Positions 1 through 64,000 of a DNA stretch of 64,000 nucleotides are shown here, piece after piece. Within the stretch, counting starts at the first letter, position 1; each line of letters starts with the position of its first letter. The position numbers and the translations under genes were made by a program. Source of the DNA: Limnothrix sp. BL-A-16. Lineage in GTDB: Bacteria > Cyanobacteriota > Cyanobacteriia > CACIAM-69d. Under the pieces are notes generated by a model that did not search any database, was not told the DNA's origin, and saw only the letters and a program-made list of their open reading frames with translations. Location of the stretch: assembly GCA_041937175.2 (NCBI GenBank), contig CP166615.1, positions 4,160,001 through 4,224,000 of the forward strand, read 5' to 3'.

Positions 1-3
1 GAT

Positions 4-723
4 TTGGAAAGTGCTGGGCGATCAATCCCGAATGCGATTTCCAAGGCCGTTGGGGACATTGCGGCCCAGTTGGACGCAGCGGCGATCGTGACCCTCACCA
101 AGTCCGGAGCCACCGCCCGCAACGTTTCCAAATTCCGTCCTAGTACGCCCATTTTGGCCGTCACGCCCCATGTCAACATTGCCCGCCAACTGCAATTGGT
201 GTGGGGTGTGCGGCCGCTGATGGTGTTGGATTTGCCGTCACCCACCCAAACCCTGCAAGCGGCGATCGGGCTGGCCCAAGAACAGTACGTTCTGCGCGAA
301 GGGGATTTGGTGGTGATGACCGCCGGTACGTTGCAAGGCATCTCCGGTTCCACAGACTTGATCAAAGTAGAAGTGGTGACCTCCGTGTTGGGCCGTGGCC
401 GTGGCATTGGCCAAAGCTCCGTTAGCGGTCGGGCCCGGGTGGTGAAAAACCTGATGGATGCCAACTCCTTGGAAGCGGGCGAAATCCTCGTGGCTCCTGC
501 TACCAGCGTTGATTGCATTGAAGCGATTCGCCGTGCCGGTGGCGTGATCACGGAAGATGGCAGCCTGACGGGGCACGCCGCCACGATCGCTCAGCGGTTA
601 GGCATTCCCGTGATTGTCGGTGTGGACGGGGCCACCGATGCCATTCGTGACGGGGCGATCGTGACCTTGGATGCGCCGCGCGGAGCCATCTACTCGGGAG
701 CGGTGGGAGCCATCAGCGAATAG
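4..723 (+). CDS. pyk: Pyruvate kinase, C-terminal part with PEP-utilising swivel domain (5' end lies outside the window)
   Basis: AIVTLTKSGATARNVSKFRP and LQLVWGV of the PK C domain, then GRGIG...GRARV...GHAA swivel domain typical of cyanobacterial PK. Confidence 0.95.
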   Translation: MESAGRSIPNAISKAVGDIAAQLDAAAIVTLTKSGATARNVSKFRPSTPILAVTPHVNIARQLQLVWGVRPLMVLDLPSPTQTLQAAIGLAQEQYVLREGDLVVMTAGTLQGISGSTDLIKVEVVTSVLGRGRGIGQSSVSGRARVVKNLMDANSLEAGEILVAPATSVDCIEAIRRAGGVITEDGSLTGHAATIAQRLGIPVIVGVDGATDAIRDGAIVTLDAPRGAIYSGAVGAISE

Positions 724-1443
724 TTCACGAATCGTTGGCGAGCGACTCAATGAATTAGTTCAGCGAAAGGAGCGGGCTGGGGGTGACCCGGGCGATCGCC
801 CTGTGGCGATCAAAAAACTGACCCCCGCCCTTTCCAAATTAGAGTTCAACCGGCAAAATACTGGCATCCCCCCGCCTGGTTAGCCCCGATCTCCCCACGG
901 TTGGATCATCTCCACGGGCGAACCAAGTGGCGGGAAACGATCAATGCTGCTTTAGCGTGTCAAGCCGGCTGAAGACAAGCCAGTCACGAAAAAAGCAGAC
1001 CGCAAACAGCAGATAGCCAGACAGTTAGACAGTCAGACAGGGATAAAAACAGATGGGGTAAACGCTGGGTGAGCAGTTGTTTAACCAGTGGAAATGCTTG
1101 GTTAACCTCTCAGCCCAATTCAACTCAACCCAATTCAATTCAGCCCTTGTCTTTGGAGCCTGGCAATTCTTTACCAAAGGTTCATACGGAATGGGCGAAA
1201 GTTCATCCTAGCTTTACAGACAGCTAGGGGTTTTCGCATACCCTTAAAGTTATGAAAGTGCTGAAAACGCAATAAGGGCTAAAAACTCCATTGCATTCAC
1301 GCGCTTGCGGACGAAACAAAAAAGTCACCCCTTTGGGGTCTCCGCAGCGTGCCATCTCTGTCTGACATCTCTGGCAATCTCCACAGACCCTGCTCTAACT
1401 CTCTTTTCCTGCTCTAACTCTCTTTTTACGACAACGGTTCATT

Positions 1444-1476
1444 GGGTGAGTGTGACTGACACACCACCCTTTTTTT
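1444..1476 (+). terminator. Intrinsic terminator of an unidentified upstream transcript
   Basis: GGGTG-A-GTGTG-actga-CACAC-CACCC followed by T7. Confidence 0.65.
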
Positions 1477-1750
1477 GTCCCTGGGCTTTGGGTTGCTGAT
1501 CTGACGCTGTTGGCCTAGCGCTGCTGTGGACTCGATCATCGCGGGGGGATGGCGAATCAGCCCATTAACCTTCGATCACTCTTGTTTGGAATCGAGAGCG
1601 TGAAATGGGCGACCAGCTTGTTTCGCCTAGGCTCCATCGCGATCGAGCAGACCTCAGGGCGGAGACCCGTATCAAGACCCCTAGAAGGTATTTGGCGCAA
1701 CTCGCTAGAATCAAGGTTGTTTCAGGTCATTCACAAGCCATAGGACGCGC

Positions 1751-2359
1751 ATGATCCCGACTGTTATCGAACAATCTGGCCGCGGCGAACGCGCTTTTGA
1801 TATTTATTCCCGGTTGCTGCGGGAGCGCATTGTGTTTTTGGGAACGGCGATCGATGCGGATGTGGCCAACTCGATCGTGGCGCAGCTCCTGTTCCTTGAC
1901 GCGGAAGATCCCGAACAGGATATCTACCTGTACATCAACTCCCCTGGGGGTTCGGTGACGGCTGGCATGGGCATCTATGACACGATGAATCACATCCGCC
2001 CGAGTGTTTGCACCATCTGCGTTGGGTTGGCGGCCAGCATGGGAGCGTTTTTGCTCAGTGCCGGTGAAAAGGGCAAACGGATGAGCTTGCCGAACTCTCG
2101 AATTATGATTCACCAACCCTTGGGCGGCGCACAGGGCCAAGCAACGGATATCGAAATCCAAGCTAAGGAAATTCTGTATCACAAGGCCAATCTCAACCGT
2201 TGCCTGGCGGATCACACGGGTCAACCCCTGAGCCGCATTGAAGAGGACACGGAACGTGATTTCTTCATGTCGGCTGGAGAAGCCCAGGACTATGGCCTGA
2301 TTGACCAGGTGATTAATCGTCGGCCGTCGGCTTCGGAGCCGTTGGTGGCTGCGGTTTAA
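1751..2359 (+). CDS. clpP: ATP-dependent Clp protease proteolytic subunit
   Basis: [49 protein letters not shown]. Confidence 0.97.
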
Positions 2360-2505
2360 GATGCGGCGGCGCGGCGGCGTGGCTGAGACTGTGTAACCGG
2401 CGTAACCGGCGCTGCATAACTTGCGCTGTGGGGCGATTGGCTTGCAGTGCTGGAAAAACTGAGGGCGCGGAATTTGGCATTGAATAGCCAACGATCGCGC
2501 GGGGG

Positions 2506-2525
2506 CAAGGGGCTTAAGCCCCTTG
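2506..2525. repeat. Dispersed 20-bp palindrome CAAGGGGCTTAAGCCCCTTG (REP-like)
   Basis: Perfect palindrome; identical copies at 4831, 16359, 17427 and 61063, variant at 63974. Confidence 0.9.
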
Positions 2526-2704
2526 TCTGCTTTTGTAGGCCCCTTGTCTGTTTTTGTAGGCCTCTTGTCTGCTTTTGTAGGCCTCTTGTCTGTTTTTGTA
2601 GGCCCCTTGCCTGTTTTTGTAGGCCTCTTGTCTGTTTTTGTAGGCCCCTTGCCTGTTTTTGTAGGCCTCTTGTCTGTTTTTGTAGGCCCCTTGTCTGTTT
2701 TTGG
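2516..2704. repeat. Tandem repeat, 21-bp unit (AGGCCYCTTGYCTGYTTTTGT) x9
   Basis: Nine contiguous units with no spacers; the first unit is the right half of the 20-bp palindrome. Confidence 0.95.
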
Positions 2705-2760
2705 GGGATGAGGCCAGAGCGAGTCGTTGCCTTGAAGATGGCTGGCTGGGCTTGATGTTT

Positions 2761-3891
2761 CTAGAGGCGCAGGGCGATATGGTTGTCGATGCGCGCGATC
2801 GAGCCGTCGGGGCCGATCGCCCCAAATTGTTGACAGTAGTCCCGCACGATCGGGGGCAATTGCTGAAACTCAAAGAGCGTGTCCCCATTGGCCACATCGG
2901 CCCAGAAATTCCGCAACTGAGGAGCCAGCAAGAGCGCTTCGTCTTGCGATAGCCCCAAACCGCCATACATCAGCATTTTCAACATAAACGGCGGACTTCG
3001 ATCGCCCATCCACTGTCGAGAAAGGGCGGGCAAATCTTCCCAGCCGGGAACGGACTTCACGCGGCCCGATTCCACCTCCAACCAAGGATGACCCGCGCGA
3101 TCGCGCCGCAAAGTTACCAGGCGGAAGGGGTGGGGATAGCTGACCAAGGAGCCGGTGGTGATGTCATAGAGTCCGTCAGCTTCGGCAATGTCCTGCACAT
3201 GGAGATGGCCCGTAAAAACTAACTGGATCCCGGCCGATCGTAGCTTTTGGCGCAATTCGATCGCGTTTTGGAGCATGTAACGACGGCCCAGGGGGTGAGT
3301 CGCCTGTTCCGGCAAATGCTCCACCACGTTGTGATGCACCATCACCAGGGTCAGATCCTGCGGGTTGAGCTGGGCAAGGGTGCGATCGAGCCAGGCCATT
3401 TGCTCCGCATCGATCGCCCCAACAATCTCCTTGCCATCCTCGGAAAGTTGATTGGAATTCAGACCAATCAGTTTCAGACCGGGCAGTAGTTCCCGGATGT
3501 AATAGGGCTGCTGGGAATCCCCATAGCCAAAGTCCTGATACAGCGCCACAAACTCCGGCAAAGTCGTGATGCGGGGGTAGCTCGATTGGGCAGGAAAATC
3601 ATGGTTGCCCGGAACCACATAAACCGGATAGGGCAACTGTTTCAGCCGTTGTACCAGCCATTGATGATTTTCTGGTTCGCCATGTTGCGTCAGGTCACCG
3701 GGCAACAACAGGAAGTCTAAATTCAGTTGCTCCAGTCGCTCCAGGATTTGCTCCAGGGCCGGAATCGCCACCTCCACCAAGTGAAATCGACTCGGATGGT
3801 CCCAAACCGTGTGGGGCAAAGCGACATGTAAATCGCTGATGACGGCAAAGCGGCAGGGGCGATCGGGCCACGGGGCGATCGAGGAGGACAT
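2761..3891 (-). CDS. Calcineurin-like metallophosphoesterase
   Basis: SDLH, GDLT, GNHD, HH and GHLH metal-binding motifs in order. Confidence 0.9.
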   Translation of the reverse strand: MSSSIAPWPDRPCRFAVISDLHVALPHTVWDHPSRFHLVEVAIPALEQILERLEQLNLDFLLLPGDLTQHGEPENHQWLVQRLKQLPYPVYVVPGNHDFPAQSSYPRITTLPEFVALYQDFGYGDSQQPYYIRELLPGLKLIGLNSNQLSEDGKEIVGAIDAEQMAWLDRTLAQLNPQDLTLVMVHHNVVEHLPEQATHPLGRRYMLQNAIELRQKLRSAGIQLVFTGHLHVQDIAEADGLYDITTGSLVSYPHPFRLVTLRRDRAGHPWLEVESGRVKSVPGWEDLPALSRQWMGDRSPPFMLKMLMYGGLGLSQDEALLLAPQLRNFWADVANGDTLFEFQQLPPIVRDYCQQFGAIGPDGSIARIDNHIALRL

Positions 3892-4137
3892 AGGAAGCGA
3901 TGAACGGGGGCTGAAGAACTAGACAAGGACGATCCCCGCTCAAAAACGAGTATAGCCTTGCGTTTCCGCCCCCGGGCGCGATCGGGACTAAAGCAAGCAA
4001 TCTGTAGTGATTTTTAAATCGTTATTAACGCATGTGCTGATGAAGTAGTGAAATGATGGCTGACCTGATGACTAAACTGATGACTACAAAGGCTTTCCGC
4101 TTCAAATGGAGAAAACAAGATAATTTTCGTCAAGTAT

Positions 4138-4168
4138 TTTGTAAAAAAAATTTACAAAGTGCTATACT
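4138..4168 (+). promoter_or_regulatory. Probable sigma70-type promoter overlapped by an inverted repeat
   Basis: TTGTAA-N18-TATACT; TTTGTAAA-N5-TTTACAAA inverted repeat covers the -35 element. Confidence 0.5.
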
Positions 4169-4216
4169 GTGAAGCACAGGGCAACAAACAGCCCCCACAC
4201 CCTTCGGAGCAGTGCC

Positions 4217-4396
4217 ATGTACACCACCACTAACGAAACCGGCCAACTGAACAACTACGCCAAAGAGCCGAAGATGTACTACGCGCATTACCCCACCCTT
4301 TGGGAACAGCGCCGCTACGCGCAATTGGGTGGAGCCGCAGTCCTATTCCTGGGGCTAACTTTGGCAATTGCCTTCGCTGCATCCTCAGTGGCCTAG
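4217..4396 (+). CDS. Ssl1498-family small single-helix membrane protein (Psb34-like)
   Basis: MYTT..ETGQLNNYAKEPKMYYAHYP...QRRY followed by a hydrophobic helix; ATG at 4217 preceded by GGAG. Confidence 0.85.
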   Translation: MYTTTNETGQLNNYAKEPKMYYAHYPTLWEQRRYAQLGGAAVLFLGLTLAIAFAASSVA

Positions 4397-4775
4397 AGCA
4401 TTGGAACCTTCGGGGTTAGTGTTAGCAGAGTCAACCCCTTTCTGCACCCGTAAGGGTGGTCGTTGACTTCTAATCTCGTTGATGATCCACAATGACGGTT
4501 TGCAGCAACTTCCCAAAGTAATGTCCTGCAATGGTTGCCCGCAGCAATTACTTGCCACGACGATCTTTAGTCACCAATGGCTACTGTTGTCTGTAGCAAA
4601 CCAGCCGCCATAAATAATACGAAAGCCACCCCAGTGCTGAACATCGAGGTGGCTTTTGTTGTTTTTAAGACTCGAATAGAAGTTAATAACCCTCTTGTCC
4701 CTCAATGCTTTCTTTTCACTGGGGCAAAGGGGATGCGGCAATAAGGCTAACCATGTAATCATTTCGTTAGGGCTA

Positions 4776-4860
4776 GGGCCTGCTGTCAATTGCCCGAAAG
4801 CCTGATTCCACCGTGAGTAAATCGTGGGGGCAAGGGGCTTAAGCCCCTTGTTATGACGAC
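4776..4860. mobile_element. Truncated copy of MITE family A (one terminus plus the palindrome)
   Basis: TA-GGGCCTGCTGTCAATTGCCCGAAA...ATCGTGGGGGCAAGGGGCTTAAGCCCCTTGTTATGACGAC aligns with 16301-16443 and with the reverse complement of 60997-61139. Confidence 0.7.
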
Positions 4861-4929
4861 TGATTCCCGTTGTTATGGCAACTGATTCCCGTTGTTATGG
4901 CAACTGATTCCCGTTGTTATGGCAACTGA
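4848..4929. repeat. Tandem repeat, 22-bp unit TTGTTATGGCAACTGATTCCCG x~3.7
   Basis: Contiguous units that begin at the palindrome's right arm. Confidence 0.9.
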
Positions 4930-4969
4930 CTTCGCAACTTTGACCCCATAAATTAGGGCGGCCACGCTA

Positions 4970-5485
4970 CTAGGCAAAGTCTGAAGGGATCGTCGTGGCG
5001 CTATTGGGCAGTGGATTGGGAATCATGTCGCCCTCTTGCCACTGTTGAACTTGGGAAAAGAGGTTGCGAACGGTTTCTTGAAAAGCTTCTCGGGTTACTT
5101 CAATACCTTGCATGACATCGCCGGGAATGTCGAAAAATACGAGGCTATCGATCGTTTCCATAGCCATCAGTTGAAACAAGATGTGCGTGACGGGAAACGG
5201 GGCCGCCATCAGGTTGGGATCTTTGGTGGGCATGGGGCCGCGGGCTGCGTCTTGCAGGCTGGGAAAGGCGTAGACTACATTTTTCTCGACTCCCTGTTCA
5301 CGGCGGTTCCCGAGGGTGACGCGCACCCAATCGCCATTCAGGGTTTGTAGGATGTAGTAGTCTTCGCGACTCAGTTGGTTGGCGAAGTAAATCAATGCTG
5401 GGGCGATCGCGGCAACGATTTCGGGAGTTTGACCGTCTTGGGGGGCATTGTCGATCAGAATTTGAATTTGGCTTTCAATATCCAT
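4970..5485 (-). CDS. Conserved cyanobacterial hypothetical protein, divergent from hetZ
   Basis: 171-aa ATG ORF with protein-like composition (LIDNAPQDGQTP..., YYILQ, VVYAF). Confidence 0.8.
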   Translation of the reverse strand: MDIESQIQILIDNAPQDGQTPEIVAAIAPALIYFANQLSREDYYILQTLNGDWVRVTLGNRREQGVEKNVVYAFPSLQDAARGPMPTKDPNLMAAPFPVTHILFQLMAMETIDSLVFFDIPGDVMQGIEVTREAFQETVRNLFSQVQQWQEGDMIPNPLPNSATTIPSDFA

Positions 5486-5779
5486 AGGTTCAATGAAGAA
5501 GACGAAAAATGACGGTCAAGCTAGGCAGGGTGAGTAGCATTTTTAGCAATAGCCCTAGCGGCGATCGCTTACGCCACAGCGATCGCCGCGCTTTGCCGCA
5601 AGCATTGTGCCTGCGGGTTCTGTGGCAAGTCGTTGGGGACTAATGGGGGTTACCGATCGCACAGGCGGTGTAATCGTCTGTGGTGGTCATCGCTGAGTCG
5701 ATTATGCTTGTCATGGTAAACCGTTCCGTAGGACATCTCCGGAGTCTTGGGGTGGCATCAGTCGCAATGGTCGGTTGTA

Positions 5780-6958
5780 ATGTTGGCATCAGACGAGAGT
5801 TGTAGGGGCGTGGAATCGACGATCGATTTATTGCAGCGGGAGTTGCGGTCAGGAACGACGGCTCCAGAGGCGGTTTGTGCAGCGGTGGCCGATCGAATTG
5901 CGGCAGAAGTCGATCGCATCTGTACTGAAAGTCGTCGGATCCAGTCTTCCGGGGATGTGTTGGGTTGGGCCCACAGCCTGGCTCGTCACCGATTGCAACA
6001 GAATTTGCGCTATTACCAGTTGGGATCCCAACGCGGCCGAGCCGAGTTGCACAGTACCCTCAGTGCCATCATTTACCGATACATTTCCCCAGCCCGATCG
6101 CGCACGAGCTATCAAGCGCGGCTGTTGGCGATCGAGGATTTCCTCCAGGGATTTTATGTGGAAGCGCTAGGGGCTTTTCGGCGCGAAAACCAGTTGCCCC
6201 CAGACTATACCCCTCGGGTACGGCTGGAGTTGGCGGAATATATGGCGTTTGTGGAGCGCTACGCCAAGCGCCGGATTCCGTTGCCCGGTGGGCGATCGCA
6301 GCAGTTGATTGTGTTGCGGGCCCAAACCTTTGCCCGTCAACAGCCCCCGGAAACCTCAATCGACATGGATCAGGCCGCCGAAAGCGCCAGTGATAGCGGT
6401 GAGGGCTACTCCTGGGATGATGCATCGGTGCAGCAAGTGCGCGATCGAATCAGCGCCAAGGAATCCACCGATGTGATGGATGGGGCCCTGCGCCAGGCGG
6501 TTGTGGATGAATTAATTGCTTACCTGCGCGATCGTAACCAAGAGGAATGCGTTAACTATTTGGTGCTGCGATTAAAAGACTTATCCGCCAGCGAGATTGA
6601 GAAAGTCTTGGGTCTGGATGCCCGCCAGCGCGATTACTTACAACAGCGTTTTAAATATCACCTCATTCGCTTTGCTTTGCTCCACCGTTGGGAATTGGTT
6701 CACCAGTGGCTTGATGTGGATTTGGAGCGCGATTTAGGCTTAACCCCTCGTCAATGGGAAAGTTTGCTCAATCAACTGGGCCCGGAAATTACCAAATTGG
6801 TGGAGCTAAAACGCGCGGGATCAGATGATCGAACCGTGGCCCAAGCGATGGGGATCAGCGCTTCTCAAGTGCAAAAGCTATGGTTCAAGTTGCTGGAAAC
6901 CGCTTGGGAAATTCGTAATCGCACAGAGTCCGGAACGAGGAGGGGGACAGATGAATAG
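5780..6958 (+). CDS. hetZ: HetZ-family regulator
   Basis: LRYYQLGSQRGRAELHSTLSAIIYRYI, IEDFLQGFY, QRDYLQQRFKYHLIRFALLHRWELVH and a C-terminal HTH-like segment match HetZ as recalled; start placed at the first ATG. Confidence 0.88.
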   Translation: MLASDESCRGVESTIDLLQRELRSGTTAPEAVCAAVADRIAAEVDRICTESRRIQSSGDVLGWAHSLARHRLQQNLRYYQLGSQRGRAELHSTLSAIIYRYISPARSRTSYQARLLAIEDFLQGFYVEALGAFRRENQLPPDYTPRVRLELAEYMAFVERYAKRRIPLPGGRSQQLIVLRAQTFARQQPPETSIDMDQAAESASDSGEGYSWDDASVQQVRDRISAKESTDVMDGALRQAVVDELIAYLRDRNQEECVNYLVLRLKDLSASEIEKVLGLDARQRDYLQQRFKYHLIRFALLHRWELVHQWLDVDLERDLGLTPRQWESLLNQLGPEITKLVELKRAGSDDRTVAQAMGISASQVQKLWFKLLETAWEIRNRTESGTRRGTDE

Positions 6959-8069
6959 CAACTTAGATAGCGTTCCCGGTGCGTTGCAAGCGCAGCTCTT
7001 GGGCCAGTTATTGGATGTGGCCAAGGAACTCGACCCCACAACCACCCCTGATCAGTCCCGATCGCCTGAGCCGATTGAACTTGGGGCAACCCAGCTTGAG
7101 CCGATCGAGATTGATCAGGCGATCGAACAGGCCCTCGCTGCCCATGCCTTCGATCCCGCTGATCTCCTAGAGGGCGACTTTTCTGCCCTTGCGGATCCGG
7201 CGATCAACCCCGCACCAGCGCGATCGCTATCCCCCAGCGATTTATCGGTTGCGAATCCTATGCTCGAACTTGATGCAATGCCCGTCGTTGACCAGCGCTA
7301 TCATGCCCTGCTGAAACAGCGGTTGATTCTAGAAGCCTCCCAGCGCCCTCCCCTGTTTCCTTGGGAGTCGCCCGAAACGGCGCTAGATTATCGCGACACT
7401 TACGAGGACGCACCCTCGATCGCCCAAGTTCCCCAAAATCCCTGGCTACGGCAGTTTCAGCAGCTCAATCTACCCACGAACCTGCCAGCGGAATTGGCCG
7501 AACGACTCTTGGCCGCTTGCCAAACCGTTGCCGCCCAGGCGCTCAAAGAAGGCGTAGCCCTCATGCAAGCCGTGGATGAGCTATTTCCCGACCAAGACCG
7601 CCTGCTGAATGCCCAAGCCTCCGTCGTGTTGCGCTGGGCAACGGCCGTGCGTACAGGCGCTGCCAATCGCTTCCCCATGGAATATGTGGAATACGATCGC
7701 GCCAATCCCCAGCAGCAAATGACCATTGCCCTGTTGGCCGCGCGGGAACTGCTGAACCGCCTGACCCTCGAACTCAGCGCCAAAACCCCCCAGGTCACCC
7801 AAGAATGGCTAGCCGATGGTGGTGCTTTGCGGATTGAGGCCCACTACATCCCCCAAGCCGATCGCCCTGCCTTGAACCTCACCCTCCGGCTTCCCGGCAC
7901 GGGCACCGCCACCCTCAACGGCCCCCAGGCCTCCGTGCAAGCGGCTGGAGAAGGCCTCCTGCGCCTGTCCATGCGGAACGTCAAACCGGGCGATCGCTAC
8001 CGGCTGTCCGTGGCCCAAGTGAGCGAAACGGAGCTTCCTCCCTTGACCTTCACGATTTTGGTGCGCTAG
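6951..8069 (+). CDS. patU: PatU-family protein (single unsplit ORF)
   Basis: ATG overlaps the hetZ end (ATGAATAG) with a GAGGAG RBS; ALLKQRL...PPLFPWE and QQQMTIALLAARELL motifs; position directly after hetZ. Confidence 0.8.
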   Translation: MNSNLDSVPGALQAQLLGQLLDVAKELDPTTTPDQSRSPEPIELGATQLEPIEIDQAIEQALAAHAFDPADLLEGDFSALADPAINPAPARSLSPSDLSVANPMLELDAMPVVDQRYHALLKQRLILEASQRPPLFPWESPETALDYRDTYEDAPSIAQVPQNPWLRQFQQLNLPTNLPAELAERLLAACQTVAAQALKEGVALMQAVDELFPDQDRLLNAQASVVLRWATAVRTGAANRFPMEYVEYDRANPQQQMTIALLAARELLNRLTLELSAKTPQVTQEWLADGGALRIEAHYIPQADRPALNLTLRLPGTGTATLNGPQASVQAAGEGLLRLSMRNVKPGDRYRLSVAQVSETELPPLTFTILVR

Positions 8070-8072
8070 CTG

Positions 8073-8115
8073 CCCACGAACGAACAGCCACGAACGAGCG
8101 GCCACGAACGAGCGG
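8073..8115. repeat. Short tandem repeat CCACGAACGAGCGG x3 (imperfect)
   Basis: Seen directly after the patU stop codon. Confidence 0.7.
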
Positions 8116-8362
8116 CCCCGGGCAACCGACCGTGAGCGATTCGCCATGAACTGAGATCCCGTCAAATTGCGGGCGTGACTCAAGAGCGCGACTCGGGAGC
8201 ATGACCCAGATTTAGCAACCTGCCTGTTGTAAAAGTAATCGAGTCAGGCGATACACTAAAAGACGGGCGATCGCACGATCCAGCGACCTATCCATCGCCT
8301 GCCCCGAGGTCATCCCTCTAAGGAAAGTCCTCATCCGTTTTGCTAAATCCAGAACGCTCGCC

Positions 8363-8599
8363 ATGACCCTACCCCTCACTGTTGAAAACGTCGAAACCAC
8401 CCTTGATGAACTTCGTCCCTACCTAATGGCTGACGGCGGCAACGTTCAGCTTGTTGAAATTGACGGGCCCGTTGTCAAGCTGCGTCTCCAAGGTGCTTGT
8501 GGTTCTTGCCCCAGCTCGGCCATGACCCTGCGGATGGGCATTGAGCGTCGTCTGAAGGAAGTGATCCCCGAAATTGCCGAAATTGAACAAGTGGTTTAA
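8363..8599 (+). CDS. nfuA: Nfu/NifU C-terminal-domain Fe-S scaffold or carrier
   Basis: [15 protein letters not shown]...[20 protein letters not shown]. Confidence 0.95.
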
Positions 8600-8700
8600 A
8601 TCGTTTACCCGAGCCTTGGGTTTGAGTCTCAACACTGAAACCTTTGACTCTCAAAAAAAAGTCAACACAGCCACTAAATACAACTGATCGATCGCTGATA

Positions 8701-8727
8701 AAACAAGGGGCTTTTGCTCCTTGTTTT
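8701..8727 (+). terminator. Probable terminator after nfuA
   Basis: AAAACAAGGGGC-TTTT-GCTCCTTGTTTT hairpin, which also resembles the dispersed palindrome. Confidence 0.6.
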
Positions 8728-9099
8728 CTTATTTGATTGTTCTGTTGTGAATTGTTTTCTATGAATTTTCTTGTTTGTTCTCTTTGAATCTTGTTTAGCC
8801 CCCAGCGAGAGTTATTGTCTATTGAAAAATATCTAATTAATAGCTCAAGAAATTTAAAAACTTACGTATACGGGTCGAATTTGATTCGCATTTCTTTGAT
8901 TTGGGAATTTTGACTCACAAATAAAAATCTTCACGAAAACGTGAATAATAGTTGCTCTTGACCTTGATTCTTATTGGAAAAGAGAGATCAAAATTCCAGA
9001 AATCTAGAAGCCCAAAAATACAAAAATCTAGCCATCTAAAAACTAAAATCAGACAATAAAAATGTTACCGAAATACTTTCAGTAAAAGAGTTTAAATAT

Positions 9100-9132
9100 A
9101 AACAGGCAAGGAGCTGATGTTCCTTGCCTGTT
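9100..9132 (-). terminator. Probable terminator hairpin downstream of the DUF4327 gene
   Basis: AACAGGCAAGGAGC-TGAT-GTTCCTTGCCTGTT. Confidence 0.5.
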
Positions 9133-9523
9133 CAACGTTTGCGCCGCTTGGCGATCTGGATTACTTCAGCCTGTTTTCAGACATTCATTGAAATTTGTTG
9201 ATCGACACTCTGTTAGATCCATTGATTGATAGACTGCGATTGATAGATTGAGTCTGATCAATCAACTTAATAGATCTAACCGGAGCTAACTAGACCTAAT
9301 TAGTGCTGCTTAGATCTTGGGGTGAGTCTCAACGAGGCTGAATCTGAATGGGTCTGAATTAATCGCAGCAAGAGAGTGTATGTACCTCAGCCGATCGGCA
9401 TGTGATTCTCTGATTTGGCGAGCGAAAGTTTCAAACTTGATGGGCGACAATGCCCACGTGATTCCACAGGGTAGCTTAAGGTTGGGCAAGCCAATTAATG
9501 TGCGTTTGATGGGGCTACTGGTC

Positions 9524-9748
9524 TTAATCGTTAGTCCATTCTTCGTGACTGAGCAGGTCTCCCACGCAGTCCCGGAGCAGATAGTCACACCGCTCTAGCT
9601 CAAACTCCACACAAGTCCATTCCCGAGGCGGAATAAATTGGCAGAGGACATAGAGGGGCTGATGACGATCCACGTTTCCCGTTTCCACGAGATGGCGGGC
9701 TTCGTCTCGGATCTCGTCGATCGAGTAACGCAGTTTCGTTTGCAGCAT
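9524..9748 (-). CDS. DUF4327-family small cyanobacterial protein
   Basis: YSIDEIRDEARHLV..G.VDRHQPLY.LC..IP.REW..VE.ELE..DYLLRD...DL...E.W..D pattern. Confidence 0.85.
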   Translation of the reverse strand: MLQTKLRYSIDEIRDEARHLVETGNVDRHQPLYVLCQFIPPREWTCVEFELERCDYLLRDCVGDLLSHEEWTND

Positions 9749-9847
9749 ATAGAAGGCCCTCTTGGCGATCGATTCGGATGGTTCGGTATGGCTCGATTCA
9801 AATGCACCCTACTGTAACGCACCAAATTTATCTATGGCTGTTGCTTA

Positions 9848-9861
9848 GTAGCGGGCAATAC
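9848..9861. promoter_or_regulatory. Possible NtcA box upstream of the DUF4327 gene
   Basis: GTA-GCGGGCAA-TAC (GTA-N8-TAC) about 100 nt before the ATG; no canonically spaced -10 element. Confidence 0.3.
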
Positions 9862-10332
9862 TGAACTTTTACCTATTCTCATCCTTGCCCGAGGGGTTGG
9901 CACGGGTCTAATCGTTAAAAATTCTTAAAGACTGCGACTGTCCTGCAATATTTGATCATCCCCCTTATCATGGCTCTTGGATCGCGACTGGGCGGGGCGA
10001 TCGAAGCCGCCCAGTCACGGGGCAAAATCAGTCTAGCTCTGGAACTGTGGGCACTGGCAATGGTTGTGAATAGTTGCCAAATAGTCGCGCGAGGAGTGGC
10101 GCGAGTAGTGGACGGAGGCAAAAAGTACCTAATTTGGCCCATAAACCGCAAGCACCGGAAGATCCATAGGACTCATCTTCCAGTGCTTGTGGTGGGTGAT
10201 GCTATGAGCTAGCTGAAAGGTTGGCTGCTCCCGATCGGGCGGCCTGGGGTTCGCGATGCCTAGGCAGCGATCACCCCTCTTGTTTGATAACAACCTAATT
10301 GCAACCGGCAGATGGCTCGCTAGGGTGAAGGC

Positions 10333-10692
10333 CTAGCTAGCGATCGTGCGAGGAGTGCCCTCAAGGGCTTGGTCTTCACTATCAAAAATTTCAAATACGG
10401 AATCCATCATGGTGACCTCGAAAACCAGCTTGGCTTCGGGGTGTACCTGACAGAGGCGAAAACTGCCTTTTTCCTTATCGGCATCACGCATCCCGGCAAC
10501 GAGCGAGGTGAGGCCAGAACTGTCAATGAAGTTGACCTTACTGAGATTCACGACGATATGAGGACTCAGCTTAGAAATACATTCTTGCAGTTTGAGGCGA
10601 AATTGCCAGGCTGTCGTAATGTCCAGCCGTCCTTCAGGGGTGAGAACAATTACCGTCGTGCCATCTTTGGTCGTGTGGGTCTTCTGCTCCAT
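10333..10692 (-). CDS. STAS-domain anti-sigma factor antagonist
   Basis: GRLD...VNLSKVNFIDSSGL phospho-serine motif. Confidence 0.92.
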   Translation of the reverse strand: MEQKTHTTKDGTTVIVLTPEGRLDITTAWQFRLKLQECISKLSPHIVVNLSKVNFIDSSGLTSLVAGMRDADKEKGSFRLCQVHPEAKLVFEVTMMDSVFEIFDSEDQALEGTPRTIAS

Positions 10693-10998
10693 GATGGATT
10701 GTTCGCTCTTGGGGGACTAGGAAGGGGGCTGGCCGACAGATCGTGTTGAGGACAGCGGCGGATCGGCAAGCACTTCATGACCATACCCAAACTCGGGGGC
10801 CAGTGGATGTGCAAAGAACGATCCCGGTCAGGACACGGAGATCGAAACAAAGCTGGGGGCTTGATGCTTCGATGTGATCGCACCGGCTACGAGCACCACG
10901 CAATCGGAAGCAGCGCTCGACAGGTAAGTCTCCTTCGGATTGTATCACGGCACCCCAGGAGACTTAAGGGGTCTCGGAGTGCCGTTTTCCCCAAGCTG

Positions 10999-12084
10999 CT
11001 AGGCAAGTCCAGGCACTTGAGGGGGTGCATTGAGCCAATCCTGCGGCTTCAGGAAGATCTCATAGAGACTCGCTTCCCGCGTGTTGGGGTCGGGTTGGTA
11101 GCCATATTCCCAACGCACGAGTGGCGGCAAAGACATCAAAATTGACTCTGTGCGACCGTTGGTTTGCAGCCCGAAGATCGTGCCGCGATCGTACACCAAG
11201 TTAAACTCAACGTACCGTCCTCGACGATAAAGCTGGAAATTTCGCTCCCGATCGCCATATTCCTGGGACTGGCGACGCTCAATGATCGGTACGTAGGCCG
11301 GTAGGAAGGCCCGTCCGCAACCTTGCACGAAGCCGAACAACTCTTCCCAATTGCGCTGAGCCGGCACGCCCACTTGCTTGCTGTGTTGGGCGGCGGGGCC
11401 TTGGGCATCGGGGCCGCGATAGAGTTCGTTGGTACCGTCTTGGTAATCAAAGAAGATGCCGCCAACCCCACGGGTTTCATTGCGGTGCTTCAGGAAGAAA
11501 TATTCATCGCACCAGAGTTTGAAGGTGTCGTAGTAGTGCGGATTGTGGCGATCGCACGCATCCTTCAGGGTTTGGTGAAAATGCACCACATCTTCCACAA
11601 AGGGGTAGTAGGGGGTGAGGTCAATGCCGCCCCCAAACCACCACACGGGGCCCGCTTCAAAGTAGCGGTAGTTGAGGTGAACCGTGGGAATGTAGGGATT
11701 TTTGGGGTGCAGCACCATGGAGGTACCGGTGGCATAGAAGCCGTGGCCGGCCGCTTCCGGGCGCTGGGTCAAAATTGAAGGGGGTAATTGAGTGCCCCAC
11801 ACTTCCGAGAAGTTGACTCCGCCTTGCTCAAATACGCCGCCGTTGGTGATGACGCGCGATCGCCCGCCGCCCCCTTCGGGCCGTTCCCAGGCATCTTCAC
11901 GGAACTGACCCGCCCCATCGGCGGCCGTCAGTCCCTGGCAAATTTCATCTTGAATTTGGCGCATCCATTGGCCAACCCGCTCACGGGAGTCGGCTGGCGG
12001 TGCGCCCGCAACCATGGGTTGGGCCTGGCCGTTGGCCTCGGGATGGGTGATCGATGACTTGGCGGGGGTTGCGAATGCGGTCAT
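10999..12084 (-). CDS. hemF: Oxygen-dependent coproporphyrinogen III oxidase
   Basis: [50 protein letters not shown]. Confidence 0.97.
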
Positions 12085-12916
12085 AGCTAATGTCTAACGC
12101 AGTTTGTTAGGAAGCTTTAGGAAAAGGAAACGCCCGCGATCGACCTAAATTTAGGAACTCCCTCAGCCTGGGACGGGGGACGGCGATCGATCTTGGTAGA
12201 AAACAGGTTCTGGCGGTTGGGTCAGTTTCCTCACCCAAACGACAACCAGTGCCACGGTTGCTATTGACCCTCTAGCGTACCGGAGGCCCCTAAAAGTCCA
12301 GCCAAGCAGTCGTAGAACTTAACAATTTTGTTGTAATTCTGCTGCTGAATCGGAATCAATCGTTGGTACGAACGCTCGATCGCCCCCGATTGCCTAAGCC
12401 GCCGCCTACCAACTTCCCTTAACAAGACTGGGATCAAGATGGGGATCCGCTTGCAATTGAAGAACCTCCAGAACCATGAGAGCGACTCAAACAGATACTC
12501 AAATCAATACTCATCAATACTCAAACAGAACCCAAACAGATGTAGAAGCAATCTCTAGAACCCAACCCAGACTCCTGAGAACCGAGCCGCCCCAGATTTC
12601 CCCAAATCTCGATCTTGCAAGCCCTGAGAACAATCAGAACATGAGGAGCCTTCTGCTCGATCGGTAGCAGCCCACCGGCAAACGGTAAGATTTCAAAACA
12701 TATAAACTCTGAGTACAAATCCTTAGAATCACCCAAAAGTTCCTGAATCATCCCGACTCGCTGCCATGGCCGCACCATCGGCCCCCGCAATCAGAGTCTT
12801 GGAAACTTCAGTGAATTCGGGATCTCTGAGGGATCTGTTCGGGATCTCTTTTAGCCTCAGCTTCCGATTAAGACTCAGCTTTCGACTCAGCTACGCCAAC
12901 GAATTCCCACTCACCC

Positions 12917-13996
12917 ATGACTGCTACCGCCCTCAGTCCCGAAGCCGTGCTTGAGATTTTGCGCCCCGTGGAAGATCCGGAACTGCGCAAAAGCCTTGTT
13001 GAGTTGAACATGATCCGCAACGTCAGCATTGATGGTGGCGCTGTGCGGTTCACCCTGGTGCTGACGACCCCCGCTTGCCCCCTGCGGGAATTTATTGTGG
13101 ATGACTGCAAGCGAGCGGTGAAAACCCTGCCCGGTGTGGAGTCGGTGGACGTGGAAGTGACGGCCGAAACGCCGCAACAGAAATCTTTGCCCGATCGCTC
13201 GGGAATTTCCGGCGTGAAAAACATCCTGGCCGTGTCCAGCGGTAAGGGAGGTGTGGGCAAAAGCACCGTAGCTGTGAATATTGCCGTTTCCCTGGCCCAA
13301 GCGGGGGCCAAAGTGGGGCTAATTGATGCCGACATCTATGGGCCCAACGTGCCGACCATGCTGGGTTTAACCCAGGCGGAGGTGATGGTGCGGCCAGGGC
13401 AGGGGCAAGGGCAAGACATCTTGGAACCGGCGGAAAACCACGGCGTGAAGATGGTGTCCATGGGCTTCTTGATTGACCCCGATCAACCGGTGATTTGGCG
13501 GGGGCCGATGCTGAACGGCATCATTCGCCAATTCCTGTACCAAGTGGATTGGGGCGAGTTGGACTATTTAATCGTGGATATGCCGCCGGGAACGGGGGAT
13601 GCCCAGTTGACCATGGCCCAAGCCGTACCCATGGCGGGGGCGGTGATTGTGACCACGCCCCAAACGGTGTCGCTGATTGATGCGCGGCGGGGGCTAAAGA
13701 TGTTCCAGCAGCTCAGTGTGCCGGTGTTGGGGATCGTGGAAAATATGAGCTACTTCATTCCGCCGGATCTGCCCGATCGCCAATACGACCTATTTGGTTC
13801 GGGTGGCGGTAAAAAGACAGCGGAAGAATTAGCAGTGCCGCTGCTGGGCTGTGTGCCCTTGGAGATGCCTGTGCGGGAAGGGGGCGATCGGGGTGTGCCC
13901 ATTGTGGTGTCGGCTCCGGATTCGGCCTCAGCCCAGGCCCTGAAGGCGATCGCCCAGGCCGTGGCGGCACGGGTTTCGGTAATGGCCCTGAGCTAG
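12917..13996 (+). CDS. mrp: Mrp/NBP35 (ApbC) Fe-S carrier ATPase
   Basis: N-terminal DUF59-like DPEL...TTPACP; SGKGGVGKST; DADIYGP; DMPPGTGD. Confidence 0.95.
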   Translation: MTATALSPEAVLEILRPVEDPELRKSLVELNMIRNVSIDGGAVRFTLVLTTPACPLREFIVDDCKRAVKTLPGVESVDVEVTAETPQQKSLPDRSGISGVKNILAVSSGKGGVGKSTVAVNIAVSLAQAGAKVGLIDADIYGPNVPTMLGLTQAEVMVRPGQGQGQDILEPAENHGVKMVSMGFLIDPDQPVIWRGPMLNGIIRQFLYQVDWGELDYLIVDMPPGTGDAQLTMAQAVPMAGAVIVTTPQTVSLIDARRGLKMFQQLSVPVLGIVENMSYFIPPDLPDRQYDLFGSGGGKKTAEELAVPLLGCVPLEMPVREGGDRGVPIVVSAPDSASAQALKAIAQAVAARVSVMALS

Positions 13997-14097
13997 TTTG
14001 CCTGAACTCGTTTGGGGGTTACCGGCGACTGGCGGCGAACCATCGGGCCATCGCTCCGCTACTGTTTGATCCAATCCTCGCCCTTTGCTTGCACTCA

Positions 14098-15357
14098 ATG
14101 GCTTCTTCCATGTTGCGCTCCAGTCGCTGGAATCTCAAATCCCTGATTCAACCCTGGGCTGATATTGACTGGGTGTTGCTGCTGGCGGTCACGGTGATGA
14201 CCGTTATTGGTGGCATCAGCATCCGCAGCGTCGAACTCAGCTCCGGGGGCACGAACTGGATTCAACACCTGGTGATGGGAGCCATTGGTTTAATCATTGC
14301 CCTGTGGCTAGCCCGATCGCGCTATGAAGAAGTGGAGCGTTGGCGCTGGTGGATCTATGGCGGCATTAACCTGCTGTTGATTGCGGTGATGCTGTTCGGG
14401 ACAACGGCCTTGGGGGCAGAACGTTGGCTGACGATCGGGAACTTTAATATTCAGCCTTCGGAGTTTGCCAAGGTGGGGCTAATCATCACCCTAGCCAGCG
14501 CCATCAACCAAGAAAGCATTTCCACCCTGCCGCGTTTGTTCCAGGTGCTAGCCGTGACGGCCGTGCCCGCAGCCCTGGTGTTCTTGCAGCCCAGCTTGGG
14601 ATCAACGTTGGTGCTGGGGTCGATTTGCATGAGCATGTTGTATTGGGGCAATGCCAATCCCGGTTGGCTGGCGCTGCTGGTGTCGCCGGTAATTTCCGCT
14701 GTGCTGTTTAACGTTTATTTGCCCGCTTGGTTGGCTTGGGTGGCCCTGATGGGGTTTGCGGCTTGGAAAAGTCTGCCCTGGCGCATCTATGGCAGCTTGG
14801 GGGCGATCGTGGTGAACCTGACCTCCGGGGGGTTGGGCAAAATCTTTTGGGACTTTCTGAAGCCATACCAAAAGGCCCGAATCACCATGTTTCTCAATCC
14901 AGATCAGGATCCGATGGGTGGGGGCTATCACTTGATCCAGTCGCGGATCGCGATCGGGGCGGGGGAACTTTGGGGCCAGGGGTTGTTCAAAGGAACCCAA
15001 ACCCAGTTGAACTTCATTCCCGAGCAAGACACGGACTTTATCTTTGCGGCGGTGGGCGAAGAGCTGGGTTTTATTGGCTCGATCGTGGTGCTGGCCCTGT
15101 TTTGGATTATTTGCCTGCGGTTGGTGTCGATCGCCCAATCCGCGAAAGATAACTTTGGCTCGGCGATCGCGATTGGCGTGTTGGGAATGTTGATTTTCCA
15201 AATTACGGTCAACATTGGGATGACAATTGGACTGGCTCCGATCACGGGGATTCCTTTGCCCTGGTTGAGTTATGGGCGATCGGCAATGCTCACGAATTTT
15301 GTGGCGATCGGGCTGGTGCTGTCGGTGGCCAACCATCGCCAGCGGCTGCGATTCTAG
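14098..15357 (+). CDS. rodA: Rod shape-determining protein RodA (SEDS family)
   Basis: GAERW, IQPSEFAK, GYHLIQSRIAIGAG, FIPEQDTDFIF, PITGIPLPWLSYG. Confidence 0.93.
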   Translation: MASSMLRSSRWNLKSLIQPWADIDWVLLLAVTVMTVIGGISIRSVELSSGGTNWIQHLVMGAIGLIIALWLARSRYEEVERWRWWIYGGINLLLIAVMLFGTTALGAERWLTIGNFNIQPSEFAKVGLIITLASAINQESISTLPRLFQVLAVTAVPAALVFLQPSLGSTLVLGSICMSMLYWGNANPGWLALLVSPVISAVLFNVYLPAWLAWVALMGFAAWKSLPWRIYGSLGAIVVNLTSGGLGKIFWDFLKPYQKARITMFLNPDQDPMGGGYHLIQSRIAIGAGELWGQGLFKGTQTQLNFIPEQDTDFIFAAVGEELGFIGSIVVLALFWIICLRLVSIAQSAKDNFGSAIAIGVLGMLIFQITVNIGMTIGLAPITGIPLPWLSYGRSAMLTNFVAIGLVLSVANHRQRLRF

Positions 15358-15454
15358 CGGTTGCGATTCTGAACTGGGATTTCGTCACTAGAGTTTTGAC
15401 GGCTCTCCCTTGTTTTCCGTGGCTTTTAACGGCATCAGGTATTAGGACTCAGCG

Positions 15455-16120
15455 GTGTTTACAGGATTGGTGCAAGGACTGGGAACCCTGGAACGGCTGG
15501 GGAACGATCGGGTGGTGATTACCTGCGAACCCGAGGCGATCGGGGCGATCGTCCCCGGTTTGGAACTGGGTGATAGCGTGGCGGTGAACGGGGTGTGCTT
15601 GACGGTGGAAACCCTGTTGCCCGATGGGTTTGTGGCGGCGGTGTCCCCGGAAACCATCGATCGCACTACCCTGGGGCAAGGGCAGCGCGTGAATTTGGAA
15701 CCCTCGTTGCGGGTGGGCAGCAAAATTGGCGGCCACTTCGTGACGGGCCATGTGGATGGGCCCGGCTGGTTTGAATCAGCGATCGCCACGGCCACCTCCT
15801 GGGAACTGAGTTTTCAGGCGAGCGATCGGGTCGCGCGTTACATCGTTCAAAAGGGCAGCATCGCGATCGATGGCATCAGCCTAACGATCGCCGATTGTTC
15901 TGACGACGGCCGCTGGTTCAAGGTGGCCGCCATCCCCCACACTTATGCCCACACCACCTTGCAGGACTTGCAGCCTGGGGCCGCCGTCAACCTGGAAGGG
16001 GATGTGTTGGGAAAATATGTTGAAAAACTACTGCGATCGGGAGCGGTTCCCCTGAACGGCAGCGCTGGGGAGAGCTATGCCATTACCCCCGACTTTTTAG
16101 CGGAGCATGGCTATCTTTAG
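15455..16120 (+). CDS. ribE: Riboflavin synthase (alpha chain)
   Basis: MFTGLV N-terminus, GDSVAVNGVCLTV, GGHFVTGHVD, KGSIAIDGISLT. Confidence 0.96.
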   Translation: MFTGLVQGLGTLERLGNDRVVITCEPEAIGAIVPGLELGDSVAVNGVCLTVETLLPDGFVAAVSPETIDRTTLGQGQRVNLEPSLRVGSKIGGHFVTGHVDGPGWFESAIATATSWELSFQASDRVARYIVQKGSIAIDGISLTIADCSDDGRWFKVAAIPHTYAHTTLQDLQPGAAVNLEGDVLGKYVEKLLRSGAVPLNGSAGESYAITPDFLAEHGYL

Positions 16121-16300
16121 AGGCTCGATCGCTCGTAGCCCGAACCAGCCCCATGCAGGGATTGCTGAGGAATACCGGGGCGATCGGGCAAGGGCCGCGA
16201 AACCCAGTACCATAGATCCCGGAGATTAGGCAGAAAGATTCAGCAAATCCCTGAGCAAACCTCAACGCTTGGCGATCATCATTTGCAATCTCGAAGCTGA

Positions 16301-16443
16301 GGAACTGTCGTCGTTTTGCCCGAAACCTCAGATCTGCCGCTAGCGGATCGTGGGGGGGCAAGGGGCTTAAGCCCCTTGGTACAACGATTGGGGCACGAAA
16401 AATCAACGGTTTCAGCCTCGCCTCGAAAAATGACGACAGACCC
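16301..16443. mobile_element. MITE family A, 143 bp, diverged copy
   Basis: Ends GGAACTGTCGTC...GACGACAGACCC-TA; colinear with the reverse complement of 60997-61139; central palindrome; no ORF. Confidence 0.8.
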
Positions 16444-16639
16444 TAGGCAAACCGATCAATTCATAACCGGCGACAACCGATCAGGCGCTGAATCAATAGG
16501 CTCTGATCAATGACTGAATTCATTTCTGATGTTGCGGTTCTTGAGGTTGCGGTTTGCGCTCCGGCCCCCGATGCGCCATTTCCGGCCGATTTTCCTTTAA
16601 CAACCATTTCTTGAAAACGCTGGTTCTTCCTAGGTTGGC

Positions 16640-17371
16640 ATGAGCGATTCCCCTGCGTCCGCCGTCATTGACCCGTCTACCGCCCTCGACTCCTTGGCCA
16701 CCGCGCTCAACAGCGGCAACCTGAAAAAGCAATTGGCTGCCCTTCCGGCGTTGGCGGCCCTGGATGATGGTGTGGCCTTGCTGATCGACTTTGCCAAGGA
16801 TCGATCGCCCCAGCCCTTGGCCATTGAAACGATCGATCCGCTGCTGGGCCGCATCTGCCAACTGTTGAACCGGGCCGACTTGCCCCAGGCTCGCAACTTC
16901 CTCGAAGGCTACTATCCCGATGGGGTGGTGGAGTTGCCCGGGGAATGCACCGTGGACTACCAACCCATTCAAGCGGCGTTGCTTGAGGAAGATTTTGATC
17001 AGGCCGATCGAATCACCATCCAAAAATTGTGTGAGCTGGCGGGCCCCGAAGCTGCCAAGCGCAAATGGCTGTATTTCACCGAGGTCGATCGCTTCCCCGC
17101 CCTCGATCTGCAAGTGATTGATGGCCTCTGGCGTACCTACTCCGAAGGGAAATTTGGCTTTTCGATTCAGCGCGAAATTTGGCTGGGTGTGGGGCAAGAT
17201 TGGGAAAAATTCTGGCCCAAAATTAACTGGAAACAGGGCAACCACTGGACGCGCTGGCCCAGTGAATTTACCTGGAATTTGGAAGCGCCCCGAGGCCATT
17301 TACCCACCACCAATCAACTGCGGGGCGTGCGGGTGATGAATGCCCTGATGCGCCATCCGGCTTGGTCTTAG
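16640..17371 (+). CDS. gun4: GUN4 (Ycf53) porphyrin-binding Mg-chelatase activator
   Basis: ADRITIQKLCELAG..A.KRKWLYFTEV, SEGKFGFSIQREIW, APRGHLP.TNQLRG. Confidence 0.93.
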   Translation: MSDSPASAVIDPSTALDSLATALNSGNLKKQLAALPALAALDDGVALLIDFAKDRSPQPLAIETIDPLLGRICQLLNRADLPQARNFLEGYYPDGVVELPGECTVDYQPIQAALLEEDFDQADRITIQKLCELAGPEAAKRKWLYFTEVDRFPALDLQVIDGLWRTYSEGKFGFSIQREIWLGVGQDWEKFWPKINWKQGNHWTRWPSEFTWNLEAPRGHLPTTNQLRGVRVMNALMRHPAWS

Positions 17372-17501
17372 AGGATGTCTAAAAAGCCAACATTGCTACG
17401 CTGTACGCCCCAGAGATCGATGTAGACAAGGGGCTTAAGCCCCTTGTTCCTACGACAATTAGTCTTTAGCCCGTACTGAAAGATACTTCTCAGACATCCT
17501 C
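17371..17501. mobile_element. MITE family B, 131 bp, TTA target duplication
   Basis: TTA-GAGGATGTCTAAAAAG...CTTCTCAGACATCCTC-TTA (14/16 terminal inverted repeat); contains the 20-bp palindrome. Confidence 0.85.
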
Positions 17502-17665
17502 TTAGGGGTTAGCCAAGGGTTGCGCTGGTAGTTACGCAAAGGGTTGCGCGAATCATTGAGCTAATTCGGGGGAACCGCCAGCGGCGCGATCGCTAGCCAT
17601 TGGGCCCCGATCGCCCTAGGCTGAATGTGCTGTTTTCCACGCAGGCATCGCCGCCACCTCCTCGC

Positions 17666-19114
17666 ATGACCCCTTGGGACACGATCGGGCAAACCCTCAC
17701 CCTCTCTGGAGTCGCCTTAACCCAGTGGCGACAAACAAGCTGGCTGGGTCGTTGGATTGGGGCCCTCAGCGCCTGGCGACAAAGTAGCTGGCTGCTCCAT
17801 TGGGGCGAAACCCTGCTGGCCCTGTTGGCGGCCGCGGTTTTTGGCTTGGCTCCCTTTGCCGAAACGGATTTGCTAGGGCTGTTGCTGTTGGCGGCCGGTG
17901 CTTTTTGGGTGTTGCTAACGGTGACCGATCGCCCTGTTGCCGCTGCGGAAGCTGGCGATCAGCCTGGATTGTTCACCCCCATTCACCTGTTGGTGTTGCT
18001 TTATGGGGCGATCGCCACCGTGGCCGTGGCCTTTTCGCCTGTCCAGGCTGCTGCCTTCGTGGGTTGGACCAAGTTGGTTTTGTATCTGGTCTTCTTCTGT
18101 GTTCTGGCTCGGGTCACCCGGTTGGAACGGGGCCGCGCCATCATCACCACCGTCTACCTGCTGGCCGCCTTAGCCACCAGCGTCTATGGTCTGCGGCAAT
18201 GGATCTTTGGAGCCGATGCCCTGGCCACCTGGGTTGATCCAGAATCACCCCTTAGCAAAACCACCCGAGTCTATAGCTATTTGGGCAATCCCAACCTGCT
18301 AGCCGGTTACCTAGAGGCCTCGGTTCCCCTGAGTGTGGCGGCGATCTTGGCCTGGAAAGGCTGGATCCAAAAAATCTTAGGCGTGGTGCTGTTGGGGCTG
18401 AATGGAACCTGTCTGGTGCTCACCTTCAGCCGAGGGGGGTGGATTGGGCTGGTGGTGGAGTTGGCGGTGCTGGGAATTTTGCTGCTCTATTGGTGGTCTG
18501 TGCGGTTCACTCCCTTTTGGCGACGGTGGGCGATGCCGGCCCTGTTGGGCGGTGGCACAACCCTGATGGTGTTGGCGGTGGCGGCGTTGGAACCCCTGCG
18601 CGATCGGGTCTTCAGCATCTTTGCGGGCCGGGGCGACAGCAGCAACAACTTCCGCATTAACGTTTGGCAAGCGGTTTTGCAGATGATCCAAGACCGCCCT
18701 TGGTTAGGCATTGGCCCCGGTAATGTGGCCTTTAACCGTGTCTATCCGCGTTACCAAAAGCCGAAATTCAGCGCCCTCAGTGCCTATTCCGTGGTTTTGG
18801 AAGTGTTGGTGGAAACGGGTGTGATTGGGTTCACCTGCTTTGTTTGGCTGTTGGGCATGACGGTTTATCAGGGGGGACGGGCCCTGAATCGACTGCGAAA
18901 ACTGCAAGCCAGCCAGGGCTATTGGTTGCTGGCGGCCTTGGCCACCATGGCTGGTATGTTGGCCCATGGTTTGGTGGATACGGTTTGGTATCGCCCCCAG
19001 GTCAGCACCCTATTCTGGTTGATGTTGGCCCTGGTGGCTGGGTTCTATCAACCACCGACCATTGCTTCAGCGGCAACCCCCGATCGCCCAAACTTGGCTA
19101 GCGAAGAGAGTTAA
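17666..19114 (+). CDS. ictB: IctB-family membrane protein (O-antigen ligase-like)
   Basis: LATWVDP.S...TRVYSYLGNPNLLAGYL, TFSRGGW, DSSNNFRINVW, GIGPGN.AFN. Confidence 0.93.
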   Translation: MTPWDTIGQTLTLSGVALTQWRQTSWLGRWIGALSAWRQSSWLLHWGETLLALLAAAVFGLAPFAETDLLGLLLLAAGAFWVLLTVTDRPVAAAEAGDQPGLFTPIHLLVLLYGAIATVAVAFSPVQAAAFVGWTKLVLYLVFFCVLARVTRLERGRAIITTVYLLAALATSVYGLRQWIFGADALATWVDPESPLSKTTRVYSYLGNPNLLAGYLEASVPLSVAAILAWKGWIQKILGVVLLGLNGTCLVLTFSRGGWIGLVVELAVLGILLLYWWSVRFTPFWRRWAMPALLGGGTTLMVLAVAALEPLRDRVFSIFAGRGDSSNNFRINVWQAVLQMIQDRPWLGIGPGNVAFNRVYPRYQKPKFSALSAYSVVLEVLVETGVIGFTCFVWLLGMTVYQGGRALNRLRKLQASQGYWLLAALATMAGMLAHGLVDTVWYRPQVSTLFWLMLALVAGFYQPPTIASAATPDRPNLASEES

Positions 19115-19344
19115 TCTCATCCGCCCGTTCCTGATTGATGAACCCCAATTAGTTGATGAATCCCAATTAACTGAATCTCTTCAACCACACTCAATCGTTC
19201 AACCGTTAGTCAAGTAAACCGCTAGTCAAGCGCTGGAGAATTTTGAAGCCAGCGGGGGCAGATTGCTGGTTTGGGAAACCCGATCGAGCCGATCGGAGTC
19301 GAATCCCGCAGTGGCCTGTTGATGAATTCGGTTAACGGATAGTT

Positions 19345-20754
19345 ATGACCCTTGAATCGCTCGATCGCCGTTCGCGCATTGCCGTTGCTTCCAATGAGGC
19401 GAATGATGTGCGGTTTTTGTCCTCCACGGGCCAGGGATTCGATGGGGTCGTGGGCTATGGCACGGGGGGCCAAGTAGACTGCACCGGTTCGCTGCTGTTG
19501 TCGGGTCAGCATGTGGTGACGGCGGCCCATTGCGTGAGCGATCGCCTGGTGAGCGACAGTAGCTATCAGGTGTATTTCGATCTGCCGGAGGGGCGACAGT
19601 CGGTGCGGGTGCGACAAATTTTTGTCCATCCCAACTGGGACAATTTCGATCCGGATTCCAACAACGATGTGGCGATCCTATGGCTCGATTCCCGCGCTCC
19701 CGATGGGGCCGATCGCTACGATATTTACCGCAGTGGCGATGAAGTAGGGCAGGTGGCGACCCTGGTGGGCTATGGTCAGCCGGGCACAGGCAGTGTTGGG
19801 GAGCTGGTCGGTGATTTTCCCGCCATTCGCCGGTTAGGAACCAACCGCATTGATGGGCTAGGGGATGTTTTAAACCGCCGGTCGAATGTGGCCGTGCTGC
19901 CTGGAACTCAGTTGATCTATGACTTTGACAATGGCACCGATCGCAATGATGGCCTAGGGCGTGATTTTGGCCTGCTCGATCGGGGCACGGGCAGCACTGA
20001 AGTGGGATCCAGCAGTGGCGACTCCGGGGGGCCCTTGTTTCTGGGCAACCGCGTGGCCGGGGTGGTGTCCTATGGCGCTGTGCCCCGGGCCACGGGAGCC
20101 GATGTGACCGGTGCAAACGACACCAGCTACGGCGAAATTTTTGCGGCGACCCGGCTTTCGACCTTTTCCAGTTGGATTGACAGCACGATCGCTCGCACCC
20201 TTTCCGGCAGTGATCTGTTGGTCGGGACCAATCGCCCCGACACCCTTTCCGGCAACCAAGGCAACGACACCCTGGCGGGTCGCGACGGGAATGATTTTCT
20301 CTCCGGCGGCCGCGATGACGATCGCCTCGAAGGCGGTGATGGTGATGATGATCTGTATGGGAACCTGGGCAATGACCTGCTCTTTGGGGAAGCGGGCAAC
20401 GACAGCCTCTTTGGTGGCCAAGGCGATGACACCCTGATCGGCGGCGATGGGAATGATTGGCTGAGTGGCGATCGGGGAGTGGACTTGCTGACGGGTGGAG
20501 CCGGAGTCGATCGCTTCATTCTCAATCCCACCACCGCCGACAGTAACCCTGCCCTAGCCGACATCATCACCGACTTCAGCGCGGAAGATGTGATTAGTCT
20601 CGCGGGAGGCTTAACGGCCAGTGCGATCGCTTTGGAAGTGGGCAATCTGCGCAACACGTCAGGGACATTTATTCGTGGCGCGGGTGTTGTGTTGGGATTT
20701 GTCAACAACACCGATCCCAGTCAGTTAGCCGGCCGTTTTGAGGCGATCGGGTAA
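19345..20754 (+). CDS. Trypsin-like serine protease with RTX Ca-binding repeats
   Basis: TAAHC, NNDVA and GDSGGP triad; about 10 GGxGxDxL-type nonapeptides near the C-terminus. Confidence 0.9.
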
Positions 20755-20815
20755 CGTCGCCTGCTAGAACGGAGGGCAGCACCCGCTTGCTTGGCCGTTC
20801 TCGAGGAACTACCCC

Positions 20816-21673
20816 ATGTCGTTTCCATCCCAGGATTACCAAATTGCCGTCATGGCTCACGAGGAGCTGTCGATCGCGATCGATTGGGCAAGGGCAGAGG
20901 GGTGGAATCCTGGGCTACATGACGCGGACTGTTTCTATGCAGCAGATCCCCAGGGATTTCTGGTGGGCAAGCTGGATCACCAACCGATCGCGACCATTTC
21001 CGCTGTCAAATACGGCCATTCCTTTGGCTTCATTGGGTTTTACATTGTCCACCCAGACGCTCGGCATCAAGGCTATGGCATCCAAATTTGGCAGCGTGCC
21101 ATAGAGATCTTGGAAGGCCGAACGATCGGCTTAGATGGCGTGGTTGCCCAACAAGAGAATTACCAAAAATCAGGATTTACCTTTGCCCATCGCAATATCC
21201 GCTTTGCGGGCATCAGCGATCGGGCCGATCAACTCCACCCCGATCTTGTGCCTTTATCCGTCATCCCCTTTGAGCAATTGAAACAGTGCGATCGTCGCTT
21301 TTTTCCTGAGCAACGCGAGCAATTTTTACGCGCTTGGATTGATCAGCCTCACGCTCAGTCCATGGGAATTCTGGAGGGCGATCGGCTCTGTGCCTATGGC
21401 GTGATTCGTGCGTGCCACACCGGCTACAAAATCGGCCCACTCAATGCTGAAACCCCAGACCTCGCCGATGCACTGATCCAAGCCTTGATGAGCACCATTC
21501 CATTGGGATCAACCTTCCATTTAGATGTACCTGAACCTAATACTCCGGCGATCGCCCTAGCTGAAATGTATGGGATGCAGCCAGCTTTTGAAACTGCGCG
21601 CATGTACCGAGGGCGCTCACCGGAGCTGCCTTTAGGTCAAATATTTGGAATTACCAGCTTCGAGCTGGGGTGA
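20816..21673 (+). CDS. Tandem GNAT acetyltransferase (YitH-like)
   Basis: WARAEGWNPG, FIGFYIVHPDARHQGYG, YKIGPL, FETARMY. Confidence 0.88.
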   Translation: MSFPSQDYQIAVMAHEELSIAIDWARAEGWNPGLHDADCFYAADPQGFLVGKLDHQPIATISAVKYGHSFGFIGFYIVHPDARHQGYGIQIWQRAIEILEGRTIGLDGVVAQQENYQKSGFTFAHRNIRFAGISDRADQLHPDLVPLSVIPFEQLKQCDRRFFPEQREQFLRAWIDQPHAQSMGILEGDRLCAYGVIRACHTGYKIGPLNAETPDLADALIQALMSTIPLGSTFHLDVPEPNTPAIALAEMYGMQPAFETARMYRGRSPELPLGQIFGITSFELG

Positions 21674-22007
21674 TGATGGTCATTATAGATAGTTTGATCA
21701 AAGTTGCCAGGTGTTCGTTAGATCCCTAGATTTTGCAGTTAAAACGCTAAGAAAGTTAAAATCGTAAAATCTATTGACATTCTCAATTGAGAGTCTAATG
21801 GATCTTCAGCATTGAAGATCCGTGTGCAACTTCCTGACTCGCTAACCCTAGAATTGTTACTAATCTTGACTCAAATTGCTACCAAAAAGTAATTGAGACC
21901 TCCAGAATTATATAAAATAATAAAATATGCAAATGATCCCTCTATCTTAGGAATATTTGTATCTTATTAAACCAGCACTTACGGATAATATACGGAGATA
22001 TCAAAAA

Positions 22008-25000
22008 ATGTTGGAAAAAAATCAAAATCCTTCCTCATCTATTTCTGTGCCTTTCTCTGATCGTTTTTCTGTTTTTCTGAATTCTCAACTATCGGATTAT
22101 CAATTCACTGAAGAAATTTATCAAGGTTCTCGAACTGCTGTTTATCGCGGAATTCAATTGTCGTCACAACAGCCCGTTGTGATTAAAATTCTGCAATCAA
22201 CCTATCCCAGTTTTGAAGAATTATTGCAGTTCCGGAATCAATACACGATTACCCAAGCCTTGGACATGCCAGGGATTGTCCGCTCCTATGCCTTAGAAGC
22301 TTATGGTAATAGCTATGCATTAATTATGGAGGACTTTGGAGGAATTTCCCTTCGTGAATATGTCAAAGGTCAATCACTGTCCTTGTGCGAAGTCCTGTCC
22401 ACTGCCCTCCAACTATCCGTTATTTTGGATTACTTGCATCAACAAAAAGTCATTCACAAAGATATTAAGCCCGCAAATATTTTGATTCACCCCTCTTCGG
22501 GGCAAATTAAATTAACTGACTTTAGTATTGCTTCCCTCTTGCCCCGTGAAGCTCAATATCTTCAGAGTCCAACCAGCTTGGAAGGCACGTTGGCTTATCT
22601 GGCTCCTGAACAAACGGGGCGGATGAATCGCGGCATTGACTACCGCAGTGATTTTTATGCCTTGGGTGTGAGCTTATATGAGCTACTGACGGGACAACTG
22701 CCATTTCCCACGACCGACCCAATGGAACTGCTGCATTGCCACTTGGCAAAACAGCCGATCGCCCCTTCAGCACTGAATTCAGAAATTCCACCCGTGATTT
22801 CTGCAATTGTGCTGAAATTGATGGCTAAAAATGCCGAAGATCGCTACCAAAGTGCTCGCGGGCTGGGGCATGATTTGCAAGCCTGTTTAGATCAACTGCA
22901 AGCACAAAATGCGATTGCTGATTTTGATCTGGGTACAAGGGATCTCAGTGATTATTTCTTAATTCCTGAAAAGCTCTACGGCCGTGAGCTGGAAGTGCAA
23001 ACCCTGCTCAATGCGTTTGAGCGAGTTCAGCAGGGATCAACGGAGTTGATGTTGGTTGCAGGGTTTTCCGGCATTGGTAAAACAGCCGTTATCAATGAAA
23101 TTCATAAACCGGTTACACGTCAAAAGGGATACTTCATTAAAGGGAAATTTGATCAATTTAATCGAAATATTCCGCTGTCAGCATTTGTGCAGGCTTTTCA
23201 AAGCCTGACTGGTCAATTGCTCTCGGAATCTGATCAGCAACTACAAAACTGGAAATCAAAAATTCTGGAAGCGTTGGGCAGCCAAGCACAGGTTTTGCTG
23301 GAAGTTATTCCAGGGCTAGAGCACATTATCGGCTCACAACCCCCTGCGCCGGAACTGTCGGGAACGGCTGCTCAAAACCGCTTTAACTTACTATTTCAGA
23401 AGTTCATCCAAGTTTTCACAACTGCTGAACATCCCCTCGTTATTTTTCTAGATGACCTGCAATGGGCAGATCCAGCCTCCTTGCAATTACTGAAAGTCTT
23501 GATGAAAGACCAAGGATATTTATTGATGTTGGGGGCCTACCGAGATAACGAAGTTTCAGTAGCTCATCCCTTAGTTCTGACCCTTCAAGAATTGGAGCAA
23601 TCTCAAGCAACGGCTAATACAATTACACTTGGTCCACTGACGACCCAGCATCTGAACCAGTTGATTGCAGATACCTTCCATTGTTTGCCAGAGTTGGCAT
23701 TGCCATTAACTAAGCTGGTTCATCAAAAAACCCAGGGTAATCCTTTTTTTACAACGCAATTTTTGAGAACGCTTCATGAAGAGGGTCATATTACCTTTAA
23801 TGCCAGTTACTGTCATTGGGAATGTGATCTAACACAAATTAATATCCTGGCTCTGGCGGATGATGTGGTGGAGTTTATGGCAGTGCGACTGCAAAAACTA
23901 CCGATTTCAACCCAGCAAGGCTTAAAGTTGGCGGCCTGTGTTGGCAACCAATTTGACTTAGAAACATTGGCAGTGATTGCAGAGCAGTCCTTGGTGGAAG
24001 CAGCCGCTGCGCTTTGGCGAGCGCTTCAGGAAGGGATGATTGTGCCAGTGAATCAAGCTTATAAGCTTTTTCAAGCAGAGGTCACTGCTCAGGGCGATCG
24101 CACCTATGACTTGAATCCAACCTATCGATTTCTGCACGATCGAATTCAGCAAGCTGCCTATTCATTAATTTCGGAGATGGAGCGACCTGCTCTTCATTAT
24201 CGAATTGGCCGGCTCTTAGTCCAGCACTTTACCCAAAATGATCAGGAAGATCGAATTTTTGAGATTGTTAATCATCTCAATTTGGGTCGTGACCTAATTA
24301 CGAATAATCTTGATCGGCGTGAGCTAGTTTGTCTCAATTTACAGGCAGGTCGCAAAGCAATTGTATCGGCAGCTTATAGGGCCGCTTTAGACTATTTGAA
24401 TCAGGGCATTAATTTGTTGCCAGAAGATGCTTGGCAACAAGATTATGATCTGACTCTTGATTTACATCAACAACGCTTAGAAGCAGCCTACTTCAACACA
24501 GAGTTTGAGCAGCTAAAAACGTGGGGTAAAGTGATTTTGCGGCACAGCGCCTCAGTGTTGGATCAAATTAAAGTCTATGAAACCCAAATGTTGGTTTTGC
24601 AGGCGCAGAGCGAGTTTGCGCAAGTGATTGATTTAGGGTTGCAGGTTTTGCGACAACTGGGGATTGAATTTCCCTTGCAGCCAACACCCGCAGAAATTGA
24701 TGCAGCTTACGAGCGATCGCGCCAGTCCTGGGAAGCTCAAGAGCCGTTGGGTTTGCTGGATTTGCCACCGATGGAAGATCCAAAACTCTTAGCCGCCATG
24801 CAGATTTTGACAAATTTGTCGCACTCCGCATGTATGGCAGCTCCGGCTCTATTGCCGCTACTAATTTTTAAACAAATTGACCTTTCAATTCATCATGGAA
24901 ACTGTGCGGTTTCCGTGGTTTCCTATGCAGATTATGGAATGGTTCTTTGCGGAATCATGAATGATATTCCCGCAGGATATCAATTTGCGCAGCTTTCGCT

Positions 25001-27482
25001 GGCACTTCTGGAAAAATTGCAAGCTAATGCGTTTAAAAGTCGAGTTTATTTGGTTGTGAATACCTTTGCTCGTCACTGGTGCGAGCCTCTGCAAGAGGTG
25101 ACTCCAGCTTTGCTGGAGGGTTGCCGAAGTGGCTTGGAAAGTGGCGATTGGGAATGTGTGGCTCTGAATTTATTTACCTACGCTAATCACCAATATTGGA
25201 GTGGGCGAGAACTCCTGGGCTTGGCTGAGGAACTGCTGACCCATGAAACTGTAATTGCACAAGTTAAGCAGCAAGCAGCTTTACGGGCCCATCAGTCTTA
25301 TTTACAAGCGGTGTTGAATCTGCTTGGCAGATCGACTGTTCCCTATCGGTTACAGGGAGATGTTTTTGATCTGGAGCAATTGGCTCCCTCTCTCAAGACT
25401 GGGAACGATCGAGCTTCTCTGTTTAGTGGATATCTGCATCAAATCTTCCTTTACTACCTATTTGAAAAATATGACGAAGCAACAGAGTTGATTCCAATGG
25501 TTCAAGAGTATGAGGATGCGGGAATTGGCTTCTTTTTGATGTCAACTTGGGTGCTTTACCAAGCGTTGATTCAAATTCAACGGTATCCTTCGGCAACACC
25601 CTCCGAACAGGTGACGATTCGGGAATTGGTGCAAGTGGCCCAAGATCACCTCCATCAATGGGCAGTTTATGCACCCGAGAACCAAGCTCATCGTTGGCAA
25701 TTAGTGGCGGCGGAAGTTAATCGGGTTTTGGGTCAAAGAACTGAGGCGATCGAGGCCTATGACTGTGCGATCGCGGATGCTAAAAAAAGTGGTTTTTCCC
25801 ATGAAGAGGCACTTGCCAATGAGCTAGCAGCAAAGTTCTACCTCCAGTGGGGTAAAGAGAAGGTGGCAGCCGGTTACATGCAAGAGGCCTATTATGGCTA
25901 TGCCCGTTGGGGGGCTAAGGCAAAAACTGAAGATTTGGAGCGACGCTATCCGCAGTTGTTGAGTCCAATTTTGCGCGCACCCGTACCAGCTTTTAATCCT
26001 TTAGAAACGCTGGCAGCGGCCACGATTCCGCAGGCGCTTCGAACCTCCGCCCATTACACTTCTCCAGGCCATGGGAGTGGCACGCCCAGTTCTTCCACGT
26101 CTGGTGTGAATGAAATGTTGGATTTGGCGGCGGTGATTCGCACCTCTCAGACCTTGGCGAGCACGATTCAATTGGATGACCTGCTGCGGCAACTGACGCA
26201 AATTGTTTTGCAGTGTTCTGGCGGTGATCGCTGTGCCTTGGTGGCTGCTGGGGGTGAAGGTAGGTGGCTGGTGCGGGCGATCGCGCGGCCAGAATCCGTG
26301 GAAGTTTGCACAGAACCTTTGGAAACCTGCACGGTTTTGCCGGTGCAGTTAGTGCAGTACGTTAAAAATACTGAAACAATGGTGATGATTGATCAGGGCC
26401 AAACCAGCCTGCCGATCACAGATCAATATTTGCTTCAGGAAGCACCTAAAAGTGTGTTGTGCTTGCCGATTTTGAGCCAATCGCAGTTGGTGGCAATTTT
26501 ATATTTAGAAAATAGTGCGGTGGCGAATGTTTTTACGAACGATCGCCTCTTGGTCTTGAATTTTCTCTGCGCTCAGGCTGCGATTTCCCTTGAAAATTCA
26601 CGACTGTATCAGCAAGCCCAGACCTATGCCCATCAGCTTGAGCAGTCTCAGTTGCAGGTGGTGCAAAGTGAAAAGATGGCCTCACTAGGGAATTTGGTTG
26701 CTGGTGTGGCCCACGAAATTAATAACCCGATCGGCTTCCTCAATGGCAGTATTCAAAATCTTCAGGATTCTATCCAAGATTTGATGGGCCATCTGGGGCT
26801 TTACCAGCAATATTATCCCAACCCTGAACCGGCAATTGAAAGCCATGCGAACGCGATCGAACTGGACTTTTTGAATGAAGATTTACCAACGCTTTTGCAG
26901 TCTATGCAGTTGGCAACCGATCGCATCAAAGGAATTAGTAACAGCTTGCGAACTTTCTCGAGGGCAGATACCCAATATAAAATTCAGGCTAATCTTCACG
27001 AAGGGATTGATAGCACACTGCTGATTCTGAAGTATCGATTGAAAGCCAATGAATATCGCCCGGCAATTCAAGTCATTCAAGACTATGGAGATGTGCCCCC
27101 GATCGATTGTTTTCCAGGGCAACTGAATCAGGTGTTTATGAATTTGCTGGCCAATGCGATCGATATGTTTGATGAGTTGACCCAGGGATCATCCTTTGAG
27201 CATTGGGTTGCCCATCCCCAGCAAATTACAATCTGCACCAGGGTTGTGGATCAACAGGTGCAAATTGCCATTCGGGACAATGGCAAGGGCATGAGCGAAG
27301 CGGTGCGATCGAATATTTTTGACCACGCCTTCACGACGAAGGCCGTGGGCAAGGGCACTGGCTTGGGATTAGCGATCGCCCGCCAAATTGTGGTGGATAA
27401 ACACGGAGGGAGTTTGGAGGTGCGATCGGAAATTGGCCAAGGCGCAGAGTTTCTGATCCGCTTGCCGATTCATGGGGATTAG
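22008..27482 (+). CDS. Ser/Thr kinase - AAA ATPase - GAF - histidine kinase hybrid
   Basis: HKDIKPANIL, TDF, YLAPEQTGR; AGFSGIGKT and FLDDLQW; GAF (LYLEN); VAHEINNP, DNGKG, GTGLGL; ATG 22008 preceded by GGAG. Confidence 0.93.
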   Translation: MLEKNQNPSSSISVPFSDRFSVFLNSQLSDYQFTEEIYQGSRTAVYRGIQLSSQQPVVIKILQSTYPSFEELLQFRNQYTITQALDMPGIVRSYALEAYGNSYALIMEDFGGISLREYVKGQSLSLCEVLSTALQLSVILDYLHQQKVIHKDIKPANILIHPSSGQIKLTDFSIASLLPREAQYLQSPTSLEGTLAYLAPEQTGRMNRGIDYRSDFYALGVSLYELLTGQLPFPTTDPMELLHCHLAKQPIAPSALNSEIPPVISAIVLKLMAKNAEDRYQSARGLGHDLQACLDQLQAQNAIADFDLGTRDLSDYFLIPEKLYGRELEVQTLLNAFERVQQGSTELMLVAGFSGIGKTAVINEIHKPVTRQKGYFIKGKFDQFNRNIPLSAFVQAFQSLTGQLLSESDQQLQNWKSKILEALGSQAQVLLEVIPGLEHIIGSQPPAPELSGTAAQNRFNLLFQKFIQVFTTAEHPLVIFLDDLQWADPASLQLLKVLMKDQGYLLMLGAYRDNEVSVAHPLVLTLQELEQSQATANTITLGPLTTQHLNQLIADTFHCLPELALPLTKLVHQKTQGNPFFTTQFLRTLHEEGHITFNASYCHWECDLTQINILALADDVVEFMAVRLQKLPISTQQGLKLAACVGNQFDLETLAVIAEQSLVEAAAALWRALQEGMIVPVNQAYKLFQAEVTAQGDRTYDLNPTYRFLHDRIQQAAYSLISEMERPALHYRIGRLLVQHFTQNDQEDRIFEIVNHLNLGRDLITNNLDRRELVCLNLQAGRKAIVSAAYRAALDYLNQGINLLPEDAWQQDYDLTLDLHQQRLEAAYFNTEFEQLKTWGKVILRHSASVLDQIKVYETQMLVLQAQSEFAQVIDLGLQVLRQLGIEFPLQPTPAEIDAAYERSRQSWEAQEPLGLLDLPPMEDPKLLAAMQILTNLSHSACMAAPALLPLLIFKQIDLSIHHGNCAVSVVSYADYGMVLCGIMNDIPAGYQFAQLSLALLEKLQANAFKSRVYLVVNTFARHWCEPLQEVTPALLEGCRSGLESGDWECVALNLFTYANHQYWSGRELLGLAEELLTHETVIAQVKQQAALRAHQSYLQAVLNLLGRSTVPYRLQGDVFDLEQLAPSLKTGNDRASLFSGYLHQIFLYYLFEKYDEATELIPMVQEYEDAGIGFFLMSTWVLYQALIQIQRYPSATPSEQVTIRELVQVAQDHLHQWAVYAPENQAHRWQLVAAEVNRVLGQRTEAIEAYDCAIADAKKSGFSHEEALANELAAKFYLQWGKEKVAAGYMQEAYYGYARWGAKAKTEDLERRYPQLLSPILRAPVPAFNPLETLAAATIPQALRTSAHYTSPGHGSGTPSSSTSGVNEMLDLAAVIRTSQTLASTIQLDDLLRQLTQIVLQCSGGDRCALVAAGGEGRWLVRAIARPESVEVCTEPLETCTVLPVQLVQYVKNTETMVMIDQGQTSLPITDQYLLQEAPKSVLCLPILSQSQLVAILYLENSAVANVFTNDRLLVLNFLCAQAAISLENSRLYQQAQTYAHQLEQSQLQVVQSEKMASLGNLVAGVAHEINNPIGFLNGSIQNLQDSIQDLMGHLGLYQQYYPNPEPAIESHANAIELDFLNEDLPTLLQSMQLATDRIKGISNSLRTFSRADTQYKIQANLHEGIDSTLLILKYRLKANEYRPAIQVIQDYGDVPPIDCFPGQLNQVFMNLLANAIDMFDELTQGSSFEHWVAHPQQITICTRVVDQQVQIAIRDNGKGMSEAVRSNIFDHAFTTKAVGKGTGLGLAIARQIVVDKHGGSLEVRSEIGQGAEFLIRLPIHGD

Positions 27483-27514
27483 GCTGCGGGTCGGTGTCGG
27501 TTGCGCTGAGATGA

Positions 27515-28537
27515 TCAACGGCCCCAGCGGACGATGACAGCCCCCCAGGACAAACCGGCCCCAAATCCGGCGAGCGCGAGGGTTTGGCCAGGATGAATTC
27601 GGCCGTCCCGTACTGCTTCATCAAGGGCGATCGGGATCGAGGCGGCGGAGGTGTTGCCGTAGCGCTCCAAATTGCTGATGGTTTTTTCGTGGGGTAAACC
27701 AAGACGATCGGCCACCGCATCGATGATTCGTTGATTTGCTTGGTGCAACAGCAGCCAATCTACCTGCTCAATCGACCGCTCCGCCCGATGCAAGGCCTTC
27801 TCGATCGCCTCGGGAACCCGCTTAACGGCAAAACGATAGACTTCCTGACCGTTCATGGTGATCGGCTGAAAATTGCCTTGGCCCACCACAGTTCCGTTTT
27901 TCAGGGGCTGCTCGATCGTTTCCCCCGCCAGGTTCAGCACATGGTTCATGGATCCATCGCTACGTAGCTCGAACCCCAGCAAGGCATCGCTGGCGGTAGG
28001 GTGCTCCTGTAGGTCGATCGCCTGCAACACTACAGCCCCAGCCCCATCGCCAAACAGAATGCAAGTGCCCCGATCGCTCCAATTCACCCAACGAGAGAGC
28101 ACATCGGCCCCAATCAGCAGCACATTGCGATAGACACCCGATCGCAAAAACTGAGCCGCCGTCACCAAGCCAAACGCGAACCCCGAGCAAGCCGCCGTCA
28201 AATCCATGGCCACCGCGTGGCTCGCCCCGATCGCCCCTTGGATGGCCCCAGCACTCCCGAACAAATCATCGGGCGTGGAGGTAGCCAGCAGAATCAAATC
28301 TAAATCAGCCGCCTGGAGATCCGCCATCGCCAACGCCCGCTGAGCAGCCTTTGCGGCCAGCGGCGTGAGGGATTCCTGCGGTTGCGCCAAACGCCGTTGA
28401 CGGATTCCCGTCCGCGTGGCAATCCACTCGTCGGAGGTTTCAACCAACTGCTCTAGGGCAAGGTTGTCTAAAATTCCATCCGGCAAAGCTGAACCGCTGC
28501 CAATGAGGGCGATTCCAAAGGGCGATCGCGTTTGCAT
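27515..28537 (-). CDS. fabH: Beta-ketoacyl-ACP synthase III
   Basis: TSDEWIATRTGI, AACSGF, LFGDGAGA, HQAN, YGNTSAAS. Confidence 0.97.
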   Translation of the reverse strand: MQTRSPFGIALIGSGSALPDGILDNLALEQLVETSDEWIATRTGIRQRRLAQPQESLTPLAAKAAQRALAMADLQAADLDLILLATSTPDDLFGSAGAIQGAIGASHAVAMDLTAACSGFAFGLVTAAQFLRSGVYRNVLLIGADVLSRWVNWSDRGTCILFGDGAGAVVLQAIDLQEHPTASDALLGFELRSDGSMNHVLNLAGETIEQPLKNGTVVGQGNFQPITMNGQEVYRFAVKRVPEAIEKALHRAERSIEQVDWLLLHQANQRIIDAVADRLGLPHEKTISNLERYGNTSAASIPIALDEAVRDGRIHPGQTLALAGFGAGLSWGAVIVRWGR

Positions 28538-29574
28538 TAATTCTCCGAAGCAACAGCCTGCTGCACGCTTTGTTGATACTGGGCTTGGATTCGCTCAATC
28601 ACATGGGACTCCACAGCCGCCTTGGCGAGGCGGATAGCCCCAAAGGCTGAAGGGGCCCGCGAGCTGCCATGGCCAATAATGCAAACCCCGTTCACGCCCA
28701 GCAACAAACCGCCCCCATGCTCCGCATGATCGACCCGTTGCTTAATGCGCTTCAGGTTGTGCTTCAACACCGTGACCCCAATCTTGCCGCGTGTGCCCTT
28801 GGGTAGCTCCTCTTTCACCACCTGAAGCATCGCGCTGCCTACAGCTTCCGCGAACTTCAGCAGTACGTTGCCCACAAAGCCATCACAAACAGCCACATCG
28901 AACTGACCCGAGAGGATATCGCGCCCCTCGGCATTGCCCGCAAAGTGAATGGCGGGATTTTCCGACAGCAACTGATGGGCCCGCAGGGCCAGCTCATTAC
29001 CTTTACATTCCTCTTCGCCAATGTTGACCAAGCCCACGTTGGGCCGTTCCACCCCCAAAACATGTTGGCTGTAGATGGAACCCATCACGGCAAATTGCTC
29101 TAGGAATTTGGGGCGACAGTCCACATTGGCCCCCACATCCAAGATCAAAACTTGCTTGCCGTTGACCTGGGTTGGCAACACGGCCCCGATCGCGGGGCGT
29201 TCAATTCCCGGAATCCGTCCCAACCGCAGCAGTGCCGCCGCCATGGACGCGCCCGAGTGCCCCGCCGAAACCACAGCATCGGCTCGGCCTTCCTTGACCA
29301 GATTCGTGGCCACATTAATGGAAGAATTGGGTTTGCGGCGCAGGGCGGTTAATGGCTCTTCGTCCATCTCCACCACACCATCGGCGGGCACAATTTCGAG
29401 GTTTGAACCAGCATTGTGCTCTTTCAGGCAAGCCTCGATTTTGTGGGGATCACCGACTAGCAGAACCTTAACCCCCAGTTCTTCGCTGGCGCGCACGGCT
29501 CCGGCGACGATTTCTTCGGGGGCATAGTCGCCGCCCATTGCGTCAATTGCGATTCGATCCCCAGTTGACCCCAT
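28537..29574 (-). CDS. plsX: Phosphate acyltransferase PlsX
   Basis: IAIDAMGGDYAP, SAGHSGA, LDVGANVD, DGFVGN, GHGSS; 1-nt overlap with fabH. Confidence 0.96.
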   Translation of the reverse strand: MGSTGDRIAIDAMGGDYAPEEIVAGAVRASEELGVKVLLVGDPHKIEACLKEHNAGSNLEIVPADGVVEMDEEPLTALRRKPNSSINVATNLVKEGRADAVVSAGHSGASMAAALLRLGRIPGIERPAIGAVLPTQVNGKQVLILDVGANVDCRPKFLEQFAVMGSIYSQHVLGVERPNVGLVNIGEEECKGNELALRAHQLLSENPAIHFAGNAEGRDILSGQFDVAVCDGFVGNVLLKFAEAVGSAMLQVVKEELPKGTRGKIGVTVLKHNLKRIKQRVDHAEHGGGLLLGVNGVCIIGHGSSRAPSAFGAIRLAKAAVESHVIERIQAQYQQSVQQAVASEN

Positions 29575-30516
29575 AGAAGCCGAACACGGTAGAAGTCTCC
29601 CAAATTTTACCAGACAGGGTGCAAATGGCTGTCGTTTGGCAATTGGGTTTGGCAATTAGGTTGAATCACTGGGCTTGGCAATTGGGTTTGGCGGCTTTTG
29701 GGGGGAGCGGCCGATGGCTGCTGGGGAATGGTGAACCCTGTGGGCCGATGCAACCGAGACTCCGGCCCTAAGTTAGAGTTAAGTTCGGGGCCGATCATCG
29801 CTTTGGCTTGGGGTTGTTGGCCACCAAACACTGATCACAGCAAGGTTTAGATGAGCACAGCCCTGTGGCCGGTTGTTTGTGGTGCGGGATTGGCTGCCTG
29901 CGCTTGTAGCCTAGATTTGCGGTCTACGATTTGCGGTTCTAAGATCGATTGTCTTCATCCATCCGTTTAATCAGTGCCGATCGAGCCACAGCCGAGGGGT
30001 AATGGGGCGATCGCCCTGAATGAAACTGGTTGCATCTCCGGTGATCCCCTGTGATCGATCAAGGGAAGATGGCTCACCATCAACTGCATGAGTGATTTCA
30101 TGACCGATCATGCGTGATGCACTGGGGGAATCGATCGGGACTCAGATCAACGACTGATTGACCCATCATCGATCACAATCAATTTGAGATTCACAGTCCA
30201 CTTGATCAGTACTCATTGATGAAACTGATCAGACCGATCACGTTAGCTGATCGCTACTGCTCTAATCCATTAAATCCAGTGATTGGGTGAGGGCGATCGG
30301 GAGAATCGGGGCGATCGAGGGTGGTCAAGGTGATCGGAAAGTGATCAAATCGACGGCGATCAAGGCGATCAAATTAATGAAATCGATTGACCTAGAGCCA
30401 TTTGCATGGCGATCAGGCGATCGATGACATTAATGAAATCCGCAATGAAATCCGCAACCCCAATGCTCAAATATCTTGCGCAATCTACTGTCTGAGCCTG
30501 TCGGTGGCCAGGATGC

Positions 30517-32370
30517 ATGGAAATTGAAGCGGCTGTTCAACGAACCTTTGCCACAGGCTCAGCGTCTGGATCGGTGGCGGAAGCGGCAAGACGCTGGATG
30601 GCTCTGCCCGATAGCGCTGCCCGATCGAGTTGTTTGCTAGTTCTCGAAAGCAATCAGCTTAAGGGCGTGGTCTTGCCTCGGGATCTCTTGCGGGCCCTGG
30701 CCACTCAGCCCAGTCGGCTGCTGGGAACCATTGCCCAGGCCGTCCAACCAATCTTGCTCAAGGACTTGGGGCAATGGATTGGCACCATTGAGGGCCTCCG
30801 AACCCTGTTGGATCTGTTTACCCGCCAGGGCCTCGATATTTTGCCCGTGGTGGATGGGGGACTGCGGCCCCTAGGGGTGTTGCCGCTGATGGTCGTCTCC
30901 CAAGAGCTGATTTTGCGACTGCAACAACAGGCCGATCACCGTGACCTGGCCGAGCAGCAGTTAATGACTGCCTATGCCGAGATGCGGGGCATGTTGGAAG
31001 CCTTGCCGGATCTGGTGCTGGAGTTGTCAACGGAGCAGGCCCATGTGCGGGTGATGCCCACCCAGTTGGCCCAGGTGTCGAATCATGGGGGTGAGCTAAT
31101 TAATCAGATGGTGGAGATTCTGACGGATTCCACCCGATCGGGCCCTTGGTTGGCCGCCGCGCGGGAAGCCATTCGGCAACAACGTTCCCTGTCCTTGGAA
31201 TATTCCCTGCGGCTGGGGGAGCAGGAGGCTTGGTTTATCGCCAACATCGCCCCCACCTCCCACAGCAGCGTGATTTGGGTGGCGCGTGATATCAGCGATC
31301 GCAAACGGGCCGAGCGGGCCCTGGCCGAAGCCAATGTCCAACTCAAGGCTTGGATTGATACCCTAGAGCGCCGCAACCAGGAGTTGAAACTGCTGGGCGA
31401 TCTCAGCGGCCTGCTGCAAACTTGCCTGAGCATCGCTGAGGCGGGCCGTGCCTTGCCCAGTGTGTTGATGGCTTTGTTTCCGCGCTGTAGTGGAGGGGTG
31501 TTTTTATACGACGACAGCAAGGGCGTATTTTCCCTGATCAGCCAGTGGGGCGATAGTTTCTCTAGCCAATCGACCTTTGCCTTTCGTCATTGCTGGGCCC
31601 TGCGGCGTGGGCGATCGCACCGAGTGGAAGCGGGGCCGCAAAACCTGCGCTGTCAGCACGCCTTTGAGGGGTTCATTGGCGAATCTCTCTGTATGCCTTT
31701 GGTGGGGCGGGGGCAAACCTTGGGCCTGTTGCACCTTTGCACCCAGCCCAATCAGCGTCTGATTTCCGAATACCAACCCATGGCCACGGCCGTGGCGGAG
31801 CACTTGGGCTTGGCCTTGTCTGATATGCAATCGCGCCAGAAACATAACCTGGTGACGCTTCAAGATGAGGATGCACAACTGTTTAATCGGCAATATTTAG
31901 AGCAGCGGCTTCAGCGCGACTTGTTAAATATGGCCCGTGCCCAGCAACCCTTGAGTTTGTTGGCGATCGCCCTGGATGGGTTGGCTGTGGCGGAGCGTCT
32001 TTCGGGCCAAGATACCAGCCGATATCTGTTGCAACGGGTGGTGATGCGGTTGCGCAACCATATTTCTGAGTTGGAAGCCCTGGGGCGCTACGGCAAATAT
32101 GACTTGGTGCTGTTGCTGCCCAACACGGAGATTGAGGAAGCCTGTCGCCGAGCGGAGCGGTTGCGCCAACTGTTGTCGTCGTTGGATGCGTCCCTGCTGG
32201 AGTTTGCGCCCCAAGGAATTGGCGTGGCGATCGGGATTGCCAGTTTCCCAGACCATGGCCGCACGGCGGCTGAGTTATTGCACCGGGCAGACGTGGCCCT
32301 GTATCGGGCCCGATCGGGCAAGGGTAACGGGATTGTGCCCTATAGTTTGCCCGACAGCGATCGCGCCTAG
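30517..32370 (+). CDS. CBS-PAS-GAF sensor with degenerate GGDEF domain
   Basis: CBS-like N-terminus, ARDISDRK PAC end, CWALRRG GAF, GGDEF fold (LFNRQYL...AD.ALYRA..G) but active site reads YGKYD. Confidence 0.85.
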   Translation: MEIEAAVQRTFATGSASGSVAEAARRWMALPDSAARSSCLLVLESNQLKGVVLPRDLLRALATQPSRLLGTIAQAVQPILLKDLGQWIGTIEGLRTLLDLFTRQGLDILPVVDGGLRPLGVLPLMVVSQELILRLQQQADHRDLAEQQLMTAYAEMRGMLEALPDLVLELSTEQAHVRVMPTQLAQVSNHGGELINQMVEILTDSTRSGPWLAAAREAIRQQRSLSLEYSLRLGEQEAWFIANIAPTSHSSVIWVARDISDRKRAERALAEANVQLKAWIDTLERRNQELKLLGDLSGLLQTCLSIAEAGRALPSVLMALFPRCSGGVFLYDDSKGVFSLISQWGDSFSSQSTFAFRHCWALRRGRSHRVEAGPQNLRCQHAFEGFIGESLCMPLVGRGQTLGLLHLCTQPNQRLISEYQPMATAVAEHLGLALSDMQSRQKHNLVTLQDEDAQLFNRQYLEQRLQRDLLNMARAQQPLSLLAIALDGLAVAERLSGQDTSRYLLQRVVMRLRNHISELEALGRYGKYDLVLLLPNTEIEEACRRAERLRQLLSSLDASLLEFAPQGIGVAIGIASFPDHGRTAAELLHRADVALYRARSGKGNGIVPYSLPDSDRA

Positions 32371-32571
32371 ATCGTCCATTCCCGCTCATCGTCCTGATTT
32401 CGGCCCTGAGCATCCGGTTCTAGACCGCTACCCGATCGCCGGCCTCGTTAAGATAGAAGGCCCCAAGCGGCGGTTCGCGAACCAAAAGTCGGGCCCTGTC
32501 GTCAATTGGCGTTAGAGTAGCCACAATGCGCGATCAACCGTCGCTTTCTACTGTTGTTGAGTTTCGTTGGT

Positions 32572-34410
32572 ATGGTTCAGCAATTGCCCGATCGTCCCCT
32601 GCCCGCCGCCGACCAGGTTGATAAAATCACCCTGCCGAAAACTAGCGAATCGGAAACGCTGAAGAAAATTCGCCACACCACTTCCCATGTGATGGCCATG
32701 GCGGTGCAGCGCTTGTTTCCCAAGGCCCAAGTGACGATCGGCCCCTGGATCGAAAACGGCTTTTACTACGATTTTGATAGCCCTGAACCCTTCAGTGAAG
32801 AGGCGTTGAAGGCGATCAAAAAAGAGATGATCAAAATCATCAACAAAAAGCTGCCGGTGATTCGCGAAGAGGTGTCCCGCGAGGAAGCCAAGCGCCGAAT
32901 TGAGGCGATCGGGGAACCCTACAAACTGGAAATTCTCGACGACATCAAAACCGAGCCAATCACGATCTATCACCTGGGCGATCAGTGGTGGGATCTTTGC
33001 GCCGGGCCCCACTTGGAAAACACCTCGGAAATTAACCCCAAGGCGATCGAATTGGAAACGGTGGCCGGAGCCTATTGGCGCGGTGATGCCACCAAGGCCC
33101 AGCTCCAACGGATCTATGGCACGGCCTGGGAAAGCCCCGAGCAACTGACCGAATATAAACGCCGCAAGGAAGAAGCCCTCAAGCGCGATCACCGCAAACT
33201 GGGCAAAGACCTGGGGCTGTTTATCTTCGCCGATCCCGTCGGGCCCGGCTTGCCCCTCTGGACTCCCAAGGGCACGATGCTGCGATCGATCCTGGAGGAC
33301 TTCCTCAAAGGCGAACAGGTGAAACGTGGCTACTTGCCCGTGGTCACGCCCCACATTGCCCGGGTGGATTTGTTCAAAACCTCCGGCCACTGGCAAAAAT
33401 ACAAGGAAGACATGTTCCCGATGATGGCCGAGTCGCCGGACGAGGCGGCCGCCGAATTGGGCTTTGTGCTGAAGCCGATGAACTGCCCCTTCCACATCCA
33501 AATCTTTAAGAGCCAGTTGCGATCGTACCGAGAGCTGCCGATGCGCCTGGCGGAATTTGGCACAGTCTATCGCTACGAGCAGTCCGGCGAGCTGGGCGGC
33601 CTAACAAGGGTACGCGGCTTCACGGTGGATGACTCCCACCTATTCGTGGCTCCCGAGCAACTCGACGCGGAATTTCTGAAGGTGGTGGATCTGATCCTGA
33701 CGGTGTTCAGGGCGCTGCAACTGAAAAACTTCAAAGCGCGCCTTAGCTTCCGCGATCCCGACTCCGACAAGTACATCGGCTCCGATGAGGCCTGGAACAA
33801 GGCCCAAAACGCCATTCGATCGGCCGTGCAAACTCTGGGCATGAGTTCCTTTGAAGCCCCCGGCGAAGCGGCCTTCTACGGGCCCAAGCTGGACTTTATT
33901 TTCCAAGATGCCCTGGAGCGCGAGTGGCAACTGGGGACGGTGCAGGTGGATTACAACCTGCCGGAGCGCTTCGATTTGGAATATGTGGCGGCCGATGGCA
34001 GCCGCCAGCGGCCGGTGATGATCCACCGGGCCCCCTTCGGCTCGATCGAGCGGCTGGTGGGCATCCTGATCGAAGAATATGCCGGAGATTTCCCCTTCTG
34101 GTTGGCTCCGGAGCAAATTCGGCTGTTGCCCGTGGGCGACAACTTCCGCGACTATGCCGATCGAGTCGTGGAGCAACTGCAAATGGCGGGCATTCGGGCC
34201 ACGGTGGATGGTTCGGGCGATCGGCTGGGCAAAATTGTCCGCAACGCCGAAAAGGAAAAAATCCCCGTGATGGCCGTGGTCGGTGAAAAAGAATTGGAAA
34301 CCAACAGCCTCAGCCTTCGCACCCGGGCTGACGGCGACTTGGGATCGGTGACGGTGGCCACCACGATCGAACGGGCCACGGCCGCCAACCGCGATCGCGC
34401 TGCCTTCTAA
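32572..34410 (+). CDS. thrS: Threonine--tRNA ligase
   Basis: IRHTTSHVMA, DLCAGPH, RDHRKLG, KPMNCP, YRYEQSG, AAFYGPK, HRAPFGSIER. Confidence 0.98.
   Translation: MVQQLPDRPLPAADQVDKITLPKTSESETLKKIRHTTSHVMAMAVQRLFPKAQVTIGPWIENGFYYDFDSPEPFSEEALKAIKKEMIKIINKKLPVIREEVSREEAKRRIEAIGEPYKLEILDDIKTEPITIYHLGDQWWDLCAGPHLENTSEINPKAIELETVAGAYWRGDATKAQLQRIYGTAWESPEQLTEYKRRKEEALKRDHRKLGKDLGLFIFADPVGPGLPLWTPKGTMLRSILEDFLKGEQVKRGYLPVVTPHIARVDLFKTSGHWQKYKEDMFPMMAESPDEAAAELGFVLKPMNCPFHIQIFKSQLRSYRELPMRLAEFGTVYRYEQSGELGGLTRVRGFTVDDSHLFVAPEQLDAEFLKVVDLILTVFRALQLKNFKARLSFRDPDSDKYIGSDEAWNKAQNAIRSAVQTLGMSSFEAPGEAAFYGPKLDFIFQDALEREWQLGTVQVDYNLPERFDLEYVAADGSRQRPVMIHRAPFGSIERLVGILIEEYAGDFPFWLAPEQIRLLPVGDNFRDYADRVVEQLQMAGIRATVDGSGDRLGKIVRNAEKEKIPVMAVVGEKELETNSLSLRTRADGDLGSVTVATTIERATAANRDRAAF
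34339..34398. repeat. Direct repeat, left copy (attL-like, in the thrS 3' end)
   Basis: 59/60 identical to 36630-36689. Confidence 0.93.
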
Positions 34411-34526
34411 AGCATCTTGCACCTCAGGAATTGAGCGAAAGCTCTGAGTGTTGCTAGCGAGTGACTCATTAAACTTTGTCCTAGCTAGCAACGCTCTTTG
34501 CAAATCTCAAAAAGAATTTTGAAGCA

Positions 34527-35894
34527 ATGAATACTCTGCAATTAGATCGATTTTCAACTAAGCAGCGATCAGAATCATCAGGAATTAGTAGAGTAGCAAT
34601 TCAAGGCTATAAATCGATCTTTAATCAATGCTCAATTGATCTTAGCTATTTAACTGTGATTGCAGGATCTAATAGTTCTGGCAAATCCAGCCTGTTTCAG
34701 CCATTATTAATCCTTAAACAGACTCTTGAGTCTCCGTTTGATCCTGGCAGCTTATTGATCAATGGTGATTCTGTCAATATTACTTCCTTGGATCAATTGT
34801 TGTCTCATGTTCCTGATCACAGACGAAATCGCAATTTAATTATTGAGCTTGAACTTCATTTAGAGAAATCAGTTAGGCTTACGTTCTCTGAAAAGCAGAA
34901 AAAACAAGGACTAAAAATCATTGAATCCTGTTATGAAGTAAAAGATTCAGAGAAGGTTTTTGTCTTAAAGAAGGAACTATCTCAAGAGCATCTTGTTGAT
35001 CTTATGCAAAATATGATTGAAGATCGATTTGGTGATGCTGCACCTCTTATAGAAGTTTTGAAGAAATATTCAATAAACCCATTAATTGAAGGAAGTTGCT
35101 TCTTTGACTTGGGATTGACGACACCACAGTTATCACTTTCAATAGGTCTTTTTAATGATTATGCAAATGAAGTTCGACGTATTATCCATGTTTCAGGAAT
35201 TCGAAGAAACCCAGAGAGAACATATCAAAAAACAGCAATAGGTCCAGAATTTAGTGGCGCTTTTGACAAATATGTAGCTAGCGTGATCCTTGCCTGGAAA
35301 ACCGAGCAAAAATCAAAATTTAAGCAACTTAATGAAGATCTTGCTGAATTGGGCTTGACTTGGAAGATTGATGCTAGACAGTTGGATGACTCGCAATTGG
35401 AGTTGCTAGTTGGTCGCGGCCCTACCCATGGCTCAAGCAGGAATAAGAAGCACAAACCCAGTGATACCGTCAACATTGCAGATGTTGGGTTTGGAGTTTC
35501 ACAGGTTTTACCTGTCTTGGTAGCATTATTGGTTGCAGAGCCAGGGCAGCTTGTCTATATTGAGCAACCCGAAATTCATTTACATCCCAAAGCACAAGTG
35601 GCTTTAGCTAAGCTGTTAGTCCGAGCTGCACTTCGGAAAGTTCGGGTCGTTGTCGAAACCCACAGCTCTATCCTGCTACTAGCAATTCAATCATTAGTTG
35701 CTGAAGGGGAACTACCACCTTCAGACACATACCTTCATTGGGTTAGTCGTGATCCTGAAGGTATTACCGAAGTGAGTAGCCAGCAACTTGATGAAACTGG
35801 TGCTTTTGGTGACTGGCCCGAAGACTTTGCAGATACTATGTTAGATCTTAATAGTCGCTACCTAGATGCCGTGGAAAACACAATATTTGGCTGA
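34527..35894 (+). CDS. ABC/SMC-type ATPase (AAA_15/AAA_21-like, DUF3696-like C-terminus)
   Basis: IQGYKS, Walker A GSNSSGKS, signature VGFGVSQVLP, Walker B YIEQPEIHLHP, H-loop ETHS, C-terminal WPEDF. Confidence 0.88.
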   Translation: MNTLQLDRFSTKQRSESSGISRVAIQGYKSIFNQCSIDLSYLTVIAGSNSSGKSSLFQPLLILKQTLESPFDPGSLLINGDSVNITSLDQLLSHVPDHRRNRNLIIELELHLEKSVRLTFSEKQKKQGLKIIESCYEVKDSEKVFVLKKELSQEHLVDLMQNMIEDRFGDAAPLIEVLKKYSINPLIEGSCFFDLGLTTPQLSLSIGLFNDYANEVRRIIHVSGIRRNPERTYQKTAIGPEFSGAFDKYVASVILAWKTEQKSKFKQLNEDLAELGLTWKIDARQLDDSQLELLVGRGPTHGSSRNKKHKPSDTVNIADVGFGVSQVLPVLVALLVAEPGQLVYIEQPEIHLHPKAQVALAKLLVRAALRKVRVVVETHSSILLLAIQSLVAEGELPPSDTYLHWVSRDPEGITEVSSQQLDETGAFGDWPEDFADTMLDLNSRYLDAVENTIFG

Positions 35895-35925
35895 GGACTT
35901 ATCCAGAAAAATACAAAGAACTGAA

Positions 35926-36513
35926 ATGAGCAAAAAAACTGGAAAGAGCCTAGTAATCGATGCTTGCATTGCGCGATCTGCTAGCGAAACCAATCATCCT
36001 ATCTCTAGTGCATGTCGAGAATGCCTTAAATCAATTCTGAAACATTCGCACCGCATGGTTATAACAAAAGAAATTTCTCGAGAATGGAGAAAGCATCAAT
36101 CACCATTTGCTCAAGAGTGGCTCAAGACGATGTTTCAAAGAAAAAGACTTCATAGTCTTAAGCCTTCCCAAGTTGAAAACATAGATGGATTGATGGATTT
36201 TATTGACACTTTAGAATTTCAGAAAGAGAGAGAGGATGCTTATAAAGATATACATCTCATAGAAGCAGCCATAGCTTCTGACAAGAGGATTATTTCATCG
36301 GATGAGAAAACAGCACGAAAGTTTTTCAGCGCTGCGACTGAGACTGTTCCTATCATTGGAGATATCCTGTGGGCTAACCCAGTGAAGCCTGAAGAATCAG
36401 TAGCAGATTGGATCGCTCAAGGCACTCCACTGGAACCCGAGAGAACGCTTAAAGCATTTCGACAACGATCGAAAACTGCCCAAGGCTCAAGCTCGCCTGA
36501 GAGAATTGGATAG
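35926..36513 (+). CDS. PIN-domain-like protein (putative nuclease)
   Basis: N-terminal strand LVIDACI, later E(W), KDIHLIEAA and IISSDE; the acidic residue spacing is PIN-like. Confidence 0.65.
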   Translation: MSKKTGKSLVIDACIARSASETNHPISSACRECLKSILKHSHRMVITKEISREWRKHQSPFAQEWLKTMFQRKRLHSLKPSQVENIDGLMDFIDTLEFQKEREDAYKDIHLIEAAIASDKRIISSDEKTARKFFSAATETVPIIGDILWANPVKPEESVADWIAQGTPLEPERTLKAFRQRSKTAQGSSSPERIG

Positions 36514-36629
36514 AGTATTTGTCACTTCCATGTCTATCAGATTTACGATATTGCCCAATTTTCATGAATAATTGTGGCTGGTGAATTTTAATCTTTGTTG
36601 TTTTCGCTGTAAGCCAGCTACAAGGGATT

Positions 36630-36689
36630 TTGGGGTCGGTGACGGTGGCCACCACGATCGAACGGGCCACGGCCGCCAACCGCGATCGC
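36630..36689. repeat. Direct repeat, right copy (attR-like, displaced thrS 3' end)
   Basis: Reads LGSVTVATTIERATAANRDR then TDF-stop (TAG 36699-36701) in the same register as thrS. Confidence 0.93.
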
Positions 36690-36877
36690 ACCGATTTTTA
36701 GAGTTCAGGGCAGCGCCAGCCCAGAAAAGCTCTAGCCTAGGGAGGTGGAAACGGCCGATCGTGCCCCTGTCCCCGATCGGGGATGTGCCTAGGTTGCCCA
36801 TTGCCCCATCCTCGATCGTCCAACGGCTCAATAGTTCCCCATCAAGTCCCCATCACAAGTACCGCTTGAACTTTGCG

Positions 36878-37366
36878 ATGAAACTTCAATCCACAATTGC
36901 AGCGATCGCCCTGGGTTTACCGCTGCTGCTGACCCCCACCGCTGCCCAAGCCAACGAATACGATCGCTGTGTGCGCGACCTGCGCGACTCCAACATCAGC
37001 CCCGACCTGATCGCTAGCTCCTGTGCCTATGTGCTCCACCCCGAGGATTTGGGCGACTGCGTGGAGCGAATTGACGAAAAAACCACCATCTCAGCGGAAG
37101 CGGCCCTCAGAACCTGTCGGCAAGCGCGCCGCCCGATCGACACCGCCAACTGTGTGGTCAGCATCTCGCGGGCCGGAGCCGTTGACGGCAGCGCCGTTTT
37201 GGAGCACTGTCGCCGCAGTCTGCTGCCCGAACGGTTTGCCCGCTGTGTTACCACCCTGAATCGCCAGGTGACCAGTGACCTGACCACCGCCATGGGCCAA
37301 TGCATTGACGGGCGCGATCGCCCCCGTGACATGTATCCCGAATATCCCGGGCGATCGGGCAACTGA
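36878..37366 (+). CDS. Secreted cysteine-repeat hypothetical protein
   Basis: Signal peptide MKLQSTIAAIALGLPLLLTPTAAQA; 8 Cys in ~31-aa repeats. Confidence 0.8.
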   Translation: MKLQSTIAAIALGLPLLLTPTAAQANEYDRCVRDLRDSNISPDLIASSCAYVLHPEDLGDCVERIDEKTTISAEAALRTCRQARRPIDTANCVVSISRAGAVDGSAVLEHCRRSLLPERFARCVTTLNRQVTSDLTTAMGQCIDGRDRPRDMYPEYPGRSGN

Positions 37367-37706
37367 GATTGGTGACTGAGATCGTAAAACTGAGGCCGTA
37401 AATCAGCGTTTTGGTTGATTTGGGTTCCAGTTGATTTGGGTTCGATCGGGTTTGGCCCACCTGTCCGTGGCCTTGCCAAGCCCACACCCTCTTCAAGAGA
37501 ACTGGATCTATCTCCTAGGGTTAAGCCGCAGTCGTTGAGGCTGAACCGCTAACCCCAGGAGATAGACCCAATCCCAGTGATCTCAATTGTGGGCAGGATA
37601 TTCAATCCTGAAGCCTATTAGGTGTTGGTTGATAGTTTTTGGATGGTTGGTGGATTGTTCACGGCATGGTGCCCCCTCTCACCTTGCCTAGTGCCCTCGG
37701 AAATTC

Positions 37707-38105
37707 CTACTCGCTGCGGCCCACCAATTTGGGAATCGGTGGCGCAACGGGCAACAGGTTGGCATCCTTGGTGACAATGTGGCCCACGTAGAAAGCTCCC
37801 GCTTCAATGTTCAGGGCGCTAACCACCACATCCCCCTCCAGGCGTGAGGTGCGCGTTAGGGTCAGACTCCCTTCGGCCACAATACTGGCCTTCACTGTGC
37901 CGTGAATGATGATGTTGCCGGCTTTGACCTCGGGCCCTTCGATCGAGCCAGTCGCCGAAATCTCCAAATCCCCATTCACTTCCACCGTGCCCCGCACCGC
38001 ACCATCAACCCGTAAACCGCCCTGGACTCTTAAGTTTCCTTGAAAATCACTTCCCTCAGCCAGATAGGTCACTGACGGCATTAGTTTTTTGCTACGTCCA
38101 AACAT
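37707..38105 (-). CDS. Bactofilin (polymer-forming cytoskeletal protein)
   Basis: TYLAEGSDFQGNL...LRVDG.V.G.V...I.G.V.A...LEGDV....L.IE.GA.Y.G beta-helix pattern. Confidence 0.9.
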   Translation of the reverse strand: MFGRSKKLMPSVTYLAEGSDFQGNLRVQGGLRVDGAVRGTVEVNGDLEISATGSIEGPEVKAGNIIIHGTVKASIVAEGSLTLTRTSRLEGDVVVSALNIEAGAFYVGHIVTKDANLLPVAPPIPKLVGRSE

Positions 38106-38887
38106 CGGTTAACTCCAGAGTCACTATTGCATTGATCCATCCCCGCTTTCCTCCCAGCACGCGGCCTCGCGATCGAGGCCTGCTTCATTCTTCAACTCCT
38201 TGAAATTGCTTGAACTCCTTTGCAAGTTTGCTGGGTCATTGACCCAGGTGGTGTTGCCATCAACAACAATTTATACTTCCGATCCTTGTTATTTTTCTGA
38301 CCTCTTAGTTTTTCCGTTCCCTGCGTTTAAGGCGTGTTACTGATGGTGGCTTGCTCTAGGGGATAGAGTTGTCTTGAGATAAATGTCCACAGCCTGATTT
38401 CAGGGTTTTTACGGACAAGATGCACTGATTTGGGTAATGGATAAAACTGTGAATCAACCATCGCCAAACGGTTCTGAGCTGGTGGTTGATGGAAGAGGAT
38501 CAAGCAGGGGCTAAGTTCTAAAATTCCCAAAAATTGCCCAAAATAAGCTCAAAATCCTGAAAAATTTGATTTTTCTCGACAATGATCGCCAAGAATTTTC
38601 TGAACGACGGTTTTCTAAATTTCAGAACAATCAATGCGACTCAGAACCTAGGAACCCAAACGAACGCAAATCAATCATGGTCGGTCTTTGGGCGTAATTT
38701 TGCCAGGATCGTTGATCTGTAATTGATGGTGAGTTGAGTCATGGGCGAGGGCTGCTGAATTGGGATGCAGCTTTACCCGTGACGGGTCATGCCCCCTGAA
38801 GGATCGTGGGACATTTTGGAGAAGCAATGATTGCAAGACAATCGGAAGGATCTATTTTGAAGGATCTATAGGGTATGACAATAGGGT

Positions 38888-39838
38888 ATGGCGATCGATT
38901 GGCAATTTCGGCTCGGTTGTGCTGTGTGGTCTTATCCCGGTTGGGTGGGTTCCGTCTATCCTGCGGGAACTTCGGGGCAAAAAGCCCTGCGTTGTTATGG
39001 CGAGCGGTTTTGGGCCGTTGAGGGCAACACGACGTTTTATGGTGTGCCAACGGCAGCCACGGTGCAGCGCTGGGGATCGTTGGTTCCCGATGGATTTCGC
39101 TTTTGCCTGAAGTTGCCTCGGGATGTGACCCATCTGGGGCCCTTGCTCGATCGCGGGCCGGCGGCGTTGGCCTTTGCGGAGCGGGCGGCGGCCTTGGGCG
39201 ATCGGTGCGGGCCCTTGTTTGCCCAGCTTCCTCCTAGCTACGGCCCCAGCCAGAGTGCAGATTTGCGACAGTTTTTGAGTCAATGGCGACAGTCAACCGA
39301 TGTCCCTTTGGCGTTGGAGGTGCGTCACCGGGATTGGTTTTTGCCCCATTGGCGCGATCGCCTCAACGGTTGGTTACGAGAGCTGGGAATGGGGCGGGTG
39401 GTGTTGGACACGCGGCCCATTTATCGGGGTTTGGATTTGGCCCGGGAAGATCCCCAACGGCAATCCCAACGGCGCAAACCGGATTTGCCGTTGCAGGCCT
39501 GTGTAACGGCGGAGTTCGCGATCGTCCGGTTCATTTCCCACCCGGAAGCCTGGCGCAATGAGGCTTATTTGTTGGAATGGCGCGATCGGGTGTTGCGCTG
39601 GCTGGAGCGAGGGGTGCAACTGTATTTTTTTGTCCATTGCCCGATCGAGGATCATTCGCCCCACACGGCCCGCCAGTTTCAGGCTCTGCTAGAGGCGGCG
39701 ACGGTTCCGGCCGTGGCCGCGATCGCCCCTTTGCCTTGGAATCAGTTATCAGTCACCGAAGGCGCGGCCGCAATGGCCAGGGATCGGACTGGGGGCGATC
39801 GCTCCGGATCCCAAAACGATCAGCTTTCCCTGTTTTAG
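38888..39838 (+). CDS. DUF72-domain protein
   Basis: GCAVWSY..W, VEGNTTFY..P, FCLKLPR.VTH, QLPPSY, ALEVRH. Confidence 0.92.
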   Translation: MAIDWQFRLGCAVWSYPGWVGSVYPAGTSGQKALRCYGERFWAVEGNTTFYGVPTAATVQRWGSLVPDGFRFCLKLPRDVTHLGPLLDRGPAALAFAERAAALGDRCGPLFAQLPPSYGPSQSADLRQFLSQWRQSTDVPLALEVRHRDWFLPHWRDRLNGWLRELGMGRVVLDTRPIYRGLDLAREDPQRQSQRRKPDLPLQACVTAEFAIVRFISHPEAWRNEAYLLEWRDRVLRWLERGVQLYFFVHCPIEDHSPHTARQFQALLEAATVPAVAAIAPLPWNQLSVTEGAAAMARDRTGGDRSGSQNDQLSLF

Positions 39839-39841
39839 GAG

Positions 39842-39889
39842 GCCGTATTTTGAGGGAGCCGTATTTTGAGGGAGCCGTATTTTGAGGGA
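39842..39889. repeat. Tandem repeat GCCGTATTTTGAGGGA x3
   Basis: Three exact 16-bp units between convergent stop codons. Confidence 0.9.
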
Positions 39890-39909
39890 AAGAGACCGCA
39901 GCGAAGCGA

Positions 39910-40080
39910 CTACATCAGACCGGTGCGATCGACCAACAGGGCCACACCTGCCGAAAAGGCCGTAATGCCCATCGCGATCCAGGGGCTTTGACCGAAGGCC
40001 ACCGCGAAGGACACGGCCACACCGGCCCCAACGGCAGCGGAAATAACACCAGTGACCAAATCTTTTTGCTCGGGTTGCAT
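39910..40080 (-). CDS. Small two-helix membrane protein, hypothetical
   Basis: ATG at 40080 preceded by AAGGA; two hydrophobic segments around GQSPW. Confidence 0.7.
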   Translation of the reverse strand: MQPEQKDLVTGVISAAVGAGVAVSFAVAFGQSPWIAMGITAFSAGVALLVDRTGLM

Positions 40081-40460
40081 GGTTTTTTTCCTTGATGATT
40101 TCTTAAACAAAAGGCACTAATAAGAACCGCTAATGAGCGGTTGTGCTGTCCCAAATTACCATCCCGATTTCACTGGGCGTTTAGGGAAAGCCTGGCTTTG
40201 CAATTAACCTTTAATAAGCTTGAAAATTCTTGAAATTTCGCGATAAAAATTCACACATTAGCCAAATTTTCGTCGATCAGAACGTAATAAACGGCAATGA
40301 ATAAACGAATAACAGTTCCAATGCAGTCGCCTAAAAACGGGATCGCCAAGAGCCGATCGGTGAAATAGCCGTGAAATAGCTAGGGAGTTGGTCAACAGGC
40401 ATCTAGGAGATAGAAAAACCGTGAAAGTCTGTGAAAAAGATAAGAAACGGCTGATTCAGA

Positions 40461-40572
40461 ACAGGGTGGTTGAAACTGATCAATCAAAACTCATCCTCTA
40501 CCCTAGGAACTGCTTTACAGGGTGGTTGAAACTGATCAATCAAAACTCATCTTCTATCCTAGGGACTGCTTT
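40461..40572. repeat. Tandem duplication 56 bp x2
   Basis: 40461-40516 vs 40517-40572 with 3 mismatches; includes the stop codon of the adjacent minus-strand gene. Confidence 0.9.
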
Positions 40573-41575
40573 GGATAAAACGCAGCCCGCTGATGAGGGG
40601 TTCCCCATTGGGCGATCGCTCGATCGGGGCATGGGGCCCCGATGGGGTTGGGTAAAACAGCTCGACTGAACAAAGGGGTGCGGGTTGTTCCTCGCCCGCA
40701 TCGTAGGGACAGCCATAGTACACCAGGCGATCGGCCAGGCGCTGGGTTTCGATCGGGCGAAAAGTTTGATTATTGTTCAAAATTCTGACGTAAGCTAAGG
40801 CGGCCACTTGGGAGATGGGCCGATAAAACGACAGGCTGTAGCTAACGGATTCCGTGCCATTCCGCTGTGCAATCAGAGACAGGTTGTTAAAGGGATAAAT
40901 CCGCACCGAGCAGGGGGAGGTCACGTCATAAAACCCGCAGGCTCGATTCAGCGCTTGCACCTGTTGAAAGCGCGATCGATTGAAGGGTTGGCGACTGAAG
41001 CGCCCATCTTCCACATCCTCCAGAGGCTCCACTGGCTCAGACGCGGGTAAACCCGCCGGGGCAAGGGCTTCCGAAGTGATTTCCCATAGTTCCGCACGAC
41101 AAGGGGCCGCCTCCCGATCGCAATTCTGGGGACGCTGGCCGTCGGGGCCCACCTGATAGATGTGGGATCCTTCAATGAAAAGCCCCTGTTGATCATTCAG
41201 CCAAAGGGGATTGGAAAAGCGGCCGCGATACTCAATGGCGCGGTTGGCCGTGCCGTGGCGCTCAACGGTGGTGGTGCCATCTGGCTCGATCGTGATCGAT
41301 TGCCCCGTGCCGCTGCCTCCCAAAAAGTTGAAGGAGCGCCGGCCAATGAAGGGAAGTGCGCTGGGCGCTTGGCTCAAGGGGCCCAGCCGATCAGTAACGG
41401 GGGCGCGGGGAAACGCGGTGACCCTGGGGTGGCGGGGGGCGATCGCGCTTTGCATCCCAATGGCCTGAGCGGGCCCGGAACTCCACAAGCCCCACAACAG
41501 GGCGATCGGGAAAGCAAGACTTCGGCCCCGTTGGCTCCAAACCGATAGTGCGCCGTGATTCAACAAGAGATTCAT
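40559..41575 (-). CDS. Hypothetical, probably exported protein (start uncertain)
   Basis: Long ORF with a signal-like segment ending PAQA, an FIGRRSFNFLGGSGTG domain and paired cysteines. Confidence 0.65.
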   Translation of the reverse strand: MNLLLNHGALSVWSQRGRSLAFPIALLWGLWSSGPAQAIGMQSAIAPRHPRVTAFPRAPVTDRLGPLSQAPSALPFIGRRSFNFLGGSGTGQSITIEPDGTTTVERHGTANRAIEYRGRFSNPLWLNDQQGLFIEGSHIYQVGPDGQRPQNCDREAAPCRAELWEITSEALAPAGLPASEPVEPLEDVEDGRFSRQPFNRSRFQQVQALNRACGFYDVTSPCSVRIYPFNNLSLIAQRNGTESVSYSLSFYRPISQVAALAYVRILNNNQTFRPIETQRLADRLVYYGCPYDAGEEQPAPLCSVELFYPTPSGPHAPIERSPNGEPLISGLRFIQSSP

Positions 41576-41711
41576 AAATCGATGATGGCTTGGACAGCGG
41601 GCAGCCGGAAGAAGCAGGGGACGATCGCCCGGTCTGGCCCTAGGGTTGGACAGGATCTCCCGCAAGATGATCGAGCGTTTCGAGCGATCGCCCTTCAGCC
41701 CGCCCAGATCC

Positions 41712-43433
41712 TTAGCCCGCCAGCGATCGCTGCGGTTGTCCCCAAATCACCCGCTCATGCTTGTAAATCACTAGCCCCGGCTTAGCACCCTTGGGTTTGT
41801 ATAGATGCCGGGGTTCCGTGTAAATCACGGGAACCTGTTCTGCCTGCCGGGCCCGGCTGTAGCGGGCGGCCAGATCGGCGGTAAATTGCAAATCGGTGCG
41901 ATCGGGCTGGGATCCCGCTGGCATCCGCAACAGCACGTGGCTGCCGGGAATTTCCTGGGCATGGAACCACAAATCATAGGCCGTGGCCAACCGGAAGGAG
42001 AGCCGATCGTTCTGGGCGTTGTTGCGGCCAATCCAGACTTCATAGCCGCTGGGGGTGGTGAATTTGCGAAACCCTTCGCCGGGGTCGGGCAAGGCGCGAC
42101 GATAGCCCGGATCCTCCAGGTAGCCTTCCTGCACCAGCTCATCGCGAATTTCTTCGAGGGCGCTCAGATCCTCGGGGCCACCGTAGTCCTCAAATTCACT
42201 GAGGCTTTCTTCCACCTCTTCCAGGTAGGCCAATTCACTGCGGGCGGCCATCAGCAACGGTTCGATCGCGCTGCGGGAGCGATCGAGCTTTTGATATTTT
42301 TTGTAGAGCTGTTGGGCGTTTTGCACGCCGGTTTTCGCCGGATCCAGGGCGATGGTCACGGGTGCGCCGGTCTCGAAGTCTGGCAGGCTGATCCGATCCA
42401 TTCCCGGTTGCCAATGGTGTAGATGGGCCATCAACAGATCAGCCCGCGATCGAAACTGGTCGGCCTCGGCGGATTGGGCCAGGCGATCGGTAAATTCTTC
42501 AACTTTTTTGCGCAGCTTGCTGGCGAGGTTGCTCACCTTTTGCCGCAACTGTTGCCAAAGCCGCTGGAAGGCTTCCCGATCGAGCCGATCGCCATAGTAG
42601 CGATCGAGCAAGTCTTGCACCGACGGGGCCGATCGCTGCTCCTGCCACCCCAGCACGTCGTAACCCGCTTCCGTCCAACCGGGCGCAAAGTCTCCCATCT
42701 CCAGCCGTTTCAGCCAGCCTTGCCAAACCTCAAACAGCCGCTGCTGGGTTGTTAGCTCCAGGGTTTCCACCGGTTTCTGAGGGTCAATTTCGGCCGCAGT
42801 CAGCAGGCTTTTAACCAACGGCGAGCTGAGGCCGCGATAGGTTTTCAGCAGTTGGCGACTGATGGGGCCAGGAATCAAGGAAACCCGCTCCCACCAGCGA
42901 TCGAAGGATTCGGTTGGTTGCGGTGTGGCCTCCGTCAGTTTGGGCGGCGCACTGTAGCGATCGCCCGTTTGAATCGGCCGCACCCGCGACTGCTGGGCGC
43001 TCACCTGGTGGGCTGCGGTGACGATCGTGCCGTCCGCCGTGGTCAGAATGGCATTGCTGTACTTGCCCATAATTTCCACGTACAGGTGCCACAGGGGCGG
43101 ATCGCCCGGCCGCTTGGCAAATTGCAAATCCACCACCCGCTCCCAGGGGGCCACCTCCGCAAAAGATACCAGGGCCAATCCTTTCAGTTGATGCAACAAC
43201 TGTTGGCTAAAGGTGAAGGTGTCCGGTTCCTTGGGCGGGGCGGCCCCGATGCAAAGCCGCGCCGCCTGGGGATGCCAGGAAATGCCCAACCAACCGCGCC
43301 GCTCGATCGTCCGCAGGCAAAGGTAAACCGTGAAGCGATCGCGCTGAAAAACCTGTTCCAAGCGGGCCGGTAACCAGTCGCGCCGCAGTTCCCACAAACT
43401 CGCTATCAGGGTGGTGTAATCAACGGGTTGCAT
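41712..43433 (-). CDS. rqcH: NFACT-family ribosome quality control protein (RqcH/FbpA)
   Basis: LYVEIMGKYSN, coiled coil, NAQQLYKKYQK, IGRNNAQND, WFHAQEIPGSHV, KPKGAKPG. Confidence 0.93.
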   Translation of the reverse strand: MQPVDYTTLIASLWELRRDWLPARLEQVFQRDRFTVYLCLRTIERRGWLGISWHPQAARLCIGAAPPKEPDTFTFSQQLLHQLKGLALVSFAEVAPWERVVDLQFAKRPGDPPLWHLYVEIMGKYSNAILTTADGTIVTAAHQVSAQQSRVRPIQTGDRYSAPPKLTEATPQPTESFDRWWERVSLIPGPISRQLLKTYRGLSSPLVKSLLTAAEIDPQKPVETLELTTQQRLFEVWQGWLKRLEMGDFAPGWTEAGYDVLGWQEQRSAPSVQDLLDRYYGDRLDREAFQRLWQQLRQKVSNLASKLRKKVEEFTDRLAQSAEADQFRSRADLLMAHLHHWQPGMDRISLPDFETGAPVTIALDPAKTGVQNAQQLYKKYQKLDRSRSAIEPLLMAARSELAYLEEVEESLSEFEDYGGPEDLSALEEIRDELVQEGYLEDPGYRRALPDPGEGFRKFTTPSGYEVWIGRNNAQNDRLSFRLATAYDLWFHAQEIPGSHVLLRMPAGSQPDRTDLQFTADLAARYSRARQAEQVPVIYTEPRHLYKPKGAKPGLVIYKHERVIWGQPQRSLAG

Positions 43434-43508
43434 GGGTCACTCTCGGGCGGGCAACGGATCAAGCGGCGGGTCAGGGCGATCGGGACGATCGGGCCAATAG
43501 GCAAACCA

Positions 43509-44624
43509 CTAGGGTTTGGGACGGCGGTAGAAGGGGCGATTGACCACCTCAGCGGTGATGAACTTATTCCGAATTTGCACCTCCAAGGCTTGCCCCACTT
43601 CCGCCAGGGCCGTGGGCACGTAGGCCAGGGCGATCGGGCGACTGAGGGTGGGGGAAAATGTCCCGCTGGTGACGATGCCCACCGGCTCACCCTGGTACAG
43701 AACTGGGTAATCGTGGCGGGCAATGTGGCGATCGGGCAAGCTCAACCCCACCAGGCGGCGGGGAATGCCGGCCGCCTGCTGAGCCTCCAAGGCCGCCCGC
43801 CCGATGAAGTCTCCCTTGCGATCAAAATGAACTAACCAATCAAGACTGCCTTCAAAGGGCGTGGTTTCCTCGGTGATGTCCTGGCCATAGAGGGCCATGG
43901 CCGCTTCCAAACGCAGGGTATCGCGGGATCCCAGCCCACAAGGAGCCACGCCCGCTTCAATTAACCGTTGCCAAAACCGTTGGCCCGCCTCCAGATCCAG
44001 CATGATTTCAAAACCATCTTCACCGGTGTAGCCGGTGCGGGCCATGAAAACGGGATCGGTTCCCAGGTGCGTGCGAATCGATCGATAGAACTTCAATTGT
44101 CCCAAATCCGCCGTGATCCAGGGTTGTAAGGTGGCGGCGGCGGCTGGGCCCTGCACCGCAATCAGGATTTGCTCGGCCGATTGATCAATAACCGTCACCG
44201 CCGGATCCAGGTGAGCTGCTAACCAAGCCAGATCCTTGGCCGTGGTGGCAGCGTTAATGATCACCGTGGCCCGATCGATCCCTTCGCTATAGACAATCAA
44301 GTCATCCACAATGCCGCCCTGTTCGTTCAGCAGCACCGTATATTTCCCTTGCCCCGGCTGGAGCGGGCTGAGATCGCTGGGCACTAACTGCCCTAAGGCT
44401 GTTTGCCAGGGGCCTTGCAGTGCCAGCTTGCCCATGTGAGAAATGTCAAAACAGCCCACACCCGATCGCACGGTTCGGTGCTCTTCCATCAGGCCAGCAA
44501 ACTGCACTGGCATTTCCCAACCGCCAAAGCCGGTCATTTTTGCGCCCAACTCAACACAGGCGGCAAACAAGGGGGTACGGCGTAGCTCGATCGCGCTCAA
44601 GGGATTGTCCTCAAGGTTAAACAA
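43509..44624 (-). CDS. gcvT: Glycine cleavage aminomethyltransferase T (start uncertain)
   Basis: RTPL, FGGWEMPVQF, FDISHMG, ARTGYTGEDGFE, GLGSRDTLRLEA. Confidence 0.96.
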   Translation of the reverse strand: MFNLEDNPLSAIELRRTPLFAACVELGAKMTGFGGWEMPVQFAGLMEEHRTVRSGVGCFDISHMGKLALQGPWQTALGQLVPSDLSPLQPGQGKYTVLLNEQGGIVDDLIVYSEGIDRATVIINAATTAKDLAWLAAHLDPAVTVIDQSAEQILIAVQGPAAAATLQPWITADLGQLKFYRSIRTHLGTDPVFMARTGYTGEDGFEIMLDLEAGQRFWQRLIEAGVAPCGLGSRDTLRLEAAMALYGQDITEETTPFEGSLDWLVHFDRKGDFIGRAALEAQQAAGIPRRLVGLSLPDRHIARHDYPVLYQGEPVGIVTSGTFSPTLSRPIALAYVPTALAEVGQALEVQIRNKFITAEVVNRPFYRRPKP

Positions 44625-44666
44625 TTGGGGCCTTTCTCATTATGCCGGGTTGCTCACGCCGCCATC

Positions 44667-44700
44667 AAAAAGGAGCGATCCCATGATCTGGATCGCTCCT
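44667..44700 (-). terminator. Intrinsic terminator of the rpo operon
   Basis: AGGAGCGATCC / GGATCGCTCCT 11-bp stem with a T-tract on the minus strand. Confidence 0.75.
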
Positions 44701-44833
44701 CGGAATGACGCTTAATTTAGGATGCATCTAATCAGGATGCATCAAGCAGCTGTATCCAATTGCTGAGGTTGGGCGCTGCCCCTATGACCCGCTCCCCGAT
44801 CGAGCCGAGCGATCGGGTCACAGGGCTGAACAC

Positions 44834-47800
44834 CTAGTCTTCCTCATCGAAATCTTCACCGCCGTCGGTGTAGCTCTCTTCCTCTTCCTCATCGCCGCTG
44901 CTGGTGTAGCGGCTGCCGTAGCTGCCACCAATGTCCTCATCATCAATGATCGCCGGGTTGCGACTCAGACCATAGGCCGCCTCAGCTCCCAGGTCGATCG
45001 TCCCTTCCAGCTCATAGGCCCGCGCCGTGCGATCGTCCAGCACCACATCGGCCAGTTCCCCATCGTCGCCGTAGAGCGGATCGGTCAGGGTATAGCCCGT
45101 GGTTTCGTAGGGGCTAATTTCATCCACCAGGCCTTCTTCGTAGGCATTGAAGCCCGTACCCGCCGGAATCAGACGACCGATGATCACGTTTTCCTTCAGG
45201 CCACGCAGCCAATCGGATTTGCCCTCGATCGCCGCCTCCGTCAGCACCCGCGTGGTTTCTTGGAAACTGGCCGCCGAAATGAAGCTGTCCGTGTTCAGCG
45301 AAGCCTTGGTGATCCCCAACAGCACGGGCGTGTAAAGGGCCGGAGCCGCGCCGGTAATTGACATGGCTTCATTCACCCGCTCCACCTGTTGCAGTTCCAC
45401 CAACTCACCCGGCAGCATCGTCGTATCGCCACCGTCATCGATCCGCACCTTGGAGGTCATCTGCCGCACAATCACTTCAATGTGCTTGTCGGAGATTTCA
45501 ATTCCCTGGGATTGGTACACGGACTGTACTTCATCCACCAGGAACTTCTGCACCCGCTGCAAGCTGTCGAGGGCCGCTTCGTAGGGCGACATCAACTCCG
45601 CGTAGTAGTTGTAGAAGATTTCCAGGGTTTCGTGGGGGTTGGCCGGGCCGTCGGTCAGCGGTTCCGCCACGTTCGCCGCTTGACCATCGACCACCTGCAC
45701 GTTTTGGCCGGCTCGAATCGGGTATTCCGCCAAGGTGCCATCGTTCTCGATGATCTTGACTTCCACCGTGTCATCTTCCCCATAGACCACTTGGGCCGTA
45801 CCGGGACGACGGGCCAACACGCAGGCTTCCTTGGGCTTCCGGGCTTCCAGCAGTTCCTCAATCCGGGGCAGACCCTGGATGATGTCTCCGGTTTTGGTGC
45901 GCTCAAACACCAGCAGCACGAGGTTGTCACCCCGCTGCACCAGGTCGCCATCATCAATGTGCAACACGGCTTGGGAGGACACGCGGTAGGGGCGTGCCAC
46001 CCGCAACACCACGTGATCTTCCCCGATCGACAGCACTTGGCCCGATTCGGTGCTGACCTGACCGGGGGCAATTTCGCTCTTGCCCGCCACCACCAGGTCA
46101 TCCACCTTCACGGTCGGGGCTTCTTGGGTTGCCACCGTCAACTGATCGGTGGGGCGCATGATCAACAACCGTCGCAGGCTTTCACCATCGCCGCGAATAC
46201 CGCGCACTTCCCCGCCGTCTTTGGCTTGGATTTCGGTGCGGGCCACCACGGCTCCCGGATCCACCCGATCGCCGTCCTTCACCAGCAGCCGCGTGTGGGT
46301 GCTGCCCTGGGTCGGATCCGCCGACACGTCCCGCCGCACCACCAGGGATTCCAAAATCACCAGTTGCAGGCGCTTGATCTCTTCGTCCGTGGGATCATCC
46401 ACCAGTTCAATATCGGCGGCCAACTGCGGCGTACCCTTATCCATTTCCAGGATCAGTTGGGTGCGCAGCAGGTCAATCCCTTCCACGGACTTAACCCGCT
46501 CACCGTCCTTGAACGGAATCCGCTGAACGGCCCGCAGTTTGATCGATCGCCCGGCTTCTTCGGCGGAATCTTGGCTCGGCACGGCCGGCTCATCGGGCAC
46601 GGTGAACTCAATCACCGGCCGCAGCAACAGCCCGGACCCTTCCGGCGTTTCCACATATTCCACACAAACCAGCTCTTCGGCCGGCAAGCCCGGAATGATG
46701 TCTTGGCCGGGGGTGATGATTTGCCCATCGACGGTGGCCACCAAGTCCGGATCATCGACCATCCGCAGATCACCGGGCTTGATCGAAATTTCCCGCAGAA
46801 TGTCGTTCTTTTGGATCACTTCCACGATCCCGGCGCTCTGGCAGAAGATGTCTTTGACGATCTCCGTGCCCGCTTCCACATATTGACCGTCTTCCACCAT
46901 CAACAGGGAGATGTCCTTGTTGATTTCGTGGGTTTCTTCGGGAATCCAAAGCAGCGTGCCCCCTTGGAGCACCTCATAGCCCTGTTTGCCCTTGGCTTTT
47001 TTGGCCACTTCCACGCCGGAGTAGCGCAGAATCCCGCCGGTGCTGGTGCGGTAGTGATCGTCAATCAGCTCGGCCACCACTTGGTTGTGTAACACCTTGG
47101 TGCCGGGGGTGGCAATCAGGGAGAACAGTTGTCCCCGATCGGTCTCAATCAGGTAGTGATCACGACCTTGGGCGCTTTCGGTGCGGATCCGAGCTTCGTT
47201 CAGCAACACCGAGGCAGTGATGATTTCAATTTCCCGGCTGCCGGCCTTGCCGTCGGCCTCGGCCACCTCGATCGGGAGGCGCACCACCCCGCCATGTTCC
47301 GTCACTAGGCGAGTTTCCGCCAAAATGCTGTTGGCTTCTACCACGCTGCCATTTTTGACCGTGGGTTCAGCTCCCGGCGGCAGGTTGTAGACTTCCCCGG
47401 ACAGCACCCAAATCAGCCCACTCCGTTGAGCAATCCGGGTGGTGTTGCCCTGGCGGTCTTTTTTCTCTTCGGGATAGACTCCATCGAACAGCACCTCACC
47501 GGCCATGTCCGAAGGCACGTCTTTGGTGGCTTTTTCCGTGGATTTCCGGGTGGTGCGCCCTTGGGCTTGCACCTCCACCAGCATTTGGCCCAGCTTCACT
47601 TCCTCGCCGCTGCGGGCAATCAGGATCGAACCTTGGCTGGCTTCAAAGGTTTCCTTTTTGCCGCTGGCTTCCACGGTGAGTTTGGTAGGCGCTTCCAGCA
47701 ACAGGGCATCTTCCCCGTGGCGGGTACGGAAGGAGCGGGCCCGTAGATTTTTGGGATATTTGACCACCCCATCAAAGGGCGCACGAATTTGACCGGCCAC

Positions 47801-48853
47801 TTCCCCGGTGAAAACACCCCCCGTGTGGAAGGTGCGCATGGTGAGCTGGGTCCCGGGTTCCCCGATCGACTGGGCGGCAATAATTCCCACCGCTTCGCCC
47901 ATGTCCACCATGCTGCCGTGGGCCAAGCTCCAGCCATAGCACTTTTGGCAGACCGATCGGGCCGCTTCACAGGTCAGGGGCGATCGGACGATCACCTCTT
48001 CCACGCCCGCCGCTTCGATTTCCTTGGCCAACTCATCGGAAATGTCTTGGTTGCGGGCCGCCAGCACCTCGCCGGTTTGCGGATGAACCACATCCACCGC
48101 CACCACCCGACCCAACAGCCGGGAGCTAATCGGAATCAGGATTTTTTCATCGTCGGTCATGGCCCGAACCGGAATTCCCCGCTCCGTGCCGCAATCGGTT
48201 TCCCGAATGATCGTGTCCTGGGACACGTCCACCAATCGGCGCGTTAGGTAGCCGGAGTCCGCCGTGCGCAATGCCGTGTCCACCAACCCCTTACGGGCCC
48301 CGTAGGAGGAAATGATGTATTCGGTAACGGTCAGCCCTTCGCGGAAGTTGGTTTTAATCGGCAAGTCGATGATTTCCCCTTGGGGGTTGGCCATCAAGCC
48401 GCGCATCCCCACCAACTGGCGCACCTGGGACAGGTTCCCCCGTGCCCCGGAGAAGGCCATCATGTAGACAGAGTTCAGGGGATCGTTGGCCTCGAAGTTG
48501 CGTACCACCTCATCTTTCAGGTTTTCGCTGGTGCCGTTCCAGGTGTCGATTACCTTTTGGAAGCGCTCCACTTCCGTGATTTCCCCGCGCACATATTTGG
48601 TTTCCGTGCGGCGGATTTCCTCTTCTGCGGCTTCCAGTAGTTGGCGCTTAATGGGCGGAATTTGCAGGTCATCGACGCTAATCGAGACCCCGGCGCGGGT
48701 GGCGAATTTAAAGCCCAGATCCTTCAGGGCATCGGCGAGCTGGGAGGTGCGGGCCGTCCCATAGTGGGTAAAGGCCCAGGCAATCAGGTTCCGCAGTTGA
48801 CCCTTACGGATCACGCGGTTGTAAAAGATGGGTTGGGTCGGTTGGTCAGCCAT
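44834..48853 (-). CDS. rpoC2: RNA polymerase beta' C-terminal subunit with the large SI3 insertion
   Basis: [65 protein letters not shown]. Confidence 0.98.
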
Positions 48854-48948
48854 GATCGGTTCGATCTTGTTGCGGTGATGGGGCCAGGCGGGGAAAGGCG
48901 ATCGCCCCGATCGGGGCCAGGGCCAACGGGGCGATCGCGCAGGCTGGA

Positions 48949-51027
48949 TTAGCCGATGCTGAGGACAGCCTGTTGAATCGTTTGGTTCAGCAAAATGCGA
49001 CCCGGTGTGGTGCGGATATATTGGGTCAGCAGTTCACCATCGCACTCGCGCCGGAGGCTGAGGGGGCGGCGGGTCTTTTTGCCCAGGGTGATGGTGGTGG
49101 CGGTGCTGCCTGCGGGAATCGTCACGGACTCGGCCGGCTGGGCCACCCGAATCGTCACCTGCTCCGGCGTAATCCGAATCACTTGACCCGTGGCCGGCGC
49201 GCTCACGCCGGCCGCCAAGGCCGTGCCTTCGACCACCACATGGCCGTTGTTAATGACGGGGGTTTCACCATTCAGGGACACATCGATGGTGTCTTCGCCC
49301 ACCATCACCCACTGCTCCCCAACTCCCTCGTCATGCTCCACGGGGCCGTTGTATTGCACCCAAACATAGGTATGAAGACCCACCTTGCCCCGATCGTAGG
49401 CGATCGTCGCATCATCCAAGCTGGCAAAGTAGCGCAGCACATCGGCCTTCTGGTTCGGATTTTCGGCCGTCAGGTAGTAACAGCCCAACACCATGTCTTG
49501 GCTAGGGGTGATAATCGGGCGACCCGTAGCCGGTGACAGCACATTGTTAGAAGCCAACATCAACAAGCGCGCTTCCGCTTGAGCTTCCAAAGATAGGGGC
49601 ACGTGTACCGCCATTTGGTCGCCGTCAAAGTCCGCGTTAAAGGCCGGACAGACCAGCGGGTGCAACTGAATAGCGCGCCCATCCACCAGAATCGGTTCAA
49701 AGGCCTGAATCCCCAACCGGTGCAGGGTCGGAGCGCGGTTCAGCATCACCGGGTGGCCATCAATCACCTCTTCCAGCACATCCCAAACAGCGGGATCGTT
49801 GCGCTGGATCATCTTCTTGGCGGCCTTGATGTTGTTGACCAGACCTTGCTTAATCAGCCGGTGAATCACGAAGGGCTGGAACAGCTCGATCGCCATTTCC
49901 CGAGGCAGACCGCATTGGTGAATCTTCAGATTCGGCCCCACCACGATTACGGAACGGCCGGAGTAGTCCACCCGTTTACCCAGCAGGTTTTGGCGGAACC
50001 GACCCTGTTTCCCTTCAATGATGTCCGACAGGGACTTCAGGGGGCGGTTGTTGGCTCCCACCACTGTTCGACCCCGCCGACCGTTATCGATCAGCGCATC
50101 CACGGCTTCCTGCAACATCCGCTTTTCGTTACGGACGATGATTTCCGGAGCCAGGATCTCTTGCAAACGAGCCAACCGGTTGTTGCGGTTAATCACCCGA
50201 CGATAGAGATCGTTCAAATCCGAGGTGGCAAACCGGCCCCCATCCAACTGCACCATCGGCCGCAGGTCGGGCGGAATCACCGGAATCACATCCAGCACCA
50301 TCCACTCGGCCTTCGCCCCGGTAGCCACAAAGTTGTCAATCACCCGCAGGCGCTTGATCAACTTGGCCCGCTTTTGCCCCTTGGCCGTGGCGATTTCTTC
50401 CCGCAGGCGCTCGGCTTCCTGCTCCAGGGGAATATCCTGCAACAGGCGCTGAATCGCTTCGGCCCCGATGCCCACTTCCACGCCTTCGAGATCCGAATCA
50501 TCGGCGTAGAGCCGATCTTCGATTTCAATCCACTGTTCTTCGCTCAGCAGTTGCTTGTAGCTCAAATCCGCCGCGTTGCCCGGATCAAGCACCACGTAGG
50601 AGTTGAAATACACCACCTGCTCCACATCGCGCAGGGGCATATCCAACAGGATTGCCATGTAACTGGGGATCCCCTTCAGGTACCACACGTGGGTCACCGG
50701 GGCCGCCAGTTTGATGAAGCCCATCCGGTGACGACGCACCCGCGATTCGGTCACTTCCACGCCGCAACGTTCGCAGACAATACCGCGGTGGCGCACCCGC
50801 TTGTATTTGCCACAGTGGCATTCCCAATCCTTGGCGGGGCCAAAAATCCGCTCGCAGAATAGCCCGTCCATTTCGGGCTTCAGGGTGCGGTAGTTGATCG
50901 TTTCGGGCTTGGTCACTTCACCGACGATTTGACCATTGGGCAAGGTACGCTCGCCCCATTGGCGAATCCGCTCGGGCGAGGCGATGCCGATCTTTACGTA
51001 GTCAAAGCGCTGCTTGAGTTTCGACAT
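48949..51027 (-). CDS. rpoC1: RNA polymerase gamma subunit (692 aa, with an extra C-proximal insert)
   Basis: Zn finger CHCGKYK...CERCG, catalytic [18 protein letters not shown] at 51027. Confidence 0.98.
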
Positions 51028-51126
51028 GGTTGTTCGGTGACGGTGGGCAATCAGCAGGCAAACGGGAATGGGTCGATCGCCCCAGAGAAGCAATTAAGGG
51101 GGCGATCGATCCGCAGAACTCACACC

Positions 51127-54100
51127 TTACTCGTCGTCAAACCCTTCACGGGCAAACACTTCGTAAGTGGGACGGGTGGGCGCACGGCGAACACCGGGGA
51201 TATCGATCATCAGGTCTACCTCCACATCGCGGCTGGTGCCGTCGTCTTGGATTTCGCTCTTGTGGACGGCGATGTCCAGGCAGAGGGATTGCAACTCGCG
51301 CATCAGCACCTTGAAGGATTCCGGCGTGCCGGGGCGCGGGATCGCTTTGCCCTTGACGATCGCGTTGAGGGCTTCGTTGCGGCCCTGCATGTCGTCGGAC
51401 TTGACCGTCAACAGCTCTTGCAGAATGTAGGCAGCCCCGAAGGCTTCCAGGGCCCACACTTCCATTTCCCCGAATCGCTGACCGCCCTGTTGGGCCTTCC
51501 CGCCGAGGGGCTGTTGGGTTACCAGCGAGTAGGGGCCGGTGCTGCGGGCGTGGATCTTGTCATCGACCAAGTGGACTAGCTTCAGCATGTAGCCCTTGCC
51601 GACGGTGACGGGGCGATCGAACGGTTCTCCCGTCCGGCCGTCGTAGACCGTGATTTTGCCGGGATTCGTCGGCTCAAACAGCCAGTCCTTGCCGGTTTCG
51701 TCGCGGGCTTCCTGCAACTTGCCATGCACCGCCAAGCGGGAGGCTTCTGCCCCGTACATTTCGTCAAAGGGCGTGACCTTGAAGCGCATCCCCAACTGCT
51801 CACCGGCCCAACCCAGCAAGCACTCAAACACCTGACCCACGTTCATCCGGGAGGGCACCCCTAGCGGGTTCAACACCACATCGACCGGGCTACCGTCGGG
51901 CAAGAAAGGCATATCTTCCACGGGCAGGATCTTGGAGATGATCCCCTTGTTGCCGTGGCGGCCAGCCATCTTGTCGCCCACTTGGATTTTCCGCTTTTGG
52001 GCCACGTAAACCCGCACGACCATGTTCGCGCCGGGGGGCAGCTCGTCGCCCTGCTCTCGGGTAAATACCCGCACATCAACAACGCGCCCCTTTTCACCAT
52101 TGGGCACGCGCAGGGAGTTGTCGCGCACGTCCCGAGCCTTCTCGCCGAAGATTGCCCGCAGTAGTTTTTCTTCCGGCGGTTGATCCGATTCACCCTTGGG
52201 CGTGACTTTGCCGACCAGGATGTCACCGGATTCCACCCAAGCGCCGATCCGGATGATGCCGTGCTCGTCCAGTTGGCGCAGGGCATCTTCCCCGACGTTG
52301 GGAATTTCGCGGGTGATTTCTTCGGGGCCGAGCTTGGTTTGGCGGGCTTCAATCTCGAATTTTTCAACGTGGATCGAGGTATAGACATCCTCGGCCACCA
52401 GGCGCTCACTGATTAGGATTGCGTCTTCGTAGTTGTAGCCTTCCCAGGGCATGTAAACGACGGTGACGTTTTGCCCCAGGGCCAGCTCGCCGCCTTCAGT
52501 GGAAGAGCCGTCGGCCAGCACTTGCCCGGCCACGACGCGCTCGCCGCTGTAAACCAAGGGGCGTTGGTTAAGGCAGGTGTCCTGGTTCGATCGCTGGTAT
52601 TTTTGCAACTCGTATTCCAGGATGTTGCCGTCCGGATCCTTGACGCGGATTTCCTTGGCGGACACGTAGACCACTTCCCCAGCGGTGCGAGAGACGATCA
52701 CCATCCCCGAGTCGCGGGCGGCCTGGGCTTCCAGACCCGTGCCCACCAAGGGGCGCTCGGGCCGCAACAGGGGCACGGCTTGCCGTTGCATGTTTGATCC
52801 CATCAGGGCCCGGTTTGCGTCGTCATGCTCCAGGAACGGAATCAAGGACGTTGCCACCGAGATGATTTGTACCGGGGAAACGGCGATGTAGTCCACCTGG
52901 TCGGGGGTGGTGGTGGTGAACTCCTGGCGGTAGCGCACGGGCACCGATTCCCCGAGGATGTAGCCGTTTTCGTCCATGGGCACATCCCCAGGAGCGACGC
53001 GCACATCGTCCTCTTCGTCGGCAGTCATGTAGATCGGCCGGCGATCGAGCCGGACGCGGCCATTTTCCACCGGAAAAACCGGGGTGGTAATGAATCCGTA
53101 GGGGTTGACGCGGGCATGGGTCGCCAAGGAACCGATCAAACCGGCGTTCGGGCCTTCCGGCGTTTCGATCGGGCAGATCCGGCCGTGGTGGCTGGGGTGA
53201 ATGTCCCGCACCGCGAAGCCCGCCCGCTCCCGGGTCAGACCACCGGGCCCCAAGGCGCTGAGGCGACGCTTGTGGGTCAACTCCGCCAAGGGATTGGTCT
53301 GATCCATGAACTGGGACAGTTGGCTGGAGCCGAAGAACTCCTTAATCGCCGCCACCAGGGGTTTTGGGTTGACCAAGGAAGCGGGCGTTAGGGAATCCGC
53401 ATCGGATACGGTCATCCGTTCGCGAATGATCCGCTCCAATCGGTTCAAGCCGACGCGCACTTGGTTTTGCAGCAGTTCACCGACCGATCGCACCCGGCGG
53501 TTACCCAGGTGGTCGATGTCATCGGTGCTGCCCAGGTCAAATTCCAGGTTGATCAGATAGTCGATCGCCGACAGGATATCCTGCGGAGTCAGCACGCGCA
53601 CTGTGTCGGGAATGTTCAGGTGCAGCTTGCGGTTGATCTTGTAGCGGCCCACCTTGCCCAGGTCGTAGCGTTTGGGATCAAAGAAGCGTGAATCCAACAG
53701 TTGCTGACCGCCAGAAACCGTCGGCGGTTCGCCCGGCCGCAGCTTGCGGTACAGCTCCATCAGCGCTTCTTCTTCGGAGAAGTCGCCTTCTTTTTCGATC
53801 GTCCGTTGGAAATATTCCGGGTGTCGCAGCCCATCGAGAATTTCCGCCGTCGTCCAACCCAGGGCCTTCAGCAGCACTTGGGCCGACAGCTTGCGGGTCT
53901 TATCGATCCGCACCCAAACCATGTCGTTTTTGTCGGTCTCGAACTTCAGCCAAGCGCCCCGGTTGGGAATCAAGCTAGCCGAATAGGTGCGGCGACCGCT
54001 CTTGTCGATTTCGAACTTGTAGTAAACGCCGGGGCTACGGACGATCTGATTCACGATCACCCGTTCCGCGCCGTTGATGATGAAGGTTCCCCGCTCCGTC

Positions 54101-54426
54101 ATCAAGGGTAGATCGCCAATAAAGACTTCCTGCTCCTTGATTTCGCCGGTTTCCTTGTTGATCAACCGGGTCGGCACATACATTTGCACCGAATAGGTGG
54201 CATCCCGCCGCTTGGCTTCATCAACGTCGTATTTGGGCCGCTTCAGCTTGTAGTTTTTGCCGATGAAGTGCAGCTCCAACTTGCCGGTATAGTCCGTGAT
54301 TGGGGAGAAGCTATCGAGTTCTTCGATCAGGCCTTCTTCGAGGAACCAACGGAAACTGGCCCGTTGAATTTCAATCAGGTCGGGCAGCAGAAACGAAGGG
54401 GTCGTGGTCGCGAGTTTGTCGGTCAT
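51127..54426 (-). CDS. rpoB: RNA polymerase beta subunit
   Basis: [44 protein letters not shown]. Confidence 0.99.
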
Positions 54427-54567
54427 GCGTCTCCTGGGGGCGGTGATGCCAAGTGCAAACCCGTTGGCAGATGGAACGCGGGCAGCAAAACAGCAGCAAA
54501 ACAACGGTGACCGGGCCTGACTAAGGGGCGAATCGCAGGGGCGATCGCCCGGCCCGGCTGCGGGGCC

Positions 54568-55392
54568 CTAGGCGAGGGCCAGGGCGGGAACGGTGGGTTC
54601 GATCGACTGGGGCAGTCGGAACAACTGGCGAGCATTGGCGCTGGTCTGCTCACCCAGGGCGATCGGGTCAAGATTCCGCAGGGCGGCTACCTGGTTGAGC
54701 ACCGAAACCACGTAGGCCGGTTCATTGCGACGACCGCGATGGGGCACGGGAGCCAAAAACGGGCAATCCGTTTCCACCAACAGGCGATCGAGCGGCACCA
54801 CCTTGGCGGATTCCTGAATGTCTGGGGCATTCTTGAAAGTGACCGTGCCGCTGAAGCTGATGTGAAATCCGAGTTCCACAAACTGCAAAGCCTGCTGAGG
54901 GGTACCTCCCCAGCAGTGCAAAACTCCCGCCGGACAACCCGGGCGATCGCGCAGAAACTCAAGCATTTCCTCCGCAGCGTCGCGGCAATGGATAATCACC
55001 GGCAGACCCAAATCGCTGGCCAAATCGAGCTGGGCCCCAAAGGCCGCAAACTGCACTTGATGGGCCGTTGATTTGTAGAAGTCGAGACCGGTTTCGCCAA
55101 TGGCCACCACCTTTGAATCCGATTGAGCCAAGGTGCGAATTTGCTCGCCCAACGCCTCTTGCCACTGATGTTCCGCCTCCAGTGGGTGTAGCCCAACGGC
55201 GAAAAACACTTCAGGGCAAGCTTGGGCGATCGCCTGAATCGCCCCAAACTCGCCCGGATGCACACAAGCGTGAACCAACGCGTCAACGCCGGCCGCCAAC
55301 CAACGCTGGCGAACGGCGCTGAAATCATCACTAAAGTTGGGAAAATTAACGTGAACGTGCGTGTCGATCGCTTTCACGGCGCGTTTACCCAC
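54568..55392 (-). CDS. tatD: TatD-family nuclease
   Basis: DTHVH, GLHP, AIGETGLD, IHCR, HCW, ETDCPFLAP. Confidence 0.95.
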   Translation of the reverse strand: MGKRAVKAIDTHVHVNFPNFSDDFSAVRQRWLAAGVDALVHACVHPGEFGAIQAIAQACPEVFFAVGLHPLEAEHQWQEALGEQIRTLAQSDSKVVAIGETGLDFYKSTAHQVQFAAFGAQLDLASDLGLPVIIHCRDAAEEMLEFLRDRPGCPAGVLHCWGGTPQQALQFVELGFHISFSGTVTFKNAPDIQESAKVVPLDRLLVETDCPFLAPVPHRGRRNEPAYVVSVLNQVAALRNLDPIALGEQTSANARQLFRLPQSIEPTVPALALA

Positions 55393-55496
55393 CTCGACTA
55401 CGGCTAAGGGTTAATGCTTGGGATCTCAGCCCAGCAGTCTCAGTCAGCGATGGACAACGCACCAAGGGTGGCGAGGCCCCATCGCCTAACCAACCC

Positions 55497-55787
55497 TTAA
55501 GCAGCGACAGCCTTCTTCAGGTAGCTGGCCAACTTCGACTTTTTGCGCGCAGCGTTGTTGCGGTGATAAACACCCCGCTTCACGGCCTTGTCAATTTTGC
55601 TGGCGGCGTTGGACAGATTTGCTTGGACGGCTTCCAGGGCTTCCGGCGAAGGGTTGGCCGCGTAAGCATCCACCGACGACAGATATTTCTTGGTCAGGGT
55701 TCGCACCGCCGACTTATAAGCTTTATTACGCAGTCGATTACGCTCTGCGATCTGAACGCGCTTGATTGCAGACTTAATATTAGCCAC
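55497..55787 (-). CDS. rpsT: 30S ribosomal protein S20
   Basis: ANIKSAIKR...RNRLRNK...[19 protein letters not shown]. Confidence 0.98.
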
Positions 55788-56362
55788 GGTCGATCTCTTA
55801 GGATTTCGATTGCAACGTTGACACTAGATTCCCATGCCTGGGCAAGGGGGACACCCAAACCAGAGGATTTGGGTTCTTGCTTGTTTCTCGTGGTCGAGTC
55901 TTCCGCGCCTTCGTTCTAGGATGAGACCAGGAAAAGTCTCAGGGTCGCTCCGCAGGCTGACACCGCTACAATGAGCGGTCAAGAAGCATCGGCACTGGTT
56001 CCTTGGGCCCGGTGAGTCGTGACGCTGGTGAGCAAGAAAAAAATTTCGGCTCTGGCAGTCACCCTTTGGCAAGGCTGGACAAGGAGAGATTGGACGGTGT
56101 TGGAACTGCCCGGCGATCCATAATAACACCCACTGCCGGAACTCGTGCAAAGAACTCCGGAATTTTGTTAAAAAATGTTTTAATACTCACCGCATTCGCC
56201 CGGCGATCAGGACTCTGGCGCGATCACTTTTTAACCCTTGCTCTCAGGAGACAAGGTTTTCAGGCTGCCGAGTGTTTCTATAATGATGACTACGCCGATC
56301 TCGTCGGTAGCCACGGGGCGCTGCGAGGTCGCCGAATTGGACGACCAGGACGCGAAGACTCC

Positions 56363-57673
56363 ATGTTGCGAATTATTACCGAATTGGCCGAGGCCCGGTC
56401 GGAGCTACGGCGGATTTGCGATCGCACCCACGATGAGCAGGTGACGCACAAGGAAGCCACCGTGCGTCAGATCCTCCAAACCGTGAAGCGCCAAGGCGAT
56501 CGGGCCTTGCTGGCCTACACGGAAGAGTTTGACAAGCAGATTTTAACTGCCGAGCAACTTCGCGTCACGGGGTCGGAACTGGATGCGGCCTATCAACAGG
56601 TTTCCAAGGAACTGCTGTCCGCGATCCAACTGGCGAGCCGACAAATTGAGGAATTTCATCGGCTGCGGGTTCCCAAAAGCTGGGTGCAATTTGGCGATCG
56701 AGATGTGGTCTTGGGCAAGCGCTACACACCGGTTGATCGCGCCGGTCTTTACGTTCCCGGTGGTCGGGCTGCCTATCCCAGCACCGTGCTGATGAATGCG
56801 ATTCCGGCCAAAGTGGCCGGGGTGGAGCGAATTGTGATGGTGACCCCGCCGGGGCCCGGGGGTGCTTTGAACCCGGCCGTGCTGGTGGCGGCCCAAGAAG
56901 CGGGCGTGACGGAAATCTACCGCGTGGGCGGGGCCCAGGCGATCGCCGCCCTCGCCTACGGTACGGAAACGATTCCGAAAGTGGATGTGATCACCGGCCC
57001 CGGAAATGTTTACGTGATGCTGGCCAAGGGGCAAGTCTACGGCACGGTGGGCATTGACTCCCTCGCGGGCCCCTCGGAGGTGCTTGTGATTGCCGATCGC
57101 ACCGCGGACCCCACCCACCTGGCCGCCGACCTGCTCGCCCAGGCTGAGCATGACCCCATGGCCGCTGCAATCTTGATCACCACCGATGGCGACCTGGCCG
57201 GAAAGGTGGTCAACGAGGTGAAGGATCAACTGGCAGATCACCCTCGGCGGATTGATACGGAAAAGGCGATCGCCCATTTCGGTCTGGTTGTTGTGGTGGA
57301 AACGCTGGAACTGGCGGCGGAATTGTCCAACGAATTTGCACCGGAACACCTGGAATTGGAAGTGGCGGAACCCTGGGATCTTCTGGAGCGGATTAAACAT
57401 GCCGGAGCCATCTTCCTGGGCCACTCCACACCGGAAGCGGTGGGCGACTACCTCGCGGGCCCCAACCACACCCTGCCCACCTCCGGTGCAGCCCGCTATG
57501 CCTCGCCCCTGAGCACGGAAACCTTCATGAAGCACTCCAGTATCATTTCCTATTCCGCCGGGGCCCTGTCGTCCGTGTCTTCGGCGGTGCAGGCCTTGGC
57601 GGAGGCGGAGGGTCTGCCGTCCCATGGCTATTCCGTGAAGGTGCGCACCGATCGCCCCAGCCCCGAACGGTAG
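56363..57673 (+). CDS. hisD: Histidinol dehydrogenase
   Basis: GLYVPGG, GGAQAIAAL, GPGN, AGPSE, QAEHD, APEHLE, GDYLAGPNHTLPT; ATG at 56363. Confidence 0.97.
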   Translation: MLRIITELAEARSELRRICDRTHDEQVTHKEATVRQILQTVKRQGDRALLAYTEEFDKQILTAEQLRVTGSELDAAYQQVSKELLSAIQLASRQIEEFHRLRVPKSWVQFGDRDVVLGKRYTPVDRAGLYVPGGRAAYPSTVLMNAIPAKVAGVERIVMVTPPGPGGALNPAVLVAAQEAGVTEIYRVGGAQAIAALAYGTETIPKVDVITGPGNVYVMLAKGQVYGTVGIDSLAGPSEVLVIADRTADPTHLAADLLAQAEHDPMAAAILITTDGDLAGKVVNEVKDQLADHPRRIDTEKAIAHFGLVVVVETLELAAELSNEFAPEHLELEVAEPWDLLERIKHAGAIFLGHSTPEAVGDYLAGPNHTLPTSGAARYASPLSTETFMKHSSIISYSAGALSSVSSAVQALAEAEGLPSHGYSVKVRTDRPSPER

Positions 57674-58051
57674 TGGCCACGGGAACGCGATTGACCGGCG
57701 ACTTGACCGGCGATTGGACGTTGAGATTTATTGCAGATTGTTACCTGTTGTTGTAACTCTTCATATCCCATCCCCCATCCCCCCAAAGGAGATTGATAGA
57801 CTAAACAACAGTTTTTTTAAGGCTTTGATCCTTAGCGATCGTTAGCAAGCCGTTTTTAAAATCCCCATGCAGCCTTTGATCCCGCACAACCGCTGTGCAG
57901 TTGTCAGGAAAGATTGGCTGCTGATCATCCCGTTGACGACCCTTCCCTAGCACGCTGATAGATCTGTTCAGATTGCTCCAGTCAGATCGCTACAGATCCT
58001 GTCTGGCTCAGTCATCTGCCCAACCCGTACCTCGATCGCACTAAGCAATTC

Positions 58052-59122
58052 ATGGTTAGCACTCCCCAAAAACCGCAAGCCGTCCAGCCGGGAGTCAAAG
58101 TTCCCGCCAAGGACACGATCCTCACGCCGCGCTTTTACACCACCAACTTCGAAGAAATGGCGGCGATGGACATCTCTGCCAACGAAGAGGAACTCCAAGC
58201 GATCATTGAAGAATTTCGGGTGGACTATAACCGCCACCACTTCGTGCGCGACGAGGAGTTCAACCAAAGCTGGGATCACATTGACGGCAAAACCCGCGAG
58301 CTGTTCATTGAGTTTCTGGAGCGCTCCTGCACCGCTGAGTTTTCGGGCTTCTTGCTTTACAAGGAACTGTCGCGGAAGCTGAAGGGCAAAAACCCGGTGC
58401 TGGCCGAAGGGTTTGAGCTGATGTCGCGGGATGAAGCACGCCATGCGGGCTTCCTGAACAAGGCGATGACGGACTTCAACCTGTCGCTGGATTTGGGCTT
58501 CCTGACCCAAAGCAAGAGCTACACCTACTTCGCACCGAAGTTCATCTTCTACGCGACCTACCTGTCGGAAAAGATCGGCTACTGGCGCTACATCACGATC
58601 TATCGCCACCTGGAAAAGAATCCCGAAGACCGGATTTATCCGATCTTCCGCTTCTTTGAAAACTGGTGCCAAGACGAGAACCGCCACGGCGACTTTTTCG
58701 ATGCGGTGCTGCGGGCCAATCCCCAATTCCTGAACGACTGGAAAGCCCGTCTCTGGTGCCGCTTCTTCCTGCTGTCGGTGTTTGCGACGATGTTCTTGAA
58801 CGATCTGCAACGAAGCGGGTTCTACGCGGCGATCGGGCTGAACGCTCGCGACTATGACATCGAAGTGATTAAGAGAACCAACGAAACGGCGGGTCGGGTG
58901 TTCCCGATCATCCTGGATGTGGAGAACCCTGAGTTCTATGAGCGGCTTGATCGCTGTGCTGCCAACAACATCAAGTTGGGTGAAATCGCCGCCTCGAACG
59001 AACCGGGCTTCGTGAAAACCCTGCAAAAGCTGCCGTTGATTTTGAACACGGCTTGGCAGCTCATTGCCCTATTCCTGATGCCGCCCATCCGGGTTGACCA
59101 AAATTGGTCGGTGGCTCGCTAG
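58052..59122 (+). CDS. acsF: Mg-protoporphyrin IX monomethyl ester oxidative cyclase
   Basis: [43 protein letters not shown] di-iron motifs. Confidence 0.98.
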
Positions 59123-59167
59123 AACTCGGGAATTAGCCCTGATTTGACTGTCATTTCGAGCTGATTT

Positions 59168-59200
59168 GGTGGCCAGTGCTCAGCACTGGCCATCTTTTTT
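59168..59200 (+). terminator. Intrinsic terminator after acsF
   Basis: GGTGGCCAGTGC-TCA-GCACTGGCCATC followed by T6. Confidence 0.85.
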
Positions 59201-59373
59201 GTCTTCTTTTCTGCGTTTTGATCGCTGTTTCTGGCCCGTCGAGCTATCCATTGACGCACCATCAAGCAATGATTCGTTGACCTTCCTAGACAGTGGTAAG
59301 GTCGTTCGCTACCCTGAAGTCTGTAGTGACGGCTTTGCCGTATCCCGATCGAGATGGTTCTCTGTGCCTTGCC

Positions 59374-60348
59374 ATGACTGCTTCTAGCACAAAACGCCGC
59401 CGCCAACTGCCTTGGCTCCATCGCCACGGTCGCACCGTAATTGCGGGCATCGCCGGAACCGGTTTGGTGCTCACCAGCTATCTAACCGTGGTGAAGTTAA
59501 CGGGCGCGAAGGCGGCTTGCCCCACAGAAGGGTGCGATCGCGTCCTGAACAGTCCCTATGCCGAGGTGCTGGGGATACCACTGCCGCTGATTGGGATGCT
59601 GGGCTATGCAGCCATGTTGTTGTTGGCGCTGGCTCCCCTGGCCACCCAGCAGGCCCGCAAGGATTTGCAAGTCCAGATTGAGGAATGGAGCGGATTGCTG
59701 TTGGTGGCGGGCGGTGCAGCCATGGCCACGTTCAGCGGCTATTTGATGTATGTGATGGTCTCGGAAATTCGCGAGACTTGTCTCTATTGCTTGGGGTCGG
59801 CGTTCTTTTCCCTGTCGCTGTTTGGCCTGGCCCTCAGCAGTCGCCGTTGGGATGATTTAGGGAAACCGATTTTCACGGCGATCGGGCTGGCCATCATCAC
59901 GCTGGTGGGAACCTTGGGGGTCTATGCCACTCCCAGCGGATCCAGTTCCAACGGATCGGAAATGTTCACCATCAAGACCAATTCCGGCCCAGCGGAAATT
60001 GCTTTAGCCGAGCATCTCACCCAAACGGGGGCGCAGGAATTCGGAGCCTATTGGTGTCCCCACTGCCATGAGCAGAAAGAACTGTTTGGCAAGGAGGCGG
60101 CCGCGAAGTTGCCCTACGTGGAGTGTGATCCCAACGGCAAGAACGCCAAACCGGATCTTTGTCGGGCGGCGGGTATTCGCAGTTTCCCCTCCTGGAAAAT
60201 TGGTGGCAAGCTCTATGAAGGGGTGACTCCGCTCGATCGCCTGGCGGATTTGTCCGGCTATCAGGGCGATCGCACCTTCCGCCAAGGAAGCCTTCAGGAA
60301 CTGCCGAACCGCGCCGCCCCGATCCCAGAACCCGCTCCTAGTCCTTAA
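59374..60348 (+). CDS. VKOR - thioredoxin-like fusion (disulfide bond formation)
   Basis: C-x4-C..VL.SPYA, membrane helices, CLYC, then WCPHC. Confidence 0.93.
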   Translation: MTASSTKRRRQLPWLHRHGRTVIAGIAGTGLVLTSYLTVVKLTGAKAACPTEGCDRVLNSPYAEVLGIPLPLIGMLGYAAMLLLALAPLATQQARKDLQVQIEEWSGLLLVAGGAAMATFSGYLMYVMVSEIRETCLYCLGSAFFSLSLFGLALSSRRWDDLGKPIFTAIGLAIITLVGTLGVYATPSGSSSNGSEMFTIKTNSGPAEIALAEHLTQTGAQEFGAYWCPHCHEQKELFGKEAAAKLPYVECDPNGKNAKPDLCRAAGIRSFPSWKIGGKLYEGVTPLDRLADLSGYQGDRTFRQGSLQELPNRAAPIPEPAPSP

Positions 60349-60364
60349 ACCCCAATGCCCTTTA

Positions 60365-60398
60365 GCCCAACACCTGAGTTCAGGAGGTTGGGCGTTTT
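60365..60398 (+). terminator. Probable terminator after the VKOR gene
   Basis: GCCCAAC..CCTGA/TCAGG..GTTGGGC followed by T-tracts. Confidence 0.55.
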
Positions 60399-60996
60399 AG
60401 ATTTTGGGGGCCATGATGGGGAATTGGGCCTGGAATCTTGAAAAATTTGCAAATGCTTCGCCGGATCAGGCAACTTTTCGCTAGAAAAGCTAAAACAGAC
60501 GGCATTTGCGTCAGCAGCGGCTAGTTAGCTTCTCCTTAGTCCCCCTTAGCACCACTGAGCTAGTGTCCATCTCGGTAGCACTGGACGCGGAACGTGGTGA
60601 ACTCCAAAACTGGGTTCCGGTGCTGGGTTTGGGGACTGGGTTCCGGTGCTGGGTGCAAATGCCATTCGATCGCGCGTAGGAGACCGGAGCTGCCCCAAAT
60701 TGGCTGGAATTGTCACGATCAAGGTTCGTTCCCCAAAGCCGTTAATTAAGCCGTAACGAAGCCAATCCGAGAGAGTGAGGTATCTATCACGATCCGTAAT
60801 CTCTGAAGCGTTACGATTGAGACCGGGAGCAGTCGGCTAGAATCCAGAAAAGATCGTCAAACATCTTGTCGGGGGCGGCCACTTTTGACCTGGCCCATTT
60901 GGCTTGACTCGATCCAGTATTTCCGATCAGGGTGGCGTGCCAACGGCTATTCGCGATGTTCTGTTTAGGCGTTTCGTTTAGATGCTCCGTTTAATA

Positions 60997-61139
60997 GGGC
61001 CTGTCGTCATTATTTCGAGGTGATGCTGAAACAGTTGATCTTCCATGCCCTAGTCGTCGTAACAAGGGGCTTAAGCCCCTTGTCCCCCACGATCCGCTAA
61101 CGGCAGATCTAGGGTTTCGTGCTCAACGACGACAGGCCC
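60997..61139. mobile_element. MITE family A, 143 bp, intact copy flanked by TA
   Basis: TA-GGGCCTGTCGTCATT...AACGACGACAGGCCC-TA (14/15 terminal inverted repeat), central palindrome, no ORF. Confidence 0.88.
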
Positions 61140-61238
61140 TAGTCCTCGTGATTTGATTGCTCGATTTAATCACCCAAGCTTGATCACCCATCGATCAACC
61201 AACCCTGATCACTCTTGAGACCTCTGACAGTGGCTGCT

Positions 61239-63155
61239 ATGCAGATTTGTCCCCAGTGCCAATGTGAAAACCCTGATGACAACAAGTACTGTCAGCAGTG
61301 TGGTGCCTCGCTCGATCGACTGCTCTGTCCGGAATGCGGCACTGAGAATCCCGTCGGTCAGCTCACCTGTAGTGACTGTGGCGAGGTGATCGGGACAGTT
61401 CTGCAAGCTCTTTTGGTGCCGCCGGAGCCGGATGCCGCTTGGCCAAATCCCCCCGAGACCAATGATCCCGACCAGCCTTTTCTGCGCTACAAGCCCTTGA
61501 CCCCGATTCGGGCAATTGATGCCAGCGCCCAATATCAAACCCAAGTGCTGGATCAACAGCCCTATCGACTGCGATTTTTCGATCGCTGGTTGCACCAACC
61601 GATCGAGGGCGACGCGGAACCCACCTTGCCCCCCAGCTCTCAACCCGCACCCAACGAACTCTCGATCGAGTCCCAGATTCCCTCCATTGCCCAACCCTAT
61701 CTGCTGCTCGATTCACAACTGGGCCAACGCTTGCCCCAGGTCTACGACACCTGGCAAGGAGAAGGCTGGCAAGTGCTGTTGATTGAGGATCGATCGGACT
61801 GGAAATCCCTGAGCGATCTGTGGCGAGATCCCGACACACCCACCCTGCAAGTCCTGCACGATCTCTACGAAATGCTCGACCTTTGGGAAGAGCTAATTCC
61901 CGTGCAATGTACCGCCAGTCTGCTGGTGCTCGACAACCTGTGTGTTGACGAAGACAGCGTTCTGAGCCTCAAGCGTCTGCATGACCCTACCGCACATCCG
62001 GAGCAGCCCACCGCCGCCAGCAGCCTCACACACTTGGGCGAAGCCTGGCTACAGTTACTGACCCAGGCAGAACACCCAGGAGCCGACTCCCTGATTAACC
62101 TGGCTCAACTGATTGCTCGGGGTCAATTCACTAGCCCCGACGTGGTGCGCCAGCACCTGCGGCTCATTGCCGACAACTTGGAGCAAAAATCCCCCGTAGC
62201 GGCGATCGCCGCCACCAGCCTGAGCGAAAGCGTGGCCATGCCTTCTGGCTCGGTTGTTCCCAACGGTGGCAACCCGCTCGCTAATCTTCCCCTCAGTAGC
62301 CTGCGGGATGACGATGAGGACGATACACCCACGATCGTCCTGCCCATGAAATTGTCGAGTCTGGATGAAGCGGGGCGCACCGATATTGGTCGCCAGCGCG
62401 ATCACAATGAGGACTACTTCGGCATTTACACCAACTTCCAGCGCCTGGAAACCCCCAACGGCAGGACGGTTCGGGCCCACAATCTCTACATACTCTGTGA
62501 CGGGATGGGGGGCCATGCTAGCGGGGAAGTGGCCAGCCACTTGGCGGTCAAAACCCTTCAGGACTATTTCCAAACCCATTGGCAAAATGAAATGCCCCCG
62601 ATCGAGGCCATTCGAGAGGGCATCTTCATCGCCAACCAGGCAATTTACGACGAAAACCAAAGCGAACAGCGATCGGGCAGTGGGCGGATGGGCACCACCC
62701 TGGTTCTAGTGCTTGTCCACAATTCCAAGGTAGCCGTGGCCCACGTGGGAGACAGCCGGCTCTATCGGCTCACCCGCCGTCGGGGTCTGGAGCAAATCAC
62801 CACCGATCACGAAGTCGGACAGCGGGAAATTCAGCGCGGCATTGATCCCGATGCCTATCAACTCACCCAAGCCCTGGGGCCCCGCGATAACACTGGAGTG
62901 GATCCAGAAATCCAGTTTTTAGATCTGGACGAAGATGCTCTGTTGTTGCTCTGTTCCGATGGATTGAGCGACAACGACTTGGTTGAAACCCACTGGCAAA
63001 CCCACTTAGCCCCACTGATTAGCTCTCGCGCCAATCTTGACCAAGGGGTTTCGCAACTGGTGGAGCTGGCAAATCAGCACAATGGCCATGACAACATCAC
63101 GGCCCTGCTGATTCGAGCGAAGGTGCAGCCCAATATGGACAGCATGTTGATGTAG
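61239..63155 (+). CDS. PP2C-type Ser/Thr phosphatase with N-terminal double zinc ribbon
   Basis: Four CxxC; GRQRDHNED, LCDGMGGH, HVGDSR, LCSDGL, GHDNIT. Confidence 0.93.
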   Translation: MQICPQCQCENPDDNKYCQQCGASLDRLLCPECGTENPVGQLTCSDCGEVIGTVLQALLVPPEPDAAWPNPPETNDPDQPFLRYKPLTPIRAIDASAQYQTQVLDQQPYRLRFFDRWLHQPIEGDAEPTLPPSSQPAPNELSIESQIPSIAQPYLLLDSQLGQRLPQVYDTWQGEGWQVLLIEDRSDWKSLSDLWRDPDTPTLQVLHDLYEMLDLWEELIPVQCTASLLVLDNLCVDEDSVLSLKRLHDPTAHPEQPTAASSLTHLGEAWLQLLTQAEHPGADSLINLAQLIARGQFTSPDVVRQHLRLIADNLEQKSPVAAIAATSLSESVAMPSGSVVPNGGNPLANLPLSSLRDDDEDDTPTIVLPMKLSSLDEAGRTDIGRQRDHNEDYFGIYTNFQRLETPNGRTVRAHNLYILCDGMGGHASGEVASHLAVKTLQDYFQTHWQNEMPPIEAIREGIFIANQAIYDENQSEQRSGSGRMGTTLVLVLVHNSKVAVAHVGDSRLYRLTRRRGLEQITTDHEVGQREIQRGIDPDAYQLTQALGPRDNTGVDPEIQFLDLDEDALLLLCSDGLSDNDLVETHWQTHLAPLISSRANLDQGVSQLVELANQHNGHDNITALLIRAKVQPNMDSMLM

Positions 63156-63289
63156 AGCTGGGCGCTGATTGACGTAGAACTGAGCACTGAACTGAGCAGT
63201 CGGCCAGGCTTCCTAAATGGTTTAACCAGCAGCCAGGAAGCCATGGTCGATCGAACGGGGAGCGAGCTGAGTTCCTAAAAGCTAAACTC

Positions 63290-63796
63290 CTAGAATAGGG
63301 TGATTTTGGGGTTTTCATCGATGCGAACGGTGAGCGATCGCTCGATTTGCCCCCGGTACTGGAGTTTCGAGATCCCATCCTCAGGATGAGTGACCGATCG
63401 CGCACGGATAGTCAACGAGGGCTGCCCCCCCACTCGTCCGGGGGAGTAGAGGTCGATCGCCGCTTGCTTGAGGGTGGCCACCAACGCCTCCGCTGATAAA
63501 TCTGGCGAAACGGCGATCGTGGCGAGGGTTGCCCCCGTGTCATAAACCAGGTGGTAGGCGGCAGCTCCCTCAATGCGCGGCCGTTCCCGGAGGCTGAGGC
63601 CAAAACCAAACAGCCCCGCTGCCACCACGATCGTGAACGCGGTGACTCCCACCAGTCGAAACCGCCAGGCCCAGCCCAGCACAAACGCCAAAATCGTCAA
63701 CAACAAAAACAGACCATCGGCCGCCAAAGTCCACTTGGCCCCCTCGATCGCCAGTTCCGTCAGCCCTTTGCCATCCAGAAGTTGACTGAAATCCAT
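63290..63796 (-). CDS. ycf51: Ycf51 (DUF2518) family protein
   Basis: WRFRLVGVT.F, LVYDTG, TLKQAA.DLYSPGR, IRAR...HPE.GIS. Confidence 0.85.
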   Translation of the reverse strand: MDFSQLLDGKGLTELAIEGAKWTLAADGLFLLLTILAFVLGWAWRFRLVGVTAFTIVVAAGLFGFGLSLRERPRIEGAAAYHLVYDTGATLATIAVSPDLSAEALVATLKQAAIDLYSPGRVGGQPSLTIRARSVTHPEDGISKLQYRGQIERSLTVRIDENPKITLF

Positions 63797-63973
63797 CGTT
63801 TGAATTCTCCTTACCTGTGCTGTTTTTGTAGACTGGCTGTTTTTTTAGAAATTGATCTTTGATTGTTGATCTTTGATTGTTGATCTTTTTGATCTTTGAG
63901 CGGTGTTTTGGCTATTACGAGAGTGCCTGAGAAGTAGCCTGAGGGGCTAACCAAGCGCCAACAGTTGTGGGGG

Positions 63974-63993
63974 CAAGGAGCTTCAGCCCCTTG
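63974..63993. repeat. Degenerate copy of the 20-bp palindrome
   Basis: CAAGGAGCTTCAGCCCCTTG preceded by GTGGGGG, as in other copies. Confidence 0.75.
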
Positions 63994-64000
63994 TCTGGGC

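Follow-up and report, generated by a model that had tools for sequence, protein, structure and literature searches.

How did two genes of foreign composition come to lie behind the essential gene thrS in Limnothrix sp. BL-A-16, between two nearly identical copies of the end of that gene, and does HIP1, the abundant palindrome that closes both copies, have a part in their arrival? The window analysed here is a stretch of 64,000 nucleotides (contig CP166615.1, positions 4,160,001 to 4,224,000), and coordinates count from its first letter. The locus was compared with two same-genus genomes (G001, G002) and two metagenome loci (L055, L056), the latter from a metagenome pattern scan that may have left out records close to this genome.

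The repeat pair and the empty site

The features of the locus, all on the forward strand, are as follows.

32554..34410, + strand: thrS, threonine-tRNA ligase, live copy ending NRDRAAF (TIGR00418, E 6e-226, over the cut-off; likely start the ATG at 32572)
34339..34398, + strand: left 60-bp repeat copy, within thrS (60/60 against the G002 allele, 49/60 against L055)
34390..34398, + strand: C plus HIP1, 9 nt, the probable crossover interval (SNP map)
34399..34410, + strand: incoming thrS tail AAF-TAA (11/12 nt as in the natural L055 thrS end, 5/12 as in G002)
34446..34496, + strand: hairpin with a 13-bp stem, between thrS and the ATPase gene (fold of 34411-34526)
34527..35894, + strand: 455-aa ABC/SMC-type ATPase, NsnB-like (Pfam, PADLOC)
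35926..36513 (alternative start 35866), + strand: 195-aa predicted PIN-fold protein (structure model, VIA-align)
36630..36689, + strand: right 60-bp repeat copy, once the end of thrS and now displaced (comparison with G002 and sequencing runs)
36690..36701, + strand: original tail TDF-TAG (TNF-TAG in G002 and in run X1)
36878..37366, + strand: Cys-rich secreted-type gene, immediate 3' neighbour of thrS where the islet is absent (G002 and L056 synteny), with no match in Pfam or NCBIfam

The repeat copies agree at 59 of 60 positions, as a sequence-only reading of the window had reported, and the 60-mer occurs only these two times in the 4.54-Mb chromosome. Both copies close with GCGATCGC (34391-34398 and 36682-36689) and run on in frame to a stop 12 nt further, AAF-TAA in the live gene and TDF-TAG in the displaced one. 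The GGA/GGG mismatch is indeed the single difference, but it is specific to this strain: position 36635 is A in all four runs compared, where the copies are 60/60 identical. We therefore rejected it as a guide to the crossover and regard it as a change that this strain acquired later; where 36635 is A, the right copy begins 4 nt before a GATC. The earlier observation that identity breaks at HIP1 is confirmed, with the refinement that the break leads to no unrelated DNA: an ungapped match at 91% extends over 74 nt through the stop codon, and the tails after HIP1 in both copies are thrS alleles. Position 36690 is G in two of the four runs compared, so that identity reaches at least one base beyond HIP1 in those strains.

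The 2231-bp insert is AT-rich (40.1% GC) and free of HIP1 (0 versus 2.6 expected, P=0.08, weak alone), and it holds one CGATCG where 12.8 are expected. Its two ORFs show no match to a recombinase family. The simple pattern RYYYAAC..GTTRRRY gave no attC candidate on either strand, an Rfam scan one chance-level match (E 0.99), and promoter and terminator scans chance-level results. The segment 34411-34526 folds at -39.6 kcal/mol (z -3.67; 0/200 shuffles equally stable), and its hairpin is, from sequence, a candidate terminator-like or operator-like element.

G002 carries the empty site: a single thrS copy ending RDRTNF-TAG is followed directly by the Cys-rich gene, so the islet is a true insertion and the downstream copy is the original thrS end, as had been proposed. 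The duplicated end is absent from G001, G002, L055 and L056. An assembly artefact was rejected on the strength of this empty site and of lake metagenome contigs across both junctions: the left is bridged by a contig of X10 (34339-34608) and the right by contigs of X5 and X8 (to 36689), while the remaining contigs overlap a junction by just 28-30 letters and none spans the whole stretch. Lower contig depth of the islet relative to its flanks in X1, X6 and X7 was set aside as a sign of empty sites, because unitigs collapse the repeat and make such depths unusable. The suggestion that the site is a variable-cargo hotspot was not borne out: no other cargo was seen within the genus, and eight lake or isolate runs gave only this cargo among the matches listed.

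An allele switch at HIP1 and how the islet may have entered

The live thrS is of G002 type up to 34389 and of L055 type from 34399, so the switch falls within the 9 nt of C plus HIP1. The ThrRS C-terminus had been described as swapped; the tail did change, but only three residues are exchanged, one natural allele for another, and they lie outside the anticodon-binding domain (521-606 of 618). We considered random read-through as an origin for AAF and rejected it, because AAF occurs as a natural thrS allele of another lineage, represented by L055. The donor itself was not found among the loci compared, and L055, which lacks the cargo, is a mere stand-in.

The empty site, duplication of the 60 bp, an insert of foreign composition and a tail switch within C plus HIP1 were all directly observed, and from them we infer a donor piece and its joins. 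Our main reading, to which we give about an even chance, is that host recombination with DNA acquired from a related cyanobacterium inserted the islet without an integrase and duplicated 60 bp of the target, one crossover probably lying inside HIP1. The donor piece would have brought a thrS tail (AAF-stop) and, behind it, the genes for the ATPase and the PIN protein. The thrS end of the piece would have joined the resident gene at the common HIP1; the far end would have made a short-homology (illegitimate) join 60 bp upstream, beside another GATC, either directly or following circularisation of the piece. The outcome would be a functional thrS, then the cargo and, behind it, the former gene end; the islet could later have spread by ordinary two-sided homologous recombination, and recombination between the two repeat copies could remove it. 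The allele switch inside C plus HIP1 fits the short-homology or HIP1-assisted recombination that had been put forward as one option, and dprA and comEC families are present in the genome.

Insertion-duplication in natural transformation is a known way for foreign DNA to enter without a recombinase, and homology-facilitated illegitimate recombination classically ends in replacement with deletion. The latter, as described in the part of PMC2884548 drawn on here, resembles our proposal in combining one homologous with one illegitimate join and no recombinase; at thrS, in contrast, the target is duplicated, with the second join upstream of the homologous one. In PCC 7002, homologous HIP1 sites are described as increasing integration in natural transformation (10.1101/2024.09.10.611283, in part).

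An integrase-free insertion-duplication could also have occurred with HIP1 merely incidental, if a close-strain donor already carried AAF and one crossover took place at any point of the 60 bp; we consider this possible, if doubtful. Identity would then stop at HIP1 simply because the codons for RDR are conserved and the three that follow drift. RDR, encoded by HIP1, is kept in all aligned family members except G003 and is followed by TNF, TDF, TTF, ADF or AAF, so a break at this point is partly expected, and the segregation of G at 36690 in lake populations and the continued match to 74 nt point the same way. Against it, the tail differs from G002 at 7/12 sites, six of them matching L055 only, whereas the preceding 60 bp do not differ at all. 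The other duplications of this genome, described below, bear on this alternative from both sides.

That the islet is a remnant of an integrase-bearing element with its att site at the thrS 3' end, the integrase having been lost later or a recombinase having acted in trans, appears improbable. Elements with a tyrosine integrase usually leave a direct repeat that contains a housekeeping gene's 3' end, and integrase-less CIMEs are bounded in this way (PMC5704250, in the part consulted). Ends of thrS are duplicated in three other cyanobacteria as well (3/44 other loci: G190, G240 and G416, all of other families), but these duplications start about -187, -200 and beyond -227 from the stop, compared with -72 for the islet repeat; differing starts imply that there is no fixed att core, and no parent element of the kind expected for a CIME was found at the loci compared. 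The idea of a dedicated thrS att site mobilised in trans is not supported, given this difference in length and ends. It is further weakened by other host sequences being duplicated alike, by a cargo family not tied to thrS and by the single PF00589 match in the genome; that match and one weak PF00239 match lie megabases or hundreds of kb from the islet (the search covered these two families). Relatives of the cargo pair adjoin other genes, with thrS as a neighbour in 0/14 and an integrase-family match in 0/13 of the nearest upstream ORFs, two of the 13 having no family at all. No integrase-bearing relative element was seen at the site in the two same-genus genomes, two metagenome loci and 44 thrS loci, a sample with few close strains, and our literature search on thrS as an attachment site returned nothing relevant. 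When 401 genomes were searched with the thrS-tail protein, many had a second match among the matches listed, and 19 of the 20 examined showed no duplication within 6.6-12 kb downstream.

Very unlikely, finally, are staggered breaks by the cargo nuclease or by another nuclease of the host at two GATCs about 50 bp apart, with the islet patched in: PIN proteins are mostly RNases, no match was found to the MutH and DpnII families able to cut GATC, most other duplications have GATC at one end at most, and breaks alone leave the incoming thrS allele unexplained, even though one GATC sits 4 nt in from the 5' end (36635 = A strains) and another within HIP1 at the 3' end, and double-strand breakage has been suggested as a common cause for long-target-duplication restriction-modification genes (PMC2853133, in part).

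GATC at the ends of other duplications

Many further host sequences of this genome, about 40-400 bp long, are duplicated around AT-rich cargo. The same architecture occurs at the phosphoketolase 3' end, the 5' end of a GidA-family gene, the 3' end of a flavin oxidoreductase gene and elsewhere, with differing genes and repeat lengths and with cargo that includes restriction-modification and toxin-antitoxin genes. A second clean case comes from G002, where a 5233-bp insert with a perfect 141-bp duplication, empty in Limnothrix sp. BL-A-16, alters the C-terminus of an ABC-transporter ATPase gene; its ends lie 6 and 11 nt from GATC.

Within this genome, a GATC ends 0-2 nt inside the boundary at 8/36 duplication ends compared with 1.2 expected (binomial P 2e-5; top-ranked 4-mer; controls 2/19 and 3/47), a bias found and tested on the same genome, with partly non-independent ends and the thrS case included. 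Four of the eight ends fall exactly at GCGATC and then pass into unrelated DNA, a pattern that HIP1 conservation alone would not give and that argues against an incidental role. An exact GATC end at C1:4313964 was dropped, since the match restarts there after one mismatch. The bias replicates only weakly, in keeping with an incidental HIP1: relatives gave 5/25 (P 0.19, no significant replication), and pooled ends gave 19/61 versus 12/72 in controls (Fisher P 0.04) with a wider window in the replication test that was picked after the data were seen. Of the 95 breakpoints that separate this genome from G002, only 7 have a GATC within 2 nt, in a comparison that covered about 1.7 of 4.5 Mb of G002. 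Among the thrS-end duplications of other families, the displaced end in G190 begins directly behind the GATC of another thrS HIP1, making one HIP1 junction in three; G240 and G416, like the 141-bp case, have no true HIP1 junction at an end. G416 had been a candidate for a second, which we rejected because codon-level similarity extends upstream of the BLAST end.

These patterns allow a broader and more speculative proposal, in which a host pathway would cut and join preferentially at HIP1 and its GATC core, capturing foreign genes without an integrase, duplicating the target and stocking the genome with defence cassettes. A relative's DNA would be spliced in at a common HIP1 with its other end near a second GATC, the target would be duplicated and the gene repaired with the donor allele; the thrS islet would record one such crossover at 9-nt resolution. 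The function of HIP1 is described as having been open for three decades (PMC13756078, in part), and in the open-access literature we found no paper mapping natural insertion junctions to HIP1. The thrS locus offers a natural crossover confined to C plus HIP1 beside a verified empty site, and with it a way to test the role of HIP1 by transformation. If HIP1 is incidental, the islet is an ordinary example of a known rearrangement.

Known counterparts of the islet and its cargo

The closest known counterpart of the islet is insertion with long target duplication (Nobusato et al. 2000, as cited in Furuta et al. 2010, PMC2853133), here with cargo other than restriction-modification genes. As set out in the portion of PMC2853133 used here, such inserts are, like the islet, shorter than 20 kb, flanked by a duplication of more than 30 bp of a unique target, devoid of mobility genes, matched by an empty site in a relative and variable in repeat length. 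They were found mostly in naturally competent species, and one, with 88 bp, comes from the cyanobacterium Microcystis. The mode of insertion is thus common to both, whereas the published cargo is restriction-modification (the search criterion) and that of the islet an ATPase with a PIN-fold protein, to which our data extend this kind of insertion. The islet further differs in bringing the gene tail of another lineage and in having one junction at HIP1, which the main text of PMC2853133 does not mention.

Pfam places AAA_15 and AAA_21 in the ATPase, with a weak C-terminal DUF3696 (21.1 bits, just below the cut-off of 22), and PADLOC gives NsnB as its best model (3e-57) followed by HEC-03B (2e-44). 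The PIN-fold assignment rests on a structure model (pLDDT 89) whose best VIA-align match is VapC21 (Z 9.2, rmsd 3.3, 130 aligned), the top rows being nearly all PIN proteins; acidic residues D12, E53, D108 and D126 are kept in the PIN-protein alignment. A PDB sequence search and Foldseek returned nothing at E up to 0.001, and the family, with 1872 representatives at that threshold, has no Pfam or PADLOC model. A search of genome contigs with the PIN protein yielded no relatives among 118 pattern matches. Repeats flanking 4 of the 14 cargo relatives were rejected as gene-end duplications, having by eye the look of dispersed repeats.

Menshen NsnB-NsnC (PMC12065111, in part) likewise joins an NsnB-type ATPase with a DUF3696 tail to a PIN-fold partner, but the islet has two genes only and no NsnA (ParB-DUF262) gene, and DUF262 is found in 0/13 of the nearest upstream ORFs of cargo relatives. 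NsnC is described as an inactive PIN fused to an effector, whereas the islet PIN stands alone with its acidic residues kept, and it matches no Nsn model. HEC-03 (10.1101/2024.01.29.577857, in part) has the same order of two genes, an ABC ATPase and then a PIN protein; the cargo ATPase matches one HEC-03 model, while the cargo PIN matches none, nor do any of 17 PIN homologs. The cargo is likely anti-phage and, by analogy with HEC-03, is predicted to be an ATPase-controlled PIN nuclease module with a defence or toxin function. In 11 of 14 other genomes a full-length ATPase lies directly upstream of the PIN homolog, with a fragment in one and none in two (one of them at a contig end).

The duplicated thrS end and its empty site

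The 60-bp repeat pair claimed by the sequence-only reading is present, with 59/60 identity:

34339-34398: left copy, within live thrS (TIGR00418 match), HIP1 at 34391-34398
36630-36689: right copy, HIP1 at 36682-36689
34446-34496: strong hairpin shortly 3' of the thrS stop, within the islet

The 60-mer has just two occurrences in the chromosome. Both copies terminate in GCGATCGC, and the in-frame tail that follows is AAF-TAA after the left copy and TDF-TAG after the right. The 2231 bp between them have 40% GC (vs 55% for the genome), a single CGATCG where 12.8 would be expected, and zero copies of HIP1, an abundant cyanobacterial palindrome with a GATC core. The proposal that identity breaks at HIP1 holds in part: the 60-bp copies do end there, but the ungapped match extends to 74 nt at 91%, so homology is truly lost at the stop codon.

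The anticipated empty site exists in G002, a genome of the same genus (~93% identity) with a single repeat copy, whose thrS ends RDRTNF-TAG and then runs into the Cys-rich gene; the downstream copy is thus the original thrS end. Fifteen public runs contain the stretch, and eight of them (from eight studies) were compared with it; the cargo was mostly covered in 8/8, and among the matches listed for these runs there was no alternative cargo at the thrS site. Against an assembly artefact, a contig of run X10 bridges the left junction and contigs of X5 and X8 bridge the right. In X11 the 60-mer forms a separate contig at ~2x the depth of its neighbours, and the copies are identical (60/60) in a set of four runs. 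Near the islet's right end, 36560-36593 gives a 34-bp match to contigs in X3, X5, X7, and X10 that share the same unrelated flanks and probably belong to another organism.

Origin of the AAF tail

The same AAF codons close thrS in L055, a metagenome contig from a related lineage (90.6% over 320 bp) whose locus lacks the islet. The left repeat matches G002 at 60/60 positions and L055 at 49/60, and the 12-nt tail matches L055 at 11/12 and G002 at 5/12. In the 309 nt leading up to the tail, G002 alone is matched at 21 sites, L055 alone at 8, and neither at 9; within the tail, six sites match only L055 and none only G002. The switch from G002-type to L055-type sequence falls within 34390-34398, a C followed by HIP1. 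If the donor was L055-like upstream (no donor was found), these alignments would place a crossover in HIP1. Tails TNF, TTF, ADF, and AAF all occur in the family, making this end polymorphic, and position 36690 is G in 2/4 runs. The altered residues fall past the anticodon-binding domain of ThrRS; the change is likely neutral.

Host-sequence duplications and GATC at their ends

The suggestion that thrS is a dedicated att site was not borne out, since many other host sequences in the genome (G000) are likewise duplicated around AT-rich cargo; 28 such direct-repeat pairs passed filters.

Duplicated host sequences around inserts
Phosphoketolase 3' end: multiple copies, differing starts, RM cargo
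GidA-family gene 5' end: 319 bp, RM cargo
Flavin oxidoreductase 3' end: 152 bp
Repeats around toxin-antitoxin pairs: 150-252 bp
G002 L097:4911-10425: 5233-bp AT-rich insert, perfect 141-bp repeats
Downstream thrS 3'-end duplications with unrelated inserts, in other cyanobacterial families: L163 (G190), 207 bp aligned; L189 (G240), at least 142; L181 (G416), 228

The L097 insert, whose site is empty in G000, gives an ABC-transporter ATPase gene a changed C-terminus and contains an EAD4/NB-ARC-like ATPase. At L036:4284-11694 and L060:8585-8898, several displaced phosphoketolase 3' ends with differing starts divide cassettes rich in RM genes. A fragment of this kind, together with its cargo, sits on a different contig in G002. 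Between two similar tandem ORFs of 221-224 aa (G000 C1:3410242-3411850) lies a 110-bp duplicate of the 5' end of the following gene, and G002 lacks one unit. Published cases of insertion with long target duplication include Microcystis (PMC2853133); the pattern in G000 is the same, and the known reports concern RM genes.

We give about even odds, the highest of any reading, to host recombination: donor DNA would have recombined with thrS at its HIP1, and a short-homology join next to another GATC, 60 bp upstream, would have taken in the far end of the donor piece, thereby duplicating the target. Homologous recombination could suffice for the islet's spread and loss, and dprA and comEC families were found in G000. 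Around AT-rich cargo in G000, 8/36 duplication ends have a GATC that ends no more than 2 nt from the boundary, against an expectation of 1.2; in four of them the sequence is exactly GCGATC and unrelated DNA comes next. The figures for controls whose interiors are GC-richer were 2/19 and 3/47. Twenty-one hand-listed pairs gave 7/42 ends, where the GATC density within the repeats predicts 1.7. A wider window, picked post hoc, gave 14/36 (mean 4 in slid windows; GC-rich control 7/47) and, in relatives, a non-significant 5/25. GATC lay within 2 nt of 7/95 G000-G002 breakpoints. The GATC bias is real in G000, though the data that revealed it also served to test it, and its replication is weak.

The same insertion-duplication route with HIP1 incidental is a less probable but serious alternative. 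Duplications of the thrS end occurred at 3/44 other cyanobacterial loci (a sample biased toward double-hit genomes), starting at about -187, -200, and beyond -227; the displaced end in G190 begins directly after the GATC of a HIP1, and those in G240 and G416 have no such start. A CIME-like remnant is unlikely: the recombinase-family matches found in G000 (one to PF00589 and a weak one to PF00239) both lie far from the islet. Staggered nuclease cuts are very improbable.

Earlier work describes a deletion bounded by HIP1 and site-specific recombination (cited by PMC13756078 and PMC4390886), and transformation that becomes more efficient when HIP1 is homologous and methylated (10.1101/2024.09.10.611283); the consulted portion of PMC9239245 has general bearing only. 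No MutH or DpnII family match was found, and cyanobacteria are reported to lack mutH in an excerpt of PMC5101192. The thrS islet's chief value lies in being a naturally occurring case on which HIP1 can be tested.

Elsewhere in the window, where G000 has 20748-20933 (184 bp), G002 has 3206 bp (L119:10346-13553) carrying genes for cytochrome bd oxidase subunits I and II, either a loss in G000 or a gain in G002, with homology stopping exactly after GATC at both ends. Intergenic sequence at 40461-40572 and 39833-39889 holds a 56-bp tandem duplication (95%) and a 16-bp unit x3.

Cargo genes

Gene 1: ABC/SMC-type ATPase with AAA_15 and AAA_21 matches and a weak DUF3696 one; NsnB and HEC-03B are the top PADLOC models
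Gene 2, 35926-36513: predicted PIN-fold protein (structure model, pLDDT 89)

Gene 2 had no family match in Pfam, NCBIfam, or PADLOC, and VapC-type PIN proteins are the best structural matches to its model (Z 9.2, rmsd 3.3, 130 residues). Residues D12, E53, D108, and D126, kept across 17 homologs, would form the PIN active site. Homologs occur in 14/400 other genomes in the phylum, with a full ATPase directly upstream in 11/14 and none near thrS (0/14); neither DUF262 nor an integrase was among the nearest upstream ORFs in relatives (0/13). By analogy, the cargo pair would most likely work like HEC-03, an ATPase plus PIN system in which defence requires both (10.1101/2024.01.29.577857, available text); the likeness is the pairing, whereas by models the cargo is not a member. 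Menshen was ruled out as the cargo's identity, NsnA being missing (comparison with part of PMC12065111). The PIN-fold family of gene 2 is large, with 1872 representatives at 50% clustering.

Follow-up and report, generated by a model that had tools for sequence, protein, structure and literature searches.

An ABC-type ATPase gene and a gene for a small protein with acidic motifs lie behind the threonyl-tRNA synthetase gene of Limnothrix sp. BL-A-16, on the same strand, which raises the question of what such a pair does at this position. An earlier note had proposed an undescribed anti-phage or toxin system, in which the ATPase restrains or activates a PIN RNase and the placement behind the synthetase gene may allow co-expression. 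The locus was analysed within a 64,000-nt stretch of contig CP166615.1 (positions 4,160,001 to 4,224,000; hereafter the window, whose own numbering is used below) and was compared with loci of related genes in other genomes and on viral contigs.

The gene pair occupies foreign DNA inserted at the end of thrS

The upstream gene, correctly described before as a tRNA synthetase gene, was identified as thrS (phmmer against the PDB, 1nyq_A, E 2.6e-165). The locus contains the following features:

32554..34410, + strand: thrS, open reading frame for threonyl-tRNA synthetase; integration target
34339..34412, + strand: direct repeat copy 1 (74 nt), attL-like; the thrS 3' end in use
34413..36629, no strand: low-GC islet interior (inserted DNA), placed by GC content and by the empty site in congener G402
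34446..34496, + strand: stem-loop within the insert, after the thrS stop and before the ATPase start
34527..35894, + strand: soluble ABC (Rad50/SMC/OLD-type) ATPase with a C-terminal DUF3696 tail, 455 aa; proposed sensor or regulator
35926..36513, + strand: predicted PIN-fold protein with a D12-E53-D108-D126 set, 195 aa; proposed RNase effector
36630..36703, + strand: direct repeat copy 2, attR-like; original 3' end of thrS, displaced and no longer coding

The two repeat copies were 91% identical over 74 nt at a spacing of 2291 nt, with an identical core made up of the central 52-60 nt or so; the insertion measures 2291 bp (about 2.3 kb), its exact ends being ambiguous inside this core. GC content was 0.34-0.45 over 34500-36500, compared with 0.58-0.62 in both flanks. 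The congener G402 has an empty site, in which the thrS 3' end runs straight into the downstream flank; the distal end of repeat copy 2 and the DNA beyond it matched the thrS end and downstream flank of this genome. The synthetase terminates in ...RDRAAF* here, whereas the congener and the displaced copy end in ...RDRT(D/N)F*, and by this comparison the final thrS codons come from the inserted DNA. In run X1 the islet formed one 2291-nt unitig, and a 60-nt repeat unitig was present at about twice the depth. The islet is foreign DNA inserted at the end of thrS. It has no integrase and two cargo genes, the ATPase and the small protein, and the open reading frame list and Pfam agreed with the earlier description that there is no other gene family or membrane partner inside.

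The ATPase gene starts 116 nt downstream of thrS. Within this interval, inverted repeat I5 has 16-nt arms that are 88% complementary, and the predicted RNA fold of 34405-34530 reached -39.6 kcal/mol (z -3.44), a value equalled by none of 200 shuffles; the resulting stem-loop may serve as a terminator or insulator. It was not called by a consensus terminator scan, its loop exceeding the limit of the scan and its T-run being weak. The promoter and terminator consensus scan was uninformative as a whole, with three promoter-like sites against 4.5 expected and no terminators, and from three raw RNA-seq runs filed under this species no read mapped to the stretch, which has no bearing on expression. 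Since the congener has an empty site, the link to thrS reflects the integration site and gives no indication of co-function. The suggestion of functional co-expression with thrS found no support: the islet is absent from the congener, the pair has unrelated contexts and orientations elsewhere, and a strong stem-loop intervenes.

The ATPase is a defence-type ABC ATPase with a variant Walker B motif

The ATPase matched the Pfam families AAA_15 (E 7.5e-27) and AAA_21 (2.2e-25); a DUF3696 match at residues 396-438 scored 21.1 bits, just under the cut-off of 22, and DUF3696 was found in 34 of 39 members of the ATPase family (E<=0.01). A Foldseek search with its AlphaFold2 model (pLDDT 83.4) returned Rad50/SMC heads, PtuA (9nnb, 8eea) and GajA (8u7i) at E values of 7.5e-13 to 3e-9, and by sequence the ATPase profile found only 9n69 (1.1e-5) and an OLD nuclease (3.5e-5) in the PDB. 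When defence models were searched (PADLOC v2.0.0), NsnB (192.8 bits), HEC-03B (150.6) and PDC-M55A (135.6) scored best, and matches to AriA (1.6e-28) and PtuA (6e-9) were generic. The protein belongs to the defence-type ABC ATPases.

Its motifs had all been described as intact, which was borne out for some of them. Across the 39-sequence family alignment, the Walker A motif (G47..G52-K53-S54-S55) and the H-loop (E377-T-H379-S) were invariant, whereas Walker B reads hhhh-E346-Q347-P-E349 rather than D-E-P-E, and the signature motif reads D319-V-G-x-G-x-S-Q. Because glutamine occupies the position of the catalytic Walker B glutamate, the protein may hydrolyse ATP weakly or not at all, and the EQ found instead of DE suggests that binding of the nucleotide counts for more than rapid turnover.

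The small protein is predicted to be a PIN domain with conserved catalytic residues

The second gene starts at 35926, 31 nt past the ATPase stop. An alternative ATG at 35866 would open a 215-aa frame (35866-36513, + strand), and the N-termini of family members align to the 35926 start. As reported earlier, the 195-aa product contains the motifs VIDAC (residues 10-14), KDIHLIEAA (107-115) and ISSDE (122-126). Its AlphaFold2 model (pLDDT 95.4, pTM 0.89) consists of a single PIN domain with short C-terminal helices. When this model was compared with 48,161 chains by VIA-align, the best structural matches were VapC toxins at Z 9.2-7.8, among them VapC21 (5sv2_A; Z 9.2, rmsd 3.3, 128 of 135 residues aligned); all six chains at Z>=8 were VapC/VapBC or archaeal hypothetical proteins, and 15 of the best 24 rows were titled VapC/VapBC or PIN/PilT-N. 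Foldseek against the PDB gave nothing at E<=0.001, with PIN entries among its top rows, so the fold assignment rests on VIA-align; against BFVD viral structures Foldseek gave nothing clear.

No Pfam family and no PADLOC model matched the protein at E<=1, and TIGR00028 (VapC) reached only E 0.13; one family member, P0198, matched PIN_3 at 2.1e-5, its 25.7 bits falling short of the cut-off of 27. By sequence, the best match of the family profile in the PDB was to unrelated proteins at E 0.03, with Nob1 at 0.12 and ZC3H12 at 1.4. In an alignment of 59 family sequences, D12, E53 and D108 were invariant and D126 was at least 90% conserved. The model places D12 after β1, E53 in the helix after β2, D108 in the helix before β4 and D126 after β4, which we take to be the canonical PIN catalytic positions. 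The PIN-like character first suggested by the motifs was therefore upheld by the VapC21 match and the conserved D-E-D-D set, and we are confident in the model-based assignment of a PIN fold with four conserved catalytic acidic positions.

The pair is conserved, mobile and often found among defence genes

The ATPase gene was directly upstream, on the same strand, in 10 of the 11 cyanobacterial loci with a near full-length PIN match; the eleventh (L029) stops at a contig edge. The same order was found in an intact Latescibacterota locus (L034), and on predicted viral contigs the PIN gene followed the ATPase gene in eight of nine strong ATPase loci, the ninth being cut at the contig end. The two genes form a conserved pair, as their earlier treatment as one module implied, and no conserved third gene was present near the pair across 14 loci.

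The PIN family was present in 16 of 401 cyanobacterial genomes and absent from both congeners and from one same-family genome. The gene family comprised 1872 representative clusters (50% identity) at E<=0.001, and source names or atlas labels indicated further occurrence in Deltaproteobacteria, Paenibacillus, Pseudomonadota and Bacteroidota; a search of genome contigs with a single window protein gave no match. In five of the seven phage loci scanned, the pair had a late activator and a small recombinase on one side and the HNH/terminase genes on the other. Elsewhere its neighbours and orientations were unrelated, and on some chromosomes it lay amid housekeeping genes without phage genes.

Co-localisation with defence genes, one of the checks put forward in the earlier note, was evident at some loci only: strong defence neighbours were present at 5 of 13, and the remaining eight had no convincing one within about 5 kb. 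In the Latescibacterota locus the upstream gene was HmaA (573 bits), with PDC-M50A, PDC-S02 and Ppl matches nearby; the neighbour at L030 was HmaB (9.4e-77); and PD-T4-6, PDC-M24B, DarG, PtuA-like and NERD-UvrD matches were found at L027, L033 and L023. Matches to mad2 and PDC-M37B at L021, which reflect generic domains of a methyltransferase and ClpC, and to pVip at L026, which reflects a generic domain of a MoaA-like radical-SAM protein, were not counted. Decayed copies were found at four loci (L031, L032, L033 and L035), and at one of them, L033, the ATPase is intact and the PIN truncated; such copies fit a defence gene that can be dispensed with, and equally a toxin that is costly to keep. 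The module moves horizontally and is often surrounded by defence genes.

The design is already described, and the gene family is new

HEC-03 (Hma-embedded candidate 03) consists of an ABC ATPase and a VapC-like PIN; according to the preprint, it lowered plaquing and both of its genes were needed for defence (Payne et al. 2024, bioRxiv 10.1101/2024.01.29.577857). With a validated ABC-ATPase plus PIN pair on record, the system can no longer be called undescribed in its design. Both families have two genes, the first for an ABC ATPase of some 455 aa and the second for a small VapC-like PIN, and genuine cyanobacterial HEC-03 loci keep the identical order; the EQPE Walker B and a DVGFGVSQ signature are common to both ATPases, and each family is found adjoining Hma genes.

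The two families are nonetheless distinct. The ATPases share 26-36% identity (tblastn), and on the HEC-03 ATPase model (PDLC04148) the islet protein scored 150.6 bits in two stretches and three relatives scored 134-137, whereas genuine members scored 289-535; in a quick maximum-likelihood tree with SH-aLRT support, the islet ATPase formed its own clade beside HEC-03 and NsnB. The HEC-03 PIN model (PDLC04147) matched none of the 59 members of the islet PIN family (E<=1) and nothing in the whole Limnothrix sp. BL-A-16 genome at E<=10, and an hhalign comparison of the islet PIN family with six true HEC-03 PINs gave 21.6% probability over 52 N-terminal columns. One genome, G116, has both families, at separate loci. 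An in vivo phage test exists for HEC-03, whereas the islet family is known from sequence.

The islet ATPase also resembles NsnB of Menshen, a system of NsnA, NsnB and NsnC (Li et al., NAR 2025, PMC12065111). NsnB is its best PADLOC model, both proteins have a DUF3696 tail and a GxG signature, and NsnB is reported to depart similarly in its Walker B and signature motifs (PMC12065111). In each system the partner of the ATPase holds a PIN-fold domain; AlphaFold3 placed that of NsnC between two NsnB DUF3696 tails, by which it would be clamped, in 23 of the 24 Menshen systems that were modelled (PMC12065111). As described there, NsnC is an inactive PIN (inPIN, without the acidic residues) fused to a C-terminal toxin/nuclease domain, whereas the islet PIN keeps D-E-D-D in a single-domain protein of 195 aa. 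True NsnB proteins scored 348-438 bits on the NsnB model and had NsnA directly upstream in five of five genomes checked; in contrast, the islet has no NsnA (ParB/DUF262 + ParBDB) gene, and the 192.8 bits of its ATPase fall within a lower tier of 174-224 that is common to HEC-03 ATPases. The genome has two DUF262 (PF03235) genes, at 3.75 Mb and 4.32 Mb, the window lying at 4.16-4.22 Mb.

PARIS combines the ABC ATPase AriA with the TOPRIM protein AriB, and Septu and retron Ec78 combine PtuA with the HNH protein PtuB. The islet shares with these systems an ABC ATPase as putative sensor and a separate nuclease effector, but its effector is a predicted PIN rather than TOPRIM or HNH, its ATPase bears a DUF3696 tail, and the sequence relation of the ATPases is only at superfamily level; PADLOC gave no AriB or PtuB match for the small protein. 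With VapBC the islet PIN shares the VapC fold and catalytic residue pattern, but it exceeds the matched VapC chains by about 40-60 aa, carries an additional conserved W-x3-G-A helix region near W162 and G166 at its C terminus, and has no small VapB-like antitoxin gene beside it, the sole adjacent gene encoding the 455-aa ATPase.

On all PADLOC and NCBIfam models both proteins stayed below family level, and a defence role is therefore argued from analogy and context. A search of this kind had been put forward as a gauge of novelty; its outcome was divided, the ATPase matching NsnB, HEC-03B and PDC-M55A below family level and the PIN matching nothing at E<=1. The gene family is unrecognised by one 2023 defence-model library. 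No publication on this PIN family came up in our literature search, which does not prove that none exists, and ATPase-PIN pairs are not mentioned in a review of lactococcal Abi systems. The ABC-ATPase plus PIN design is already described in HEC-03; what is new here, judged by sequence comparison, is the gene family, its PIN having no Pfam or PADLOC model and its ATPase forming a separate clade.

A probable abortive-infection system

By analogy with these systems, we consider the islet to be probably (at roughly 0.7) a two-gene anti-phage system of the abortive-infection type, built on the ABC ATPase plus PIN nuclease design. Its steps are modelled on HEC-03, the predicted NsnB-NsnC complex and the solved PARIS and Septu complexes. 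Oligomers of the ATPase would grip the PIN with their C-terminal DUF3696 tails, which would hold it inactive; a phage-derived trigger would be sensed by the variable inserts in the ATPase, and ATP binding or hydrolysis would then release or activate the PIN. The latter, as a putative Mg2+-dependent RNase, would cut tRNA, rRNA or mRNA and halt translation, such that the phage cycle would not be completed. A complex prediction of ATPase and PIN at 1:1 with alignments scored 0.08 against a mark of 0.32, which speaks neither for nor against a contact; the Menshen models suggest 2:1 or 4:2.

The pair could instead be a toxin-antitoxin or addiction module, in which the PIN is the toxin, the ATPase is a protein antitoxin, and the main role is to stabilise a mobile element rather than to oppose phage. 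VapC toxins are the closest folds, the module is carried by prophages and by an islet without an integrase, one partner can persist intact in decayed copies (as at L033), and AAA_21 is titled "putative AbiEii toxin, Type IV TA system" in Pfam, which is a family label only. We nevertheless regard this as unlikely, since a small DNA-binding VapB-type antitoxin is lacking, a 455-aa ABC ATPase would be unusual as an antitoxin, and the closest characterised relative, HEC-03, scored as a phage defence requiring both genes. Because toxin-antitoxin and abortive-infection roles are not mutually exclusive, the choice is partly one of emphasis.

A function that serves the prophage or element itself, such as a host-takeover RNase, control of superinfection by kin phages or counter-defence, appears quite improbable. 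Strong relatives of the ATPase do occur on nine viral contigs, with the pair in the accessory slot beside the terminase in five of seven loci scanned, but prophage accessory slots commonly carry defence genes, and the pair also lies on chromosomes amid housekeeping genes and inside or adjoining Hma defence loci. Very doubtful too is a non-catalytic PIN adaptor with the true effector elsewhere, or an ATPase that acts alone; the DUF3696 tail shared with NsnB and the NsnC PIN-like domain, predicted merely to dock on NsnB (PMC12065111), point that way, but D-E-D-D is conserved in 59 sequences and missing from the Menshen inPINs as described there, the model of the 195-aa protein has no C-terminal effector domain, and no further gene is conserved with the pair. 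A housekeeping role tied to thrS, whether in RNA processing or otherwise tRNA-related, for which the shared strand and 116-nt distance speak, is close to refuted by the absence of the pair from both congeners (with an empty site in one), its restriction to 16 of 401 cyanobacterial genomes with unrelated neighbours at other loci, its foreign GC content and the stem-loop between thrS and the ATPase gene.

Implications of the gene family

A joint reading of the abortive-infection system and its relatives is possible, and we put it forward tentatively. ATPase-PIN pairs with an intact PIN (the islet family and HEC-03) would represent the ancestral core of the whole DUF3696-ATPase defence clade, from which Menshen would have been derived by gaining the NsnA sensor and a fused C-terminal toxin, its PIN then decaying to a docking domain. 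The islet family would make up a third lineage, widespread (about 1,900 clusters at 50% identity), distinct in its trigger and RNA target and invisible to PADLOC v2.0.0, and may have spread as an integrase-less cassette that inserts at, and rebuilds, the 3' ends of conserved genes (thrS here and hmaA in the Latescibacterota genome).

Because the islet PIN retains its catalytic residues, the pair offers a simpler model than Menshen for the way in which a DUF3696-tailed ATPase may restrain and release a PIN-fold partner, and the insertion at thrS together with the empty site in the congener provides a natural strain pair for testing what the cassette does. Should the two genes be active, a large unannotated family would join the ABC-ATPase/nuclease class of phage defences, and the PADLOC v2.0.0 models would be missing a sister of HEC-03, a gap that bears on how many defence systems are counted in cyanobacteria, whose blooms are shaped by phage pressure.

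An islet inserted at the 3' end of thrS

The low-GC islet downstream of the threonyl-tRNA synthetase gene (thrS; 1nyq_A, E 2.6e-165) carries two genes, laid out as follows (window positions).

34339-34412: direct repeat, copy 1 (74 nt, 91% identity between copies), at the thrS 3' end
34446-34496: strong stem-loop between thrS and the ATPase gene, within the inserted DNA (fold z -3.44)
34527-35894: ABC ATPase gene, same strand as the second ORF, 455 aa
35866-36513: PIN gene, long ORF form, same strand as the ATPase gene, 215 aa
35926: internal ATG of the short form of the PIN gene, 195 aa, 31 nt past the ATPase stop
36630-36703: direct repeat, copy 2 (74 nt), at the displaced original thrS 3' end

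The start at 35926 is where the family N-termini line up in a 59-sequence alignment. GC content was 0.34-0.45 over both genes, whereas the left and right flanks were at 0.58-0.62. The repeats bracketing the islet share an identical core of about 52-60 nt; in the congener G402 a single copy is present, the thrS 3' end is joined directly to the downstream flank, and the flanks are 93-95% identical. Measured against this empty site the insertion is 2291 bp, and the terminal codons of thrS now come from inserted DNA, RAAF* replacing RT(D/N)F*. A public sequencing run contained the islet as one 2291-nt unitig and the repeat as a 60-nt unitig of about double depth. The PIN family was absent from both congeners and one same-family genome, in a search whose query recovered the window's own copy at 4.5e-67. 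No integrase is encoded in the islet, and no tRNA gene was found in the 64-kb window. The arrangement resembles site-specific integration by an element that relied on mobilisation in trans or whose own recombinase has been lost; the thrS locale, which the earlier note had offered as a route to co-expression with a tRNA synthetase, is an integration site with no functional link.

An octamer, GCGATCGC, recurs inside the att-like repeat core (34370-34400) and elsewhere; we take it to be the HIP1 palindrome typical of cyanobacteria. Downstream of the islet lie a 264-aa ORF without a Pfam match (36572-37366), whose true start is probably further on because the displaced end of thrS overlaps its N-terminal portion, and a bactofilin gene (37707-38105, minus strand; PF04519, 2.5e-23).

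The small protein adopts a PIN fold

The small protein had no match at E<=1 in Pfam or PADLOC, and among NCBIfam models met only TIGR00028 (VapC), weakly (E 0.13). Its AF2 model was very confident (pLDDT 95.4, pTM 0.89); Foldseek on this model was weak by itself, and the best structural match against 48,161 PDB representatives was VapC21 (Z 9.2, rmsd 3.3, 128 residues). Among the best 24 structural matches, 15 were titled VapC/VapBC or PIN/PilT-N-terminus and none named another fold. D12, E53, D108, A115 and S124 were invariant across 59 aligned sequences, and D126 was at least 90% conserved. In the model, the first of the four acidic residues follows beta1, the second is in the helix behind beta2, the third in the helix that precedes beta4 and the fourth immediately beyond beta4, the usual places of PIN catalytic residues. 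The proposed PIN-like nature of the protein was supported by both its fold and its residues.

A word-index search returned nine relatives, and an exhaustive search 1872 representative clusters at E<=0.001 (1193 at E<=1e-10); among the 150 matches listed, most were 160-196 aa long (overall 123-209). In the source records the relatives are called "hypothetical protein", apart from a single "PIN domain-containing protein", and come from taxa including Nostocaceae, Anabaena, Deltaproteobacteria and Paenibacillus; atlas neighbours were labelled "hypothetical" or "putative PIN domain-containing". A literature search for this PIN family found no paper.

The ATPase is related to known defence ATPases

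The ATPase matched AAA_15 (7.5e-27) and AAA_21 (2.2e-25) in Pfam, and no NCBIfam model came near its cut-off. A C-terminal DUF3696 scored 21.1 bits, just below the 22-bit Pfam cut-off, and was matched at E<=0.01 in 34 of 39 family members. In Foldseek the AF2 model (pLDDT 83.4, pTM 0.86) resembled the heads of Rad50 and SMC, as well as two defence ATPases, PtuA and GajA. The earlier description of all ATPase motifs as intact holds for Walker A and the H-loop, invariant across the family alignment, but not for Walker B (E346-Q347-P-E349) or the signature motif (DVGxGxSQ), which depart from the norm. A similar departure, EN for DE and GxG for SGG, is described for NsnB of the NsnA-NsnB-NsnC system Menshen (Li et al., PMC12065111). 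These comparisons show the folds of both proteins and the conservation of the PIN protein's catalytic residues.

The lack of a PADLOC hit, which would have favoured novelty, was confined to the PIN protein; the best-scoring PADLOC models for the ATPase were NsnB (192.8 bits), HEC-03B (150.6), PDC-M55A (135.6) and AriA (98.6).

The two genes form a conserved, mobile pair

The PIN family occurs in 16 of 401 sampled cyanobacterial genomes, from which 14 loci were fetched. In 11 of these the PIN gene was near full length; ten of the 11 had an ATPase gene immediately before it in the same orientation, with the two genes touching or overlapping, and the eleventh stops at a contig edge. The other three were decayed: L031 retains 38 ATPase residues and a PIN gene interrupted by a TGA stop, L032 a PIN fragment alone with a TAG stop, and L033 an intact ATPase with the last ~67 PIN residues. 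ATPase-then-PIN order recurs in a Latescibacterota genome (identities 44% and 38%), at whose second locus the module is broken. In L035 about 1 kb of inserted DNA splits the PIN gene. Strong ATPase relatives were found at nine loci on IMG/VR contigs, with PIN directly next in eight and the ninth truncated where its contig ends; a tenth ATPase, distantly related, had no PIN of this kind beside it. No third gene was conserved across the loci compared. The module suspected from the single locus is a conserved, obligate pair in fixed gene order.

In five of seven scanned phage loci, the pair lay between a late transcriptional activator plus small recombinase and HNH/terminase genes, and in a sixth near a tape-measure gene. 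A PADLOC scan of 96 adjacent ORFs at 13 loci bore out the anticipated co-localisation with defence islands in part: strong defence neighbours were present at five loci, but the other eight lay among ordinary genes.

Defence neighbours of the pair (PADLOC)
L034 (Latescibacterota): HmaA immediately upstream (573 bits); PDC-M50A, PDC-S09, PDC-S02 and Ppl close by
L030: HmaB
L027: PD-T4-6, PDC-M24B, PD-T4-2_A/NsnA-like gene, PtuA-like gene
L033: DarG, PDC-S32, PtuA-like gene
L023: NERD-UvrD, TPR protein

The pair recurs in prophages and defence loci and is horizontally mobile.

In L034, direct repeats of about 100-190 nt (3452-3823, 6601-6811, 8663-8919; 71-98% identity) bound each cassette, first the ATPase-PIN pair and then a nucleotidyltransferase with a DUF1016 fragment, and a 95-nt stretch of the HmaA ORF 3' end reappears 5.4 kb downstream (83%); the pattern resembles a cassette array stacked at the hmaA end, much as at thrS in the window. 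The pair lies close to leuS in L027 and L028, which come from two genomes of a single Nostocales-type genus; a small HTH_17 (excisionase-type) gene accompanies it, and a common hairpin-containing repeat of 41-93 nt forms the boundaries (L028 2492-2532, 5663-5703; L027 2296-2388, 4692-4722, 4977-5069). The same repeat in L027 sets apart an adjacent cassette, and the leuS region may be a hotspot of repeat-delimited defence cassettes. This cassette holds a second recurring pair (L027 2522-4683; L033 5320-7430), a PtuA-like AAA_15 ATPase (379-396 aa) and a 318-aa protein without a Pfam or PADLOC match, found next to the ATPase-PIN module in both of these genomes; it may represent a further, uncharacterised ATPase-effector system.

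Relation to HEC-03 and Menshen

HEC-03, which pairs an ABC ATPase with a VapC-like PIN protein and was found embedded in Hma systems, is reported to lower plaquing, both genes being necessary (Payne et al., 2024 preprint, 10.1101/2024.01.29.577857). With the PADLOC model, true HEC-03 PINs turned up at E<=0.01 in 11 of the 401 cyanobacterial genomes, five of which reached E<=1e-34, and the ATPase preceded the PIN, in the same order, at 6/6 loci examined. On the HEC-03 ATPase model, these HEC-03 ATPases reached 289-535 bits, and the window ATPase and three relatives 134-151; on the NsnB model the two groups scored ~218 and 192-203, respectively, and genuine NsnB genes 348-438. Under a profile built from the window family, its own members scored 483-735 bits, against 124-178 for the ATPases of HEC-03 and NsnB. 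A quick ML tree of 55 ATPases (two PtuA-like outgroups; truncated L037 left out) resolved NsnB (30 rows, SH-aLRT 99), HEC-03 (5, 97) and the window family (18, 88), and gives no branching order among them. The HEC-03 PIN model matched none of 59 PIN family members at E<=1, and in a profile-profile comparison the two PIN families aligned along their first 52 columns with a probability of 21.6%. One cyanobacterial genome, G116 (loci L025 and L036), carries both a genuine HEC-03 pair and a window-family pair, on different contigs, which speaks against redundancy between the two.

For Menshen, NsnA is proposed to be the sensor, NsnB the transducer and NsnC a toxin-fused adaptor with an inactive PIN; in 23 of 24 systems modelled with AF3, the PIN-like domain sits between a pair of DUF3696 tails (PMC12065111). 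NsnA was directly upstream of genuine NsnB in 5/5 genomes checked, whereas the window locus is without NsnA; its PIN, unlike that of NsnC, appears by its residues to be of active type and has no fused toxin. The ATPase-plus-PIN design, first noted here as a candidate undescribed system, is already known: HEC-03 has it, and so does Menshen in its NsnB-NsnC core. What is new, judging by sequence, is the family: a separate ATPase clade with a large, unnamed PIN family for which neither Pfam nor PADLOC v2.0.0 offers a model.

A possible mode of action

We infer, with a probability of roughly 70%, that the pair defends through a PIN protein held by the ATPase and released on a phage cue to halt translation. 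An ATPase oligomer would grip the PIN protein via its DUF3696 tails and read the cue; a change in nucleotide state would then free or activate the PIN, which would cut RNA and halt translation, resulting in abortive infection. The main rival, that the pair is a plain addiction module, seems improbable to us, and an addiction role would be compatible with a defensive one. With defence by abortive infection as the favoured reading, the ATPase-PIN family merits a phage-challenge test.

Follow-up and report, generated by a model that had tools for sequence, protein, structure and literature searches.

The gamma subunit of RNA polymerase (RpoC1) encoded in the window, that is, the whole 64,000-nucleotide stretch of DNA analysed here, carries near its C-terminus an insert that is modelled as a complete extra sandwich-barrel hybrid (SBHM/HABAS) domain of about 60 residues. 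Its closest relative is SBHM-8, a repeat of the SI3 insertion of the partner subunit RpoC2. The explanation that we favour, and that we regard as highly probable, is that SBHM-8 was copied once into the β′-bD4 loop of rpoC1, creating an additional folded domain that would serve the enzyme as an accessory decoration or brace. The features on which the analysis relies are collected in Table 1.

Table 1 Features of the RNA polymerase gene region; positions are those of the window
Feature	Position	Strand	Basis
rpoC1 (RNA polymerase gamma / β′1 subunit)	48949..51027	-	692 codons + stop; translation, Pfam, relatives
SBHM insert, RpoC1 residues 572-631, paralogue of SI3 SBHM-8	49135..49314	-	Alignment, profiles, predicted fold, dN/dS
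N-terminal flank, residues 551-571: conserved strand [11 protein letters not shown] + acidic loop	49315..49377	-	Alignment; model strand E20-23
Linker + returning β-hairpin of host domain, residues 632-669	49021..49134	-	Alignment; model strands E107-114, E120-127
7-residue segment GKKTRRP, residues 649-655	49063..49083	-	Alignments
Conserved C-terminal YIRTTPGR strand + terminal helix, residues 670-692	48952..49020	-	Alignment; model helix H140-156
rpoC2 (β′2 subunit with SI3)	44834..48853	-	1339 codons + stop; ORF, Pfam
SBHM-8 of SI3, RpoC2 residues 891-958, closest paralogue of the insert	45980..46183	-	BLASTP, profile best domain, hhalign
RpoC2 911-955 (stretch in the first hand alignment)	45989-46123	-	BLASTP
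rpoB ORF, upstream of rpoC1, same operon	51127..54504	-	ORF; start codon approximate; used in concatenated tree

Position and boundaries of the insert

Translation from the ATG at 51027, within an open reading frame that spans 48949..51093 on the minus strand, yields an RpoC1 of 692 aa, as an earlier note on this DNA had stated. The protein is matched by the Pfam Rpb1 domains 1, 2 and 3 and is 82-100% identical to the RpoC1 of 40 relatives. When 30 RpoC1 C-termini are aligned, the insert is confined to residues ~572-631, a segment of 60 aa that 7/7 rows from the window's family contain and that 23/23 rows from other families lack. Apart from one protein with an aberrant tail, these 23 insert-free RpoC1 are 623-637 aa long, in keeping with the usual cyanobacterial length of about 625 aa given in the earlier note. 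The peptide quoted there (ETPV...AQP) corresponds to residues 588-631 and is framed by [11 protein letters not shown], which starts at residue 554, and by YIRTTPGR, which starts at residue 670. The insert begins right after the acidic loop of the N-terminal flank, and its ten genome copies occupy an identical site and have an identical length when aligned. On its other side, the GKKTRRP segment is present in all insert-bearing RpoC1 seen and also in 6/23 of the insert-free proteins.

The host region is that of Rpb1 domain 3, which we take to be the 'pore 1' domain under the funnel. By numbering, the insertion follows residue 571 and falls in the middle of β′-bD4, which Table 2 of PMC11515920, in the text available, assigns to residues 527-617 of Prochlorococcus RpoC1; the numbering of cyanobacterial RpoC1 is common to about residue 536 in most rows. 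The YIRTTPGR end of RpoC1 is the split end that meets RpoC2, such split ends being described in the accessible part of PMC10120043.

None of the insert copies contains a stop codon. Contigs from the RNA libraries of two studies cross the insert and both junctions (X15, 48927-49374; X16, 48985-49485) with no joints or indels, such contigs being no proof of transcription, and one DNA metagenome contig crosses them equally cleanly. Readings of the insert as a mobile element or an assembly artefact are ruled out by its size, by its in-frame conservation in 12 genomes and by the spanning contigs from independent runs. Inteins are about 130 aa or more in length and carry splicing motifs at both junctions. 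An intein is likewise ruled out, as already judged in the earlier note: the insert has only 60 aa, matches no intein family in Pfam at E values up to 10, opens with a variable residue (Q, R, T, A, P, S or I among the ten copies) and has no His-Asn at its end.

Relationship to SBHM-8 and predicted fold

A single BLASTP comparison of the insert with the window's own RpoC2 reproduces exactly an alignment first made by hand, with 16/45 identities and one gap over RpoC2 911-955 (28.5 bits, E 2e-4). Searched against the sequences of the Protein Data Bank, a profile of the insert finds SI3 of T. elongatus (8emb_A, 461-519, E 2.1e-12) as well as 8syi_Z (900-955, E 6.4e-6) and 8gzg_Z (902-949, E 3.8e-3), and among polymerase chains an E value below 0.01 is reached only by SI3 chains. 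These ranges fall within the SI3-fin as defined in the accessible part of PMC10120043. With hhalign, the insert matches residues 891-958 of its own RpoC2 at a probability of 98.8% (E 1.2e-16, 67 columns), so that its similarity to an established SBHM is significant by both profile methods. The resemblance to an SI3 repeat pointed out in the earlier note can moreover be assigned to a particular one: SBHM-8, delimited as in the available text of PMC10895346, is the best-scoring domain in 34/34 RpoC2 (19.6-71.2 bits, with 34.9 bits for the window's own copy), against at most 17.1 bits for the other SI3 repeats. It is thus a closer relative of the insert than any other SBHM. A Pfam scan of the insert returned no family, the best E value being 0.04 for unrelated families. 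Chance or compositional similarity is ruled out by the E values of 2.1e-12 and 1.2e-16 together with the fold match described below, and the insert is not a part of SI3 itself, as it sits in RpoC1 between residues 571 and 632 and not in the trigger loop of RpoC2.

AlphaFold2 models the 157-residue piece RpoC1 536-692 with a pLDDT of 94.7 and a pTM of 0.82, three of the five models being less confident (pLDDT 70-76); the insert alone is modelled with a pLDDT of 86.3. Residues 40-94 of the model align by VIA-align with SI3 chain 8emb_B at Z 10.9 (rmsd 1.1 Å over 54 residues, 35% identity), and the flanks, for their part, align with chains of RpoC1 at Z 9-10. For this two-domain model Foldseek gives TM-scores of only 0.34-0.43, since insert and flanks find their counterparts in different chains, which VIA-align separates. 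A wide structural search that is independent of Foldseek places only barrel-sandwich hybrids on top, headed by 2auj_D, the Taq β′ insert; NusG domain II, RnfC, NqrA, DUF2118, 8emb_A (Z 5.8) and biotinyl/lipoyl domains are also matched. The scores of this search are middling (Z ≤6.8), as expected for a domain of 60 residues. The predicted fold is accordingly a β-only barrel-sandwich hybrid (SBHM, HABAS, CATH 2.40.50.100), and on these models the insert forms a complete domain of the SBHM type that the earlier note had anticipated. The alignment of the inserts also reveals a GD-box-like motif, V/I-x-x-G-[DHE]-V-[VL]-x-x-G-x-x-[LVFI], in which the first G (G32) and the V (V34) are invariant in 10/10 rows and the second G is kept in 8/10. 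For comparison, the available text of PMC11515920 defines the GD-box as aliphatic-x-aliphatic-polar-x-G-polar-x-aliphatic-x-x-G-polar-x-aliphatic.

SBHM-8 itself has been solved in T. elongatus (8EMB) and in the polymerases of Synechococcus 7942 (8SYI) and Synechocystis 6803 (8GZG), as reported in the accessible parts of PMC10895346 and PMC10120043; it is homologous to the insert in sequence and equal to it in fold. Their common core residues are the GD-box-like motif, 'SGQV' and 'LR.A.P'. Unlike SBHM-8, however, the insert resides in the other gene and in another domain (β′-bD4 of RpoC1), outside the trigger loop and without a link to the trigger helix. A pairing with SBHM-2 is known for SBHM-8 and none for the insert, which is also rare, whereas SBHM-8 is a constant part of the 34 RpoC2.

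Distribution and history

The insert is rare, occurring in 12/401 sampled genomes of the class. All genomes of the window's family have it (8/8), and it recurs in 1/2 genomes of a second family and in 3/57 genomes, belonging to 2/25 genera, of a third (f17). It is consequently not a clean marker of a single clade, as which the earlier note had thought it might serve. More divergent versions are found in metagenome proteins. A search of a 1.84-billion representative library with the insert profile gave 23 matches; of the seven that were read, three are fragments of RpoC2 and four are C-terminal pieces of RpoC1 that contain the insert, and the remaining 16 mostly consist of several matched stretches. 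This library says little on the range of the insert, as insert-free proteins stand for the RpoC1 clusters, which are formed at 50% identity. A word-index search on residues 566-640 returned only nine near-identical proteins, an alignment search that allows longer lengths reached further, and a related-locus search with a single protein gave one locus.

Ten inserts cluster in a single clade (SH-like support 0.969) that excludes all 34 SBHM-8; none of them groups with the SBHM-8 of its own genome, to which it is 27-44% identical. Their position in one clade apart from every SBHM-8 implies a single origin: as judged from the sequences, the insert arose once. Since SBHM-8 is universal among these RpoC2 and the insert is rare, rpoC2 is the natural source, and we infer a copying from rpoC2 to rpoC1, the same direction as the duplication envisaged in the earlier note. 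That each lineage independently copied its own SBHM-8 into rpoC1, at a site that tolerates insertions in other phyla (PMC11515920, text available), is, like a chance resemblance, barely credible in view of this clustering, of the low identity to the own SBHM-8 and of the equal position and length of all copies.

How a domain of single origin came to its present distribution may be explained in two ways. We give even chances to one gain in one lineage followed by spread to at least two others through recombination of rpoC1 segments between cyanobacteria. Free parsimony needs three changes for this pattern, against 10 independent clean losses across the tree of 37 tips if the insert was only ever inherited vertically. 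In the concatenated tree, which includes rpoB, bearers in three GTDB families have insert-free sisters with SH-like support of 0.997-0.999; among the genomes, here denoted by G numbers, the insert-free G018 stands beside the bearer G044, and G023 beside the bearers of f17. Over the 40 alignment columns immediately downstream of the insert, the identity of G044 is 84% with G369, which belongs to another family, but only 70% with its sister G018, and within f17 the GKKTRRP segment and the insert come and go as a pair. This flank signal is nevertheless a handful of residues and hence suggestive, and the inserts of different families are just 27-44% identical, so that any transfer would be ancient and would produce in these data the same pattern as vertical descent.

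The other history, one gain deep in cyanobacterial evolution with vertical inheritance and many deletions, has in our estimation a little less than an even chance. It would fit well with the monophyly of the inserts and their grouping by family, and with the decrease of their identity with core distance, from 50% at ~0.12 through 44% at ~0.32 and 39% at ~0.33 to 34% at ~0.49 (the distances are branch lengths of the concatenated tree, summed by hand). Furthermore, the families share no near-identical inserts, the upstream flank tracks the species tree, and the metagenomes hold additional divergent bearers. Its cost is the series of ten deletions, with the insert surviving in so few of the f17 genomes. 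Users of rpoC1 as a marker gene, for which it is common in cyanobacteria, should note that its 3′ end is polymorphic for 180 nt whose presence or absence is not in line with the species tree.

Proposed role and comparison with known insertions

The dN/dS ratio of the insert is 0.09-0.39 in six pairs, versus 0.003-0.05 for the core; as read from these sequences, selection on the insert is purifying but weak. Based on the above data, we propose that the segment encoding SBHM-8, the last SI3 repeat, which belongs to the SI3 fin and lies beside the C-terminal trigger helix of RpoC2, would have been copied a single time and inserted in RpoC1 at the acidic loop of its C-terminal β-hairpin region, i.e., β′-bD4 within the Pfam Rpb1 domain 3 region. 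The copy, which today is fixed in a small number of cyanobacterial lineages, the Limnothrix family among them, would be translated in frame with the gamma subunit and fold by itself. Its position in a loop, at a site that tolerates insertions (PMC11515920, text available), points to the surface of the polymerase, where it may act as a rigid module on the outside of the enzyme with no catalytic role. Because the fold seems to be held by selection and the surface to change freely, the insert would be an accessory decoration or brace rather than a precise conserved binding site. In agreement with such a role, a crude co-variation scan, which has weak power with its three independent contrasts, found zero bearer-specific columns in RpoB, in RpoC1 outside the insert and in RpoC2, and the identity of the inserts within and between clades is just 27-50%. 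On the other hand, the retention of the domain in every genome of the window's family and the purifying selection could mean a specific function, which a scan of so few contrasts might miss.

One such function, which we consider unlikely, would place the insert by the secondary channel, in contact with the tail or fin of SI3 or with the rim helices, so that it would tune the movement of the trigger loop and SI3 or add shielding to the channel. The insert is, after all, a paralogue of a fin repeat in an Rpb1 domain 3 host, it is retained under purifying selection throughout its main family, and in published structures the fin and tail are located by the rim helices and the secondary channel (PMC10895346 and PMC10120043, in their available parts). 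A partner in SI3 is, however, difficult to reconcile with the absence of bearer-specific substitutions in RpoC2, in RpoB and elsewhere in RpoC1, with the fast divergence of the insert surface and with the existence of close relatives that do without it (G018 and G023). If the domain proved to be in contact with SI3 or the secondary channel, this would have implications for channel control in cyanobacteria, in which we know of no Gre or DksA factors. A bolder form of this proposal, to which we attach a low probability, is that an SI3 repeat was copied to the other β′ half in crown cyanobacteria and moved between lineages by recombination as something useful. Beside the secondary channel it would provide a second anchor, in contact with the rim helices or with the tail or fin of SI3, and alter trigger-loop and SI3 dynamics (pausing, intrinsic cleavage, channel shielding). 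If this were true, the insert would be a recent and transferable 'upgrade module' of the core enzyme, contrary to the published view that the accretion of RNA polymerase domains stopped early.

Less probable still is a docking platform, in which the insert would bind a lineage-specific protein such as a regulator, by analogy with surface insertions of RNA polymerase that recruit factors. The list of structural matches shows SBHM/HABAS domains to be common protein-protein modules, which is evidence of a general kind, and the patchy distribution of the insert could mirror that of a partner gene. The conserved insert residues (G, V, GQ, R) are, however, the same as in SBHM-8 and therefore look structural instead of outlining a new binding site.

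The accessory domain that we favour belongs to a broader pattern, as extra SBHM domains are the standard growth route of bacterial RNA polymerases and their history has been used to date deep branches. In the available text of PMC11515920 (Alvarez-Carreno et al. 2024), the middle of β′-bD4 is location (iii), an insertion site in other phyla, and the lineage-specific HABAS/SBHM insertions of bacterial β′ treated there share with the RpoC1 insert both the type of inserted domain and the host domain. The unusual architectures listed in that text are, however, all from DST-group bacteria, Firmicutes and one Mycoplasmatota, whereas the RpoC1 insert is cyanobacterial. Its Table S4, as available, has no cyanobacterium among 16 rows, and its searchable supplement makes no mention of bD4, Cyanobacteria, Limnothrix or Pseudanabaena. 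According to the same source, in the text available, cyanobacterial RpoC1 has no lineage-specific insertions, and groups that diverged late are argued to have stopped acquiring them, a generalisation with which an event within crown cyanobacteria is at odds. The re-use of an SI3 repeat in the other half of β′ also means that this insertion has a traceable donor.

Two further insertions share the domain type. The non-conserved domain of Thermus/Deinococcus β′ (2AUJ), in that subunit's N-terminal half, is also a lineage-specific insertion that contains SBHMs, and it superimposes on the insert at Z 6.8 with an rmsd of 5.3 Å over 63 residues, the top match of the wide structural search; Thermus β′ chains reach Z 5.5-7.9 against the 157-residue model. 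It differs in its clamp site, its much larger size and its several motifs, and at E 0.28 against the insert profile no sequence relationship was detected. SI3 of E. coli comprises two SBHMs in the trigger loop; it is mobile during catalysis and is known to play roles in pausing. The RpoC1 insert is likened to it by domain type alone.

The insert is apparently unreported. As the earlier note had supposed, a full-text literature search found no description of it in the text accessible to the search; an earlier mention is possible in the sequence alignments published by Lane & Darst 2010 (J Mol Biol 395:671) or in the PDF supplement of PMC11515920. None of the outcomes that the earlier note had named as contrary to its proposal, namely a widespread or already described insert, a fold other than SBHM or a failure to match SI3 in profile searches, was encountered. 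In two natural pairs (G044/G018, and the f17 bearers/G023), one side has the domain and its close relative lacks it, which makes the contribution of the domain directly testable. As a separate observation, G011 and G037 have RpoC1 matches that are interrupted near residue 153, a site different from that of the insert.

An additional domain near the C-terminus of RpoC1

The rpoB, rpoC1 and rpoC2 genes lie on the minus strand at 44.8-54.5 kb of the window, and the rpoC1 product, counted from the ATG at 51027 (minus), has 692 residues. It contains Pfam Rpb1 domains 1 and 2, together with positions 1-58 of the 162 in domain 3; the closing 52 positions of the domain 3 model match at the N-terminus of RpoC2. 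This division places the extra sequence within the variable middle of domain 3, just ahead of the cyanobacterial split point. The extra domain that an earlier note had described in RpoC1 is confirmed by a multiple alignment of the C-terminus from 30 genomes (the window, six members of its family and 23 genomes from other families), in which 7/7 window-family rows share a block of 59-60 residues that is missing from 23/23 of the others. RpoC1 is 689-692 aa long in the window family and 623-637 aa elsewhere, except at locus L024, which has an aberrant tail. The insert occupies an acidic loop, with a conserved strand on one side and a returning hairpin on the other. The peptide quoted previously was found at residues 588-631, with its 11-residue landmark at 554 and YIRTTPGR at 670, and the hand alignment to the window's RpoC2 was reproduced exactly by BLASTP (16/45 identities, one gap, E 2e-4, RpoC2 911-955).

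A second, shorter segment, GKKTRRP or similar, follows the insert and is patchy in its occurrence. It is present in every bearer seen and in 6/23 insert-free RpoC1; among 11 genome rows and 16 collection proteins, no insert was found without it.

Features delimited in the RpoC1 C-terminus
Feature	RpoC1 residues	Window	Strand	Basis
Insert	572-631	49135-49314	minus	C-terminus alignment
GKKTRRP (or similar), hairpin after insert	649-655	49063-49083	minus	C-terminus alignment

Two irregularities were met in other genomes. At L024 / L085 (G014:C1:1618000-1628300), RpoC1 diverges from all others past '...QFILTT' into a long unrelated tail within an ORF of 699-723 aa, and in the same 10-kb region of this genome the RpoB ORF has just 305 aa, with no RpoC2 ORF detected; frameshift, rearrangement or misassembly could each explain the locus. 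The RpoC1 matches of G011:C80:44738-46591 and G037:C264:37373-39229 are interrupted at query residues ~151-155 inside single ORFs (679 and 697 aa), implying a different insertion near RpoC1 residue 153.

Relationship to SBHM-8 and predicted fold

The insert matches no model in a Pfam scan. A six-insert profile run against solved-structure sequences matched residues 461-519 of 8emb_A, the T. elongatus crystal structure of SI3, the large RpoC2 insertion built of sandwich-barrel hybrid motif (SBHM) repeats (E 2.1e-12, profile positions 4-62), and further matched RpoC2 of Synechococcus 7942 (900-955, 6.4e-6) and Synechocystis 6803 (902-949, 3.8e-3). According to two structural studies, SI3 comprises eight SBHMs with a 'fin' made of SBHM-2 and SBHM-8 (PMC10895346), and the Synechocystis fin spans residues 884-973 and 424-478 (PMC10120043); taken with the ranges matched, this identifies the segment as SBHM-8, the last repeat ahead of the C-terminal trigger helix. 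Consistent with this, a ten-insert profile found its best domain in SBHM-8 in 34/34 RpoC2 (19.6-71.2 bits), the remaining SI3 repeats scoring at most 17.1 bits, and profile-profile comparison of the insert with residues 891-958 of its own RpoC2 gave 98.8% probability (E 1.2e-16, 67 columns). The proposed resemblance to an SI3 repeat thus holds, specifically for SBHM-8.

The SBHM fold is likewise supported by structure prediction. AlphaFold2 modelled RpoC1 536-692 from 28 aligned sequences with a mean pLDDT of 94.7 and a pTM of 0.82 (two of the five models exceeded 93 and three lay at 70-76), and Foldseek matched this model to RpoC1 chains as well as to SI3. With VIA-align, model residues 40-94 (RpoC1 575-629) superpose on the SI3 chain 8emb_B at Z 10.9 (rmsd 1.1 Å over 54 residues, 35% identity), and the flanks align with RpoC1 chains of cyanobacteria and plastids (Z 8.7-10.3); the insert additionally matched the Thermus beta' non-conserved domain, NusG domain II, NqrA/RnfC and biotinyl carriers. 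The insert predicted alone (77 residues, 10 sequences) reached a pLDDT of 86.3, and in a Foldseek-independent search of 48,161 chains its top matches were all barrel-sandwich hybrids, at middling Z values (2auj_D 6.8, 8emb_A 5.8). The insert alignment also shows the GD-box-like motif given for this domain class in PMC11515920.

In SBHM-8 itself, the 'VVAG-K-S' loop (window ~46070-46090) has one residue more in the window family (f1) and both f12 genomes (rows SB8_G000, G001, G003, G004, G005, G018 and G044) than in other families; it does not follow the RpoC1 insert, since the f17 bearers are without it. Genome G141 has two SBHM-8 matches of equal score (C1:197694-197870 and C3:48081-48257), each in a 1296-aa ORF, pointing to duplication of the rpoC2 region or to redundancy in the assembly.

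Distribution and evolutionary history

The insert profile matched 292/401 sampled genomes of the class. Matches at E <1e-27 occurred only in the eight window-family genomes, in ORFs of ~700 aa (253 aa in G007, at a contig end), and the weaker ones, among the matches listed, were all in long RpoC2-sized ORFs, mostly ~1300 aa. Four genomes gave two matches, the second in a 693-701-aa ORF directly upstream of rpoC2; their RpoC1 has 688-690 aa, with the insert at the identical site. Counted with a profile spanning the entire C-terminal module (E up to 1e-35), bearers number 12/401 (f1 8/8 including the window, f12 1/2, f17 3/39, the other 38 families 0), so the insert is not widespread. An enlarged f17 set contained 3/57 bearers, in 2/25 genera, and the corresponding search of f12 again gave 1/2. 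As a clade marker, which the earlier note had envisaged, the insert is carried by every sampled window-family genome but, given its presence in f12 and f17, does not mark a single clade.

A collection of 5.8 billion proteins yielded 20 clusters at E 1e-40; apart from one fragment of 590 aa, these proteins have 688-692 aa, and no annotation goes beyond gamma or beta' subunit. Among the source labels are Oculatellaceae, Crinalium sp., Coleofasciculaceae and an unclassified marine bin; several of these bearers are quite divergent, yet share the insert site and the 7-residue segment. The closest named match to the window is Limnothrix redekei (100% identity, 86 residues; NCBI family Pseudanabaenaceae).

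In a FastTree core tree of RpoB, RpoC1 and RpoC2 (37 genomes, 3026 kept columns, the insert columns being removed by gap trimming), bearers fall at three separate places, with the non-bearing sisters G018 (support 0.999) and G023 (0.997), and GTDB family labels are consistent with this scatter. When 10 inserts and 34 SBHM-8 segments were placed in one tree, the inserts came out as a single clade (0.969), grouped by family, and none of the 10 groups with the SBHM-8 of its own genome. The copying thus happened once, not repeatedly. Parsimony on the 37-tip tree requires three changes if free, and 10 losses under a single gain. Lateral spread between lineages has about an even chance of accounting for this pattern: in the 40 columns just downstream of the insert, bearer G044 is 84% identical to G369, of a different family, versus 70% to its sister G018, and f17 genomes have the 7-residue segment only where they also have the insert. 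Vertical descent from one gain, with losses, is a serious contender at slightly under even chances, as identity between inserts drops with growing core distance, no near-identical inserts are common to different families, and the upstream flank matches the species tree.

Precedent, possible role and genomic surroundings

According to PMC11515920, lineage-specific SBHM (alias HABAS) insertions in beta' occupy seven locations, one being 'the middle of beta'-bD4', with bD4 defined as Prochlorococcus RpoC1 residues 527-617. The insert is thus of a kind well known in beta', at an already known insertion hot-spot. It differs in being cyanobacterial: the unusual beta' architectures of that source are all outside cyanobacteria (0/16 rows of its Table S4), and insertions were concluded to have ceased in late-diverging groups. 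PMC10120043 states that insertions and deletions at the split ends involve very few residues among cyanobacteria, and PMC13114784 covers rpoC2 SI3 nesting only. A full-text literature search, which did not extend to Lane & Darst 2010 or to one PDF supplement, returned no description of a C-terminal SBHM in RpoC1. Of the earlier interpretation, an SI3-derived SBHM in RpoC1 is supported; the single-clade marker is not, and the site has precedent.

Across six pairs, dN/dS was 0.09-0.39 for the insert and 0.003-0.05 for the core (residues 1-553), indicating a domain that is kept, but loosely; flanking C-terminal segments gave 0.06-0.53, one of the six pairs being not computable. The residues conserved in the insert are those common to SBHM-8, and no bearer-specific residues were found elsewhere in RpoB, RpoC1 or RpoC2. 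The models show an autonomous SBHM fold at the beta'-bD4 hairpin tip of the gamma subunit, where it would protrude from the polymerase surface and would have no catalytic role. Most likely, the insert plays an accessory part as a 'decoration or brace'. That it specifically contacts SI3 or the rim helices is unlikely, and that it serves another protein as a docking site is more improbable still.

Sequence near-identical to window 48900-49700 occurs in runs from 16 studies, most of them metagenomes of lakes or other fresh water, and in six RNA libraries, so the organism seems common in fresh water. Both insert junctions are crossed, with no joints or indels, by RNA-library contigs from two studies and by one DNA contig. 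Such continuity agrees with the insert being an ordinary in-frame stretch of the mRNA, although contigs as such cannot prove transcription.

Elsewhere in the operon, the C-terminus of RpoC2 is a strongly acidic tail (window 44837-44950). The operon has flanking ORFs of 573, 371 and 274 aa, all three on the minus strand (window 41712-44624 and 54568-55392); judged by eye, they resemble an NFACT/RqcH-type protein, a glycine-cleavage T protein and a TatD-type hydrolase.
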